Sequence record: MK773491.1
Strand: one strand, 5' to 3'
DNA: 64,000 nt
The notes under the pieces were generated by a model, which was not told the origin of the DNA, did not search any database, and saw only the letters and a list, made by a program, of their open reading frames with translations. How positions within the stretch are numbered: position 1 is the first letter of the stretch; the number at the start of each line of letters is the position of its first letter. Both the position numbers and the translations under genes were made by a program. This document shows, piece by piece, positions 1 to 64,000 of this stretch.

Positions 1-1518
1 TGTACTCAAAGTACTGAAGATTTTGGTCTACCATTTAAAATTAGATATAAAGATAAAATAGGTGATTCAGAAGTAACAACTTTAGAAGATCGTTTGGAAT
101 CGTGGGCTGAACAAAACGATTTTAAAACCAGAATTTATGAAATTGTTCGTGGTCTACTAAAATACGGAGATCAGTTCTTTGTACGTGACCCAGAAACAAT
201 GGAATGGATTTGGGTAAACCCTGCAAACGTTGAAGGTGTTTTTGTTAACGAAGAAACAGGTAAAAATCCAGTAGCTTATTTTATCCGGGATATTTCTTTT
301 AATATGCGTGATAAAGTAATGTCAAACTTGCAAATTGGTTTTGATAAAATGGCATATCCGGGATCATTACCTAATGCATTGAGTGGTTCTGCTAGTCAAT
401 TCGGTGGAATGGGTGGTGGTTATGCTAATGCTGGTAATGCACAAAGTGCTGATCCGTTTAGTATGGCTGCTGGTCGTAAAGATGTTCTTCCTGTAGCGGC
501 AGAACACGTAGTTCACCTAACACTAAATACAGGACAAGATCCAGTGTGGCCTTTTGGTACTAGTATTCTTGAATATGTCTTTAAAGTTTATAAACAAAAA
601 GAACTTCTAGAAGATAGTATCATCATCTATCGTGTACAACGTGCTCCAGAACGCCGTGTATTTAAAATTGATGTTGGTGAAATGCAAACTCACCAAGCAA
701 TGGCATATGTTGAAAGATTTAAAAATGAAATCCACCAGCGTCGTATACCTTCTAATAAAGGTGGTAGTACTTCATTGATGGATGCAGCTTATAACCCATT
801 AAGTATTTTAGAAGACTATTTCTTCCCTCAATCTTCGGAAGGTCGTGGTAGTTCAGTCGAAACTCTACCGGGTGGTGATAACTTGGGTCAAATTGATGAC
901 TTGCGTTATTTTAACAATAAATTGATTCGTGGTTTACAAATTCCAGCTTCATATCTACCACAGGGGCCAGATGATGGCGGGGTGGCTTTATTTGGAGATG
1001 GTGCAACCCAAGCAATGACCAGTGAATTGCGTTTTAACAACCAATGTATGCGTTATCAGCGTTTAATCGCCAAAGTTTTCGATATGGAATTTAAACGTTA
1101 TATGGTTAAGAATGGTTATAGTATTAGTGCTTCATCTTTTGAAGTAATCTTTAACCCACCAATTAACTTCGCTTCATATCGTAAAGCAGAATTGGATGCA
1201 AAACTAATTAGTACTTACATGTCGCTAGACGGACTTCCATATATTGCTAAACAAACAATTCTCAAGAAAATGGGCTTTGAACAAAGTGATATTGTTGAGA
1301 ACGAACAAAACTGGCTCATGGAAAATCCTGATGCATTATCATCAGCACAGAGTGGTGAACAGGCAGGATTGAAATCGGTCGGAATCGATGCTCCTAATGA
1401 TCCGGGAATGGATTTAGGTATGGATGAAGAAGGTAATATGGAAAGTGCTGATAAAGAATTCCAAGATATGGTTCAAAACGATGATTTTAACCCTAATAAT
1501 TTAGGCAATTCTTTCTAA
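1..1518 (+). CDS. gp20: Portal protein (T4 gp20-like), 5'-partial
   Basis: Frame is open from base 1. Motifs YRVQRAPERRVFKIDVG, LEDYFFP, GRGSSVETLPGGDNLGQIDDLRYF match the gp20 family; first gene of the head module. Confidence 0.95.
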   Translation, partial: CTQSTEDFGLPFKIRYKDKIGDSEVTTLEDRLESWAEQNDFKTRIYEIVRGLLKYGDQFFVRDPETMEWIWVNPANVEGVFVNEETGKNPVAYFIRDISFNMRDKVMSNLQIGFDKMAYPGSLPNALSGSASQFGGMGGGYANAGNAQSADPFSMAAGRKDVLPVAAEHVVHLTLNTGQDPVWPFGTSILEYVFKVYKQKELLEDSIIIYRVQRAPERRVFKIDVGEMQTHQAMAYVERFKNEIHQRRIPSNKGGSTSLMDAAYNPLSILEDYFFPQSSEGRGSSVETLPGGDNLGQIDDLRYFNNKLIRGLQIPASYLPQGPDDGGVALFGDGATQAMTSELRFNNQCMRYQRLIAKVFDMEFKRYMVKNGYSISASSFEVIFNPPINFASYRKAELDAKLISTYMSLDGLPYIAKQTILKKMGFEQSDIVENEQNWLMENPDALSSAQSGEQAGLKSVGIDAPNDPGMDLGMDEEGNMESADKEFQDMVQNDDFNPNNLGNSF

Positions 1519-1577
1519 GACTAAATAACAATGATGAGTTCACTTCGACTAAGAAGTGAACACATTAGGAGATGTAT

Positions 1578-1814
1578 ATGTTAAATGAACTTTTTGAATC
1601 TAGAAATGATTCAATGTACGATCCAGAAGATGATCAAACTGTGTATAAGCTAACTGATACACGTAAACCAAAATTAACTTTAAAAGTACTAAACAATTTA
1701 CGAAAGTATCGTGAATTTAAAGCTAATGAAGAAGAGAAACGTGCTCAGGTTGTAGCAGTAGTATATGCACCTGCACCTTCTGATGACGGCGGCGATATGG
1801 GCGGCTTAATGTAA
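1578..1814 (+). CDS. Small conserved hypothetical protein, probably prohead-associated
   Basis: AGGAG 6 nt before ATG 1578 (ORF track start 1572); lies between portal and core genes; N-terminal LNELFES resembles protease-processed head proteins. Confidence 0.6.
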   Translation: MLNELFESRNDSMYDPEDDQTVYKLTDTRKPKLTLKVLNNLRKYREFKANEEEKRAQVVAVVYAPAPSDDGGDMGGLM

Positions 1815-1853
1815 AAAATCCGTTTTTAAAGCTCTTTTTGAAAACGGATTTTT
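1814..1853. terminator. Inverted repeat, probable bidirectional terminator
   Basis: AAAAATCCGTTTT / AAAACGGATTTTT. Confidence 0.55.
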
Positions 1854-1859
1854 AGTACG

Positions 1860-1867
1860 TATAAATA
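1860..1867 (+). promoter_or_regulatory. T4-type late promoter
   Basis: TATAAATA upstream of the core gene. Confidence 0.7.
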
Positions 1868-1913
1868 ATGACATACTTAATTTAAAAAATTTGTATATCT
1901 ATTGGAGGATATA

Positions 1914-2780
1914 ATGGCAAATAAAAAACTATTGCAAGAAGCAATTCAGGCTTTTGCTAACAACGAACAAGACCTAGCTGCTAAGAAAATGCGTAAGTAT
2001 TTCCTCGAAGCCGCACAGGAAATTAATAAAAAACTAGAAGAAGAAATGGAAGAAGAATGCGATCTAAATGAAGCAGACGAAACCGAAGAAGAATGTGAAG
2101 AAGTTATCGAAGAAGATATCGACGGAAACATGGATTCTGGTCTAACTTCCGAAGTTCAATATCAACTAGGTGAAGAAGATGAATCTGATGAAGAAGAAGT
2201 TGACGTTCAAGACCACGATGGTGAAGAAGAAGTTGATTTTGATTCCGAAGAAGAAGTTGGCGGCGAAGATGTAAATCTATCCGGCGACGAATGGGAATCC
2301 ATCAAAGATGCATTTGCTGACCTAGAAGCTATGTTTGACCGTATTGAAGACGGCGGTGATTTCGAAGTTGATGCTGAAGGTGACGAAATGGGCGATGCTG
2401 AAGCAGAAGTTGATTTTGATGCAGATGCTGATGGTGAAGATGAATTTGCTGACATTAGTTTCGGTGACGAAAAAGTTGGCGAAGGTTACAAAATGAAACC
2501 AGTTAGCAAACCAGCTAATGATGCAGCTAAATCCAAATCTCCTGTTGCTCCAAACGCAAAATCTCCAGTAGATGGCGTTGCACCAGTTAAGATCAAAGAC
2601 GGTACTGTAGTAACTAATGATGGCGAATTGCTAAAAAATAAAGATGCTGAAACTGCTAAAGTTGAAGACATGAACAACGTAATGGACAGTGCTAAAGGCA
2701 TGATGAAAGACGCGAAGAAACCAAAAAATACTGCGGAAAAATCTCGTTCTCCACTACCTAAATCACAACCAAAATTTTAA
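1914..2780 (+). CDS. Highly acidic prohead core protein (gp67/gp68-like position)
   Basis: GGAGG RBS before ATG 1914; D/E-rich; upstream TATAAATA; located between portal and protease. Confidence 0.6.
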   Translation: MANKKLLQEAIQAFANNEQDLAAKKMRKYFLEAAQEINKKLEEEMEEECDLNEADETEEECEEVIEEDIDGNMDSGLTSEVQYQLGEEDESDEEEVDVQDHDGEEEVDFDSEEEVGGEDVNLSGDEWESIKDAFADLEAMFDRIEDGGDFEVDAEGDEMGDAEAEVDFDADADGEDEFADISFGDEKVGEGYKMKPVSKPANDAAKSKSPVAPNAKSPVDGVAPVKIKDGTVVTNDGELLKNKDAETAKVEDMNNVMDSAKGMMKDAKKPKNTAEKSRSPLPKSQPKF

Positions 2781-2782
2781 TC

Positions 2783-2789
2783 ATAAATA
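2783..2789 (+). promoter_or_regulatory. T4-type late promoter
   Basis: (C)ATAAATA before gp21. Confidence 0.6.
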
Positions 2790-2813
2790 AAAGAAAGAAG
2801 GAGATCATACACT

Positions 2814-3437
2814 ATGAGCATGATTAGAGAATGGTCTTCATTCAATGATTCTAAAATTGTACTAGAACACCGTGATAACCAATTTGGCGGCAAGGATTGT
2901 TACCTACGTGGTATTTCAATCCAAGCCGACCAACGAAATAAAAACGAACGTATCTATCCTTATGCTGAAATAGCTAAGGCAGTTGAAAATATGGCACAAC
3001 GTTTACGGAGCGGTGAAAGCATTCTTTGTGAATGTGATCACCCCGAAACCCTTACTATTAACCTAGACCGTGTAGCAGCAATGATTACTAAAGTCTGGAT
3101 GGAAGGTAACAACGGTATGGCTGAAATTAAACTTCTTCCTACAGCACAAGGTGAAAATATTCGCAAGATGTTAGAATGCGGTGTTAAATTAGGCGTTAGT
3201 TCTCGTGGTTCAGGAAACGTTGATCATAATGGTATTGTTTCAGATTTTGAAATCGTAACTATTGACATTGTAGCACAACCGAGTGCTCCAGAAGCGTATC
3301 CAACTGCGGTGTTTGAATCTCTAATGAGTAAGTATGGTTCACCTGTTAATGGAAGCAAAAAAGCAATAGTGGAATCTAAATCAGAAAATTGTTTAGAAAA
3401 CGAAATTCACGCTTTTTTTAAGAAATTAAAAGGGTAA
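2814..3437 (+). CDS. gp21: Prohead protease (T4 gp21-like)
   Basis: NKNERIYP, ECDHP (His), KLGVSSRGSG (Ser), DIVAQPSAPEAY motifs. Confidence 0.93.
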   Translation: MSMIREWSSFNDSKIVLEHRDNQFGGKDCYLRGISIQADQRNKNERIYPYAEIAKAVENMAQRLRSGESILCECDHPETLTINLDRVAAMITKVWMEGNNGMAEIKLLPTAQGENIRKMLECGVKLGVSSRGSGNVDHNGIVSDFEIVTIDIVAQPSAPEAYPTAVFESLMSKYGSPVNGSKKAIVESKSENCLENEIHAFFKKLKG

Positions 3438-3448
3438 CAAAATAAATT

Positions 3449-3456
3449 TATAAATA
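3449..3456 (+). promoter_or_regulatory. T4-type late promoter
   Basis: TATAAATA before gp22. Confidence 0.7.
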
Positions 3457-3503
3457 TTTGTACATCAAAAGTACGAATGTTAAGTACTTTACAGGAGATT
3501 ATA

Positions 3504-4622
3504 ATGTCTAAATTAGATAAGTTTCTAAAAGAATCATCTCTTTCTGATGAAGCGAAACAGCTAATTCAGGAAGCATGGAATGAAGAAAAACAAGCAGTCG
3601 CCGCAGAAATGCGTGAAGAAATGAAAGGACGTTATCAAGAAGATCTAGCTCGTCTAACCGAAGGTCTAGATAAAATGGTAACTGGTCTAATCGCTGAAGA
3701 AATGGGTGCAGTTTACGACGAAAAAGCAAAACTCGTTGAAGACCGTGTAACACTACGTAAAACCCTAGCAAACTTCGGTAGCTTCGCAAACGGTGTACTC
3801 GCTGAAGAAGTTAAACAAATGCGTAACGAGACTAAACTCGTTAAAGAAAGTCTAGATAAATTCGCAGGATTCAGTAATCGTATCCTAGCAGAAGAACTAA
3901 AAGACTTCCACCATGAGAAACGTCAGTTGGTTGAAACTCGTGTTAAACTAATTGCTGAAGGTTCACAAAAAATTAATGAAGCTCGTCAGAGTGTAATTAA
4001 ACGTATTACTGAAACTTCCGCTCAATATATTGCTGAGACTACTCACAATAACCTAAAAGAGCTAAAAACAGAACTACGTGAAGCACGTCAGAATATGTTT
4101 GGTCGTAAAATTTTCGAAGCATTTGCTAACGAATTCTATAGCAACCAATACAAAGAAAATTCAATTCTACGTTCTCTAAACGAATCTATTAAACAGAAAG
4201 AAAAAGAAGTTATCGAATTTAAAGAAAAACTTCAAGAATCTCAAGCTCAAGCAGAAGCTGCTCAAAAGAAAATGCGTATCATGGAAGATACTCATGCTCG
4301 TTCAGCTATCATCTCAGAGCTAGTGAAACCTCTTACTGTTCAACAGAAACAAATTATGGAATCACTACTTCAAGCTACTCCTACCGAGAAACTTAAAGAC
4401 GATTTCATGAAGTACCATAAGTCTGTACTAAAAGGTACTATCAATGAATCTGCTGCTAAAACCAGCCGCCCAGCAGTTAATACAAAGGCTAAAAGTACTC
4501 TCACTGAAGGTATCGTCGTAACTGGCAACCGTGAAGGTATCATTAAAGAAAGTGAACTTGATTCCGACGATCTAGATTTCCTAAAATCTCTAGAACGTAA
4601 TGCAGGAATCCACAAAAAATAA
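3504..4622 (+). CDS. gp22: Prohead scaffolding protein (gp22-like)
   Basis: Coiled-coil, E/K-rich; GRKIFEAF motif; immediately before the capsid gene; GGAG RBS supports ATG 3504. Confidence 0.8.
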   Translation: MSKLDKFLKESSLSDEAKQLIQEAWNEEKQAVAAEMREEMKGRYQEDLARLTEGLDKMVTGLIAEEMGAVYDEKAKLVEDRVTLRKTLANFGSFANGVLAEEVKQMRNETKLVKESLDKFAGFSNRILAEELKDFHHEKRQLVETRVKLIAEGSQKINEARQSVIKRITETSAQYIAETTHNNLKELKTELREARQNMFGRKIFEAFANEFYSNQYKENSILRSLNESIKQKEKEVIEFKEKLQESQAQAEAAQKKMRIMEDTHARSAIISELVKPLTVQQKQIMESLLQATPTEKLKDDFMKYHKSVLKGTINESAAKTSRPAVNTKAKSTLTEGIVVTGNREGIIKESELDSDDLDFLKSLERNAGIHKK

Positions 4623-4651
4623 ACATTTTTAATAAGCTATTTTTTTCAGGC

Positions 4652-4658
4652 ATAAATA
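4652..4658 (+). promoter_or_regulatory. T4-type late promoter
   Basis: (C)ATAAATA before gp23. Confidence 0.65.
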
Positions 4659-4703
4659 ATAACATACTGAAAAACGAAAAAACATCTTTTAAGGAGATAT
4701 ATA

Positions 4704-5879
4704 ATGTCACAACTATTAACTGAATCCAAATGGGCAGCAGTAAAAGAAAAACTAACTGAAGGTCTAAAAGATAACCGTAAAACCGTTATGGAAGCTGTTC
4801 TAGAAAACCACCGTAAAGTAATGCTACGTGAAAGTGCTTCTCAAGGTGCAACTTCTGCTGGTAACATCGCAACACTAAACAAAGTAATTCTACCAATTAT
4901 GCGTCGTGTTATGCCTACCGTTATCGCTAACGAAATTATCGGTGTTCAACCTATGACTGGCCCTGTTGGTCAAATCCACACCCTACGTGTTCAATATGCT
5001 GACAACGCACCGGGCGTTATCGCTGGTGAAGAAGCACTATCCCCATACAAAATCGCTAAGTCCTATACTGGTGATGTTAATGGCGATAACGAAAATCCAC
5101 GTGCTGCTCCTACTAGCCAACTAGAAGGTACTATGGGTCGTCGCGTCAACATCCGTATCCTACGTGAAACCGTTGAAGCGAAATCTCGTCGTCTATCTGC
5201 TCGCTGGACTGTTGAATCTGCACAAGATGCTCAATCTCAACACGGTATCGACGTAGAAGCTGAACTAATGGCTGCTATCGCTCAAGAAGTTACCACTGAA
5301 ATCGACCAAGAGCTACTACACAAACTACGTGCTCTACCGGGTGCCGCTGCTGTAACTTATGACCAATCTAAAGTTACTGGTGTTGCTACCTTTGTTGGTG
5401 ACGAACACGCTGCTCTAGCTACTCTAATTAACCGTCAAGCAAACGAAGTTGCTCGTCGTACTAAGCGTGGTGCTGCGAATTGGGCTGTTGTTTCTCCAAC
5501 TGCACTAACTATTCTACAATCTGCAACCACTTCTAGCTTCGCTCGTACCACTGAAGGTACTTTCGATGCTCCAACTAACGTTAAGTTTGTTGGTGTACTT
5601 AACAGTACTATGAAGATCTACGTTGATACCTATGCTGATGATAGTACTGATGTACTTATTGGTTACAAAGGTAACGCAGAAACTGATGCTGGTGTATTCT
5701 ATTGCCCGTACATTCCTCTAATGGCTTCTGGTACTGTAATGGATCCAAATACTGGAGAATTAGTAACCACTTTCTTAACTCGTTATGGCTATGTTCAACT
5801 AACTGACAGTACTTCGAGTTTGGGAAATGCTGCGGATTACTTTTCTAAGATTGCTATTCGTAACGTTACCTTCATGTAA
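4704..5879 (+). CDS. gp23: Major capsid protein (gp23-like)
   Basis: IIGVQPMTGPVGQI, SRRLSARWTVESAQD, EIDQE, FYCPYIPL, TRYG motifs; strong codon bias. Confidence 0.96.
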   Translation: MSQLLTESKWAAVKEKLTEGLKDNRKTVMEAVLENHRKVMLRESASQGATSAGNIATLNKVILPIMRRVMPTVIANEIIGVQPMTGPVGQIHTLRVQYADNAPGVIAGEEALSPYKIAKSYTGDVNGDNENPRAAPTSQLEGTMGRRVNIRILRETVEAKSRRLSARWTVESAQDAQSQHGIDVEAELMAAIAQEVTTEIDQELLHKLRALPGAAAVTYDQSKVTGVATFVGDEHAALATLINRQANEVARRTKRGAANWAVVSPTALTILQSATTSSFARTTEGTFDAPTNVKFVGVLNSTMKIYVDTYADDSTDVLIGYKGNAETDAGVFYCPYIPLMASGTVMDPNTGELVTTFLTRYGYVQLTDSTSSLGNAADYFSKIAIRNVTFM

Positions 5880-5934
5880 TTTGAAGAGTACTGAAAAAGT
5901 AAATTTTGATTCAAAGATTAATATAAAAAAACAC

Positions 5935-5965
5935 AAAGGGACTCTTGACGAGTCCCTTTTCTTTT
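5935..5965 (+). terminator. Intrinsic terminator after gp23
   Basis: AAAGGGACTC-TTGAC-GAGTCCCTTT plus T-tract. Confidence 0.85.
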
Positions 5966-5973
5966 GCTATAAT
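5945..5973 (+). promoter_or_regulatory. sigma70-type promoter for the endonuclease cassette
   Basis: TTGACG-N17-TATAAT with TG extension. Confidence 0.75.
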
Positions 5974-5999
5974 TTTATTTTTATGCGTGTGAGAGATAA

Positions 6000-7161
6000 A
6001 TGTTAATAGATGAACAAATAGAAGTGAAAATTACAGGCCGTGGTAAACCACCATCCTACTATACTCAAGGTGTTTTGGCTGAAATTAAAAAAATACAATC
6101 TTGGGTATGAATTCCTAGGATTCGCTATCAACGAATCATCGGAATGGGCGGGTGCACATACCAAATTGGTACTTAAGTGTCCCAAACATGGTGAATATTC
6201 ATCTTGCTCTTATAACAATTTCACAAAGAAAAATGGCAAAGGCCGCCGCTGCCCTGTTTGTAGTGTAGAAACGGTCGCAGATTTTCATCGTGATACATTG
6301 GAAAGTTTTATCCACAAGGCAAACCTTATTCATAATAATTTTTATGATTATAGTAAATCAATATATGTAAATGCTAATACACCCTTGGTATATACATGTC
6401 CACTTCATGGTGAACAAACAATACGACCATCGAAACATATTCTCAATGGTCAACGTTGTAATAAATGTGCTCTTGAATCAATCCTTTTGGATTCATATGA
6501 TGTAAAAAATAAGATTAATGAAATCCATGATGATCATTTCACATTTGATGAATTTGTTTATAAAGGAAGACATAAGGAATGCATAGTAACATGTAAAATA
6601 AAAAACCAATCATATAAAACAAAACCTAACATACTTCTAATGGGACATGGATGTTCTTTGTGTCATAGTCGTTCCAAGTTTACAAAAGAAACATTCATTA
6701 AAAAAGCTAAAGAGGTACATGGTAATTTATATGTATATGATGATATCGATTACGTTGATTTGAGAACTGAAATAGAAGTATTTTGTACTAAACATAGTGG
6801 GTATTTCAAAATCTTACCTACTAATCACATTCATGGTCATAAAAACGGATGTTCTGAATGTGCCGGTTATGGATATAATCGTAGTAAACCGGGATTTATA
6901 TATGTACAAAAAATCCTTGACAAAAAGAAAATAGTATGCTATAAGTATGGAATTACTGGTGATCTAAATCGCCGCATTATGGAACAATCTCGTGGATCTA
7001 TGTATGTACACGAGTTTACTTTTTTCCATAAGTTCGAAGATGGTAACATTCCTTGGGATATTGAAAACAAAATAAAAAATAGTATACCATCTTCTTTCCT
7101 CAGTAGAAGGGAATTGGAATCTGGACATACTGAAACTTTTTCAGTCGATTATATAACATAA
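6000..7161 (+). mobile_element. Free-standing GIY-YIG (Seg-like) homing endonuclease with Zn-ribbon repeats, apparently split by a +1 frameshift at A7 6087-6093
   Basis: Repeated CPKHG/CPLHG...CxxC units; C-terminal FIYV...YKYGIT...RR...E...ETF nuclease domain. The promoter-proximal ATG 6000 ORF (36 aa) joins the long 6040 frame if one A is removed. Confidence 0.7.
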
Positions 7162-7195
7162 GTTAATAATATTATTGAAAGATATTTGGAGATGT

Positions 7196-7819
7196 ATGAG
7201 AATAATTAATAAGGAAGAAATTGCAAGTAAAGTACATGCAGTTAAATTTGAATCTTTGTCAGGAAATACGTTTTACCGGAAGGGTAAATTGATTGCCTAT
7301 GTACGTGAGGTATATAGTATGTCGGTGAATGAGTTTGATTGGTATTATATTCATGCAATCTACTATGATGAGAAATGGTTTGAGTCAGACCCTATTTCTG
7401 GTAAAGTATTTGACTTTTATGAACTTGATTCTATGAAAGAATATTGCACTAACGAGGTTGAGAATGCAAATCCACCTATTGGTATAGTAACTGAATATGA
7501 AGTTCAATATGGATCTATTTTTGTAACACATGATTTGAGCACTGACAAAATAACATCACTTGATATAGATACCAAAAATAATTTATCCATAATTAATGGA
7601 ACTCTTCATATTTTTGAAAATATCAGTAGCCGCATTACTGGTCGGCCAGATTTTACTACCGATTCGGAGTTTTTTCAATTGTCACTGATAACTAAAGATA
7701 TACCAAATTTTTCCTATGTCGAATATCATCTATTAAAACTTGATGAATTAAATACATTGATGGATTATCCAAATTATCCAAAAAATCCAACAGTATTGAA
7801 ATATGAGGAAAAAATATAA
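7196..7819 (+). CDS. Hypothetical protein
   Basis: GGAG RBS before ATG 7196; stop overlaps next start; no recognisable motif. Confidence 0.6.
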   Translation: MRIINKEEIASKVHAVKFESLSGNTFYRKGKLIAYVREVYSMSVNEFDWYYIHAIYYDEKWFESDPISGKVFDFYELDSMKEYCTNEVENANPPIGIVTEYEVQYGSIFVTHDLSTDKITSLDIDTKNNLSIINGTLHIFENISSRITGRPDFTTDSEFFQLSLITKDIPNFSYVEYHLLKLDELNTLMDYPNYPKNPTVLKYEEKI

Positions 7820-8226
7820 TGTTAAGAGTCAAGGATGACATGATGGTAACTGTGTATAGTATACCTAATGAGGGTTTCTTTCCGACATTGGAAGGAGGCT
7901 TTGACATGTATATAGATATGTACACCAAAGTAGCTTACTGTGAGCCATTACAGCAGTTATATGTAAGTATAGAGGGAGTACGATACTCTAAGGATCAGTA
8001 CATAAGAGATATACTCAAGGTAGAGAGTACTGAGATGTTGTATGCAGATTACGTACAGATGTATAAAGACAAGTTGAATGCGAAGTTCCCGGATGCACCC
8101 GTACTAGCTACAATAGAGTTAGATGATGCTGGTAGGCCGAAGCCTGAGCTACCGGATCATTTAAAGCCCACGGATAATTTTGCAAAATTGCGAACAGCGG
8201 GGTTAAATTTCACAATTCAGAGATAA
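7819..8226 (+). CDS. Hypothetical protein
   Basis: 135-aa ORF translationally coupled to the previous one. Confidence 0.6.
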   Translation: MLRVKDDMMVTVYSIPNEGFFPTLEGGFDMYIDMYTKVAYCEPLQQLYVSIEGVRYSKDQYIRDILKVESTEMLYADYVQMYKDKLNAKFPDAPVLATIELDDAGRPKPELPDHLKPTDNFAKLRTAGLNFTIQR

Positions 8227-8252
8227 TAAATACTTCCAATGATACGGAGGTA
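8226..8252 (+). promoter_or_regulatory. Late promoter overlapping an RBS-sequestering hairpin
   Basis: ATAAATA 8226-8232; stem TACTTCC 8231-8237 / GGAGGTA 8246-8252. Confidence 0.55.
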
Positions 8253-8254
8253 AT

Positions 8255-8563
8255 ATGTCTCAAATTTGTTATGTAATCACGAATCCTGCATGGCCTGAAT
8301 GGGTAAAAATTGGATTCACATCTAAATCGGAAATGAAAACACGTTTAAGTACTTATCAAACTGGAACACCTTTCCGGGATTTTGAAGTATATCATGAAGT
8401 ACACTTTGATGATGCTAAGGAAGCGGAGAAAGAGGTACATAAGCGTTTAAAGCAAATGAACGCTACAAGGAGTCCCGGTACGGAATGGTTTAAGATGCCG
8501 AAGAAATTAGCTGCTAACATGATAGATGGAGTAGCAGACGACTTAGAGAATGGACTTCTATAA
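8255..8563 (+). CDS. T5orf172/GIY-YIG family small nuclease or DNA-binding protein
   Basis: CYVITNPAWPEWVKIGFT...RLSTYQTG.P...E..VH...EWF pattern; GGAGG RBS. Confidence 0.8.
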   Translation: MSQICYVITNPAWPEWVKIGFTSKSEMKTRLSTYQTGTPFRDFEVYHEVHFDDAKEAEKEVHKRLKQMNATRSPGTEWFKMPKKLAANMIDGVADDLENGLL

Positions 8564-8569
8564 TAAATA
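8563..8569 (+). promoter_or_regulatory. T4-type late promoter
   Basis: ATAAATA before the tail fibre gene. Confidence 0.6.
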
Positions 8570-8602
8570 TCATTATAGTAATAAACATAAAAGGATTTAT
8601 AA

Positions 8603-10195
8603 ATGAGTATTAGTTTTAATCATCCTAAGAATACGGTGACTAGTACTGGATCATTGAATTTAATTGTAACTACAGGTAACCCTACTTCACCACAACCAAT
8701 TAGATTTAATGCCACATCAGTAATTATGCCAGTACGTGCATTGCCATCAGGTGAAGCAGGTGCTATGGTGTTTGATACTGGTACTAAAACCATGAAATAT
8801 CATAATGGCTTGAGTTGGGTAGAAATGCTCGGTCAAGATACGATTTTACAACCGATTTATACAGAAATCAACAATATTAATCAAAAGCTAGGTACTAAAG
8901 TAGATAGTGTAACCTATAACTCAGGAGCAGTTCCACAAGCATCTATTAGTGGTACACAATTAAGTATCACATTCCCTATTTCTAGTGGTGGTAGTACTGG
9001 TAGTAATGGTTTGTTCACTTCATCTAAACAAGGCAGTATTCAAATGTACGCATTGTCTGATGGTATGTCTGCTGCTACTATACGTGAACAGATGAGTGGT
9101 AAGAGTGGTGGACAAAATGGAAGAAACGGTTCACAAAGTTCACCATTCATTTCTAATGATGGTTGGTGTTTTGCTGATGGAATGTGGTGGACATGGGAAG
9201 GTGAAAGTGGTACAGTAACTCAACGAGTACCAAATTTGAATCAACAAGCATACCTTAAACCAATGTCAGTTAGTGGTACGATACAAATTGGTTCTGTTAT
9301 TGCATCATCTGCTGCAATCGGAGGTACTTCGTTAACAATCGCACAGTTACCACCTCACAGCTTTAATGTTAGTGGACAAACTGATGCTGCTGGCGATCAC
9401 GTCCATACCTTCCCATTATCAAACCAAAGATCAGGTACTGGTTGGGCTGATGGTGCGACACCAAACAGATATGATGGCGATGGTAGAACTAATAATGGTG
9501 GGATTCACATACACACATTCCAAGGAACTACTAATACTTTAGGTTCTGGTCAGCCTCATAGTCATTCCATTAGTAACTTGGATGTAAACCACTTTAATGT
9601 AGCAGTAATTTATAATATTGCGACTCCTAGTTTTGCATTGAATGAATCTGCTGCTAATGGAAAATATGTATTAAAAACAGGTGATACCATGACAGGTTCA
9701 CTAACTATTGCAACTGCTGCGACCATAAAAGGTAACGATTCGAATCTTACAATGACATGGCGTAATAGTTCTAATGCTGAACGTGCAATGATTTATCATA
9801 GTTCGACAAACAACACACTCCGTTTCCGTTCCAATGGTGGTACTGAAATGACGTTAAACCAATCTGGTGTTTTAACAACATCTAATGTATCAGCAACTTC
9901 ACTAACTGTATCTGGTAATAGTGCTACCGTTAATGGTAGAAACATTGTTCGTTCCGTAAATGGTATTGTTGCTGATGGTAATGGGAATGTTAATTTGCCA
10001 ACTGGAGATGCGGTAACTGATGTAATGGTTGGTGACCGTCGAACTGCTGGTGTAAGTGAATCGCCCATTTATCCGGGATATATAATGACAGGATGGGCTT
10101 TTGGTAATAAGAAAGAATTACGTGGTGCATCATATTATACTGCCCCATTGATGATTTTCGTGAATGGGTCATGGCGAAATGTAGCATACAAATAA
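8603..10195 (+). CDS. Tail fibre protein
   Basis: G/S/T/N-rich; HxH metal-binding repeats (PPHSF, DHVHTF, IHIHTF, PHSHSI); VRSVNG motif; fibre-type C-terminus PGYIMTG...FVNGSWRNV; late promoter. Confidence 0.85.
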   Translation: MSISFNHPKNTVTSTGSLNLIVTTGNPTSPQPIRFNATSVIMPVRALPSGEAGAMVFDTGTKTMKYHNGLSWVEMLGQDTILQPIYTEINNINQKLGTKVDSVTYNSGAVPQASISGTQLSITFPISSGGSTGSNGLFTSSKQGSIQMYALSDGMSAATIREQMSGKSGGQNGRNGSQSSPFISNDGWCFADGMWWTWEGESGTVTQRVPNLNQQAYLKPMSVSGTIQIGSVIASSAAIGGTSLTIAQLPPHSFNVSGQTDAAGDHVHTFPLSNQRSGTGWADGATPNRYDGDGRTNNGGIHIHTFQGTTNTLGSGQPHSHSISNLDVNHFNVAVIYNIATPSFALNESAANGKYVLKTGDTMTGSLTIATAATIKGNDSNLTMTWRNSSNAERAMIYHSSTNNTLRFRSNGGTEMTLNQSGVLTTSNVSATSLTVSGNSATVNGRNIVRSVNGIVADGNGNVNLPTGDAVTDVMVGDRRTAGVSESPIYPGYIMTGWAFGNKKELRGASYYTAPLMIFVNGSWRNVAYK

Positions 10196-10207
10196 GGAAA
10201 ATTGAAA

Positions 10208-10747
10208 ATGAAACCTGTAATATATAAAAAATGGGAACTTTATAAACCGCAAGTTACAGAAGAAAATTTATTTGAAATATCAAAAGGTGTTAATTATTTT
10301 AAGGATGAATCTGATAATGATTGGTATGAATTACGTGATGAATTGTCTGTGAAATATAAAGAACACTATTTTTTGATAACAAACATGAAAACTAATATTA
10401 TAGAAAGTGTTAGTACTGATGTAAATTTCTGTGTTCCAGTAAATGGAAACTTGGTAATAGTTGATAGTATCCCCGATGGATTGCGTGAAATGCCCCATTA
10501 TTTTAGATTTGAAAATGATAAAATTGTACCGGATAATACTTACAAAATTAATGCATTGACTGACTATATCAATGAAGAATTAATGTGGGCTTCTTCCCAG
10601 ATCAGTGCACTTAATGATATAGAAGAGTTTGGAACACCAACCGAAGAAGAAAAAGAACGTTTGCTTGCATTGCGTAAGTACCGCTTTACTCTAACTCGTG
10701 TAGTACCGGAAGATAACCCAGATATTGACCTTCCAGATCGTCCTTAA
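10208..10747 (+). CDS. Tail fibre assembly chaperone (Tfa-like)
   Basis: YFKDESDNDWYE and LLALRKYRFTLTRV...P.RP motifs; follows the fibre gene. Confidence 0.8.
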   Translation: MKPVIYKKWELYKPQVTEENLFEISKGVNYFKDESDNDWYELRDELSVKYKEHYFLITNMKTNIIESVSTDVNFCVPVNGNLVIVDSIPDGLREMPHYFRFENDKIVPDNTYKINALTDYINEELMWASSQISALNDIEEFGTPTEEEKERLLALRKYRFTLTRVVPEDNPDIDLPDRP

Positions 10748-10753
10748 AAAATC

Positions 10754-10784
10754 TTGGGACAAAAAAAGGATCATGTGATATAAT
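10754..10784 (+). promoter_or_regulatory. GGGACA-class promoter (dsbA-like/pol)
   Basis: TTGGGACA-N17-TATAAT with TGTGA extension. Confidence 0.8.
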
Positions 10785-10840
10785 AGAAGCACGATGAGCA
10801 ATGACGCTCACGTGCTTTTTTTATAAATGGAGAAAACAAC

Positions 10841-11137
10841 ATGGCTAAGAAAACTGAAAACAAAGTAGAAATCAAAGACCTAAACGACGAGCAACGCAAG
10901 CGTCTTGGTGCTGGCCTAAACAATGCTGTAGTCCAACTAACCTATATGGAAGATACTAAAGCGGCTTATTCTGATTTCATTGATTCACTAGCTGATGAAC
11001 TTGGTCTAGATGCATCAACCATCAAACAAGCGGCAACCCGTATGCATAAAGGTGATTTCTTCGATAAAGTCCGTAAACAAGATGAAATCGAAACTATCCT
11101 TCAAATTACTGGTAACCTACCAGAAGATGACGAGTAA
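10841..11137 (+). CDS. dsDNA-binding protein (T4 DsbA/GapR-like)
   Basis: ADELGLDASTIKQAATRMHK resembles T4 DsbA AKDELGVDGKMFNRLLALYHK; 98 aa, helical. Confidence 0.65.
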   Translation: MAKKTENKVEIKDLNDEQRKRLGAGLNNAVVQLTYMEDTKAAYSDFIDSLADELGLDASTIKQAATRMHKGDFFDKVRKQDEIETILQITGNLPEDDE

Positions 11138-11147
11138 TATGTCATAC

Positions 11148-11171
11148 AGCCTCCTAGTATGGAGGCTTTTT
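11148..11171 (+). terminator. Intrinsic terminator after the dsbA-like gene
   Basis: AGCCTCC-TAGTAT-GGAGGCT-TTTT. Confidence 0.75.
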
Positions 11172-11202
11172 AATTGAAGTATGTTTATTATAAGGAAATA
11201 AG

Positions 11203-14200
11203 ATGTATATAGATGGATTTATGGAACGTAAACGAACTGGTGATATTCTACATGTAGCAGAACGTATTAACGGTCGTCGTGTACTTCGTCAACTAGACCC
11301 TGTATATGAATACTATGTTGAATCACCAACGGGAACATTTAAAACCATTCACGGTACAATGGCTGAGAAATTAACCTTTGCTAACCAACGTGATATGCGT
11401 AGTTCCCTTGAACTACATCAAGGTCGTCGAACCTACGAATCTGACTGTAACGTTACCTTTAAAACTCTTGCACAAGAGTACATGGGTAAAGGTTCACCAG
11501 ATTTGAATATGGTATTCTTCGATATTGAAACCGACTTCCATAAGAAGCTCGGATATGCACCACCAAGTAACCCATTTAACCGTGTTACTGCAATTTCCCT
11601 TTATCAGAACTGGACAGGTAAAGATTATGTACTAACCTTACCACCTGATGATATGGAATTAGTTGAAGCACAGGATATCGTTAACCGATTGAATGAAGAA
11701 ACTAATGATCCTAACAGTGTAGTACTTCTTTACACCGAAGAAACTGAAATGTTCAATGACTTCTTTGATTTGATTGATGATGCTGATGTACTTTCTGGAT
11801 GGAACAGTGAGTTCTTCGATATTCCATACATGGTTAACCGTACTGCAAAAATCTTCAATGCTGCAACTACGGCTCGTTGGTGTTTGTGGAATAAAAAACC
11901 TGTATCTCGTGAAGCAGATATGTTTGGTAAAACAATTGTCACTTATGACTTAATCGGTCGTGTTCACCTAGATTATCTAGCGTTGTATAAGAAACACGCA
12001 GGTCAAGTCGAACAATCGTACAAACTAGACTTCATCGCAGAGAAAGTTACAAAAGAAAATAAAGTAGCGTATGAAGGTTCTCTTGACAAATTGTACAGAG
12101 AGGATTATATTACATTCCTACGTTATTCCAAACAGGATAGCATTCTTCTTAAAAAGATTGATGAGAAGTTAGACTACATCAACCTACACAACCGACTAGC
12201 ACACAAAGAATGTGTACTAATCAGTACTACAATGGGTTCTGTAGCACTAATTGACACCGCAATCATAAACCTTGCACATTCAAGAGGTGAAGTGGTATTT
12301 GATAAGAAACCACAAGAAGATGATGTTACTGAACAAGATGATCGTTATGATTACCTCATTGAAGATGAGGATGATGGTTCAGATAATGAACCAGTATCGG
12401 CAAAAGCTGCTGGTGCATGGGTACAAGATCCAGTATTAGGACTTGTAGACTACTTAGGATGTACTGACTTTAACTCACTATATCCAACAGTACTACGTAC
12501 ATTAGGTATGAGTACTGAATGTATTCTTGGACAAATTCGCCAAGATTATACAGATGCACATCTTGCAAAACGTGTAGAAGAACAACGTATGCGTTCTAAG
12601 TCTAAGAAGTTCGAACCGAACTGGACAGAAGCATGGCACGGTCTATTTGCAAGTGTTGAGTTCACGATGGTTCGTGAGCGTTCAGAACAAACACTAATTG
12701 TTGATTTGGAAGATGGCACTAGTTTCAACGTGACAGGTGCAGAGCTTCATGATATCATTTATGCTGAAGACAGTACTATTGTACTTTCTGCTAATGGTAC
12801 GTTGTTCGATAAAACTAAATCTGGGGTCATTCCAGAGATTCTAACTCAATGGTATTCTGAGCGTAAGTCTCAACAGAAGATGGTAATCGACTTCAAACAC
12901 ATTTATACTGATGGTTGGGAAATGCCAGAGGACGCTATCGATAAGATAGAGGCTGCTATGGCTCGCTACAAGCGTTCTGAGACGATGTATAGAACGAACC
13001 TACACGAAGACGATCCAGTTTATTTGATTCGTCAGGCGTTGGTACAGAGCGATTATGAGCAGGTTGGAAAGCTAATCACAGAGAACGGTCTTCTACTAGA
13101 AGATGGTCGTATCAAATGTACTAAAGAAGAGAAAAATTATTGTAAAACGCAATCTGCGTTCTGGAAGCAGAACCAACAGATTCGTAAGATTCTTCTCAAC
13201 TCTCTTTATGGTGCATTGCTCAACAAAGGTTCTAGATTCTTTGATAAACGTTTAGGTCAATCTGTAACCTTAACTGGTCGCAGTATGACTAAACATATGG
13301 CATCCCGTATCAACGAAATTTGTACTGGTGAATACAATCACCAAGGCGGCGTTGTAATTTACGGCGACACCGACTCCGTTTACTTTAGTGTAGCTCACTA
13401 CATGAAAGAACAGGGTCTACCATTTGATTTAACAAAAGAAGAAGTTGTTGATCTATATGTGAAAATTGGTGATGAAGTTGGTGCATCTTTCCCTTCCTTT
13501 ATGGATGAATATTTCAATACTGGTATTGAGAAAGGTAAAATCGTAGGTGCAGATTTGGAAATGGTAGGCTCTCGTGGTCTATTCTTGAAGAAAAAGCGTT
13601 ATGCGATCCTCAAATATTGGGAAGATGGATTCCGTAAAGACGAAGATGGTTCACCGGGTGAAATCAAGGCTATGGGATTAGAAATCAAACGTTCTGATAC
13701 ACCAAAGTATATCCAAGATTTCCTACAAGAAACTCTTATCGCATTGCTAGTTGGCGAAGGAGAAGAAGAACTACGTAATAGAGTTCGTGCATTCAAAACT
13801 ATTTTCCGTGATAAGCCCATTCAGCAGAAAGGGCAACCACGTACAGTTAAAAACTATTCGAATCTAGAAGAAGAATATAAGAAAACTGGTAAATTATCAG
13901 TATCGCATGTTCTAGCTGCGATTCAATGGAACAAACTACGTGATATATATGAAGATCAATCAGTTCCAGAAGCAACTGACGGTACTAAAGTTATCGTTTG
14001 TAAGTTAAAGCCAAACCCAATGGGAATAAAAGCTGTCGGCTACCCAATTGATTGTGCTGAATACTTACCAGAATGGTTCTTGGAGCTACCTTTTGATGAA
14101 GATGAGATGGAAAAAGCCGTTTTGACTAAGAAACTAGGTAATATTTTCGGTATTCTAAACATGGATATCGCAATCAACGAGAAGAGTACACTAGTAATGG

Positions 14201-14223
14201 ATAGTGGATTCTTCGAATGGTAA
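11203..14223 (+). CDS. gp43: Family B DNA polymerase (gp43-like)
   Basis: Exo motifs FFDIET, WNSEFFDIPY, YSKQD; polymerase motifs DFNSLYP, KILLNSLYG, YGDTDS, KKRYA. Confidence 0.97.
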   Translation: MYIDGFMERKRTGDILHVAERINGRRVLRQLDPVYEYYVESPTGTFKTIHGTMAEKLTFANQRDMRSSLELHQGRRTYESDCNVTFKTLAQEYMGKGSPDLNMVFFDIETDFHKKLGYAPPSNPFNRVTAISLYQNWTGKDYVLTLPPDDMELVEAQDIVNRLNEETNDPNSVVLLYTEETEMFNDFFDLIDDADVLSGWNSEFFDIPYMVNRTAKIFNAATTARWCLWNKKPVSREADMFGKTIVTYDLIGRVHLDYLALYKKHAGQVEQSYKLDFIAEKVTKENKVAYEGSLDKLYREDYITFLRYSKQDSILLKKIDEKLDYINLHNRLAHKECVLISTTMGSVALIDTAIINLAHSRGEVVFDKKPQEDDVTEQDDRYDYLIEDEDDGSDNEPVSAKAAGAWVQDPVLGLVDYLGCTDFNSLYPTVLRTLGMSTECILGQIRQDYTDAHLAKRVEEQRMRSKSKKFEPNWTEAWHGLFASVEFTMVRERSEQTLIVDLEDGTSFNVTGAELHDIIYAEDSTIVLSANGTLFDKTKSGVIPEILTQWYSERKSQQKMVIDFKHIYTDGWEMPEDAIDKIEAAMARYKRSETMYRTNLHEDDPVYLIRQALVQSDYEQVGKLITENGLLLEDGRIKCTKEEKNYCKTQSAFWKQNQQIRKILLNSLYGALLNKGSRFFDKRLGQSVTLTGRSMTKHMASRINEICTGEYNHQGGVVIYGDTDSVYFSVAHYMKEQGLPFDLTKEEVVDLYVKIGDEVGASFPSFMDEYFNTGIEKGKIVGADLEMVGSRGLFLKKKRYAILKYWEDGFRKDEDGSPGEIKAMGLEIKRSDTPKYIQDFLQETLIALLVGEGEEELRNRVRAFKTIFRDKPIQQKGQPRTVKNYSNLEEEYKKTGKLSVSHVLAAIQWNKLRDIYEDQSVPEATDGTKVIVCKLKPNPMGIKAVGYPIDCAEYLPEWFLELPFDEDEMEKAVLTKKLGNIFGILNMDIAINEKSTLVMDSGFFEW

Positions 14224-14234
14224 TAGGAACAATA

Positions 14235-14807
14235 ATGTCAGGAATTTTTCAACGCATTGGGGAGGCAATTGCCTCCCAAGGTAAAATCACACTAGTTGCC
14301 GCACTAAATGATGAAGAAGCAAACATTCTCATGGGTGCTGGGTTCAAAAAAGCTGGTACAATGGATCTAAATGGTTCTTTAGTTGACCTTTACGAAGTAA
14401 AAGTACAACAAATAATCAACACTACTCAACCATATCAAATTGCACGTGATATTTTTGATAAGCCTCGGAAATATGAACAACAATGGCCTGAAAACTATCG
14501 CATGTACTCTATCGGCACTGGTACTGGTCAAGCTGCTCATTTAAATTTCAAAGGAAACACCACTTCTTTGATGGATGCTGCATATGATCCACTAAGTATT
14601 TTAGAAGATTATTTCTTCCCAAGAAAAGAGGAAGAAACTCATAGAGAATTCAAAATTGAAGTTGATGATATGGATGAAGAATCCAAAAATGATTTCATTC
14701 AAAAAGTTAAAGATGAATTCCATAAATCAGGTCGCACATATTGCGATGATAGCTGGACTTCTTATAATGTAAATTACAGTGGCAACACTGACCACCGTAA
14801 CTGGTAA
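14235..14807 (+). CDS. Hypothetical protein carrying a permuted copy of the portal clip region (candidate portal mimic)
   Basis: 14562-14621 encodes TSLMDAAYDPLSILEDYFFP versus portal 769-828 TSLMDAAYNPLSILEDYFFP; 14643-14726 aligns with portal 655-738. Confidence 0.75.
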   Translation: MSGIFQRIGEAIASQGKITLVAALNDEEANILMGAGFKKAGTMDLNGSLVDLYEVKVQQIINTTQPYQIARDIFDKPRKYEQQWPENYRMYSIGTGTGQAAHLNFKGNTTSLMDAAYDPLSILEDYFFPRKEEETHREFKIEVDDMDEESKNDFIQKVKDEFHKSGRTYCDDSWTSYNVNYSGNTDHRNW

Positions 14808-14823
14808 TAAAAATAAAAAAAAG

Positions 14824-14854
14824 TTGGGACGTACCGAGATTTATGTGATATAAT
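14824..14854 (+). promoter_or_regulatory. GGGACA-class promoter (clamp operon)
   Basis: TTGGGACG-N17-TATAAT, TGTGA. Confidence 0.8.
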
Positions 14855-14913
14855 AGGTACGTCACAACGTTAAAAATAAGAAACGTTAACAAAATGGAAT
14901 TGGAGATTTAAAA

Positions 14914-15645
14914 ATGGATTTACGCAACGTTCTACGCGACCTAGTTAGCACTACTACTGGTATGGATTTCTCTTGTATCGCAGTTTCACGAGAAGACCGT
15001 GGCGAAGGTAATCGTGTTTACATGGAAGCATATACAGATGATAAGACTCTAATCATGAGAGCCGAAACTAAAGAAGACGTACCAGAAGTTGAAGGTCGTT
15101 TTGGTCTAGGTAACCTCGGAATGCTTCAAGGTCTTATGAATCTAAAAACCTACAACTCCGAATCTGCTAAGATCGCAGTCAATGCAGCAAACGGTGTTGT
15201 TAAAAGTCTAGCATTTACATCTGATGATGCAAGTACTAACTTTATTGTTCAATCGGAAAAATTTATTCCTAACCAACCACGCTTTACTCCACAACCATAT
15301 GATGTACAGGTTACACCTAGTGCTGCAAAGGTTGGCGAACTAAAGTCTTTCTCTAGTGTATTCAAATCTTTTTCTGCTTTAGTTACTCCTTATACTGAAG
15401 GTGATACACTATATTTCCACGTTGGTGAGAAGAATAAATCAAACCACTCAGGTGCATTAGCTTTCACCAAAACTGATGGTGAACTAAAACTAGGATATGG
15501 TTATGCGATTGATCGTCTTCTTCAAGCACTAAATCGTGTGTCTAATGCTGAAGAAATTACCCTTGGTATTACAAAAACTGGTATGCTAAACGTTACTGTT
15601 GACACTGGCATTACTGTGTTTAAATTCTTCATCCAAGGTAACTAA
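14914..15645 (+). CDS. Probable DNA polymerase sliding clamp (gp45-like)
   Basis: 243 aa, alternating beta/alpha pattern with two-domain size; near the polymerase; own promoter. Assigned by size, fold pattern and context only. Confidence 0.55.
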   Translation: MDLRNVLRDLVSTTTGMDFSCIAVSREDRGEGNRVYMEAYTDDKTLIMRAETKEDVPEVEGRFGLGNLGMLQGLMNLKTYNSESAKIAVNAANGVVKSLAFTSDDASTNFIVQSEKFIPNQPRFTPQPYDVQVTPSAAKVGELKSFSSVFKSFSALVTPYTEGDTLYFHVGEKNKSNHSGALAFTKTDGELKLGYGYAIDRLLQALNRVSNAEEITLGITKTGMLNVTVDTGITVFKFFIQGN

Positions 15646-15652
15646 TAAATCA

Positions 15653-15676
15653 AGGGGAACTATGTTCCCCTATTTT
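15653..15676 (+). terminator. Intrinsic terminator after the clamp gene
   Basis: AGGGGAAC-TAT-GTTCCCCT-ATTTT. Confidence 0.65.
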
Positions 15677-15693
15677 CGATGGAGATGTAACAA

Positions 15694-16317
15694 ATGAGTA
15701 CTCCACGCTTTATTGCTGATACCCACTTGGGTCACCGCAATATCTATAAGTACAGAAAAGTGTTCGATAGTACTAAACATAATGACTTGTACTTTATTCG
15801 TATTCTGCAAGAAACTTGCAAAAAAAGAGATACTATGTTTTTCTTGGGTGATATTTGTTTTGACAAACAATATCTAGAAATTATAAAAGAACTTCCGGGA
15901 CAAAAAATTCTTATTCCGGGAAATCACTGTACTGAATATATTCCAATGAAAGAACTAGTAGATGTTTATGATGAAGTACATGCACTACTAAAATATAAAG
16001 AATTCTGGCTTTCTCATGCACCAATTGCTGATGTTGAATTACGTGGTAAAAGAAATATTCATGGACATGTTCATGCACAGTCTGTTCCTGATATTAAATA
16101 TCTAAACACTTCTGTTGATAGTGAATTTATGAGATTTCTACCTAGAACACTTCATGAAGTTCGTCAAGCATTTGAAACAATGGAACAACTCGGTTCACAT
16201 TATGGTGGATTAGAAGACCGCGATGATGCATTAGAAGTTATCATGTCAAATCCTATTTCAAAAGCAGCTTACGAGTGGTCTAAGAAAGAAGCAGAAAAGA
16301 TTATGGTTTTTCAATAA
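15694..16317 (+). CDS. Calcineurin-like metallophosphoesterase
   Basis: DTHLGH, GD, GNH, SHAP, HGHVH motifs. Confidence 0.9.
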   Translation: MSTPRFIADTHLGHRNIYKYRKVFDSTKHNDLYFIRILQETCKKRDTMFFLGDICFDKQYLEIIKELPGQKILIPGNHCTEYIPMKELVDVYDEVHALLKYKEFWLSHAPIADVELRGKRNIHGHVHAQSVPDIKYLNTSVDSEFMRFLPRTLHEVRQAFETMEQLGSHYGGLEDRDDALEVIMSNPISKAAYEWSKKEAEKIMVFQ

Positions 16318-16327
16318 GGATATTAAA

Positions 16328-16531
16328 ATGCCATTATATACATACAAATGTCAAAATGAAGAATGTGATCATTCTGAAGATAAAATTGTCAAAATTTCAA
16401 ATCGTGACGATGAGCGGAAATGTCCATCATGTGAAGATGGATTACTAAAGCGTGAAGAATTCACTGCTGGTGATAAAGGTGCATCATTCCGTTTCAAAGG
16501 AAACTGGTTCAATACTACAGGGAGATACTAA
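16328..16531 (+). CDS. FmdB-family zinc-ribbon protein
   Basis: MPLYTYKC...C...CPSC...FKGNWF pattern. Confidence 0.85.
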   Translation: MPLYTYKCQNEECDHSEDKIVKISNRDDERKCPSCEDGLLKREEFTAGDKGASFRFKGNWFNTTGRY

Positions 16532-16821
16532 TGAGTACTTTAAAAATGATTAATGACTATGTTCTAGTGGAACTAGTTGAAAACCACACTACCAGTACTG
16601 GTGGTATTATTCTAACCAACGTTGAGCCACCTTGCATTGGTCGTGTTGTTTCAGTTGGCCCCGGACGTATCCTAAATAACGGTGAAAGGGCTGAACACAA
16701 CATTGAAGTTGGCGAAGAAATTGTATTTGGTAAATCTTCCTTGAATCAGCCTCTAGAACACGAAAAAGTAACATATTATGTTATGAAAATTGATGAGGTA
16801 TTTGGTAAAAGAAATGGCTAA
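16531..16821 (+). CDS. groES: Co-chaperonin GroES
   Basis: DYVLVE, TSTGGIIL mobile loop, GRVVSVGPG, VGEEIVF. Confidence 0.92.
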   Translation: MSTLKMINDYVLVELVENHTTSTGGIILTNVEPPCIGRVVSVGPGRILNNGERAEHNIEVGEEIVFGKSSLNQPLEHEKVTYYVMKIDEVFGKRNG

Positions 16822-17515
16822 GAAGTTACCATTCTGGATGATCCCCGCTCATTGGGGATTATCTGGTAAAGCAAAAGAAATTGCTAAGATTAACTACTTT
16901 TATGAAGGGTATGAAGCTGATGTACGATGTGCACCACTTGTGTACTTAACTGAGTATGAAGTTGATAAAGCAATTGTTGATATTGAAAAAAAATACAACA
17001 AACTTTCTGAATTAGAATATGATTTGAAGATGCTCGACATTGAGTTGAAGCATAAACGTATTACTGAACATGAACGTGATGAACAAGCACTCGACAAGCG
17101 TTTCCAACATAATGCAATTCGCGAAAAGGAGTATGATGCTGCTAAAGTTGAATTAATGGAAGACGGTGATGAGAAGCGTTTAGCTGCAATTGAATACGCA
17201 TTTAAATATCATGAGATTACTGAACGAGAGTACAGTAAAGAACTCTTTACCATGCGTAAAGAACCTTGGATGGATTTTGATGTAGAATTCAATCAAGAAA
17301 CTAATAAGGTTGAATTCATATTTGATTACAATGAATACTTTTGGAAGAAATTAAAGGCCGAAGGTCATCCGGGTAATGATGAATATGAAATCATTGAAAA
17401 CTTTATTAAAGATTGGGGAAGGAAGTTAGACGATGAAGAGTACACTGATGATGAAGATGTGAACTTAACACGTATGACTGATGAATTACCTGATAATATC
17501 AAATTTTACAAATAA
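16814..17515 (+). CDS. Conserved hypothetical protein with helical repeats
   Basis: Long ORF overlapping the groES stop; start refined to MAKKLPFW. Confidence 0.6.
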   Translation: MAKKLPFWMIPAHWGLSGKAKEIAKINYFYEGYEADVRCAPLVYLTEYEVDKAIVDIEKKYNKLSELEYDLKMLDIELKHKRITEHERDEQALDKRFQHNAIREKEYDAAKVELMEDGDEKRLAAIEYAFKYHEITEREYSKELFTMRKEPWMDFDVEFNQETNKVEFIFDYNEYFWKKLKAEGHPGNDEYEIIENFIKDWGRKLDDEEYTDDEDVNLTRMTDELPDNIKFYK

Positions 17516-17545
17516 AAAAAAGGAGAACTTTCGTTCTCCTTTTTT
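17516..17545. terminator. Bidirectional terminator between convergent genes
   Basis: A-tract GGAGAAC-TTTC-GTTCTCC T-tract. Confidence 0.85.
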
Positions 17546-17557
17546 ATTAAGTTTTTA

Positions 17558-18211
17558 TTAACCAAGTAGTGCTGGGATAGATTTGTAAATCTTGATAGCA
17601 AAGTTACCAGCGGCAGCAGCAGCGGAACCTTTAAGAATTACTTCTTTACCAGTTTTATCCATTAGTGGAACACCAGCTAGATCATCTAGAAGTAGACGAC
17701 CTTCGTCAATTGCAGTAGATGGAACACCTTGGAAAGAAATTGAATCACGGTCAAACACATCTGCACGTTCAACTAGGAAAGTGATAACATCAGCAGAAGC
17801 GATGTTAGCAGCAGCATCAACACCATCAACTACGTTTTTGAGACCATTAGCAGCAACGCCTTTAGCGATATCAGAAGTAGCGATGATAACTGCACGTTGC
17901 TGAACAACATCAACGATGCGTTTAACGTTAGTTTGAGCAGCATATGCTTCAGTGTAGTCTTCTTCAACGGTTGCTTCAACGAATTCAGAGCCGTCAACAC
18001 GGACAACACCTTTGTCATTTAGGAACTCAACGATTTCGTCTTTGTTCTGGGTGTTTAGAAAATGTTGTAGACCAACATAAGAACATACTGCACCAGTTAC
18101 TACTAGAGCAATGTCACCAGTAGTATCGATTGCAATAGTTGCTAGTGCGTTTTTACCTTGGAAATAACCAAGTACGCTATCTTGGGAGAAACCATTAATA
18201 CGTTCTAACAT
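17558..18211 (-). CDS. Probable virion structural protein, paralogue of 18225..18788
   Basis: AAGGAG RBS before ATG 18211; highly expressed codon usage; shares ITFxxERxDV and AIKxxxxxPxLL with its neighbour. Confidence 0.65.
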   Translation of the reverse strand: MLERINGFSQDSVLGYFQGKNALATIAIDTTGDIALVVTGAVCSYVGLQHFLNTQNKDEIVEFLNDKGVVRVDGSEFVEATVEEDYTEAYAAQTNVKRIVDVVQQRAVIIATSDIAKGVAANGLKNVVDGVDAAANIASADVITFLVERADVFDRDSISFQGVPSTAIDEGRLLLDDLAGVPLMDKTGKEVILKGSAAAAAGNFAIKIYKSIPALLG

Positions 18212-18224
18212 ATCATTCTCCTTA

Positions 18225-18788
18225 TTATAGTAGTACTGGAAGTGCAGCAAATACTTTAATAGCTACTGGTAGTGCATCAGCAGGAGTACCATCTTTCTTA
18301 CGGAAAGCACCAGCTTGACCTAGAGCAGCAGATAGTTCAGCACATGGCTCAACAGGAACTGGATAGTTAGAACCCGGACGAACTGCTTGTGCAGTTAGAA
18401 CATCTTGACGCTCGATCATGAAAGTAATACCGAAAGAATCAGCAGTTAGGGTTCCAGATTTACCGAAAGCAATTACGTTACCTTCAATTTTCTCGAAGTC
18501 AGCAGCGGTAGGATCAACACTTCCTTTAGCTAGCATAGAAGTAGCAACTTCAACAGAACGTTGTGCTAGAATTTGTGCAATCATAAATTGGTTGTACTCA
18601 GCAGCAGATAGTGCAGTTTGTGCAGCATTATCACCAATTTCAGTACCATCAGGTAGTACCGCAGTTTCGCCAATTTCTACATCAGCAGGTAGAGAAACAA
18701 CAACAGTAACGAAACCGTTATTACCACCCCAATATTCGCGACTGTTAGCTGACATGCCATAGTTGCGATCAAAAGAATTAAGACTCAT
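18225..18788 (-). CDS. Probable virion structural protein, paralogue of 17558..18211
   Basis: AAGGAG RBS before ATG 18788; minus-strand ATAAATA upstream; shared motifs with its neighbour. Confidence 0.65.
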   Translation of the reverse strand: MSLNSFDRNYGMSANSREYWGGNNGFVTVVVSLPADVEIGETAVLPDGTEIGDNAAQTALSAAEYNQFMIAQILAQRSVEVATSMLAKGSVDPTAADFEKIEGNVIAFGKSGTLTADSFGITFMIERQDVLTAQAVRPGSNYPVPVEPCAELSAALGQAGAFRKKDGTPADALPVAIKVFAALPVLL

Positions 18789-18835
18789 AAAAATCTCCTT
18801 GTCTAATTTGTTGCAGGATTGTCCCTGCTTAAAGT

Positions 18836-18842
18836 TATTTAT
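18836..18842 (-). promoter_or_regulatory. T4-type late promoter (minus strand)
   Basis: ATAAATA on the minus strand upstream of the paralogue pair; second copy at 18900-18906. Confidence 0.55.
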
Positions 18843-18912
18843 CAATTCTGAACGTTCATCTTTCGATAAATGGATAAAATTGATTTGTTTCTGTGATATT
18901 ATTTATCAAATC

Positions 18913-18942
18913 TTGGGACAAACCAGAAAAATGTGCTATAAT
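18913..18942 (+). promoter_or_regulatory. GGGACA-class promoter (rnh)
   Basis: TTGGGACA-N16-TATAAT, TGTGC. Confidence 0.78.
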
Positions 18943-18955
18943 AGAGGGGAAATAA

Positions 18956-19962
<1,007 letters not shown>

Positions 19963-19963
<1 letters not shown>

Positions 19964-20472
19964 TGGCAGTACTAAACAAATTAACAGATTATTCTTTTAT
20001 CTTAGAAACTGATGCAGGTGAACAACTAGGTATTATCGTTGATTATAGTGCAGGAACAACCGAACGTACTGGACTTGAGCTTTTTAATAATGATGGGGTA
20101 TATCCTTTTAATTCTTTAACTGAACTTGAAGAAATGATTGGTGAACCATTCAAAGTTAAAGAGAAAGAACAGACTGACATTACTACCAGTACTAAAGAAA
20201 TTGATGGTTATCCTGTAAACGACACTGATACTATTATTGGTGTTACGGTTAACGAAGAAACAGGCTATCCAGTGTTTAGAAAAAGTGAACGTTCAAAGAA
20301 ACTATTCTATCCGGGCTGGTGGGTTGTACAAACTGCTGAAGGTGATCATCTAGCACGTTTAACTCTAAGTGTTGACATTTACAATGAGCGTAAAGATACT
20401 GGTAAGATTTTCGGGCCATTTAAAACGTATATGGAATGTAACTATCAACTAAAATCGCTATCACAAAAATAA
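19963..20472 (+). CDS. Conserved hypothetical protein
   Basis: Coupled to rnh (TAATG overlap); followed by a terminator. Confidence 0.6.
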
Positions 20473-20494
20473 GGATGCCCCGGCGTCCTTTTTT
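20471..20494 (+). terminator. Intrinsic terminator
   Basis: AAGGATGC-CCCG-GCGTCCTT-TTTT. Confidence 0.7.
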
Positions 20495-20551
20495 AGTTTC
20501 ATATGTAATAGTTGCATTTGCAACTATTTTTAAGTACAAAGAATAATCTTT

Positions 20552-20559
20552 TATAAATA
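20552..20559 (+). promoter_or_regulatory. T4-type late promoter
   Basis: TATAAATA before terL. Confidence 0.7.
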
Positions 20560-20593
20560 AAAGTAAGCTAAAAGCTAAAGATTTTTATTTTAA

Positions 20594-22240
<1,647 letters not shown>

Positions 22241-22249
22241 GATTTATAA

Positions 22250-23610
<1,361 letters not shown>

Positions 23611-23658
23611 TTACGAAAGTATGACAACAAGAAGTCATTAAAAAATCTTGAAAATTAT

Positions 23659-23689
23659 TTGGGACATTTTGAGAAAAATGTGATATAAT
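23659..23689 (+). promoter_or_regulatory. GGGACA-class promoter (gp32, proximal)
   Basis: TTGGGACA-N17-TATAAT, TGTGA. Confidence 0.8.
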
Positions 23690-23806
23690 AATTATACCGG
23701 GACACATTGATGTAGAACGGTAATCTACGGAAGACAATGAATGTCTAACGTTAACAAAGAAGCAAATTAAAATCGAAACAAAGAAACAAACGTAAAGGAA
23801 TACAAT

Positions 23807-24859
23807 ATGAAAACTCTAGCTGAAATTCGTGCTCAACTAAAAGCAGACGCAGAACGCTCCGAAGCAATCAAGAATGGTACTTTCACAGGTAATCGTCAAC
23901 CAGACGCATTCTTAGCTTTTTGGAACATTCCAGAGAACACACCACTAAACCTACGCTTCCTACCAGATGCAGATGAAAACAACCCATTCTTCTGGCGTGA
24001 GCGTGACATGATTACCCTTGAGTTCAACGGCGTTGTTGGTATGCATACTGATAAAGTTCGTGTTCAAGTACCATGTAATGAAATGTGGGTTCCAAAGTCT
24101 TGCCCTGTACTAAACGAACTACGTAAGTGGTACGAAAGTGCAAAAGAAACTGGCAACGATGAACTAAAACAACTAGCTAGTAAATACTGGAAGAAAAAAT
24201 CTTATCTACTACAGTGCTTCATTGCACCAGATTCAGTAGCAGTTAAAGATGATATGGCTCCAGAGAATCCAATTCGTCGCGTACTAGTCAATAAGGAAAT
24301 TTTTGATAAAATCAAATCTATCCTAATGAATCCCGGTATCAAAGAACTACCTACTCATTACGAAGAAGGTCGTGATTTTGGTGTCGTTAAGACTCGTAAC
24401 GGCGGTGGTTTCAACAAATATGACATGTCTCAATTCTCCATGTCCGAACGTCCACTAAATGCCGAAGAACGTGCTGCTATTGAAAAATACGGCCTATTCG
24501 ACCTAGGTGAATTCATGCCTAAGCAACCAACACCAGAAGAGTTGCAAGCAATCGCTGAAATGTTCGAAGCATCAGTTGATGGCAAACCATATGACCCTGC
24601 ACGTTGGGCTTTCGCTTACCGTCCAGCAGGTGTTCAAAAACCAAACGGTAACACTCCAGCTACCACCGCAGCAGTAACCCAAACTGTTACTACAGCTACG
24701 CTAACTCAGCCTCTAGTTGAAGCACAACAAGCACCTGTTACTCCAGCGGCACAACCAACCCAAACTGCTCCAGTAGTTAACACTACTCCAGCAGCAGCAA
24801 CTAAACCAGCGGTATCTGCTTCTGATCTAGTAGCTCGTCTAAAAGGTGGCAACAAGTAA
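23807..24859 (+). CDS. gp32: Single-stranded DNA-binding protein (gp32-like)
   Basis: LRFLPDAD, Zn-type C..C pattern (VPCNEM...SCPV), EGRDF, KYDMSQF; low-complexity C-terminal tail. Confidence 0.85.
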   Translation: MKTLAEIRAQLKADAERSEAIKNGTFTGNRQPDAFLAFWNIPENTPLNLRFLPDADENNPFFWRERDMITLEFNGVVGMHTDKVRVQVPCNEMWVPKSCPVLNELRKWYESAKETGNDELKQLASKYWKKKSYLLQCFIAPDSVAVKDDMAPENPIRRVLVNKEIFDKIKSILMNPGIKELPTHYEEGRDFGVVKTRNGGGFNKYDMSQFSMSERPLNAEERAAIEKYGLFDLGEFMPKQPTPEELQAIAEMFEASVDGKPYDPARWAFAYRPAGVQKPNGNTPATTAAVTQTVTTATLTQPLVEAQQAPVTPAAQPTQTAPVVNTTPAAATKPAVSASDLVARLKGGNK

Positions 24860-24867
24860 TTTTCATA

Positions 24868-24891
24868 GGGGCTAAGGATTGGCCCCATTTT
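24868..24891 (+). terminator. Intrinsic terminator after gp32
   Basis: GGGGCTA-AGGAT-TGGCCCC-ATTTT. Confidence 0.65.
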
Positions 24892-24908
24892 ATTTCAAGG
24901 AGTGAAAT

Positions 24909-26030
24909 ATGAAACTATCGTCTGGTTTTTCTAATATTCTAAAAAATAGTACTGCATCAGTTAAGAAGAATTCTGGTGTCAGCGTTGGATTCCATGATCC
25001 TGATACATGGGTAAGTACTGGTAACTTTGCATTGAACTATCGCATTAGCGGTGATTTCAACAAGGGTATTCCTCTTGGTAAAGTAACTATGTTTGCTGGT
25101 GAATCTGGCAGTGGTAAATCATTCATCGTAAGTGGTAATATTGCACGTGAAGCACAACAACAAGGTATCTTTGTTGTACTAATCGATTCTGAGAACGCTC
25201 TAGATTCTGATTGGCTACATGCTCTAGGTGTAGATACTTCTGAAGACAAACTTCTAAAAATGAACATGGGTATGATTGGTGATGTTGCTAAATTTACTTA
25301 TGAGTTCATTGAAGGTTATCGTAAGGAATATGAAAACGTACCACGTGAAGAACGTATGAAAGTACTATTCATCATCGACTCAATCGGTATGCTTAATACT
25401 GAAATCGCAAATGACCAGATGAAAGCTGGTACAATGAAAGGCGATATGGGTCACAAACCAAAACAACTTAAAGCGTATATTACAAACTGCGTAAACTCTC
25501 TAGGCTCACTAAACATTGGTATGGTTTGTGTAAACCACAGTTATGAGTCACAAGATATGTTTAACCCTGATCCAAAAATCAGTGGTGGTAGTGGTCTTGT
25601 TTATGCTTCATCTATCGTAGTAGCTATGGGTAAACTAAAGCTAAAAGAAGACGAAGACGGCAACAAAACTTCTGACGTAAGCGGTATTCGTTCTAAGTGT
25701 AAAGTAATGAAAACTCGTTATAACAAACCTTTCGAAGATGTAGAGATTAAAATCCCTTATGAAAGAGGTATGAACCCACGTAGCGGTCTACTTGATATGT
25801 TTGAAAAATATGGGTTAGTTACTAAATCTGGTAACCGTCTACTATATGTAGATATTGATACTGGCGAGCAAATTCTTCAATATGCAAAAGCATGGCGAGC
25901 TAATGAAAACAGTTGTTTAGATCTAGTCATGAATCAGTTTAATCGTCACCCTCTAATCAGCCCACTAACTGAAGAAGAAAAAGGTGATGAAGAATTCGGT
26001 ACTGATATCGAAGGAACTGAAGGAGAATAA
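24909..26030 (+). CDS. uvsX: RecA-like recombinase UvsX
   Basis: GESGSGKS Walker A, IIDSIG Walker B, SGGSGLVYASS. Confidence 0.93.
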   Translation: MKLSSGFSNILKNSTASVKKNSGVSVGFHDPDTWVSTGNFALNYRISGDFNKGIPLGKVTMFAGESGSGKSFIVSGNIAREAQQQGIFVVLIDSENALDSDWLHALGVDTSEDKLLKMNMGMIGDVAKFTYEFIEGYRKEYENVPREERMKVLFIIDSIGMLNTEIANDQMKAGTMKGDMGHKPKQLKAYITNCVNSLGSLNIGMVCVNHSYESQDMFNPDPKISGGSGLVYASSIVVAMGKLKLKEDEDGNKTSDVSGIRSKCKVMKTRYNKPFEDVEIKIPYERGMNPRSGLLDMFEKYGLVTKSGNRLLYVDIDTGEQILQYAKAWRANENSCLDLVMNQFNRHPLISPLTEEEKGDEEFGTDIEGTEGE

Positions 26031-26032
26031 TA

Positions 26033-26494
26033 ATGCGGCCTTGGCATTGGGTTATCAAAGATGATAAAACCAAGATTGTTGATATGATTGAGTACTATGA
26101 TGGTGAGCTTGAAGAGGCTCGCCGTGAAGTAAAACAAATCGGTGTTATTGAGAAGTTAGCCCAGCAATTACCAGCTTGGCACGAAACCCGATTCAGTCAG
26201 TTACAACAACTAGAAGCTGTACTTGAAGTATTGGAAATTGAAATGAAACAGTTGGAAGGTGAAAAGTTCAAGCATTTTCTTGAACATTATAAACGCCAAT
26301 TATCTAGCTCAGACTGTAAACGCTATGTTGAAGGTGACAAAGAAGTTGCAGAATTAGCAGAGCTTATTAACGAAGTAGCATATATTCGTAACCAGTACAC
26401 AAGTATTGTAAAGTCATTAGAAATGAAAGCATTCCAGTTAAACAATATTGTTAAACTAAGAACTGCTGGCATTGAAGATGCAAGATTAGACTAA
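26033..26494 (+). CDS. uvsY: Recombination mediator UvsY
   Basis: Helical 153 aa; LSSSDCKRYVEGD and LEMKAFQLNNIVKLR resemble UvsY; next to uvsX. Confidence 0.75.
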   Translation: MRPWHWVIKDDKTKIVDMIEYYDGELEEARREVKQIGVIEKLAQQLPAWHETRFSQLQQLEAVLEVLEIEMKQLEGEKFKHFLEHYKRQLSSSDCKRYVEGDKEVAELAELINEVAYIRNQYTSIVKSLEMKAFQLNNIVKLRTAGIEDARLD

Positions 26495-26500
26495 TTTAAT

Positions 26501-26528
26501 AAGGACGCATTGAGCGTCCTTTTCTTTT
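26501..26528 (+). terminator. Intrinsic terminator after uvsY
   Basis: AAGGACGC-ATTGA-GCGTCCTT plus T-tract. Confidence 0.8.
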
Positions 26529-26539
26529 GAGAATATATT

Positions 26540-27358
26540 ATGAATAAGATGGAAGAATTTCTACAGAAAGTGGTTGTAAACGATACGGAGACTACTGGTG
26601 TGGATGAGGATGATGATATTATTGAATTCAGTGCTTCGTTTCCAATGTCAGCACAGGATGGGATTGATGATATTATTAACTACACAAATCGTTATAAACC
26701 ACTAAAACCAGTACCAGCAATTGCATCTTCAGTACATTTCATTACTGACGACGATCTTGTAGATTGTGGTAGTTACAAAGATGATATTGAAAATATCGAC
26801 GCACTCTTTACTTCACGTGAATTCTATGTGGGTCACAACGTTGATTTTGACCGTGATATGTATATTCAGAATCACCGTAAAAGTACTGGTATCGTACCAG
26901 AATATATGATCGACAATACTAAGTGGATTTGCACCTTACGTTTAGCAAAAAAACTTTTTGCTGAAGATATGGAATATGAAAACTTTAAACTAAGTTATCT
27001 ATGGTTCAAGTATGGATTGAATAAAACAGTTGATCGACCAATCAATGCTCACGCAGCAAAGGATGACGTGTACATGTGCTTCAAAGTACTCGTCAAGCTA
27101 GTTGAGATCTGTATTGAACGTGGTGTAATTGATCCAAACCAAGATATCGGTGAACAAATTATTGCATTCTGCAATAAACCTTATCGTTATCAGATTATGC
27201 CTATTGGTAAACACAAAGGCGAAAAAATGAAAGATGTTCCCTTGAACTACTTGAACTGGATGATAACTAATAGTGACATTCTAAATGCTGATTTGCCGAA
27301 CTACGATGTAGACTTGGCTTACACTATCGAATGTGAGTATTCAGAAAGAACCAATTGA
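26540..27358 (+). CDS. DEDDh 3'-5' exonuclease (ExoX/DnaQ-like)
   Basis: DTETTG, HNVDFD, HAAKDD; C-terminal MPIGKHKG...VPLNYLNW (ExoX-type). Confidence 0.88.
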   Translation: MNKMEEFLQKVVVNDTETTGVDEDDDIIEFSASFPMSAQDGIDDIINYTNRYKPLKPVPAIASSVHFITDDDLVDCGSYKDDIENIDALFTSREFYVGHNVDFDRDMYIQNHRKSTGIVPEYMIDNTKWICTLRLAKKLFAEDMEYENFKLSYLWFKYGLNKTVDRPINAHAAKDDVYMCFKVLVKLVEICIERGVIDPNQDIGEQIIAFCNKPYRYQIMPIGKHKGEKMKDVPLNYLNWMITNSDILNADLPNYDVDLAYTIECEYSERTN

Positions 27359-27375
27359 TTTAAAAGGACTCAAGG

Positions 27376-28860
27376 ATGAGTGGAGTTTGTAGACTTATAC
27401 TTCAGGATGAAGTAAACTGTAAATTCGAGGGGCTTGACCCCTCAATTAGAAACAAAATGATTAGTGAAGTTTCTTATGTACTTCCTTACGCTCGATATAC
27501 TCCTGCTGGACGAATGGGCCGCTGGGACGGTAAAGTAAACTTCATGAATATGGGCGGTAGTACTTATTATCATATGTTAGATAAATTACTACCCATCTTG
27601 GATAAACATAATGTGTTGATTGATGTTATTGATGAACGCATTACATATGATTTTGATTTTGACCCAATCGATGAAAATCTTTTCGATTATGTTGAATTTC
27701 CAGTGGGACACCACATGGAAGGTAAAAAAATCATTCTACGTGAGCACCAAGTAAATGCGGTTAATGCATGTTTGAAAAACCAACATGGATTACTACTTGC
27801 AAGTACGAGTTCAGGTAAAACTCTAATCACTGCCGCACTATCTAAATGTGTAGAGAAATATGGTCGTAGTATTATCATCGTTCCAAGTACTGATCTAGTA
27901 CAGCAAACATATAATGACTACGCTATGGTTGGATTAGATGCTGGTGTATTTTATGGTGATAAAAAAGAACTAGGACATACCCATACTATCACGACTTGGC
28001 AATCCTTAAACTCTTTGTGGAAAAAAACAAAGAAAGATGAGATTCCAATGACTGAGCAGGACATTCACGACTTCATTGATGGTGTGGTGTGTGTTATGGT
28101 GGATGAGGCCCATACAAGTGCTGCTGATGCACTACAGGCTGTTTTAGGACAGGTAATGTGTCGTATTCCATTACGTTGGGGTTTAACTGGTACAATCCCA
28201 AAAGATCCAGTTCTAGCAGCAAAAATCAAGTGCAATGTCGGTGACATAATATATACGATCACTGCGAAAGAATTACAAGATAAGAATATTTTGAGTACTT
28301 GTAATGTGAACTGTATCAAATTGAAAAGTTCATTGAAGTTTGCAACCTATCCAGAAGAAATGAAGTTCTTAGTAACTGACCGGGATAGGATGAAGTACAT
28401 TGCCACATTGATTGCAGCTATTGCAGAGAGTGGAAATACATTAGTGTTAGTTGACAGGTTGGAAGCTGGTGAATTACTTTGTGAGTATTTAGGAATTCCC
28501 AAATCTGAATTTGTTCGTGGTAATACGAAGAAGAAAGACCGTGAAGCCTCTTATGGTGAAATCCGTTGGGCTGATAACAAAATTCTAATTGCTACATACG
28601 GTGTTGCAAGTACTGGTATTAGTATCAGTCGCTTATATAACGTTGTATTGATTGAACCGGGTAAATCATTCGTTCGTACAATTCAGAGTATTGGGCGTGG
28701 ACTACGCCGAGCAGAAGACAAAGATCACGTTGAAATCTATGATATTTCGGGTTCAAACAAATATTCAGCAAAACACTCAAGGGAGAGAATCGCATACTAC
28801 AAAGAGGTGGAATATCCTTATAATCAGGTAGTTGTTGAAGATTGGCAAAACTTGGGATGA
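27376..28860 (+). CDS. uvsW: SF2 helicase UvsW
   Basis: TSSGKT, DEAH, GLTGT, QSIGRGLR motifs. Confidence 0.92.
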   Translation: MSGVCRLILQDEVNCKFEGLDPSIRNKMISEVSYVLPYARYTPAGRMGRWDGKVNFMNMGGSTYYHMLDKLLPILDKHNVLIDVIDERITYDFDFDPIDENLFDYVEFPVGHHMEGKKIILREHQVNAVNACLKNQHGLLLASTSSGKTLITAALSKCVEKYGRSIIIVPSTDLVQQTYNDYAMVGLDAGVFYGDKKELGHTHTITTWQSLNSLWKKTKKDEIPMTEQDIHDFIDGVVCVMVDEAHTSAADALQAVLGQVMCRIPLRWGLTGTIPKDPVLAAKIKCNVGDIIYTITAKELQDKNILSTCNVNCIKLKSSLKFATYPEEMKFLVTDRDRMKYIATLIAAIAESGNTLVLVDRLEAGELLCEYLGIPKSEFVRGNTKKKDREASYGEIRWADNKILIATYGVASTGISISRLYNVVLIEPGKSFVRTIQSIGRGLRRAEDKDHVEIYDISGSNKYSAKHSRERIAYYKEVEYPYNQVVVEDWQNLG

Positions 28861-28882
28861 AACCGAAAAAATGTGATATAAT
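28852..28882 (+). promoter_or_regulatory. GGGACA-class promoter (28915 operon)
   Basis: TTGGGATG-N17-TATAAT, TGTGA; overlaps the uvsW stop. Confidence 0.78.
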
Positions 28883-28914
28883 ATAACTGTAACTAACAAA
28901 AGGAATAAAGAAAA

Positions 28915-29349
28915 ATGGAACTTCGATCTTGTATCGCTTTTATTGGTGATCATGCAACGCTTGAAAAGATCGATTCCTTGATTAACGAGGAATCTTTGAT
29001 TGACGACATGGTATTTTCTGTAGATTTTATTTCAGAGCTTGAAACTAACGATACCTATGTTTACCGTTGCTATTCTGATAGCGATTCATGGATTAATATC
29101 TATGAAATCCAAAATAGATTTACTGAAATTCTTGGTAAATCAAAATATGACATAATTTATGCTAGTACTGATTCTAAGACATTTGTAGACGTAGTGAGTA
29201 TTTCTGGAAATTTTGATGCTTACATTGACACAGACACCGATAAGATTCAGGAAGTATGTGATACGTATGGGTTGGAGTTCTTTGGGTCTGATGAGGAAGA
29301 TGATTATCAGATTGACGATTACTACAACGACGACGATGATTACTACTAA
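28915..29349 (+). CDS. Acidic hypothetical protein
   Basis: AAGGA RBS, own promoter; DDYY-repeat tail. Confidence 0.55.
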   Translation: MELRSCIAFIGDHATLEKIDSLINEESLIDDMVFSVDFISELETNDTYVYRCYSDSDSWINIYEIQNRFTEILGKSKYDIIYASTDSKTFVDVVSISGNFDAYIDTDTDKIQEVCDTYGLEFFGSDEEDDYQIDDYYNDDDDYY

Positions 29350-29359
29350 GGAGGGAATC

Positions 29360-29857
29360 ATGCAAATTTTAACTCCAGAAAACTATGCATATGAAATGGA
29401 TTTGGTGTCCGATGAGATACCAGAAGAAATGTATTGTGTACTAGATTTGAGTGATCACGGTGATTCTGATTTTTATTTCAGACCAATCAACCATACAGTA
29501 TCATTCAATAGTTTGAGTGCTGATTTACAAATTGGTGATAAAGTTATTCAAGTACCCCTAGGTTGGCAAATACTTCTAGGTGATGAGGATACTGGAATGG
29601 CTGAGATGTGTACTATTGAAAATCTTTTGAATATGAAAGAACCACAAGCATATGTATACAATCCAATACGTTCTATGTATCCTAGATATGAAGACGTAAA
29701 AGTACTAAGAGTATTCACACTAACTACTAAGTGGCAGATGCCGATGGTTCAACGTAAGAATTTACTTGCAGTACCATTGACAAAAGGGTATAATCCCAAA
29801 TGCGTCTTTTTTGCCGACGAAAACGAAAAAATACCTGATTTATATTTGGGAGCTTGA
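29360..29857 (+). CDS. Conserved hypothetical protein
   Basis: AAGGAGG RBS before ATG 29360 (ORF track start at 29213 is too long). Confidence 0.6.
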   Translation: MQILTPENYAYEMDLVSDEIPEEMYCVLDLSDHGDSDFYFRPINHTVSFNSLSADLQIGDKVIQVPLGWQILLGDEDTGMAEMCTIENLLNMKEPQAYVYNPIRSMYPRYEDVKVLRVFTLTTKWQMPMVQRKNLLAVPLTKGYNPKCVFFADENEKIPDLYLGA

Positions 29858-29859
29858 TA

Positions 29860-30705
29860 ATGTTTGATTTCAGTAATACAAAAGAATCTACTCCAGTAGA
29901 AGAGTATGAGGTTGAAAAGAAAGTAGATCTTGATATGAACCTTCTACTTGAGAAGATTGACACTGCACAGTACGAGTATTTTGAAACACTAAGTGATAAT
30001 GAAAAGAAAAGTTTTCAACCTTATGTGATTCAGCGTTGGATTAGTTCACTTGATGATTCTATGCAAGTAACATACTCAGCTAAAAGTGTTGAAGCTATAT
30101 TTGGTAAATGGGCTAAAGGTGGCAAAGATGCACTAAATGAATTACGTACTGAATTTATCAATAACGGTATTGAATGTATCGGTGTTGCAAAATATCAACA
30201 CGCACAATATGACTGGCGTATAAAATTTGCAGTGAAGAACAAAGCAGCAGCCGAGAAACTTATTCAGGCTATGCAAGAGTTCAGTATTACTGGATATGAA
30301 ATTGTATCATTGGTTGACAGTACTACTTACAAACATCTTCTAATTATGTTGAATGACATGGTTAACGAAGGTATGTGGGAAATGCAGAATACACCAGATT
30401 TAGTTTACCAACTTCTATGTTCTGTATCTTCTATTGTAGGTGGACGCAAACAAGCACACACTTGGTTGCCTTTCCCTAAAGGCTTAAAGAATGTAAATAA
30501 AAACTTATTTGAACTCATCAAGAAAACACAGCCAATGTTAACGGCAGCACAACTTTCCGAAGTTGAGTACAAAATTCTTTTATTGGGTTATGATAAGAAA
30601 TCATTTGAGGCACTTCTTGAGGACTTTGGTTTTCAAGATAGTGATAAGAAAGACTATCTAAAACAATTCAAGGCAGAGTGTGAGAAATATGGCAAAACTA
30701 GCTAA
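29860..30705 (+). CDS. Hypothetical protein (weak resemblance to clamp-loader small subunits)
   Basis: GGAG RBS; KKSFQPYVIQRWIS...W.P.PK pattern. Function is tentative. Confidence 0.45.
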   Translation: MFDFSNTKESTPVEEYEVEKKVDLDMNLLLEKIDTAQYEYFETLSDNEKKSFQPYVIQRWISSLDDSMQVTYSAKSVEAIFGKWAKGGKDALNELRTEFINNGIECIGVAKYQHAQYDWRIKFAVKNKAAAEKLIQAMQEFSITGYEIVSLVDSTTYKHLLIMLNDMVNEGMWEMQNTPDLVYQLLCSVSSIVGGRKQAHTWLPFPKGLKNVNKNLFELIKKTQPMLTAAQLSEVEYKILLLGYDKKSFEALLEDFGFQDSDKKDYLKQFKAECEKYGKTS

Positions 30706-31399
30706 AAAAGCACCCACGTATAAATGTGGGTTTTGCAATAAAGAGTTTAAAAGAGAAGAAACAGTTTTAACACATAAATGTGAAAAACGTGAAAGATATA
30801 ATAATCGTGACTCCCGCCAGATGCGGGAGGCATTTCGTATCTATATGCTGTTCATGAACAAACATAAACTAAGTATGGGTAAGAATGAAGAACCATTAAT
30901 GCACTTTATTAAATCAAAGTACTTTAATGATTTTTATAAATTTGCTGATTATATACTATCTAATGATATTTTGAACAAAGAGCAATTTGTTGAAACTATT
31001 ATGACTAGTGGTAAACCAGTATATGAATGGATGACTCATAAAACATTAGAAGAATGGGTTATTAAATGCATTCGTGAAGAACATCCACGTAGAGCAATAG
31101 AGAGATCTATTCCAGCATTAGTTGAATGGGCTGAAATTGTTGATAGTGATTGGACTAACTTCTTCCGTGAAGTAAGTTCAGTACGTGCTATTCAATGGTT
31201 TGAATGTGGTAAAATATCACCGTGGCTCATCTACATTGCCCCCACTGCATCCGGTAATGCCCTCTTCTCCAGATTATCGACTTCTGAATTAGAATATCTA
31301 ATTCGGTTCATCGATCCTACTTTTTATCAAATGAAACAAATAAAATACAAAGAAGATTGTGATTATATTAGGCAACTTCTTATTGAGGCTGGATTATGA
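30689..31399 (+). CDS. Zinc-finger protein (CxxC...H.C)
   Basis: YKCGFCNKEFKREETVLTHKC at the N-terminus. Confidence 0.65.
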   Translation: MAKLAKKAPTYKCGFCNKEFKREETVLTHKCEKRERYNNRDSRQMREAFRIYMLFMNKHKLSMGKNEEPLMHFIKSKYFNDFYKFADYILSNDILNKEQFVETIMTSGKPVYEWMTHKTLEEWVIKCIREEHPRRAIERSIPALVEWAEIVDSDWTNFFREVSSVRAIQWFECGKISPWLIYIAPTASGNALFSRLSTSELEYLIRFIDPTFYQMKQIKYKEDCDYIRQLLIEAGL

Positions 31400-31752
31400 G
31401 TAATATATATAAAGGGCAGGATAACCCTAAACCTACAATCTATAACACAAAAGTAAATGAAACAGAAAGTCCAAAGAAAAGTACAACATCGCCGCAGATT
31501 AAACTTCTTCGCGAAGCACACGTTACCGAAATCACACTTGGAGACCAAACACTCAGAGTAATGGATGCTGGTCATATTCAGGGTGTTATTAATATGATTG
31601 AGAAACATCATAGTAGTATTGAGCAATTAAACAAAACTGTTAATAACTTGAATAGGACTATCCGCACGTTGAATGGTCAAATACAAGACATGAATCGTGA
31701 AATTGATCAACTAAAAGGGATATTGAAAATAAATGGAAACAACTACTTATAA
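31396..31752 (+). CDS. Coiled-coil hypothetical protein
   Basis: Heptad-rich C-terminus; ATGA overlap with the previous gene. Confidence 0.55.
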   Translation: MSNIYKGQDNPKPTIYNTKVNETESPKKSTTSPQIKLLREAHVTEITLGDQTLRVMDAGHIQGVINMIEKHHSSIEQLNKTVNNLNRTIRTLNGQIQDMNREIDQLKGILKINGNNYL

Positions 31753-32365
31753 GAAAGCTAGAACTGACGTTGATATAGACGTTCGCAATTCCAAAGAAGT
31801 AATTGAACAATTACCATGTGTGAGAAGTGTTGAAATCATTAATGAAGATGGTTTTCTAGTACATAAGAGTGGGATTCATTTTGATAACATACCAGTAGAC
31901 CCTATTACCGGATATGCGAGCATACCATATAAAGAAGCCGAAAGATTAGGATATCAAAAGGTTGATATACTGTCTCAATCGGCTTATATGTATGTTCGTG
32001 ATCGTGAACATTTAAAAGAATTAATGGCACGTGAGCCAGATTGGTCATTATTATTAGTTCCAGAAATTGTTGAACAATTATCTCAGATTAAAAAACATAT
32101 TTCATTATTACAAATATGGAAACCAAGTTCTGTTGACGAATTAGCTATGTTTATTGCTATGATTCGTCCGGGCAAACGCCAATGTCAGAGCATGAATAGT
32201 TGGGATGAAGTTAGGGCTACGATTTGGGATTATAGTACAATAGGGCTTGACGGGGAAGGTAAGAAACAACGTTATTTCAAAAAACCACATGCTTATGCAT
32301 ACAGTCTAATGATTGTTGTGCAATTAAATGCTTTAGTTGAGCATCTTATGTCTTCCTCTTCTTGA
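31733..32365 (+). CDS. Stand-alone DNA polymerase III alpha (DnaE)-like catalytic mini-module
   Basis: TDVDID, HKSG, KVDIL, IAMIRPG, FKKPHAYAY follow DnaE PDxDxD, HxxG, KxDxL, AxxRPG, FNKSHAxAY in order. Confidence 0.8.
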   Translation: METTTYKKARTDVDIDVRNSKEVIEQLPCVRSVEIINEDGFLVHKSGIHFDNIPVDPITGYASIPYKEAERLGYQKVDILSQSAYMYVRDREHLKELMAREPDWSLLLVPEIVEQLSQIKKHISLLQIWKPSSVDELAMFIAMIRPGKRQCQSMNSWDEVRATIWDYSTIGLDGEGKKQRYFKKPHAYAYSLMIVVQLNALVEHLMSSSS

Positions 32366-32699
32366 GGGTAATATTTCTTCGTTTGATTCGTTTAGTTGGC
32401 AAATCACTAAGTGATATTGCCGGGCCTGATATAAAGGTGACACTATCGGTATTAAAACGTTGAGTATAATTTTCGTAAGTCTCCATCTCTTCTTGCATAA
32501 AGAGGCAGATGGGGATTGACCGATTGCTTTGCCACCACCAAGTATCAGCTAGATCTAGCAGATCTTTTTGATGGGATTCTTCCATTAGATGGAAACAGTA
32601 TAAAGTTGTATATTGTTTACTCTTAATCTTTATAATCCCATAATAGATATTCCCGTCATGTTCCAGTACTGTAACATACGGTGGGTAAGTTTTACACAT
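32346..32699 (-). CDS. Conserved hypothetical protein
   Basis: GGAG RBS before ATG 32699; minus-strand TATAAATA upstream. Confidence 0.6.
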   Translation of the reverse strand: MCKTYPPYVTVLEHDGNIYYGIIKIKSKQYTTLYCFHLMEESHQKDLLDLADTWWWQSNRSIPICLFMQEEMETYENYTQRFNTDSVTFISGPAISLSDLPTKRIKRRNITLKKRKT

Positions 32700-32712
32700 T
32701 AATAGGACTCCC

Positions 32713-32750
32713 ATAAATATTATATAGTTTAAAAGTACATAGTATTTATA
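32713..32750. promoter_or_regulatory. Crossed pair of late promoters
   Basis: ATAAATA on + at 32713-32719 and TATAAATA on - at 32743-32750. Confidence 0.6.
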
Positions 32751-32761
32751 GAGGTAAACTA

Positions 32762-33733
32762 ATGGCACATTACGGCGTTTATACGTACCCGACTAATAAT
32801 GAAGTAGCACTTGGCAACTTCAACTTACCTTTCAATCAAGAAAAGGTTGTAATTTATCGTGGTGCAAACAATTCATTATCCTTTTCAGTACATAACGCTG
32901 ATGGTAAGTATACCTTACTACGAGACGATGAATATTTAATTTTTGCAATTTTTGATGCTCGAAACAATACAAAGATTTATGATGTATTGCTAGAGAAAAT
33001 ATTACCCTCATGGGTATCTGAAGCTGGTCAAGCAAGACCAACATTAAGTAATAAGAAAAAAGTGTATTACGGCTGCGTAGTCCCTGCTGGAGTTATTCAA
33101 GATTTAAGCCCCGGTTCGAAGTATCGTTGGACAATTCACAAAGTTCGTCTAAATGGTGATCTTGTCGAACCAACAGAATTTCTGTATACTGGATTAGGTT
33201 TTGAAGCTAGTGCAGAATTGATTATTAGTGATCAAGCTGCACCGGTATTTGTTGCATCCCAAGAGATTAGTGCGGAGAAGAATTCTTCATGGCTACCGAT
33301 TGCACACAAATCAGAGCAACCCATTGCAAATGGGGTAAAAGGGGATTACGAAGTATTACACTCTTCAGCTATACGTGCTGGTTGCCAGTACGGTTTGGTT
33401 GAGGGCTTAAGTACTATCGCATTCTATTTTCAAAACTTTATCGGTCGGATTCAACTTCAAGGTTGTTTGGCTAATAATTCTCCAAATGATAACGAGGAAT
33501 ACAAGTGGTTCATCATTAAGCTAGATGGAAAAGAGTACATCGAAAGTGGCTGGGATGAACATGGTGCACCAAAATCTATTGATGGAATCCAAGCCTTTAA
33601 CTTCAAGGGGAATTATATGTGGGTACGTGCGGTTTGCTGCATCCCGCCGCTAGTACGACACTATGAACCAAACGAGGTGGTCAAGTATTACGAACCGTTG
33701 AAGACTGTCCCTAAAATTTTAATCAGACGATAA
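32762..33733 (+). CDS. Probable virion (baseplate/tail, BppU-like N-terminus) protein
   Basis: VIYRGANNSLSFSVHNADGK beta-sandwich start; late promoter; GAGG RBS. Confidence 0.5.
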   Translation: MAHYGVYTYPTNNEVALGNFNLPFNQEKVVIYRGANNSLSFSVHNADGKYTLLRDDEYLIFAIFDARNNTKIYDVLLEKILPSWVSEAGQARPTLSNKKKVYYGCVVPAGVIQDLSPGSKYRWTIHKVRLNGDLVEPTEFLYTGLGFEASAELIISDQAAPVFVASQEISAEKNSSWLPIAHKSEQPIANGVKGDYEVLHSSAIRAGCQYGLVEGLSTIAFYFQNFIGRIQLQGCLANNSPNDNEEYKWFIIKLDGKEYIESGWDEHGAPKSIDGIQAFNFKGNYMWVRAVCCIPPLVRHYEPNEVVKYYEPLKTVPKILIRR

Positions 33734-33735
33734 AG

Positions 33736-33766
33736 TTGGGATGAACCTGAAAAAATGTGATATAAT
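33736..33766 (+). promoter_or_regulatory. GGGACA-class promoter (primase/helicase)
   Basis: TTGGGATG-N17-TATAAT, TGTGA. Confidence 0.78.
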
Positions 33767-33790
33767 CAACCTATATGCGAGGATGAAATT

Positions 33791-34849
33791 ATGAATCAGG
33801 TTCAAATTATTGTGGCAAACTTGATGCAAGATCCTGTACCAGCAATGGGAGCATGGAAGCATCATAATTGCCCTGCATGTGTATTCAAAGGTCAACCACG
33901 CCCTGATACACGTGGACGTGGGAACCACGTCTTTAATAATGATGGTGGAATAGGTTATAACTGTTTCAACTGTGGTCTTAAAGTAAACTGGCAACCCGGA
34001 AGGTATATGAGCAACGATATGGAAACGTTGCTCATTTCGTATGGTGCGTCAGATAAAGATATTGCCTTTATTAAACTTTTCATTGATGAAATGGTTAAGA
34101 GTGGCGAATACGAGGTTGAGGAATCCGCCTCGAATAAGTTATTCCAGCGAATAACAAAACGTGAGTTACCACCGGATGCAAAGAGTTTTGCAGAGTGGGC
34201 GAGTACTCCAGATATTGAACGCTTACAGCCTAAGTTCATTAGTGTTCTAGAAGCTGTTAATATGCGTAATCCATATCTACTGGACTTAGATATCTACTGG
34301 AGTCCATCAAAAGAACATCGTATGTATGATAGGTTTATTATACCTTATTATATGCACGGTGAAGTAATAGGTTACACGGCTAGACACAAAGATATGGATA
34401 GTGATTATCGCTATGTCAATCAAGTAAGTACTAGCCTTCTTTATAACTTTGATTTGCTCAATGATGAAAGAATTAAAGTTATATTTGTGGCAGAAGGCCC
34501 GATTGATGCCGCCTTAATGTGCGGTGTATCTGCCAATAACTATTACCTCACAACTGCTCAAATAGAACTATTGAAAGCAGCACAACAAAGAGGTAAAAAA
34601 ATAGTTATAGTACCAGACCGTGACAAAGATGGTTTGAAAGCGATTGACCAAGCAAAGGAACATGGATTTGCAGTATCGTTCCCTGATTATGGTACAGTCA
34701 GACAACCTGACGGAAGGGGAATCCGTCACATAAAAGATTTAGATGAAGCATGTGCTAAGTATGGTAGGTTATTCTGTGTGCAGTTAATACACGCTAGCAT
34801 AGTAGAAGACCCATTTTACATTGAAGTACAAAAGGGCAAATGGATTTGA
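33791..34849 (+). CDS. gp61: DNA primase (DnaG/gp61-like)
   Basis: Zn-binding CPAC...CFNC, RFIIP, TOPRIM AEGPID and PDRD. Confidence 0.88.
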   Translation: MNQVQIIVANLMQDPVPAMGAWKHHNCPACVFKGQPRPDTRGRGNHVFNNDGGIGYNCFNCGLKVNWQPGRYMSNDMETLLISYGASDKDIAFIKLFIDEMVKSGEYEVEESASNKLFQRITKRELPPDAKSFAEWASTPDIERLQPKFISVLEAVNMRNPYLLDLDIYWSPSKEHRMYDRFIIPYYMHGEVIGYTARHKDMDSDYRYVNQVSTSLLYNFDLLNDERIKVIFVAEGPIDAALMCGVSANNYYLTTAQIELLKAAQQRGKKIVIVPDRDKDGLKAIDQAKEHGFAVSFPDYGTVRQPDGRGIRHIKDLDEACAKYGRLFCVQLIHASIVEDPFYIEVQKGKWI

Positions 34850-34860
34850 GGAAAGAATAA

Positions 34861-36405
34861 ATGGCTTTAGTAAACACGGACGTTAAACAATATGGAATTA
34901 ACTATCAAGAGTATCTACTTTCACAGGTTCTAAGCAATCCAGACATTTTTGTACGTTGTAAGGGTATTCTTAAACCTGATTATTTTGATAAGGAATTTCA
35001 TAGCAGTATTACTTTTGTGCATGAGCACTCACAAAAATATAATACCACTCCTACCTTAGATGATATTGAGTTTAAAGGTGGTTATCGTTATCGACATACA
35101 CCTGTAGATGCATTAGGTGAGCAAGCAGTACTGGATGATATTGGTCAGTTCTGTCGTCACAAAGCACTAGCTCTAGCAATTCAACAAGGTATGGAATTAG
35201 TAAATCAGAAGAAGTATGGTGGAATTGAAGAACTTATTCGTGAAGCAATGCTAGTAAGTGTTCAAAACGAATTAGGTCTAGACATTTATGAAAACCCAGA
35301 AGAAGTAATCCGTTCATTGAATATGAATCAAGGTTCATTCAAGACTGGTTGGGAAACATTAGATTTTAAACTATACGGTGGGTTCGGTCGTCAAGAACTA
35401 GAAATCTTCGCTGCGGCATCAGGTGGTGGTAAATCTGTAGTACTACAAAACTTAGCAGTTAACTTCTCCAAACAAGGTAAAGTTGGTGCTTATATATCTC
35501 TAGAACTAGCAGAAGAACTTGTTGCAGTTCGTATCTATTCAATGATGGTGAACAAAGATAACAAGTCTATTAAATCTTCACCTGAAAATGCAAGTATTCA
35601 GATTAAACTAGAAGAGAAGACAAACGGTTCTCTACGTATTCATCGTATGCCAGAATCGGTCACTACTGTAAATGATATTGAAAGTTATCTTCGTGAACTA
35701 CAAATTAAAACTGGTCTAAAGTTAGATTATGTTTGCGTGGACTATCTTGATCTATTAACATCAGACCGTTGTGGCCCAAATGATAAATCTAATGCGTTCG
35801 TTAAAGATAAGTTTGTATCAGAAGAATTACGTGCACTTGCTATGAAAATGGATATCACTGTCGTCACTGCTTGTCAGTTTAACCGTAGTGGTATTAGTGA
35901 AGAGAAGAAAAGCCAATCACAAATCGCTGGTGGTATTTCTAAAATCTACACAGCAGATAACGTAATCTATATTGAGGCTCGTCGCGAAACTGGTGAAATG
36001 TGGTTCGACTTCCAGAAAACTCGTAACAGTGGTGCAGTAGGTTCTCGTCTACGTATGTCATATAATACTGACAGTCTACGTGTACTTGACCATAGCATTA
36101 CAGTACAGCAAATGGAAATCGATGGTTCTGGTTTCAAACACTCAGATGGTTCTAACCCTGCGAAAGTAGGTGGTGGAAACGTCACTGGAGCACCCGGAGT
36201 GCCACTACAGCAATCTCCAATGCAGATGCTACATAGTCACTTCCAAAGCTGCCAAGCAGCTTCTACGGCGGTTCCAGATGCCCCTGTACCCCAATCTCCC
36301 GGTATTCAAGATACTTCTAAATCATCTAGTATAAATACTACAAATGACGCTAGCATTAACAATGAAAACATGTTAGCCATCAGGAGTTTATTGAATAGGA
36401 AATAA
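34861..36405 (+). CDS. gp41: Replicative DnaB-like helicase (gp41)
   Basis: ASGGGKS, YISLEL, VDYLDL, TACQFNR, KTRN motifs. Confidence 0.92.
   Translation: MALVNTDVKQYGINYQEYLLSQVLSNPDIFVRCKGILKPDYFDKEFHSSITFVHEHSQKYNTTPTLDDIEFKGGYRYRHTPVDALGEQAVLDDIGQFCRHKALALAIQQGMELVNQKKYGGIEELIREAMLVSVQNELGLDIYENPEEVIRSLNMNQGSFKTGWETLDFKLYGGFGRQELEIFAAASGGGKSVVLQNLAVNFSKQGKVGAYISLELAEELVAVRIYSMMVNKDNKSIKSSPENASIQIKLEEKTNGSLRIHRMPESVTTVNDIESYLRELQIKTGLKLDYVCVDYLDLLTSDRCGPNDKSNAFVKDKFVSEELRALAMKMDITVVTACQFNRSGISEEKKSQSQIAGGISKIYTADNVIYIEARRETGEMWFDFQKTRNSGAVGSRLRMSYNTDSLRVLDHSITVQQMEIDGSGFKHSDGSNPAKVGGGNVTGAPGVPLQQSPMQMLHSHFQSCQAASTAVPDAPVPQSPGIQDTSKSSSINTTNDASINNENMLAIRSLLNRK
36330..36337 (+). promoter_or_regulatory. 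T4-type late promoter inside the helicase 3' end
   Basis: TATAAATA about 70 nt before the 36409 cluster. Confidence 0.55.
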
Positions 36406-36408
36406 TAC

Positions 36409-36690
36409 ATGTCGAGTGATAAGAAAACACTTCTTGATAGTATCTTTAACTATACGCCAGAAAAAAGTAAATTACAGAATTTTAGTACTAAAGCAGATCA
36501 TGCGATTAATTCTGTAATTAATTTGCTTGAGTATATTGATACTGAATTTGGACAAGACGATGCAGACGATCTTAAAAAGCGATTGTTTCTAAGTATTAAA
36601 AACAGGGATTATAAAAAATTCCAACGTGGATTAGATAACATAGCTCTTGATGAAAAACGACAATCCAAGGGAGGACGATTAGATGAGTAA
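36409..36690 (+). CDS. Hypothetical protein
   Basis: 93-aa ORF after a late promoter at 36330. Confidence 0.55.
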   Translation: MSSDKKTLLDSIFNYTPEKSKLQNFSTKADHAINSVINLLEYIDTEFGQDDADDLKKRLFLSIKNRDYKKFQRGLDNIALDEKRQSKGGRLDE

Positions 36691-36847
36691 GAAACTCAAA
36701 GAAAATGCTTCTTCTGGTGCGACGAGTGCAGGGAGTATTGCATCTGTTAGTACTGGATTACATTTTCCACTAATGAAACGTTTACCGAAGACAATACTCT
36801 TTGGTGGCTATACTGAAGTGAATATGGAGAAAAAAGATAAGAAATGA
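36683..36847 (+). CDS. 54-aa protein with capsid-like LKENASSGATSAGSIA motif (not in ORF track)
   Basis: GGAGG RBS, ATG 36683, TGA 36845-36847; overlaps both neighbouring ORFs in coupled fashion. Confidence 0.7.
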   Translation: MSKKLKENASSGATSAGSIASVSTGLHFPLMKRLPKTILFGGYTEVNMEKKDKK

Positions 36848-37245
36848 AACCATACACATTCTACACGATAAACACGATTGTAGATATTGGTGATGGTAGT
36901 ACTCCCGCAATTATTGATGGAAAGTTTACTGGTGCAATGAATCTAACACGGATTGTACAATCTGTGATGGAATATGACTATCCAATGATGGTCAGCATAG
37001 TAAGGAATGAAGTTGATTTGTCAAAGGGTAACAATTCTGATTTCTACGCATTACCTGCATCATGGGGTAAATGTATTGTTAGTACTTTAAAATTTGCATT
37101 ACCTGTTGATGTGCATATACAATTGACTGGAATACCATTAGTACTCCCCACTGTAGTTAATAAAACGAGAATCACAAGATTTAATCTAGCATCAAGTACT
37201 CGTAATACAAGCATAACTAAACAAACTTTTTCTATGAGTAAATAA
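36844..37245 (+). CDS. Hypothetical protein
   Basis: ATGA overlap with the previous gene. Confidence 0.55.
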   Translation: MKPYTFYTINTIVDIGDGSTPAIIDGKFTGAMNLTRIVQSVMEYDYPMMVSIVRNEVDLSKGNNSDFYALPASWGKCIVSTLKFALPVDVHIQLTGIPLVLPTVVNKTRITRFNLASSTRNTSITKQTFSMSK

Positions 37246-37272
37246 CGGAAAGGTTTTCTTTTTGGAGATACA

Positions 37273-38208
37273 ATGGATATTCAACAAACCGCAACGGAAT
37301 TGCAAAAGTTCGCAGATGCGAATGGTTTGCAGATGGATGTATCTACAGTTTTAGATAGTATGGATGCAGGGGATTTTGTTGCCCTAAACCAAGCTATGGA
37401 TAATTCTGATAATCATTCCATTCTTAAAATTTTACAAAAATATAAATCTCGTACATTTGAGAGTTATCAATATTTTAGTGGTATGTTACTAACTGAAGAT
37501 GAAAGTATAAATTTAGTTAATGACATGACACCAGATGAATTGATTGAACATTACCGTACTATGGAAGGTATGATTCATGAAGTTGATCACTTAACTTTAC
37601 AAGAAATTCGCACTTTAGTTTATGAAGATTTAACTACACAGTTACGTGCTAATCAGATTGTTGATCGTAATACTACTACACAGCAACAGCAAGTAAATCC
37701 TCAAACACAAGCTAAAGTTAAACAAGCTAATATTCAGCGTAATGCGAATAATAGTTCGTTTAAAGTTTCAGTACCGGGTAACCAACAAGGTACGCAGGAA
37801 ATTGAGCCAGTGGTCGGTATTGATCCTGGGCCAACTCCACAGCAAACATTGGTTGTAACCAAAGATCAAAATAAACCTAATGAACTAAGTGTTTATGGTT
37901 TAGATGATGTTGAAACTGTACAAAATCAAGGTACTACCACAATCAGTGAAGAATTATCACCCCAAGAAGCCAATGATGAAGTAATGGGGCCACCATCTGG
38001 TAGAGATAATATTGGTGGAGGCCCAACAACCTTTACTAATACTGCTGCTGGTATGGGAGCAATTCGACAAGCGATTGACGATGCTGTATCATCTGAAGTT
38101 GAAAATACTGATGGTGAACAAAGTCCATTGGGTAATGATGCTACCGAAGCTGGTAATGATATGATTGACCAGATTATTGACTTCTGCACGAGAATGAGAG
38201 GTAGATAA
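37273..38208 (+). CDS. Q/N-rich late hypothetical protein
   Basis: GGAG RBS; upstream GTAAATA. Confidence 0.55.
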   Translation: MDIQQTATELQKFADANGLQMDVSTVLDSMDAGDFVALNQAMDNSDNHSILKILQKYKSRTFESYQYFSGMLLTEDESINLVNDMTPDELIEHYRTMEGMIHEVDHLTLQEIRTLVYEDLTTQLRANQIVDRNTTTQQQQVNPQTQAKVKQANIQRNANNSSFKVSVPGNQQGTQEIEPVVGIDPGPTPQQTLVVTKDQNKPNELSVYGLDDVETVQNQGTTTISEELSPQEANDEVMGPPSGRDNIGGGPTTFTNTAAGMGAIRQAIDDAVSSEVENTDGEQSPLGNDATEAGNDMIDQIIDFCTRMRGR

Positions 38209-38429
38209 TGAGAATAGCCAAAAGTGAATTTGGCGTTTCGGTAATGGTATCTAATGAAGAATATCGTGTTATTCGTAAAATAAAATCATTGGGCCGTGTC
38301 AATCGTGACATGGTTCCTGATTACTATCAGGAAATTGCTGATAAATTAGTATCTCGTGGAGTTCTAAATAGAATAGAAATTGGCGAGAAAGAATACTATG
38401 AACCAGTGAGGATAAAGAAAAATGATTGA
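38208..38429 (+). CDS. Small hypothetical protein
   Basis: TAATG coupling with the previous gene. Confidence 0.55.
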   Translation: MRIAKSEFGVSVMVSNEEYRVIRKIKSLGRVNRDMVPDYYQEIADKLVSRGVLNRIEIGEKEYYEPVRIKKND

Positions 38430-39162
38430 TAGAAACGAAGTTAACAACATTATGGATATGCTTGGTTCTCTAGATGAAATCGAAGCAGGAACTAATGCAC
38501 CCGTAGCGTCACAAGAATCTTTTAATGCAACTCGTGATCTTCTAAGTGGACTAAATGATATTGGTCTAGCGTATGGTAACTTATTAACACCAGAAAATGC
38601 AGTACCAGATCAAATAAGTGAATCTCAATTATATGAGAACTATGACGATTTCGAAGCACAAGAAAGATTAAACCAAATTTATGGACAAGACCCTAATGGC
38701 GTTATTAATTACGATCAGGGTAAACCACAAACTAAATCAGTACAACAAACTTTTAAACCAAGTATTGGTTCACCTAAAACTGCATGGTCATTGGTGGAAG
38801 AAGTTGCTCCCGGAACAAAGAGTACTAAAGTCTATAGTATTCAATCCAACCATAGTGGACAAAAGATTATGGATGGTATCATGATGTACGAAGCAGCCTT
38901 GACTCTAACTAATCTTCTAAATGAAGGTCGTAAGATTAATGATACTAAGATGCTAGGCATTATTAGTTCAGGATTGCAGTACACTAATGTTGTAAACGAA
39001 GGCATTAAAGCCGCTCGCGAACGACAGAAAGTACTTAAAGAATCTCGTTATGATGATGCGAAAGACCTTGATATTATTATTGCAGAAAAGAAAGCGGAAG
39101 CGTACAAGTTAAAAGAACGAGTACTTACCTTTTTGCAAAAAGAAGGTTACATTAGTAAATAA
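38422..39162 (+). CDS. Late hypothetical protein
   Basis: 246-aa ORF in the coupled cluster. Confidence 0.55.
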   Translation: MIDRNEVNNIMDMLGSLDEIEAGTNAPVASQESFNATRDLLSGLNDIGLAYGNLLTPENAVPDQISESQLYENYDDFEAQERLNQIYGQDPNGVINYDQGKPQTKSVQQTFKPSIGSPKTAWSLVEEVAPGTKSTKVYSIQSNHSGQKIMDGIMMYEAALTLTNLLNEGRKINDTKMLGIISSGLQYTNVVNEGIKAARERQKVLKESRYDDAKDLDIIIAEKKAEAYKLKERVLTFLQKEGYISK

Positions 39163-39193
39163 ATTAGAATTTAATCTTATAAGGAAATAAGGA

Positions 39194-39826
39194 ATGTCTA
39201 AACAATTCAAAAAAATGATGGAAGCCGAGTCGAAAGCAGAAGCTCTAACTCTTGTTAAACTAACCGAATCTAACATTGAGAAAGCAGAAATTGTACTCGC
39301 AGTTAAAGGTGAAATCGTGGATAAACTTCAACGCCAAGCTGAAGTAATTAACAACATGGGTGTTGACGTACTAGGCCCACTACTTGATCGTATTAAAGCA
39401 GAACATGGTATTGAGAGTGCTGATGCATTTCGCAATAATATCAGTGGACTACTTGAACAAGCCGTTAAAACTCTAATGGATGTTAAAGACAAGATCAGTA
39501 CTGAAACTCTAAAACTAACTGGTGATATTACTAATGCACCAGACGTTTCTGATATTGGCGGTGATATGGGTGGTGAAGATGTATCTCTAGATATTGATAC
39601 CCCTGATTTTGATTTCGAAGGTGATGCTGAATTCAGCGATGATCTAGTAGAACCAGTTCCAGCAGAACGTGAAATGCGTGAAAGTGTTAAACCACGTATT
39701 GGGTTAAAACTTGAAAGCAACAAAGGCACTATCGGTACTAAATTCTTCGAATCTAAGACTGAAGCTAAAAAGTGGCTAACTGAAAACCAAAATAAAGTAA
39801 AACGTGTAATTGGTTTCACCAAATAA
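39194..39826 (+). CDS. Late hypothetical protein, possibly head-internal
   Basis: AAGGA RBS; LTES and MRES motifs; acidic linker. Confidence 0.55.
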   Translation: MSKQFKKMMEAESKAEALTLVKLTESNIEKAEIVLAVKGEIVDKLQRQAEVINNMGVDVLGPLLDRIKAEHGIESADAFRNNISGLLEQAVKTLMDVKDKISTETLKLTGDITNAPDVSDIGGDMGGEDVSLDIDTPDFDFEGDAEFSDDLVEPVPAEREMRESVKPRIGLKLESNKGTIGTKFFESKTEAKKWLTENQNKVKRVIGFTK

Positions 39827-39838
39827 GAGAGGTGCTAA

Positions 39839-40168
39839 ATGAGATTCAGTGATTTAACTGAAGAAGCACCCGCAAAAGATATTCGCAACATGATTACCAG
39901 TGTTGCGTTATCTCTAGTAGCTAGTGGGCGTGAAAATGTTAGTGTGCAATCTCTAATTGCAGAAATTAAAAAACGTACTAACATTGATGTTCCTTATAAT
40001 GTTATGATGGATATCTTAAACTCTTTGCCATTTGTACAGGATGCCAATTCTGATATGGTACAATTTGCTGGTGCTGATGAAAGCAGTAGTGAAGAGGGTG
40101 AAAGCTCAGAAGACATTGTAAGCGATATGGCTACAAAAGCTGCAACCAGCAGCATGAACCAAAAATAA
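39839..40168 (+). CDS. Late hypothetical protein
   Basis: GAGG RBS; MRFSDLTEE start. Confidence 0.55.
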   Translation: MRFSDLTEEAPAKDIRNMITSVALSLVASGRENVSVQSLIAEIKKRTNIDVPYNVMMDILNSLPFVQDANSDMVQFAGADESSSEEGESSEDIVSDMATKAATSSMNQK

Positions 40169-40199
40169 TTGAGACAAAACAGAATAAATGTGCTATAAT
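40169..40199 (+). promoter_or_regulatory. GGGACA-class promoter (exonuclease)
   Basis: TTGAGACA-N17-TATAAT, TGTGC. Confidence 0.78.
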
Positions 40200-40212
40200 A
40201 GGAGTACAACGG

Positions 40213-40920
40213 ATGTACACACCACCTATGATTGAACGGTACACTTATCTCGGTTATGATCGTATCGAAGGCGGCCCCGAAGGTCGCCTTTATGCTACCC
40301 CTACCGGGAATCTACCGTCAGTTACTACCATCTTGAGTGCTACCTCAGATGATGAAGGACTAAAACAGTGGCGAGCATTCGTCGGTGAACAAAAAGCAAA
40401 TGAAATAACATTGGAAGCAACAACTATCGGTACGTTCATGCATGAGAATTTAGAACGCCGTTTGATTGGAGAAGAAGATCATTTGGGCGGTATGCCAATT
40501 CGAGTGTTAGCTCGTAACATGGCAGACGTTATTCAGCGTGAAGCATGGCCTAAAATCAATGAAGTATGGGGGCAAGAAGTTCCTTTATTTTATGAAGGTC
40601 TTTGGGCTGGAACTACTGACTTAGTAGGAATGCACGATGGTATACCAACGATAATGGATTACAAAAACTCTCGTAAACCTAAGAAATGGGATAAGATTGA
40701 GAACTACAGATTACAGACCGCAGCATATGCATTAGCACATAATCAAATGTTCGGAACTGATATACAACGTGGAGTAATCTTTATCTGTGTTCGAGAAGAC
40801 CCAAACAATCTTCAGTACCAAGAATTCGTAATTGAAGGACAGGACTTTGAAGATGCGAAAAAAGGTTGGATTGAAAGAGTCGAGCAATACTATATTATGA
40901 GAGGCGATATTACAAAATGA
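40213..40920 (+). CDS. PD-(D/E)xK exonuclease (RecB/Cas4/MGME1-like)
   Basis: LPSVTTIL, GTFMH, EVPLF, AGTTDL, IMDYKNS, LQTAAY. Confidence 0.85.
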   Translation: MYTPPMIERYTYLGYDRIEGGPEGRLYATPTGNLPSVTTILSATSDDEGLKQWRAFVGEQKANEITLEATTIGTFMHENLERRLIGEEDHLGGMPIRVLARNMADVIQREAWPKINEVWGQEVPLFYEGLWAGTTDLVGMHDGIPTIMDYKNSRKPKKWDKIENYRLQTAAYALAHNQMFGTDIQRGVIFICVREDPNNLQYQEFVIEGQDFEDAKKGWIERVEQYYIMRGDITK

Positions 40921-41474
40921 ACAGAGCTATGAAAGAAGATATTTTTACAATTAAAGCAATCGAAAGTAAAGGTTATAAAATGGAAGAACTAATTGTTCTA
41001 TCCGATGAAGAACTTGATGAATTACCAATTTCTCAACGTCTAATCGATGGCATTAAAACTGTTAAAGCACGTGGAGGAAAAACGGCTGATCAAATCGCAG
41101 AAGAGATTGCCGATTTAATGACGAAAGACGTCACTAGTACTGAAGAAGTTGATGTTCCTGAAGTCGTTGAAGTTTACGAAACTCTATCTCCAGAACACAT
41201 TGCTATTCAAGAAGAAATCATTGAAGAAGCTCTTGAAGAAGAAATTGCTGAAGATGAAGTTCAAATTGTTCGTGTTGAATCTGCACCAGAAGATATTAAA
41301 ACTGTAGAAGAAGTTCTAGAGACTAAATCTTATAAATCATTCCAACCATACATCAAACTACTACAATCTGAAGTTCCTAAAGTTATTTTGGATGCAGTTG
41401 ATAGTACTCTAATTTCAGAACTAATTGAAAAGCGTATCACTGCTGTTAAACAAGCAGCGAAAAAAACTAAATAA
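40917..41474 (+). CDS. Acidic hypothetical protein
   Basis: 185-aa ORF with ATGA overlap. Confidence 0.55.
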   Translation: MNRAMKEDIFTIKAIESKGYKMEELIVLSDEELDELPISQRLIDGIKTVKARGGKTADQIAEEIADLMTKDVTSTEEVDVPEVVEVYETLSPEHIAIQEEIIEEALEEEIAEDEVQIVRVESAPEDIKTVEEVLETKSYKSFQPYIKLLQSEVPKVILDAVDSTLISELIEKRITAVKQAAKKTK

Positions 41475-41502
41475 TCCTATACTATATTAGGAGAATTTAG
41501 GT

Positions 41503-42075
41503 ATGGCACAAAAACAAATTGCCTTACAACAAGTACGTTCGGGTAAACAACGTGATTTACCCGATGCTCTTGCGAAAGGCCAGATTGGATTCAGTACTGA
41601 CGTGGGTCGTTTATTCATTGGGCTACCGAGTAGTTCAGAACCAGCATCATTAGTTGCTGGTCGTAACTGGACTAATGCACCAAACAGCGGGAAAGAAAAC
41701 GTAGAAATCATTACTGAATTTACACCTTGGGAAATTATTAACAGTGTGGTTAATAAACCTAATGTATTAACACTTCCAGCTAACCAAAAAACTACTACAA
41801 CTATTCGTACATCGTCTCGTGTATTCCTTGAGTATGTTGCATACGATAATGATAAATTGTTAGAAACTGGTTCAGTTCAATTGGTAGCAGTTGATACAAC
41901 GAATGTATTAATCTCTCAACAAAACAACACTAACAAATCTGATGGTATCGTTGCGATAGATTTTGAACAACCATCATATGACGTAGGTACTAAACGTTTA
42001 ACTATTACTATTAACAATCGAAGTAGTACCGCAATAACACTTGAATTTATTATAAGAGGGTGGGATAAGCAATAA
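41503..42075 (+). CDS. Probable tail-associated structural protein (MTD-N-like motif)
   Basis: QQVRSG...LP..LAKGQIGFSTDVGRLFIG resembles fibre/MTD N-terminal repeats. Confidence 0.55.
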   Translation: MAQKQIALQQVRSGKQRDLPDALAKGQIGFSTDVGRLFIGLPSSSEPASLVAGRNWTNAPNSGKENVEIITEFTPWEIINSVVNKPNVLTLPANQKTTTTIRTSSRVFLEYVAYDNDKLLETGSVQLVAVDTTNVLISQQNNTNKSDGIVAIDFEQPSYDVGTKRLTITINNRSSTAITLEFIIRGWDKQ

Positions 42076-42097
42076 AGGCGAATCCCGCCTTTTATTT
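42074..42097 (+). terminator. Intrinsic terminator
   Basis: AAAGGCG-AATCC-CGCCTTT-TATTT. Confidence 0.7.
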
Positions 42098-42102
42098 CCC
42101 CT

Positions 42103-42110
42103 TATAAATA
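42103..42110 (+). promoter_or_regulatory. T4-type late promoter before nrdA
   Basis: TATAAATA just after a terminator. Confidence 0.6.
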
Positions 42111-42142
42111 TAAAACTGAAATAATTAACACAAGGAAGTCAA

Positions 42143-44488
42143 ATGATCAACGTTACGAAACGTAATGGTGCTAAGGAAGCACTTAATCTTGAAAAAATTC
42201 ACCAAATTCTATTTTTCGCTTGCGAAGGACTAACTGGAGTGTCCGTATCAGAAATTGAGGTTCGAGCACAGTTACAGTTCTATGAAGGTATCGAAACTAA
42301 TGCAATTCATGATATTCTAATTAAAGCTGCTTCTGAACTAATTACAGTTGATACCCCTAACTATCAATATGTAGCAGGTCGTCTAATTAACTATTCACTA
42401 CGTAAGAAAGTGTATGGTAATTATGAACCACCAAAATTCGCTGCACATGTTCAAGATCTAATCGATCGTGATGTATATGACAAAGAAATTCTTGAAAAAT
42501 ATACACTAACTGAAATCGAAGAACTAGGTAAGTACATCAAACATAAACGTGATGATAGATTCACTTTCGTTGCAATGAAGCAATGGGAAGGGAAATATCT
42601 TTGTAAGCACCGTGTTACTAAGCAAATTTACGAAACCCCACAAATGGCTTACATGATGATTGCAGCAATCGTCTTTATGGAGTACAATCGTGATGTTCGT
42701 ATGAGCTATGTAAAACGTTTCTATGATGCAATCAGTAATTTTGATATTAGTCTTCCAACACCAATCATGGCTGGTCTTCGTACTAATACACGTCAGTTTA
42801 GTTCATGTGTGGTTCTAAACGTGGGTGATAGCCTCGATAGTATCGGTGCTTCCAACCATGCTATTTTACGTTATATCTCACGTAAAGCTGGTCTAGGAAT
42901 TAACTACGGTCGTGTTCGTGCAATCGATTCAGAAATCCGTGGTGGTGATGCGGTACATACAGGTTTAATTCCTTTCATTACTGCAAGTACTAAAACTGTT
43001 AAATCATGCTCTCAAGGCGGTGTACGTGGTGGTGCAGCAACTATTCACTTCCCACTTTGGCATCTAGAATTTGAAAATCTTGTAGTACTTAAGAACAACA
43101 AAGGAACCGAGTTTAACCGTGTTCGTCAAAGTGACTACTGCTTCCAAATCAACAAAACTTTATACGAGCGTCTAACCAAAAAAGGTGATATTACTTTCTT
43201 CTCACCTAGTGACGTACCCGGTCTATATGATGCATTCTGCTCAGACCAAAAAGAATTCGCACGTTTGTATAAGAAGTATGAAGCAGACCCTACTATTCGT
43301 AAGAAAGTACTACCAGCGATTGACGTATTCACTGTTCTAATGCAACAACGTGCAGAGACAGGGCGTATCTACGTTCAGAACATTGATTTGACTAACGAAC
43401 ACTCACCATTCGATCCTAAAGTGGCACCAGTTGAGCAAAGTAATCTTTGCCAAGAAATTGCATTACCTTCAGTTCCATTTGATGATGTAAACAGTGGTGA
43501 AGATGGTCTAATCAGCCTTTGCACACTAAGTGCAATTAATTGGGGCAACTTTGACAAACCTGAAGATATGGAAAATGCTTGCGATCTAGCTGTTCGTGCG
43601 TTAGACTCTCTACTTGATTATCAGGACTACCCTGTAATCCACGCAGAACGAGCTACACGAGCTTATCGACCACTAGGTGTGGGTATCATCAACTTGGCAT
43701 ATTTCCTTGCTAAACGTGGCCTACGTTACGATGATGGTGCATTGGAAACCGTAAACACATGGGCTGAAGCATGGTCTTATTACCTACTTAAATCTTCCGT
43801 TCAACTAGCGAAAGAAAAAGGTAAATGTGAATGGTTTGATAACCTAAAATATGCACAAGGTATTCTACCAATTGACACTTATAAAAAATCCGTCGATGAA
43901 CTAGTAGGTACTGAACTAAAAATGGATTGGGATTCCCTACGTGCTGATATTGCACAATACGGTATTCGTAATGCTACTACTATGGCTCTAATGCCAGCAG
44001 AAACTAGTGCTCAAATTAGTAACAGTACTAATGGTATTGAACCACCACGTAGTCTAGTATCCGTTAAAGCATCTAAAGATGGTATTCTAAAACAAGTTGT
44101 TCCTGAAATTGGTAAATTGAAGAACAAATACACCCTACTATGGGATCAAAAGAACAACGAAGGTTATATTAAAATTTGTGGTGTACTACAAAAATATATT
44201 GACCAAAGTATCAGTGCAAATACTAGTTATAACCCAGAACACTTCCCAGATAAGAAACTATCAATGAAAGTACTTCTAGGTGAACTACTAATGTGCTACA
44301 AGTATGGACTTAAAAACCTATACTATATGAACACCAACGATGGTAGTGGTGAAATTGATATTGAACTACTAGAGAAGTCTCAGTCAGAACAAAAGGCTGA
44401 AGCGGAAGAACTAGTACCAACAGGTGGATTCATTCTACCAAACCTATCAATGCTACCAGATGATGATTGCGATAGTTGCAAAATCTAA
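42143..44488 (+). CDS. nrdA: Class Ia ribonucleotide reductase alpha subunit
   Basis: ATP-cone VTKRNG, QFSSCV, QSNLCQEI, LMPAETSA, LYY, C-terminal CDSC. Confidence 0.97.
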   Translation: MINVTKRNGAKEALNLEKIHQILFFACEGLTGVSVSEIEVRAQLQFYEGIETNAIHDILIKAASELITVDTPNYQYVAGRLINYSLRKKVYGNYEPPKFAAHVQDLIDRDVYDKEILEKYTLTEIEELGKYIKHKRDDRFTFVAMKQWEGKYLCKHRVTKQIYETPQMAYMMIAAIVFMEYNRDVRMSYVKRFYDAISNFDISLPTPIMAGLRTNTRQFSSCVVLNVGDSLDSIGASNHAILRYISRKAGLGINYGRVRAIDSEIRGGDAVHTGLIPFITASTKTVKSCSQGGVRGGAATIHFPLWHLEFENLVVLKNNKGTEFNRVRQSDYCFQINKTLYERLTKKGDITFFSPSDVPGLYDAFCSDQKEFARLYKKYEADPTIRKKVLPAIDVFTVLMQQRAETGRIYVQNIDLTNEHSPFDPKVAPVEQSNLCQEIALPSVPFDDVNSGEDGLISLCTLSAINWGNFDKPEDMENACDLAVRALDSLLDYQDYPVIHAERATRAYRPLGVGIINLAYFLAKRGLRYDDGALETVNTWAEAWSYYLLKSSVQLAKEKGKCEWFDNLKYAQGILPIDTYKKSVDELVGTELKMDWDSLRADIAQYGIRNATTMALMPAETSAQISNSTNGIEPPRSLVSVKASKDGILKQVVPEIGKLKNKYTLLWDQKNNEGYIKICGVLQKYIDQSISANTSYNPEHFPDKKLSMKVLLGELLMCYKYGLKNLYYMNTNDGSGEIDIELLEKSQSEQKAEAEELVPTGGFILPNLSMLPDDDCDSCKI

Positions 44489-44496
44489 TTAAAAAG

Positions 44497-44524
44497 AGTC
44501 CCACATGAAGTGGGACTTTTCTTT
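44497..44524 (+). terminator. Terminator-like hairpin between nrdA and nrdB
   Basis: AGTCCCAC-ATGAA-GTGGGACT-TTTCTTT. Confidence 0.7.
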
Positions 44525-44551
44525 CACAGAAATAAACAAAAGGAATTGTAA

Positions 44552-45676
44552 ATGTCAGTATTTAAAATTAACGAGAAATCACACTTAGAAAAGCATATGT
44601 TTTTTGACGAGTCTGTTGATATTCAACGTTTTGAATCCGTAAAGTATCCAGCATTGGAAAAATTAACAGAACAGCAAAAGAGTTTCTTCTGGACACCAGA
44701 AGAAGTAGATGTGACTCGTGATAAAATTGACTTCTCCGGTTTGAGTGATAATGAGAAACATATCTTCACATCGAACCTTAAACGTCAAATCCTTCTAGAT
44801 TCAGTACAAGGACGTGGCCCGAACTTAATGCTACTACCTTATGCATCCCTACCTGAACTAGAAAACTTTATTGAAACTTGGGCTTTCTTTGAAGGTGCTA
44901 TCCATAGTCGTTCATATACGCATATTATTCGTAACGTATATCCAAACCCATCCGAAGTGTTTGATACTATGCTCGACATTCCTGAGATTACTTCTTGTGC
45001 TGCTGATATTGCAAAGTACTATGATGATCTTGATGTAGCTGGCACTTACTATAAGATGCTAGGACTCGGTACTCATATTATCAATGGTGAAACTGTTGAA
45101 GTTAGCGAGTATGAACTCAAGAAGAAACTATGGCTATGCTTGAACAGCATTAACGTACTAGAAGGTATTCGCTTCTATGTATCCTTTGCATGTTCATGGG
45201 CTTTTGCAGAAAACAAACTAATGGAAGGGAATGCTAAAATCATCCGTCTAATTTGTCGTGATGAGAACCTTCATTTAGCAGCTACCCAAATGATTCTTCG
45301 CCTACTCAAGAAAGAAGATCCAGACTTCGCTAAAATTGCAGAAGAATGCCATGAAGAAGTACAAACAATGTTCATGGATGCAATTCGTCAAGAAGAAGAA
45401 TGGGCTGACTATCTATTCAAAGATGGTTCTATTATTGGATTGAACGCTCAAATTCTAAAAGATTATATTCGTTGGATTGGTTCTAAACGTATGATTGCAG
45501 TTGGCGTTAAATGTCCATTCAGTGTATCCAAAAACAATCCACTACCTTGGACTGTAGAATGGATCAGTAGTGCTGATGTACAAGTGGCACCACAAGAAAC
45601 TGAAATAAGTTCTTATATTATTGGTGGTATCACTAATGATATTGAAGAAAATGATTTTTCAGATTACGATTTATAA
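44552..45676 (+). CDS. nrdB: Class Ia ribonucleotide reductase beta subunit
   Basis: FWTPEE, LLDSVQ, IHSRSY, LEGIRFY, RDENLH, APQETE. Confidence 0.96.
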   Translation: MSVFKINEKSHLEKHMFFDESVDIQRFESVKYPALEKLTEQQKSFFWTPEEVDVTRDKIDFSGLSDNEKHIFTSNLKRQILLDSVQGRGPNLMLLPYASLPELENFIETWAFFEGAIHSRSYTHIIRNVYPNPSEVFDTMLDIPEITSCAADIAKYYDDLDVAGTYYKMLGLGTHIINGETVEVSEYELKKKLWLCLNSINVLEGIRFYVSFACSWAFAENKLMEGNAKIIRLICRDENLHLAATQMILRLLKKEDPDFAKIAEECHEEVQTMFMDAIRQEEEWADYLFKDGSIIGLNAQILKDYIRWIGSKRMIAVGVKCPFSVSKNNPLPWTVEWISSADVQVAPQETEISSYIIGGITNDIEENDFSDYDL

Positions 45677-45681
45677 TACTT

Positions 45682-45704
45682 AGGGACACATTGTGTCCCT
45701 TTTT
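45682..45704 (+). terminator. Intrinsic terminator after nrdB
   Basis: AGGGACAC-ATT-GTGTCCCT-TTTT. Confidence 0.75.
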
Positions 45705-45718
45705 CATTGGAGTTATAT

Positions 45719-45901
45719 ATGAGCGACGTTTTTTCTTTTATGAGAGATGTTGAGTACGTAATAGTACTAGAAGGTTCTATTCAATTAACAGGTATGGTTG
45801 AAGAAACTTATGATAACGGTATTCAGTTACATGATGGAACCTGCATTCCACAGGATAAAATTTTATTTTTCAAAGCAAATCTTGGGACAAATCCCGAATA
45901 A
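45719..45901 (+). CDS. Small hypothetical beta-rich protein
   Basis: GGAG RBS before ATG 45719. Confidence 0.5.
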   Translation: MSDVFSFMRDVEYVIVLEGSIQLTGMVEETYDNGIQLHDGTCIPQDKILFFKANLGTNPE

Positions 45902-45912
45902 TGTGATATAAT
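45882..45912 (+). promoter_or_regulatory. GGGACA-class promoter (basic protein/yggL/mazG-like)
   Basis: TTGGGACA-N17-TATAAT, TGTGA. Confidence 0.8.
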
Positions 45913-45940
45913 AAACACATCAATAACACAGGAGAAAAAA

Positions 45941-46174
45941 ATGGATAAAAACGCACTAAACGAAATGGTAGAAGAAAGCATTGAAACCGCTGGTGAAGAA
46001 GTTGGATACACTCTAAGCGAAGAAGAACTAGAATATTCTAAAAAAATCATTGCTCAACTATCTGGCTATTACGCTCGTAAAGATGCTAAGAAAGTAGAAT
46101 ATCGTAAAATCAAACAGCGTCGTCGTGCGGCAAACAAAACTGCAAAAGCATCTCGTCGTAAGAACCGCAAATAA
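45941..46174 (+). CDS. Small protein with Arg/Lys-rich C-terminus
   Basis: GGAG RBS; own promoter; tail RKIKQRRRAANKTAKASRRKNRK. Confidence 0.6.
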   Translation: MDKNALNEMVEESIETAGEEVGYTLSEEELEYSKKIIAQLSGYYARKDAKKVEYRKIKQRRRAANKTAKASRRKNRK

Positions 46175-46183
46175 GAGGTATTG

Positions 46184-46576
46184 ATGAATTTCACTTTTGA
46201 ACAAATTCAAGAGACTTTTCCTAAACACGCCAACCGCTCTAAGCGGTTGCGTAAGAAGTTACATGTAGATGACTTCGCGGAAATTATGTTTTCGTTTACA
46301 TTAAAAATTCCAGTATTTGATTTATCACCCAAGCTACAGGATGCTTGTTTGGATATCATGTGTGAACATGATGCTGGATGTTTTATCTTTTCTGATAGTT
46401 CATCTGCATCATTCAGTGTATTGTCTGGATTATTAAAGAAAAGTGTAAAAAATCAAGAAGAAATTATTTCGTACATTACGAATTTGATTTCAAAACTTTC
46501 AGAAGTAGAAAAAGAATTTAGGAATATTGACGCAGTACATGTAACATATGGTGATGCGTATTATGGAGAATGGTAA
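46184..46576 (+). CDS. yggL: YggL (DUF469)-family ribosome-associated protein
   Basis: NRSKRLRKKLHVDDFAE closely matches YggL NRSRRLRKKMHIDEFQE; DAYY near the C-terminus. Confidence 0.75.
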   Translation: MNFTFEQIQETFPKHANRSKRLRKKLHVDDFAEIMFSFTLKIPVFDLSPKLQDACLDIMCEHDAGCFIFSDSSSASFSVLSGLLKKSVKNQEEIISYITNLISKLSEVEKEFRNIDAVHVTYGDAYYGEW

Positions 46577-47268
46577 TGAATGTACAAACCCAAATTGCAC
46601 AAGTAGCTAATTTTATGAAAGCTGCTGGTCAAGAAATCAATATTACACCAACAGCAGTAAGTCTAGGTGTTGCAAATCTACGTTATAATCTAATCATTGA
46701 AGAGATCGCAGGTAGGAATGAATTTCAATACTGTTCCGAACGTGATGACCTTGTTGGTATGCTAGATGGTCTATGTGATATTCTTTATGTTGTATATGGT
46801 GCAGCACTAACCTTTGGTGTTAAAATTAAAAGTACTGAAGTAGCTCATGGCATCGCGGCTGGTAAATTAGCTCCTGCACATATTTCAATTGACGCAGCTA
46901 AGAATATGATTTTCGATAGTGATCAATTTGTAGTAGGATACAAAACAGGAAATCTACATCTAGTAGAACAATCATTAACGAACATTGTTAATGTTGTTTA
47001 TGAGTATGCTCGCGTGATTAATGTTGATTTATCTGGTGCATTCAATGAAGTTCATCAATCTAACATGAGCAAGTTCAGCCCTACTAAAGAACATGCAGAA
47101 GAAAGTGCAGCGACTCGTCTAATTAAAGGTGATGAGAAATATCGCAATATTTATGTTGACAGTGTAACTATTGATGGTGAAACATTGTGGATGATCAAAC
47201 GCACTGAAGATAACAAGATTCTAAAAAGTCTTAATTTCTTTGAGCCTGATCTAAAAAAATATGTATAA
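46570..47268 (+). CDS. MazG-like/PRA-PH-family NTP pyrophosphohydrolase
   Basis: LRYNLIIEEI, DGLCDILYVVYG, EVHQSNMSK, KILKS. Confidence 0.8.
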   Translation: MVMNVQTQIAQVANFMKAAGQEINITPTAVSLGVANLRYNLIIEEIAGRNEFQYCSERDDLVGMLDGLCDILYVVYGAALTFGVKIKSTEVAHGIAAGKLAPAHISIDAAKNMIFDSDQFVVGYKTGNLHLVEQSLTNIVNVVYEYARVINVDLSGAFNEVHQSNMSKFSPTKEHAEESAATRLIKGDEKYRNIYVDSVTIDGETLWMIKRTEDNKILKSLNFFEPDLKKYV

Positions 47269-47270
47269 AG

Positions 47271-47294
47271 AAAAAGGAGGCTTTTGCCTCCTTT
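47271..47294. terminator. Bidirectional terminator between convergent genes
   Basis: AAAGGAGGC-TTTT-GCCTCCTTT. Confidence 0.8.
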
Positions 47295-47301
47295 AATTAT
47301 G

Positions 47302-48705
<1,404 letters not shown>

Positions 48706-48752
48706 TTATTTTGTTTTTGTTATGTAACTATTTAGCAACAAAATATGATTTT

Positions 48753-48783
48753 TTGGGACAAATCGGAAATGATGTGATATAAT
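48753..48783 (+). promoter_or_regulatory. GGGACA-class promoter (DHFR/rnhA/dda operon)
   Basis: TTGGGACA-N17-TATAAT, TGTGA. Confidence 0.8.
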
Positions 48784-48813
48784 ATAAAAACATACAACTA
48801 ACGAGGAACATAT

Positions 48814-49227
48814 ATGTTGGATATTGTTGTAAATCTTATAGGTATAATATTCTTTACAATATTAGCGGCTTCTGGCTTTACACTAACTGCACAAATATTT
48901 TTGTGGGTGAGTGTCTTTGTTTTTTCTGTTCTAACATTCATCGCATGGATTACGGTAGAACATAACAAAAATCTTTATAAAAGTGGGAAAAGATTATCAA
49001 AAGATTTTATTCAAATGATACCACTTTTAGCAAATACAGATTTTGATACAAAATGTGCACACATTTTCTGTGCAAGTATTATTATTGCAATCATTGCATT
49101 TTACTTACTACATGTTGTATTTCTATCAATTGCAGTTATAGCAGTAATGATTTTACGCATTGTAGTACTACAGAATATAAAGGAGTTTATTCGTAATGTC
49201 GAAAATGATCCTAGCCACGAACAGTAA
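48814..49227 (+). CDS. Membrane protein (about 4 TM)
   Basis: Hydrophobic segments; GAGG RBS; own promoter. Confidence 0.6.
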   Translation: MLDIVVNLIGIIFFTILAASGFTLTAQIFLWVSVFVFSVLTFIAWITVEHNKNLYKSGKRLSKDFIQMIPLLANTDFDTKCAHIFCASIIIAIIAFYLLHVVFLSIAVIAVMILRIVVLQNIKEFIRNVENDPSHEQ

Positions 49228-49699
49228 TGGTGGAATTGGTATAAACAATACGATTCCTTGGCATAGTTCAGCAGATTTTAAACACTTCAAAGAAGAGACT
49301 ATGGATAAAATCGTTATTATGGGTTTTAACACTTGGAAGTCTCTACCTAAACGCCCACTACCCGGACGATTAAACATCGTCCTTCTTTCTCGCGAGTACA
49401 GTAAAGAGAACCGCGATGATGTTGATAAAGATACTTCAGTACTCTTTCTTGATATCGAAAACTTAGAAAGTATTATTGCTAATAACCCCGATTGTGTTGT
49501 CATCGGTGGAGCTAAAATTTATGAAGAAGCAATAAAGTATGTTGATACAATTGTACTAAGTATAATTGAGGGGGAGCATGAGTGTGATACCTTTTTTAAT
49601 ATTCACACCCATGCAAGGGAAGAGAACGTTCATTTAGAATTGGGTTTGGTTAAAATGTTAGATGATGGAACTATGGTAGAATATTGGAATACTATATAA
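49196..49699 (+). CDS. frd: Dihydrofolate reductase
   Basis: GIG...IPW...DFKHFK, IMG..TW.S, PLPGRLNIV, IGGAKIY, CDTFF. Confidence 0.93.
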   Translation: MSKMILATNSNGGIGINNTIPWHSSADFKHFKEETMDKIVIMGFNTWKSLPKRPLPGRLNIVLLSREYSKENRDDVDKDTSVLFLDIENLESIIANNPDCVVIGGAKIYEEAIKYVDTIVLSIIEGEHECDTFFNIHTHAREENVHLELGLVKMLDDGTMVEYWNTI

Positions 49700-49713
49700 T
49701 TGGGGTATAAAGG

Positions 49714-50148
49714 ATGTATACGATTTACACTGATGGATCATGTTTAGGCAATCCGGGGCCGGGTGGTGTTGGGATTGTAGTACTTAAAGATGGAGAGGAA
49801 ATTGGTCGCTTCTCTTTTGGTGAGAAGCACACCACAAACAACCGAATGGAACTACTTGCAGCCATGAGTGGAATTGCATACGTTAAAGAAACTTTTGGTT
49901 ATGATAGTAAGATAAAGGTAATAACTGATTCTCAATATGTCGTGAACGGAATGACACAATGGAGACATGGTTGGAAGAAAACAAATTGGAAAGGTTGTAA
50001 AAAGAATCTAGATTTGTGGAAAGAGATTGATGTTTTGGGGGATGATTGTGAATTTGGATGGGTTCGCGGTCATAACAAAGACCATTACAATGAAATAGCT
50101 GATGACTTAGCACAAGCAGCAGCACATGAGGCGAAGGAGACGCAATGA
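49714..50148 (+). CDS. rnhA: Ribonuclease HI
   Basis: YTDGSCLGNPGPGG, TNNRMEL, TDSQYV, WVRGH, NEIADDLA. Confidence 0.95.
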   Translation: MYTIYTDGSCLGNPGPGGVGIVVLKDGEEIGRFSFGEKHTTNNRMELLAAMSGIAYVKETFGYDSKIKVITDSQYVVNGMTQWRHGWKKTNWKGCKKNLDLWKEIDVLGDDCEFGWVRGHNKDHYNEIADDLAQAAAHEAKETQ

Positions 50149-51491
50149 GTAATATCACGCTTACGGACAAGCAACAAGAAGTATATGATGATTTCATAGA
50201 CCGAGTACACAACTTTCCGGGTCGTTCCGAATGTGTTCTAGTTGGTTATGCTGGTACTGGTAAAACAACACTAGTAGCTGAAATTGTCGAAAGTTTATAT
50301 AGAGGCTATAATATAGCTGTAACATCACCAACACATAAAGCAAACTCGGTCATCCGAAAAATGCTTACACAAAATGTTGGCCTAAGTGCACAAGATGCAC
50401 AAGTAAGTACTATACATTCTTTTTTAGGATTGAAACTAGTTTATGAAAAGAATCGTCAAGTACTAAAGCATGATCCACAATCTAAAAATAGTACATCTAT
50501 GGTTGATGTTCTTATCGTTGATGAATGTTCTATGATTTCTGAGGAATTGTATCAGCATATCGTTGACCAGATGTATCGTGTTCGACGTGCTATTTTGTTC
50601 GTGGGAGATTCCTGTCAGTTACCACCCGTTGAAGCGGAAGGTACTATTGGTGAATCTAAACTAAGTCCGACCTTTAATGTACCAGTAAAATATGAACTTA
50701 CTGAAGTACTTCGTCAAGCGTTGGATAATCCAATTATTAGTATCGCAACTGCGATTCGTGAGTGTATCGGAACTAATGGTGATCCATTGGCAATCCTTGA
50801 TACTACTTACGGACTTGATACCATCATCCCAATCGACGATGAACAAGTATTCTTGGATGTATATAAAGAAATGATTCTTGAGCATAAGGGTTCTTCTAAG
50901 AAAATCTTTGATTTTGTTCAAGAAAACAAGATTATTGCGTACACAAACTATCGTGTTAGCCTTTCTAATATTTATATCCGAAGCGAATTATTTGATAAAC
51001 ATCAAGACGTTGAATTCATAAAAGGTGAACCAATTGTCTTTGATACTGTTACTGAGAACTGCCCCTATGCGAATCAGGAAATTATTCAATGTCCTGAAGT
51101 ACGCAAAGAGAGTTTCTTGGGGATTGATTGTTGGCAATTCAAACTACCTAATGGAAACTATATTCTAGGTGTTGGGCCAGAGTCCAAACAAGGTCTCGAC
51201 GACTATCTAGATGATTTGGTGAAGAAGATTGAAAAGAAAGATATGAATCCTCTAACCAAACGTGCATATCAATGGCAAGACTATTACATTATCAAAAACA
51301 AAATCAACATCATTAACTATCCATATGCTACGACAGCACATAAATCTCAGGGTAGTACTTTTGATAATATTTGGTTTGATACTGATTTCATCGAACGTAT
51401 TCGTAATAATGATACCAAATGTCGTATCATTTATACTGCGATGACTCGCCCACGATACAATGTTATGTTCCGTAAAAATGGAATGTTCTAA
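50145..51491 (+). CDS. dda: Dda/RecD-like SF1B helicase
   Basis: GYAGTGKT, PTHKA, VDECSM, GDSCQL, RQA, TAHKSQGSTF, YTAMTR. Confidence 0.9.
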   Translation: MSNITLTDKQQEVYDDFIDRVHNFPGRSECVLVGYAGTGKTTLVAEIVESLYRGYNIAVTSPTHKANSVIRKMLTQNVGLSAQDAQVSTIHSFLGLKLVYEKNRQVLKHDPQSKNSTSMVDVLIVDECSMISEELYQHIVDQMYRVRRAILFVGDSCQLPPVEAEGTIGESKLSPTFNVPVKYELTEVLRQALDNPIISIATAIRECIGTNGDPLAILDTTYGLDTIIPIDDEQVFLDVYKEMILEHKGSSKKIFDFVQENKIIAYTNYRVSLSNIYIRSELFDKHQDVEFIKGEPIVFDTVTENCPYANQEIIQCPEVRKESFLGIDCWQFKLPNGNYILGVGPESKQGLDDYLDDLVKKIEKKDMNPLTKRAYQWQDYYIIKNKINIINYPYATTAHKSQGSTFDNIWFDTDFIERIRNNDTKCRIIYTAMTRPRYNVMFRKNGMF

Positions 51492-51694
51492 TGAAAGATA
51501 AAGAAGAATATGAATATCAAGCTCATAAATTCGTGTTCAGTAAAACCGTTGGTAAACAGTACTGCGTATATTGTGGTTTAGTGAATACCAATAATGATTT
51601 CACGAAATGGGCGGTAGGAAAAGGGTGTTTGAATGCTTTACACCCTTCATATAAAAGTGTTAAACGGAAATACACTAATCGTTTTGATTTTTAA
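51491..51694 (+). CDS. Small Cys/His (Zn-binding?) protein
   Basis: H...CVYC...C pattern; TAATG coupling. Confidence 0.5.
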   Translation: MKDKEEYEYQAHKFVFSKTVGKQYCVYCGLVNTNNDFTKWAVGKGCLNALHPSYKSVKRKYTNRFDF

Positions 51695-51732
51695 AAATAA
51701 ATAAGAAAAAGTGTTCTTTATGGAGAAATAAG

Positions 51733-52272
51733 ATGAACAATTTATTCAAAGCATTTACAATCAAGGTTCCCGGTCAAGATCTAGATGATAAGCGTTTCTT
51801 CGAGTATGAAGATTTCGATTCATCCGATATGACCACACCAACTGACGAACAAGTGCTAGCGAAAGCTATCGCTTATACTCGTATGCAACAAATCAAACGT
51901 AAGCTATCAGAACTAACTGTACCAATTTATTGCACTGTTGAATTTGCAACAGAAGGTACAGCAAGTACTGTTCCATCAGATGCTACTATTACTGTTGGTT
52001 ACATTAGCTACGAGCCATTTGTTAGTACTGCTGACCCGATTCCAGATGAAGAATCTGCACAAATTACTGCTGCTGAAGAGGCAATCAAGAAAATCATTGA
52101 TGATGCAATGGGTAGTGAACTAGTTCAAGAAATGGCTGCTGTACAGAAAATCACATCACGTACTATTACGCCTCTACTAACTAAGGAAGAAAGTTATCGT
52201 GATGTATATATGGATTACATTGATGTACCTTCAGTCACGGTATCCAGTACTGTAGCATTCGTTAAACTATAA
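51733..52272 (+). CDS. Late hypothetical, probably structural protein
   Basis: ATAAATA upstream; GGAG RBS; highly expressed codon usage. Confidence 0.55.
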   Translation: MNNLFKAFTIKVPGQDLDDKRFFEYEDFDSSDMTTPTDEQVLAKAIAYTRMQQIKRKLSELTVPIYCTVEFATEGTASTVPSDATITVGYISYEPFVSTADPIPDEESAQITAAEEAIKKIIDDAMGSELVQEMAAVQKITSRTITPLLTKEESYRDVYMDYIDVPSVTVSSTVAFVKL

Positions 52273-52297
52273 TATTTTTAGCATGGAGTCTATTGAC

Positions 52298-52495
52298 ATG
52301 GAACAGAAAGCCTTTTATAATCGTATGTATGAAAACCGTGAAGCATTTGAAAAAGTGATTTACGAGTTGGAACAAATGATTGACCAAGCACCTAATGCTC
52401 GCACACGCACCCAAGCTGAGTTGGCTAAGAACCAACTTATTCAGGTACAAATGATTGCTGATGCATTTCGTGAATATAGTAACAAAAAGGGTTGA
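52298..52495 (+). CDS. Small helical hypothetical protein
   Basis: GGAG RBS before ATG 52298. Confidence 0.55.
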   Translation: MEQKAFYNRMYENREAFEKVIYELEQMIDQAPNARTRTQAELAKNQLIQVQMIADAFREYSNKKG

Positions 52496-52520
52496 CAGCC
52501 CTTTTTAAATGACATATAAT
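52492..52520 (+). promoter_or_regulatory. Consensus sigma70 promoter for infC-clpS
   Basis: Perfect TTGACA-N17-TATAAT. Confidence 0.85.
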
Positions 52521-52554
52521 ATACATAACTTAATACGACTGGAGTCTATAATAC

Positions 52555-53061
52555 ATGAAAGAAATTATTGCCAATAAAGAAATCAAAGCTAAAACTGTTC
52601 GTCTAGTCACTGGCAGTGGTAGTGATGTAGTGGCAATTTCAGAAGCACTTAACCGTGCTGACGCATTGGGTCTTGACCTCATTCAAGTGAATGATGGTGA
52701 TGTGCCTGTGGTTAAAATTGTGGATTTGAACAAACACAAGTTCGAACTCAAACAAGCAGAAAAAGAAGCACAACGTAAGCAGCGTCAGAACGTAACGCAA
52801 GTTAAAGAAGTTCAGTTCTCGTTCAAAACACAAGAGAATGATCTTAAAGTAAAAGCGAAATCTGCTTCCAAATTCCTTTCAGAAGGAAAACATGTTCGTG
52901 TCGTAATGGCAGTTGAAGGGCGTATCGCTGGTAACCAAGCACTACTAGAACAGAATACATCCTTCTTGAAACAATTCGTAAATCGTCTCGGTGATGTAGA
53001 ATTTGTTCAAAATGTTGAAGTACAGGGCAAAAAAGCCACGTGTGTAATCAAGAACAAATAA
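52555..53061 (+). CDS. infC: Translation initiation factor IF3
   Basis: NKEIKAKTVRLV, ALNRADALGLDLIQV, VVKIVD, VKEVQF, DLKVK...FLSEG, two-domain size. Confidence 0.92.
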   Translation: MKEIIANKEIKAKTVRLVTGSGSDVVAISEALNRADALGLDLIQVNDGDVPVVKIVDLNKHKFELKQAEKEAQRKQRQNVTQVKEVQFSFKTQENDLKVKAKSASKFLSEGKHVRVVMAVEGRIAGNQALLEQNTSFLKQFVNRLGDVEFVQNVEVQGKKATCVIKNK

Positions 53062-53073
53062 CGAGGTATTAAT

Positions 53074-53625
53074 ATGAAACAACTTGAAGTACAGGAAGTA
53101 TTCTCCCTAGATTCATATAGTGTTATCAAAGCATCTTATGGGGAATCTAATTATTACATCGCTGGTAAACATGACATTACTGACTACGTTAATGCAGTAG
53201 CACGTGGTTCACAAGAGCGTAATGTCAATAAGAATGTACTTGAAGAAGGTTTACGTTTATTCTTCAGGCATAATCCCGAAAAAGATGTACTTAATGTACC
53301 CACATTCGACCTAGTACTCTATGATGACCCAAACACTTCTGCTGAATATGTTATGGAAATGTGCATGGATCTATTTCATTACAATGAGGAACAGGCAGAA
53401 GCAGTTGTTAAAGCTCTAAACGGTAAAGAACATTGCTATGCAGTTGGTTCTTTCACTGAAGAAATGTGTATTACTTATGCATCAATGTTCATGAATGGAA
53501 ATCAGCAGCTAAATCAAAATCTTGGGGTTGACTATATCCCCAATCCAATTAAGCCTCAAAGCTATGAAGCAGCGATGGCAACGTTAGAAAACTTAATCCG
53601 TCGCGATTACCCTAACGATATCTAA
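53074..53625 (+). CDS. clpS: Divergent ClpS-like protease adaptor
   Basis: LVLYDDPNTSAEYVME...F.Y..EQA...VGSFTEE aligns with ClpS VILVNDDYTPMEFVID...GVFTAE. Confidence 0.7.
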   Translation: MKQLEVQEVFSLDSYSVIKASYGESNYYIAGKHDITDYVNAVARGSQERNVNKNVLEEGLRLFFRHNPEKDVLNVPTFDLVLYDDPNTSAEYVMEMCMDLFHYNEEQAEAVVKALNGKEHCYAVGSFTEEMCITYASMFMNGNQQLNQNLGVDYIPNPIKPQSYEAAMATLENLIRRDYPNDI

Positions 53626-53631
53626 TCAAAT

Positions 53632-55787
<2,156 letters not shown>

Positions 55788-58424
55788 ATGCCTAGTAAAT
55801 CAAAAGCACAAGCAAGATTCTTCGCGGCAGCAGCACACAACCCTGACTTTGCTAAAAAGGCAGGGATTTCATCTAGTGCAGCCAAAGAATGGAATCAGGC
55901 AGATAAAAAAGCAGGAACTCTCAAGAAAGGTTCCAAAAAACCAGAACGTGTTAAAGAAGAAATCCTCGACGAAGAAATTCTAGATGAAGCGAGTGGTGTT
56001 GGTAATTTTCCAGTACCACCATCTTCAATGAAGTTAATTAGAAAATATGCTTCATCTATTCTTTTAACATATGCATATAAATCCTACCAGAAATATGCTA
56101 ACAGTACTGATGATGATGAATTGGATAAGCTAGCAGCTAAGAAGATTTTACCATTCTTACAGCGTTTCCAGAAGAAATTCGATGCTTCAGTACTAAATGA
56201 TGCAAGTATGAAGCGTTATGTTAACCAAAGTATTAGTGTACCATTAGATCACGAAGCTGTGTTTAATGAGTTGCCTAAATCTTTGCAAACAGAAAAAGTT
56301 CATGCTATTATTAATAAAATGCGTCTATTCATTACATTCGATGCACGATATGGCAGTAGGGCTGGTGGTCATGCTAGACAGATCAATGCAAACACAACAG
56401 AAATTGTATTGGCACTACATCCAAGTTATTATGAATTTAGCGTTGCTGGCGGTACTGATAGTCTAGAAAATACTATGCACCAACTACAATATTTCATGAG
56501 TGGTATTGACCATGAAGTACAACATGCTTTTCAACAGATTGTGACTGCTCAAGTAAGTTCTGAAAATGATAAGAATAGAGAACAGAAACAAGGTTATGGT
56601 AGTATGGACGATGCATATTTTGCAAGTGGTGTTGAATTTGGCCCACAAACACAAGATATGATTAACATTGCCAATCACTGGCTTGAAATTCAAAATGATG
56701 AAGGGAAACTATCCGGTAAGCCAAATGTGGACATTTCAAACGCGATTAAGTACGTTATGAATCGCATGAAAACAACACAGGGTCGTATCTATAAAGCATT
56801 AATGAATTATAAAGAAGATGGTAGAGCCAAAAAACACTTAGCATTAATTTATAAAGGTATTGCTAAAGAGTACGAAAATATTTTAAATCAAGAAGAACAC
56901 GGTGATTTAGATTTAGAACCAAAAGAAGTTGATGGTGGTGATGCAGAAAATCGCGTATACCATTCAAATACAAATGGCCCAGATGATGAAGCTGATCCAA
57001 ATAATCCGATGGTTAAGATTTATCGCAAGTTAGAACGCTACGGCATGTTGCCATATAGTATAGAAGAGAAACGTGAACATGGTAAAAGAGTTGATATAAC
57101 TCAAAACCCATATAACGACCCATCTAATATGGTTTATGCAACAACTGATGGTGGCATTGTGCGTTTCTGGCATCGCAATAACGTAATTGAAATTCAAGCG
57201 TGGTCTGATGGTAAAAACCCTTCAGATGGAAATATGGTTTCAGTTAATATTCCTGAAGATAAAGTATCTATTGTCATTGATAATTCAAATATGTTTGATA
57301 ATTTTAAATCCATTGAGAACTTCACAAAAACTGCGGAACAAGATATGAATGCAGTTACTATGTCTATCGATGAAATAGCAGATCAATTCCAATCATGGTA
57401 CGATAATGCGGCTTTCTGGTATGATGATACTGAAGGTAAAGGTTTAAACTTTGAATTAGATGAAGGAACGGTGTTCTTTAATTTAAAAGGAACACGTTAT
57501 TCAATGTATATTCAAGAAGCATTAAAAGATGCAGCAGTACTTTACAATACTACAACAGAAGAAGAAATTGGATACATTAAGTACTCAGATCTTGAAGAGG
57601 TAATGACTTCTATTTTCTCTTTATATTTCCAAGGAACAGAACGCCAATTCAACAGGCTAATTAAAAATCTAGGAACAAGCTCAGGATATATTGATATGAA
57701 ATCTTTAGATGAAACATGGAAATATGTTGTTGATAGTTCCAAGAAACCAGTAGAAGAATCTTCTATGCGTGGTTTCATGGATTTAGTACAAGATGCGGAA
57801 ATTGCAGATAGTATTGATCAAGCTGATAAAATGACACTTTCAAATCTAGAGCGTCGTAAAGCTAAAAAAAGTAATGATAATATCAATCAATTAGGAGAAG
57901 AAGAACAATTAGATGAAATGCCACAGCGTTTTGATTCATTCCAAGGTCAAAATCCTGATGAATTTGTTGATAAAACTGCTGAACTAACTGGTAAGAGTAA
58001 TTTAGTTCCTTTTTCCGAGCATCCAAACTTTACTGTAATGCGTAATAAGAACTATACTGGTTTTATTGCATTTGATAAAGAAGGTAAACAAATTGCTGTA
58101 GTTAGTGGTCATCTATCACAAGATGCAGTACTAGGTGTTAAGAATGTATTTGAAGTAGCTGCGACCGCATCTAAGACTTCAGTCAAAGGTGTTATGTATC
58201 AAATCTTCATGGATATGATTAACGCTGGTATTTCAGTACTAAGCGACACTTTACATTCTGATAGTGCTATTAAATTCTGGACTCGCTTAATCAGTTCACA
58301 TAATGTATATGTTGTGGGTGATGGTGAAGTTCTAGCAAAAGCAACACCAGAAAAAGTACACAAGTACTGGAGTGATGATGAGAACAGCCCAAGTGCTGAA
58401 CTTCAACTTCTCTTAACGAAGTGA
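55788..58424 (+). CDS. Multidomain protein: basic leader, zincin HExxH domain, C-terminal GNAT-like domain
   Basis: MPSKSKAQARFFAAAAHNPDFAKK leader; DHEVQH at 56511-56525 plus YFASGVEF; C-terminal VLSDTLHSDSAIKFWTRL. Confidence 0.65.
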   Translation: MPSKSKAQARFFAAAAHNPDFAKKAGISSSAAKEWNQADKKAGTLKKGSKKPERVKEEILDEEILDEASGVGNFPVPPSSMKLIRKYASSILLTYAYKSYQKYANSTDDDELDKLAAKKILPFLQRFQKKFDASVLNDASMKRYVNQSISVPLDHEAVFNELPKSLQTEKVHAIINKMRLFITFDARYGSRAGGHARQINANTTEIVLALHPSYYEFSVAGGTDSLENTMHQLQYFMSGIDHEVQHAFQQIVTAQVSSENDKNREQKQGYGSMDDAYFASGVEFGPQTQDMINIANHWLEIQNDEGKLSGKPNVDISNAIKYVMNRMKTTQGRIYKALMNYKEDGRAKKHLALIYKGIAKEYENILNQEEHGDLDLEPKEVDGGDAENRVYHSNTNGPDDEADPNNPMVKIYRKLERYGMLPYSIEEKREHGKRVDITQNPYNDPSNMVYATTDGGIVRFWHRNNVIEIQAWSDGKNPSDGNMVSVNIPEDKVSIVIDNSNMFDNFKSIENFTKTAEQDMNAVTMSIDEIADQFQSWYDNAAFWYDDTEGKGLNFELDEGTVFFNLKGTRYSMYIQEALKDAAVLYNTTTEEEIGYIKYSDLEEVMTSIFSLYFQGTERQFNRLIKNLGTSSGYIDMKSLDETWKYVVDSSKKPVEESSMRGFMDLVQDAEIADSIDQADKMTLSNLERRKAKKSNDNINQLGEEEQLDEMPQRFDSFQGQNPDEFVDKTAELTGKSNLVPFSEHPNFTVMRNKNYTGFIAFDKEGKQIAVVSGHLSQDAVLGVKNVFEVAATASKTSVKGVMYQIFMDMINAGISVLSDTLHSDSAIKFWTRLISSHNVYVVGDGEVLAKATPEKVHKYWSDDENSPSAELQLLLTK

Positions 58425-58444
58425 AAATCTGAAAGATAAATAAA

Positions 58445-58480
58445 ATCGGAAGCATCCTGTGATGTTTCCGATATTTTTTT
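58445..58480 (+). terminator. Intrinsic terminator
   Basis: ATCGGAAGCATC-CTGT-GATGTTTCCGAT plus T7. Confidence 0.8.
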
Positions 58481-58509
58481 GAGACAAAGAAGCAAAAATG
58501 TGATATAAT
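58479..58509 (+). promoter_or_regulatory. GGGACA-class promoter (topoisomerase)
   Basis: TTGAGACA-N17-TATAAT, TGTGA. Confidence 0.8.
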
Positions 58510-58546
58510 ATTAGAGCTAAGAAACAAAGAGACAAGGACAGCAAAA

Positions 58547-60520
58547 ATGGCAAAAGAAAAGAAATCCTCATCCGTGCTTTCTGAACATGACGTTCAGCGA
58601 CTTAACGATTATCAACATGCTCGCATTCGTACTGAAATGTACTTAGGTTCACGTTCTGTTCACGAACACCAAGTGGTACTTTTCAGCGAAGAAGGCTATA
58701 ACGTCCAGAACCTAGAATGGGTTCCAGCACTTGTTACAGCATTTCGTGAGATTATTGATAACTCTTTAGATGAGTTCAAAAAGGCTGGTACAAAAGATCC
58801 AGTACTTAAAATTCAATACAATGAAGAAGACCTATCATTTGAAATCAGTGATAATGGTCGTGGAATTCCAATTGACTATGTACCAGAGTTTGATGTACAT
58901 CTATGTACAATGGTACTAACCGAGACTAAAACAGGTCGTAACTTCGATGACTCAAAACGTGAAGGTACTATCGGTCAAAACGGTCTAGGGGGTTCAATTA
59001 CGATGTGTGTGAGTTCTAAAGCAGAAATCGAAATCCATCGTAAAGGTCGCCCATACAAAACTGTTTCATCCAATGACGGTTATGATGGCGTATATAAGTT
59101 CAACCAGAAGTTCAAAGAAGGTACTCTACTATTCCCTGAACTAGATATTCAAGAACCTACTATTCGCAAAGTACAAGCAGATAAAACAGGTACTTCTATT
59201 AGCTTTACGCTAAGTCCTGAAGTATTCAAGAATCGTAAACTTCCTATGGAACTTGTTTACAGTATTCTAAAAGAAATTGCTTCTGCTAACCCATCATATA
59301 AAATCATTCTTAATGGTAAGAAGATTGCCACTAAGACTAGCCCAGAGAAAACACTCTTCGGTGTAAACAAAATGATGAATCTACATGTCGTAGATGAAAG
59401 CATTGGCTTTGACAGTACTTTCTACATTGTTCCAAATGCTGTTACTGGTATGAATACAAACTTCCATATGCAAGGTATTGTAAACAATGCTCCAGCATTT
59501 GATGGTGGTACTCACCTCGAAACGTTCAAGAAACATTTTGCACTAGGTGTAAGTACTGCACTAGAAAAAGAATCTAAAAAGCGTAAGATGAATCCTAACC
59601 GGGCAGATATCGAAGAAGGTTTGATGATTTATAATGTGACAACAATGAATGCTCCTTCATTCAACTCACAAATTAAATCCAAACTAACGAACGAAAACGT
59701 AGTACGTCCAGTACAGAAAGCGATGACACCAGAGTTCTTTGAAGAACTAGTTAAGAAGAATCGTGATTGGGTGGAAGAGATTTTCGAACGTACCGCTGCT
59801 CGTACAAACAAAAAAGACGCAGAAGAAGATCGTCGTTTAGCCAAGAAACTACTAAAGGCTAAAGTTGCAAAACTTCTCGATGCTACTGGTACTGATCGCA
59901 GTTCCTGTATCCTTCTAATTGCAGAAGGTGATTCCGCAGTAAGTAACATGTCTGCTGCTCGTGATTCAAAAGTACATGGCATTCTACCGTTACGTGGTAA
60001 AATTAAAAACGTAAACGGTACTGAGAAAACTAAAGACCTAATGGACAGTGATGCACTAAAAGATATTATGGCTTCACTAAACCTTGTACCCGGACAGAAA
60101 GCAATACGTTCAGAATTGAACTACGGTAAACTTTATATCTGTGCCGACGAAGATGAGGATGGTAAAAACATTGGTGCATTAGTTTGTAACTTCCTATTTA
60201 AATTCTGGCCTGAACTATTCGAAGATCCAGAAAATCCATTTGTTTATATCTTTAAAACTCCATTTATTATTTTGGAGAAAGGTAAAGAAAGTCGTTATTA
60301 CTACGGTCACAACGTAGATGAATACGTACCAGAAGAATGGAAAGGATGGAAAGCAACACGTGCTAAAGGTTTGGGTACTCTAGAAAAGAGTAACTTCCGT
60401 GATGCTTTAACTAACGGCGTAGCAATCGCGATTATTGACGATGGCAATCTAGGTACAACCCTAGACCTAATCTTTAACAAAGAACGTGCTGATGACCGTA
60501 AAGAATGGATGAAAGACTAA
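58547..60520 (+). CDS. Type IIA topoisomerase ATPase/TOPRIM subunit (gp39+60, GyrB-like)
   Basis: EIIDNS, DNGRGIP, GQNGLG, AEGDSA, PLRGK, DEDEDG, KGLG. Confidence 0.95.
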   Translation: MAKEKKSSSVLSEHDVQRLNDYQHARIRTEMYLGSRSVHEHQVVLFSEEGYNVQNLEWVPALVTAFREIIDNSLDEFKKAGTKDPVLKIQYNEEDLSFEISDNGRGIPIDYVPEFDVHLCTMVLTETKTGRNFDDSKREGTIGQNGLGGSITMCVSSKAEIEIHRKGRPYKTVSSNDGYDGVYKFNQKFKEGTLLFPELDIQEPTIRKVQADKTGTSISFTLSPEVFKNRKLPMELVYSILKEIASANPSYKIILNGKKIATKTSPEKTLFGVNKMMNLHVVDESIGFDSTFYIVPNAVTGMNTNFHMQGIVNNAPAFDGGTHLETFKKHFALGVSTALEKESKKRKMNPNRADIEEGLMIYNVTTMNAPSFNSQIKSKLTNENVVRPVQKAMTPEFFEELVKKNRDWVEEIFERTAARTNKKDAEEDRRLAKKLLKAKVAKLLDATGTDRSSCILLIAEGDSAVSNMSAARDSKVHGILPLRGKIKNVNGTEKTKDLMDSDALKDIMASLNLVPGQKAIRSELNYGKLYICADEDEDGKNIGALVCNFLFKFWPELFEDPENPFVYIFKTPFIILEKGKESRYYYGHNVDEYVPEEWKGWKATRAKGLGTLEKSNFRDALTNGVAIAIIDDGNLGTTLDLIFNKERADDRKEWMKD

Positions 60521-60572
60521 GATAAGAAAAGGGGTACTTGGATGTACCCCGAAATAACAAAGAGGCAAAGGA

Positions 60573-61991
60573 ATGGCTAAATCTACAAAGAAACAATCGT
60601 CTAATGCAATTGAAAATGCAACACTAACACTACTAAAATATAATAGTTCTGACTACATCAACCAATCGTCATTGGAATATGCTGTCAGTACTCTTGATCG
60701 GGGTATTCCCGGAATTGATGGTTTGAAAAGCTCTCAACGTAAAGCGATTTTTACGCTCAGTAAAATCTCAGGTGAGATTAAAACCGTATCAGCAGCAGGT
60801 CGCATGATTAGTGACGGTATCTACCTTCACGGTGATGCATCAGCATCCGGTACGCTACAAAACCTCGCAAGTCCTGTAGCAAACAACTATCCACTAATCG
60901 GCAAACGTGGTGGTTTCGGTACACAAGTCAATACCACTCCAGCTAGTGCTCGTTACACTTACGTTAAACGTACAGCAGTAACTGAAGCGTTAGTTTTACG
61001 TGATATGGATATTGTACCAATGCAGGAAAACTACGATGGTACAACAATGGAACCAACTCACTTCCTACCAATTATACCATTATCTTTATTCGGAAACGAT
61101 AGTATGTCGGTTGGTTATAAGAGTTTGATTCTACCTTACAAGATTGAAGAAATTATTGATAATTGCATTCGTGTTATCAATAAGAAAGAACTAAAAGAAA
61201 TGACTCCATGCTTTACCTACCTAGGTGCAAGCGACATAGTTGGAAAACTCGATGAGAATAAGTATGAGTTTTATGGACGTGCAGAAGTAATTGATGCAAG
61301 TACTGTAAAAATTCTAGGTCTACCACCTCGTGTAAAAATCGAAGCATTCATTGAAAAACTCATCGCAATGCAAGACAGTGGTGAGATTCGTGACTACGAT
61401 AATGACAGTACTGATACTATCGACATTACAATTAAACTACCACGTGGTACATGTTCCAAGTGGGCGGAAAAGGATGTTATAAAGTACTTTGGACTTTCTA
61501 GTAAGCTAACACAATCTCTAGTTGTGTTAGGAGAAAACGGTTTAGTTAAAGTGTATAGTAGTACATCTGACTTAATTCGTGATTTCGTAAATTTCCGTTT
61601 CAAATATTACGTGAAGCGTTATGAGAATCTATTAGCGAAAGCAGAAGCAGAAGTACGTTATAAAGCACTAGTAGCTAAATGCTTTGAGAACGAAATGGTT
61701 ACGAAGATTAAAGATTTTCAAAACCGCCAAGAACTAGTTGAGTTTGTTACATCATTAAATGATGACATTGGTGCAACCGATGAGAATATTCAAAACATCG
61801 TAAACTACGCATCATATCGTTGGACACAAGAGAACTATGATAAGACACTAGAAGAAATTCAAGCAGCTTTAGCCTTGATGAGTCAATATCAAGAACTACT
61901 TGATGACAAAGAACAAATTTGGCAAATTTATGCATCCGAACTTCGTGAACTACGTAAGATGGATTGCACACCAAAAGCTGAAAAAGACTAA
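60573..61991 (+). CDS. Type IIA topoisomerase cleavage subunit (gp52, GyrA-like)
   Basis: DGLKSSQRK, YLHGD, catalytic ASARYT, EP..FLPIIP. Confidence 0.95.
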   Translation: MAKSTKKQSSNAIENATLTLLKYNSSDYINQSSLEYAVSTLDRGIPGIDGLKSSQRKAIFTLSKISGEIKTVSAAGRMISDGIYLHGDASASGTLQNLASPVANNYPLIGKRGGFGTQVNTTPASARYTYVKRTAVTEALVLRDMDIVPMQENYDGTTMEPTHFLPIIPLSLFGNDSMSVGYKSLILPYKIEEIIDNCIRVINKKELKEMTPCFTYLGASDIVGKLDENKYEFYGRAEVIDASTVKILGLPPRVKIEAFIEKLIAMQDSGEIRDYDNDSTDTIDITIKLPRGTCSKWAEKDVIKYFGLSSKLTQSLVVLGENGLVKVYSSTSDLIRDFVNFRFKYYVKRYENLLAKAEAEVRYKALVAKCFENEMVTKIKDFQNRQELVEFVTSLNDDIGATDENIQNIVNYASYRWTQENYDKTLEEIQAALALMSQYQELLDDKEQIWQIYASELRELRKMDCTPKAEKD

Positions 61992-61996
61992 TTATT

Positions 61997-62019
61997 AAAG
62001 GATGCCTAGTGCATCCTTT
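61997..62019 (+). terminator. Intrinsic terminator after the topoisomerase genes
   Basis: AAAGGATGC-CTAGT-GCATCCTTT. Confidence 0.75.
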
Positions 62020-62024
62020 ACTAT

Positions 62025-62032
62025 TATAAATA
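62025..62032 (+). promoter_or_regulatory. T4-type late promoter
   Basis: TATAAATA after a terminator, before the baseplate gene. Confidence 0.7.
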
Positions 62033-62064
62033 CGTTAGCTTTTAAATATTTTGGAGAATTAAAT

Positions 62065-64000
62065 ATGGCAAATTTTCAGCCTCGCTGGGACTTGAAAGCT
62101 GATACAACTGTGATTTCGGAAGGTGAGCAAACTTATGTTCGCATTCAATTAAGAAAAAATGATGACGGTACTAGCCTTGAGTATAAATTAAAAGATGAAC
62201 AGTACTTAGAATTAACTTATACTATTTCTGGAAGCGGAGAAACATTAGACGAACGTGATTTTGAACTTTATGTTGGTGAAGATATAAGTAAGCTAGTTAA
62301 TATTAAAGATGGTACAACGGGCATTAGAACAATCTTTGGTCAGCATGTAGTTAAATTGTCTAAAAAACAATTCAATCTTGCTAGTAATACTCAAATAATT
62401 GATGTATACTATATGAAGTTAGTTTGTGTTGATGACGGTATTTGGGATGGCCCTGAAAAACTTCAATTCACATTAAACACAATGGATGAGGTAACATTAA
62501 CAGATGACCAAATTTCAAACCAAGAATCAGCAGGTACTATTGGTAATAATCGAGTTGAAATAAATTATAATGACAGTAATGAAATATGGGTTACACCAAG
62601 TGTGATTGCACGTGGAGAAAAGTACACGATTGGTGCGTTAGGATATGGTTCAGATAGTCGTTTATTCGTTGATTCATTTGGACGTACTCGTATTTTTGAT
62701 GATGAAATTGATATCAATGAATATCCTAATGATAGTTCGAATCGAGTATTTTATCCTACATATAAAATTGAAAGAATTTCAATGAATAGTATACCTACTG
62801 AACATATAACAGGTAGCGGTACTATTTTAGTTCCACAAACTTCAGATTTAATTGAAGAAACTGACATTGTTATTATGGATACATTGGGTAATTTTGTTAG
62901 TACTGGATTGAAGTTTAATGCAAATGGTCAAATATTACAAACGATGATATATGAATCAGACCCAATTGATGCTTATTTCAGGGCGACGATTGTACCATTA
63001 ACTTCCTACTATAAATCACCATCTGATGCATTTTATGTTGGTAAAAGATTCAAAGCATATCAAATGTGGGTTTGTCCAGATGATCACACATACATTAAGG
63101 GTAACGTACAACCGGGACATTTGTACCAATTAAAAGATAACGTTATCTATCCGTATGTTATTAAATCAGAATATATCAATGGTGTAGAATATGCATTATT
63201 TGAAGAAGAAATGTGGAATGATTTAGGTGTATATTCGGTTAAACTTGGTGGTGATATTATTAATCAAACACGCCTATTCCGTATATTAGTAAATGCTAGT
63301 ACAGGTGGTGGTATCGATTTTGAAACTGATGCCAACTTAGGTAGAATTCACGTTGGTGAGTACTTTGGTCATACAGTTTATCCTGTCATCAAAGCAAGTG
63401 GTACTTTTGTTACTTACCGAGTAGACTATGATTCATCGCCTGATGACATTAGAAAGTACGGTATTGATTTAACGGCTGATGGATTTATGGTCGGTACTGC
63501 ATATGCTAGAAGTAAGGATTTCTCAGCTAACGATGATATTAAACTTGAATTTGATGTTATAGCAAACGAAAAGAGTGGTGCAACTGTTACTAAACGATTC
63601 AACATTACAATTATTCGTGGTTTTGGACAGAACTTCCTAACTGCACACATTGCACCAAGTAAGACTTTCGAACGTGCATGGTTTTCTAGCATTGCAACAT
63701 CAAACTATTATTTAAACAAAACTTACTACCGGGAAAGTGATGATAGATATGGTATACAAAAGATCCCACGTCTGCTATTGAAAGAAAACTTTGTCTCCCA
63801 GAACTTTAATTTTGTTTCCATTAAAGAAACTAAAAAGTTGTTATCAAAGACTATTGTTGACCCAGATTTTGGTGCTCCAGTACCGAATGGTGTCTTCTCA
63901 TTAGTAATGGGTAATTATAAGATAACATCTGCACTTGACAATCTCGGAAATGTGGTGTATGATTTACTCTACCGTGAACTTCATCCATCAGGTACACGTG
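62065..64000 (+). CDS. Large structural protein, probable baseplate wedge subunit with Calx-beta-like N-terminus; 3'-partial, not in ORF track
   Basis: TATAAATA 62025, GGAG RBS, ATG 62065; frame read in part and appears open to the window end; DDGIWDGPE and IDFETDANLGRIHVGE motifs. Confidence 0.7.
   Translation, partial: MANFQPRWDLKADTTVISEGEQTYVRIQLRKNDDGTSLEYKLKDEQYLELTYTISGSGETLDERDFELYVGEDISKLVNIKDGTTGIRTIFGQHVVKLSKKQFNLASNTQIIDVYYMKLVCVDDGIWDGPEKLQFTLNTMDEVTLTDDQISNQESAGTIGNNRVEINYNDSNEIWVTPSVIARGEKYTIGALGYGSDSRLFVDSFGRTRIFDDEIDINEYPNDSSNRVFYPTYKIERISMNSIPTEHITGSGTILVPQTSDLIEETDIVIMDTLGNFVSTGLKFNANGQILQTMIYESDPIDAYFRATIVPLTSYYKSPSDAFYVGKRFKAYQMWVCPDDHTYIKGNVQPGHLYQLKDNVIYPYVIKSEYINGVEYALFEEEMWNDLGVYSVKLGGDIINQTRLFRILVNASTGGGIDFETDANLGRIHVGEYFGHTVYPVIKASGTFVTYRVDYDSSPDDIRKYGIDLTADGFMVGTAYARSKDFSANDDIKLEFDVIANEKSGATVTKRFNITIIRGFGQNFLTAHIAPSKTFERAWFSSIATSNYYLNKTYYRESDDRYGIQKIPRLLLKENFVSQNFNFVSIKETKKLLSKTIVDPDFGAPVPNGVFSLVMGNYKITSALDNLGNVVYDLLYRELHPSGTR

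What the first reader, a model, noticed from the sequence alone, without database searches (positions are those of the whole stretch)
14235..14807. Early-expressed protein carrying a circularly permuted copy of the phage's own portal clip: candidate portal mimic/decoy
Seen: nt 14562-14621 encode TSLMDAAYDPLSILEDYFFP, versus portal nt 769-828 TSLMDAAYNPLSILEDYFFP (19/20 aa). The 60-nt blocks differ at 8 positions: six synonymous changes plus one N-to-D codon, so the peptide rather than the DNA appears to be conserved. Immediately downstream, 14643-14726 (REFKIEVDDMDEESKNDFIQKVKDEFHK) aligns without gaps to portal 655-738 (RVFKIDVGEMQTHQAMAYVERFKNEIHQ; 9/28 identical plus many conservative changes). 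In the portal that segment comes BEFORE the first one, so the order is swapped. The rest of the protein is unrelated to portal, and the gene is coupled to the DNA polymerase rather than to a late promoter. Known: this stretch corresponds to the gp20 clip region, where terminase docks, and bacterial Avs4 STAND sensors recognise portal proteins with contacts that include the clip. Inference: a monomeric, self-complemented clip mimic made before the true portal could titrate portal-sensing defence, modulate terminase/portal assembly, or poison competing phages' portals.
Basis: partly seen in the sequence, partly recalled or inferred. Interest (0 to 1): 0.9.

Follow-up and report, generated by a model that had tools for sequence, protein, structure and literature searches.

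The report
Soluble rearranged copy of portal clip
A small protein that this jumbo phage makes alongside its DNA polymerase carries a re-ordered copy of the portal "clip", the knob where the DNA-packaging motor and the neck dock. The copy is real, conserved and translated, but what it binds is still untested.

Summary
The window is Salmonella jumbo phage 7t3, a Rak2-like phage. ORF 14235-14807 (190 aa) lies between the DNA polymerase and a clamp-like gene. It carries two portal-derived segments in swapped order. Residues 106-133 match portal 323-350 (22/28 identical, E 2e-12; profile E 2.4e-14). Residues 135-166 match portal 287-318 (profile E 4.5e-9).

Mapped onto T4 gp20, the two segments make up most of the clip domain (T4 279-358). 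The second one corresponds to T4 peptide 288-311, which binds terminase gp17 and blocks packaging. Metagenomic relatives carry a fuller permuted clip. One relative, P0037, has the clip in native order, colinear over 72 residues (E 3e-19).

The block is the most constrained part of the family: 72% amino-acid identity against 39-49% in the N-terminal domain and linker, at saturated synonymous divergence. An identical protein was detected by LC-MS/MS in phage fENko-Kae01. The gene lies behind a replication-class promoter, not a late one.

AlphaFold2 did not fold the clip part as a monomer, so the "self-complemented monomer" idea is unproven. No test of Avs4 decoy action was possible. My best guess, at about 0.35, is a soluble clip mimic that engages a clip-docking partner, most likely the large terminase.

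The parts
14235..14807 (+). The ORF (190 aa plus stop), member of PHROG 25089. Identical protein: ENKO_294 of phage fENko-Kae01.
14225..14228 (+). AGGA ribosome-binding site, 6 nt before the ATG at 14235 and 1 nt after the polymerase stop codon (14221-14223).
   Evidence: read from the sequence
14235..14399 (+). N-terminal domain (residues 1-55, motif QRIGEA), predicted helix-strand-helix-strand-strand. It is the only part shared by every family member and is unrelated to the portal.
   Evidence: Foldseek found nothing significant
14400..14549 (+). Linker (residues 56-105): variable, Pro/Tyr/Trp-rich, low confidence, no portal similarity.
14550..14621 (+). Portal-like block KGNTTSLMDAAYDPLSILEDYFFP (residues 106-129). 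It corresponds to portal residues 323-346, which are T4 gp20 about 316-337 (distal clip loop plus strand b2).
14643..14726 (+). Second portal-like segment REFKIEVDDMDEESKNDFIQKVKDEFHK (residues 137-164). It corresponds to portal 289-316, which are T4 gp20 283-310 (strand b1 plus helix a6). It overlaps the T4 gp17-binding peptide 288-311.
14727..14804 (+). C-terminal tail (SWTSY...RNW). It is conserved only in the 7t3-like clade and has no portal similarity.
643..891 (+). Clip domain of the true portal gene (7t3 portal residues 285-367, equivalent to T4 279-358). The source segments lie at 655-738 and 757-828. The portal gene itself runs off the left end of the window and ends at 1518.
10754..10784 (+). 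Phage promoter motif TTGGGAC-N16-TGTGATATAAT heading the unit: 98-aa gene, polymerase, this ORF.
   Evidence: 6 copies in the window, 0 expected
14824..14854 (+). The same promoter motif just after the ORF. It starts the clamp-like gene's unit and so marks the end of the ORF's unit.
11203..14223 (+). Family B DNA polymerase (gp43-like), immediately upstream of the ORF.
20606..22237 (+). Large terminase (TerL), preceded by TATAAATA at 20552. It is the proposed ligand, not part of the ORF.

Best explanation
The ORF encodes a non-structural accessory protein made with the replication genes. It consists of a small N-terminal a/b domain of unknown role, a linker, and a circularly permuted paralogue of the phage's own portal clip domain.

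I propose that the clip part works by mimicry. It offers, in soluble form, the surface that normally protrudes from the portal vertex, and so engages a protein that docks there. The most likely ligand is the large terminase (TerL, window 20606-22237). The effect would be to hold or tune TerL, either its nuclease and ATPase activity or the moment it starts packaging, until proheads are ready.

Shown here: the homology, the permutation, purifying selection, translation, and placement in a non-late transcription unit. Inferred: the clip-like fold, the ligand, and the effect on packaging.
For: 1. Both halves of the C-terminal part are homologous to the portal clip.
2. In T4 the clip is exposed outside the capsid and is the docking site of gp17 and later gp13. 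A 24-residue peptide, gp20 288-311, binds gp17 and inhibits packaging (Sun et al. 2015, PMC4493910; PMC9958956). Segment 2 of the ORF is the positional homologue of that peptide (alignment; table).
3. Family-wide conservation covers the hydrophobic stripe of helix a6, the strand cores (K292, I293 and AAY-PLSILEDY) and the distal loop. The loop includes the equivalent of T4 N323, a residue at the docking face. The hydrophobic residue at the T4 M292 position is kept as L or M.
4. A stand-alone clip miniprotein without the N-terminal domain exists (P0070). This suggests the clip part is functional by itself.
5. The protein is translated (5 spectra). Its homologue CBB_264 is absent from the CBB virion mass-spectrometry list.
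6. The gene sits in the polymerase unit, between two replication-class promoters, with no late promoter.
Against: - No binding data exist, and no complex prediction was possible with these tools.
- The equivalents of the T4 gp17-contact residues R295 and K296 are not conserved. They are mostly acidic or variable in the ORFs.
- The Rak2-like portal tip itself differs from T4's, so the T4 contact map may not transfer.
- Mimasvirus members keep the b2 block but have no detectable b1-a6. Eneladusvirus and Asteriusvirus members lack a recognisable clip. TerL control therefore cannot be essential.
- AlphaFold2 does not fold the clip part as a monomer.
- The most conserved elements are the strands that join portal subunits. 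That fits portal binding at least as well as TerL binding.
Confidence: 0.35

Rival explanations
1. Portal-subunit binder. The conserved strands pair with the complementary strands of unassembled portal protomers by beta-sheet augmentation. The protein would then act as a chaperone or cap that prevents premature or aberrant ring formation, or that controls when the initiator ring forms.
For: - In T4 the three-stranded clip sheet (one strand from one subunit, two from its neighbour) is the only place with main-chain hydrogen bonds between portal subunits.
- Those strands are exactly what the ORF family conserves best.
- Their partner, the portal clip, is invariant in all ten portals examined.
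- Members carrying only the b2 block, or only b1-a6, could still cap one side of a protomer.
- AlphaFold2 leaves the region unfolded in isolation, as expected for a segment that folds on binding.
- The protein was recovered in a >300 kDa fraction, which is weak evidence.
Against: - There is no direct evidence of portal binding.
- The homologue was not found in CBB virions, although a chaperone need not be.
- Several genera assemble the same invariant portal without a recognisable clip copy.
- The >300 kDa fraction also held the polymerase and many other non-structural proteins.
Confidence: 0.25
2. Immune decoy or inhibitor. The soluble clip copy, made before the portal, occupies or blocks host sensors that recognise portal protein (Avs4, Avs11, RAZR) without activating them.
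For: - Host systems do sense portal monomers (Avs4, Avs11) and portal rings (RAZR) (PMC12642450, PMC12803255, PMC13017515).
- Expression with the replication genes would pre-empt the late portal.
- Patchy retention, duplication and reshuffling of the clip part among lineages resembles arms-race genes.
- Keeping the portal's invariant motif is what a decoy of a conserved epitope would require.
Against: - Avs recognition is described as broad shape complementarity to the whole fold, whereas this copy covers about 60 of 575 residues.
- I could not verify that Avs4 contacts the clip.
- The gene has a fixed syntenic position inside the core replication operon in every Rak2-like genus, unlike typical anti-defence islands.
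- There is no PADLOC hit and no anti-defence signature.
Confidence: 0.15
3. Tether between replication and packaging. The universal N-terminal domain binds a replisome component (polymerase or the adjacent clamp-like protein), and the clip part recruits TerL or neck proteins to replicating DNA.
For: - The gene order polymerase, ORF, clamp-like gene is invariant.
- The N-terminal domain is kept even where the clip is lost.
- In T4, packaging is mechanistically coupled to the clamp-dependent late transcription machinery. This comes from Black and Peng 2006, seen only as a title in the reference list of PMC9958956; I did not read the paper.
Against: - This is purely contextual, with no motif or structural evidence for clamp or polymerase binding.
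- The stand-alone clip protein P0070 has no N-terminal domain.
Confidence: 0.1
4. The portal-derived piece has been exapted as a structural module, or is a slowly decaying relic. It would have no functional link to the portal, terminase or immunity.
For: Several lineages have lost or degraded it. The helix surface residues diverge freely.
Against: - The block is the most constrained part of the protein at saturated synonymous divergence.
- About 11 positions are nearly invariant and identical to the portal across clades whose remaining sequence is 35-60% identical.
- That pattern is hard to explain without a shared interaction.
Confidence: 0.1

Closest known systems
Clip domain of the T4-type portal protein (gp20; PF07230; PDB 3JA7), including the gp17-binding peptide 288-311
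   Same: The two ORF segments are sequence homologues of portal strand b1 plus helix a6, and of the distal loop plus strand b2 (plus b3 in relatives such as P0007). Core and strand residues are conserved.
   Different: - It covers only about 60 of 575 residues; there is no wing, stem or crown.
- The order is circularly permuted.
- It is fused to an unrelated N-terminal domain.
- It is made from a replication-class unit.
- The Pfam score is below the family cut-off (15.3 against 22.9 bits).
- The tip residues that contact gp17 in T4 are not conserved.
Self-complemented (donor-strand-fused) pilin subunits of chaperone-usher pili. This is a structural analogy from my own knowledge.
   Same: A strand normally supplied by the neighbouring subunit is fused in cis, so that a normally polymeric interface can close within one chain. 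The permutation places b1 directly after b2(-b3), which would allow this.
   Different: Those constructs are engineered, and the fold is unrelated. AlphaFold2 gave no confident cis sheet here.
Packaging-interference proteins of phage satellites that bind terminase subunits (for example SaPI Ppi and PICI Rpp, which bind the small terminase). This is from my own knowledge.
   Same: They are small proteins that would redirect or hold the packaging enzyme by direct binding.
   Different: They are encoded by satellites to act against a helper phage, they target TerS, and they have no homology to the portal.
Phage protein mimics and decoys used against host defence (for example the DNA mimic Ocr). 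This is from my own knowledge.
   Same: The concept is the same: an early-made mimic occupies a binding site meant for a phage component.
   Different: No known example copies a piece of the phage's own portal, and nothing here shows an effect on defence.

Membership tests
PHROG 25089 (unknown function) | Significant match to the family HMM | tested here: met
   E 2.2e-23 over ORF residues 3-134. The portal itself touches profile positions 123-150.
T4-type portal protein (PF07230 Portal_T4) | Score above Pfam's gathering cut-off, with coverage of wing, stem, clip and crown | tested here: not met
   15.3 bits against a cut-off of 22.9, covering only profile positions 245-267 of 433. The protein is 190 aa against 575 aa. 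It is not a portal.
Circularly permuted domain paralogue | Two adjacent segments, each homologous to the parent, in swapped order | tested here: met
   ORF 106-133 matches portal 323-350, and ORF 135-166 matches portal 287-318. In P0007, residues 113-147 match portal 323-358 and residues 148-175 match portal 288-316.
Circularly permuted domain paralogue | Existence of a non-permuted relative or a duplication intermediate | tested here: met
   P0037 has the same N-terminal domain with the clip in native order, colinear with portal 278-349 (E 3e-19). P0033 carries a duplicated block.
Circularly permuted domain paralogue | The same three-dimensional fold as the parent domain | tested here: inconclusive
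   AlphaFold2 gave pLDDT about 43-55 in the clip part, with only the a6-like helix predicted. Foldseek returned no portal hit.
Terminase-binding portal peptide (T4 gp20 288-311) | Positional homology to the peptide | tested here: met
   The alignment with the residue numbers and the table show ORF 142-164 equivalent to T4 288-310.
Terminase-binding portal peptide (T4 gp20 288-311) | Conservation of the gp17-contact residues (T4 N291, M292, R295, K296) | tested here: inconclusive
   The M292 position is kept as L or M. The R295 and K296 positions are variable or acidic. The Rak2-like portal differs from T4 there too.
Terminase-binding portal peptide (T4 gp20 288-311) | Binds TerL and inhibits packaging | not testable with these tools
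   Needs biochemistry or complex prediction.
Anti-defence decoy of portal sensors (Avs4, Avs11, RAZR) | Binds the sensor or relieves portal-triggered toxicity | not testable with these tools
   The literature shows only that these sensors recognise portals. There is no PADLOC match.
Virion structural protein | Detected in purified virions | tested here: inconclusive
   The homologue CBB_264 is absent from the CsCl-purified CBB virion list. ENKO_294 was detected only in an ultrafiltered lysate that also held the polymerase and other non-structural proteins.
GNAT acetyltransferase (N-terminal domain) | Significant fold or sequence match, and a complete fold | tested here: not met
   The best Foldseek hits are GNAT C-terminal halves at E 0.2-1 and TM about 0.2. 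There is no Pfam hit, and the domain is only 55 aa.

The most novel reading that the evidence does not exclude
Rak2-like jumbo phages make, during the replication phase, a soluble and internally complemented copy of the portal's docking knob. This copy would act as a checkpoint or decoy. Either it holds the terminase (or portal protomers) in check to couple packaging to replication, or it blinds host sensors that recognise portal protein. It would be the first case of a virus using a re-ordered piece of its own portal as a regulator or anti-immune decoy.
Probability: 0.2. Interest if true: 0.9.

Novelty: categorically new. Interest (0 to 1): 0.7.

Why it matters
The portal clip is the hub where the packaging motor and later the neck dock, and portals are now known triggers of bacterial immunity. 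A conserved, translated, non-late protein that carries a permuted copy of exactly this domain is a natural probe of those interactions. It could reveal a checkpoint between replication and packaging in large phages, a portal assembly chaperone, or a new type of anti-defence decoy.

It is also a clean natural example of circular permutation. Native-order and duplicated relatives are still present in metagenomes, which is useful for studying domain evolution. Each hypothesis can be tested directly with ordinary phage genetics and biochemistry in laboratory strains.

Tried and rejected
- **Recent gene conversion or assembly artefact.** Rejected. The ORF block's DNA is no closer to its own portal (58/72) than to other phages' portals (56-59/72). 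Same-codon use is only marginally above expectation (13 observed, 8.85 expected, P 0.035). P0037's clip is only 47% identical to portals, so it is not a chimeric contig.
- **The ORF copy co-evolves with its own portal.** Not testable. The portal clip is invariant in all ten portals examined, including those of phages with divergent ORFs.
- **The linker is a decayed first copy of b1-a6 (a tandem-duplication relic).** No profile support.
- **Asteriusvirus short forms (121Q type) retain b1-a6.** No significant similarity (hhalign E 0.62). This is only suggested by P0037 and P0048.
- **Structure route.** Both AlphaFold2 jobs gave low confidence. Foldseek against the PDB found nothing significant. 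A PDB profile search gave only chance hits to the integrin beta-3 tail (E 0.4).
- **PADLOC.** Nothing found.
- **Literature on Avs4-clip contacts.** The primary paper is not held, and no paper describing a portal-clip mimic was found.
- **IMG/VR scan.** It added no new architectures.

Full report
**Identity of the window**

The window is 100% identical over the 5-kb stretch compared to Salmonella phage 7t3 (MK773491.1; window position 1 is record position 248001). Phages SE_PL, Munch, PHA46 and Klebsiella phage fENko-Kae01 are 99.4-100% identical over that stretch. These are Rak2-like jumbo myoviruses with T4-type head and replication genes. Features in the window:
- the portal, cut by the left end, ending at 1518 (Pfam Portal_T4 E 1e-99);
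- a family B DNA polymerase at 11203-14223;
- the ORF of interest at 14235-14807;
- a 243-aa gene at 14914-15645, annotated in fENko-Kae01 as clamp-like (gp45) by HHpred;
- the large terminase at 20606-22237.

**Check of the observation**

Every sequence statement holds.
- The 20-residue peptides differ only by N to D. The 60-nt blocks differ at 8 positions: six synonymous codons plus AAC to GAT.
- BLASTP extends the match to 22/28 identical, E 2e-12.
- The second segment is marginal in the pairwise comparison (E 8e-4; 0.019 by tblastn).
- It becomes secure with relatives. A sub-alignment of only that segment from 30 family members hits portal residues 287-318 (hhalign 96%, E 4.5e-9).
- The block hits portal 323-370 (98%, E 2.4e-14).
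- The N-terminal domain, linker and tail show no portal similarity.
- No third clip-like locus exists in the window.
- The true start is 14235. An AGGA lies 6 nt upstream, homologues start MSNIYQRIGE, and the fENko-Kae01 CDS is 190 aa.

**What the two segments are**

I aligned the full 7t3 portal to T4 gp20 (PDB 3JA7 and 6UZC). I used the residue numbers of Sun et al. 2015 (PMC4493910) as a check: N291, M292, R295, K296, R338, K342 and T349 all fall where the paper places them.
- Segment 2 (REFKIEVDDMDEESKNDFIQKVKDEFHK) corresponds to T4 283-310, that is clip strand b1 plus helix a6.
- The block (KGNTTSLMDAAYDPLSILEDYFFP) corresponds to T4 about 316-337, the distal loop plus strand b2.
- The T4 clip domain is residues 279-358 (three strands plus a6). 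It protrudes from the capsid and is the docking site of terminase gp17 and later neck protein gp13.
- A 24-residue peptide, 288-311, binds gp17 and inhibits packaging. ORF segment 2 is the positional homologue of that peptide.
- The three-stranded clip sheet is built from one strand of one subunit and two of its neighbour. It is the only main-chain hydrogen-bonded contact between portal subunits.
- The C-terminal arm of gp13 inserts between the a6 helices of adjacent clips (PMC12929587).

**The family**

A homologue sits directly after the polymerase in every Rak2-like lineage examined. Thirty relatives were found in the 90%-clustered database. About 35 family representatives were found in the exhaustive 50%-clustered search, which also pulled in portals through two separate stretches. 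The N-terminal domain (QRIGEA motif) is universal, while the C-terminal part is modular:
- **7t3-like and Hallingskeid-like members** have the permuted arrangement. Several, such as P0006 and P0007, carry a fuller copy...TTSLMDAAYNPLSILEDYFFPEATGRGNSVET followed directly by RTFKIDVGDLxxGKELEYVEKFKKEIHK. This is b2, the inner clip loop and b3 joined directly to b1-a6. BLASTP of P0007 gives two hits to the portal, E 2e-15 and 2e-8.
- **P0037**, whose N-terminal domain is Asteriusvirus-like, has the clip in native order. It is colinear with portal 278-349 over 72 residues without gaps (E 3e-19).
- **P0033** has a duplicated block.
- **P0034** keeps b1-a6, but its block has decayed.
- **Mimasvirus members** (GAP32, XbC2, CBB, Kaldavass) keep the block plus a short helix.
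- **Eneladusvirus members** have a degraded block.
- **Asteriusvirus short forms** (121Q) have no detectable clip.
- **P0070** is a 90-aa stand-alone clip protein in native order, without the N-terminal domain. It lies in an array of small genes on an unrelated contig.

The simplest history is a single capture of the clip in native order, followed by duplication and loss that produced the permuted form. ORF copies in several lineages share AAYDP where portals have AAYNP.

**Selection**

- The portal block KGGSTSLMDAAYNPLSILEDYFFP is invariant in the eight isolate portals. It is also invariant in the portals of the two metagenomic phages whose ORFs are most divergent. Co-variation between ORF and portal therefore cannot be tested.
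- Among ORFs, the block has pN/pS 0.29 at pS about 0.65, and 72% amino-acid identity against 39-49% in the N-terminal domain and linker.
- Eleven positions are nearly invariant and identical to the portal.
- In segment 2 the strand core (K, I, D/E, V) and a hydrophobic stripe along the helix are kept. The exposed tip varies. The T4 M292 position stays L or M, while the R295 and K296 positions are variable or acidic.
- The DNA of the ORF block is no closer to its own portal than to other phages' portals. The excess of shared codons is marginal (P 0.035). The likeness is therefore maintained at protein level and not by recent conversion.

**Expression**

- A phage-specific promoter motif, TTGGGAC-N16-TGTGATATAAT, occurs six times in the window against 0 expected.
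- One copy, at 10754, heads the unit of the 98-aa gene, the polymerase and the ORF. Another, at 14824, lies just after the ORF, ahead of the clamp-like gene.
- Late-type TATAAATA motifs lie ahead of head genes and TerL (1860, 3449, 20552) and not ahead of this ORF.
- The CBB paper assigns a similar divergent sigma-70-like promoter to the replication region, and ATAAATA to structural genes (PMC5259590).
- The identical protein ENKO_294 of fENko-Kae01 was identified by LC-MS/MS with 5 spectra, against 13 for the polymerase, 52 for the portal and 46 for the clamp-like protein. The sample was a >300 kDa ultrafiltrate of lysate that the authors say cannot prove virion association (PMC11218385).
- The homologue CBB_264 is absent from the list for CsCl-purified CBB virions.
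- The protein is thus translated, of low abundance, and probably non-structural.

**Structure prediction**

Two AlphaFold2 runs were made, on the window ORF with 30 sequences and on P0007 with 29.
- Both gave a moderately confident N-terminal helix-strand-helix-strand-strand domain (pLDDT about 60-84) and the a6-like helix (65-77).
- Both left the block and the strands at pLDDT 43-55.
- Foldseek found nothing significant. The best hits were GNAT C-terminal halves for the N-terminal domain, at E 0.2 or worse.
- A self-contained monomeric clip is therefore not supported. With so shallow an alignment it is not excluded either. The result is equally compatible with a segment that folds on binding a partner.

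**Interpretation**

The homology is established. The function is inferred.

I rank highest (about 0.35) a soluble clip mimic that engages a clip-docking partner, most likely TerL. The homologous T4 peptide binds gp17 and blocks packaging, and the distal-face loop and the a6 core are conserved.

Close behind (about 0.25) is binding to unassembled portal protomers by strand complementation. The best-conserved elements are exactly the inter-subunit strands, and their partner is invariant.

Three points weaken it:
- the small share of the fold that is copied;
- the described whole-fold mode of Avs recognition;
- the gene's fixed place in the core replication operon.

A replication-to-packaging tether and a functionless relic each get about 0.1. 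The relic reading is disfavoured by the selection data.

**Novelty**

I found no description of a separate, permuted portal-clip paralogue (and my own knowledge). The family is listed only as PHROG 25089, function unknown. The feature is real, conserved, expressed and easy to test.

Noticed in passing
window 10754-10784, 14824-14854, 23576-23606, 23659-23689, 45882-45912, 48753-48783: A phage-specific promoter-like motif, TTGGGAC-N16-TGTGATATAAT (extended -10), occurs six times on the + strand against 0 expected. It resembles the 'divergent RpoD-like' promoter reported for the replication region of CBB and GAP32.
   Followed up: partly
window 14914-15645: This 243-aa protein (PHROG 12062, E 2e-111) has no Pfam or PDB sequence hit. 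The fENko-Kae01 record annotates it as clamp-like (RB69 gp45) by HHpred, and it was abundant in that phage's proteome (46 spectra). The CBB paper had reported gp45 as missing from Rak2-like phages.
   Followed up: partly
L022 492-764 (Logan SRR30726806 contig, protein P0070): A 90-aa stand-alone protein consists of the end of a portal stem helix plus clip b1-a6-b2 in native order. It sits in an array of small overlapping genes of an unidentified phage. Its best matches are Rak2-like portals (about 45% identity).
   Followed up: partly
window 1902-2780: This extremely acidic 292-aa protein (long runs of D and E) lies between the portal and the prohead protease, preceded by TATAAATA at 1860. It is presumably a scaffold or core protein.
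   Followed up: no
window 8255-8563: This 102-aa gene lies between the head genes and the polymerase. Its syntenic counterparts in metagenomic relatives carry Pfam T5orf172/MUG113 hits, so it may be a remnant of a GIY-YIG-type homing endonuclease.
   Followed up: no
window 11148-11167 and 15653-15671: Two strong terminator-like hairpins. One lies between the 98-aa gene and the polymerase, so read-through or a weak internal promoter must feed the polymerase and the ORF. The other is a bidirectional-looking hairpin after the clamp-like gene.
   Followed up: no
window 16328-16821: A zinc-ribbon miniprotein (67 aa) is followed by a 96-aa gene that, by synteny with L018 and L025, is a GroES/Cpn10-like co-chaperonin. 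This places a gp31-type assembly chaperone in the same replication-class region.
   Followed up: no
ORF residues about 75-113 (window 14457-14573): The family profile's linker gives a chance-level match (E 0.4) to the integrin beta-3 cytoplasmic tail (NPLY...NITYRGT). I judge this meaningless and record it only for completeness.
   Followed up: yes
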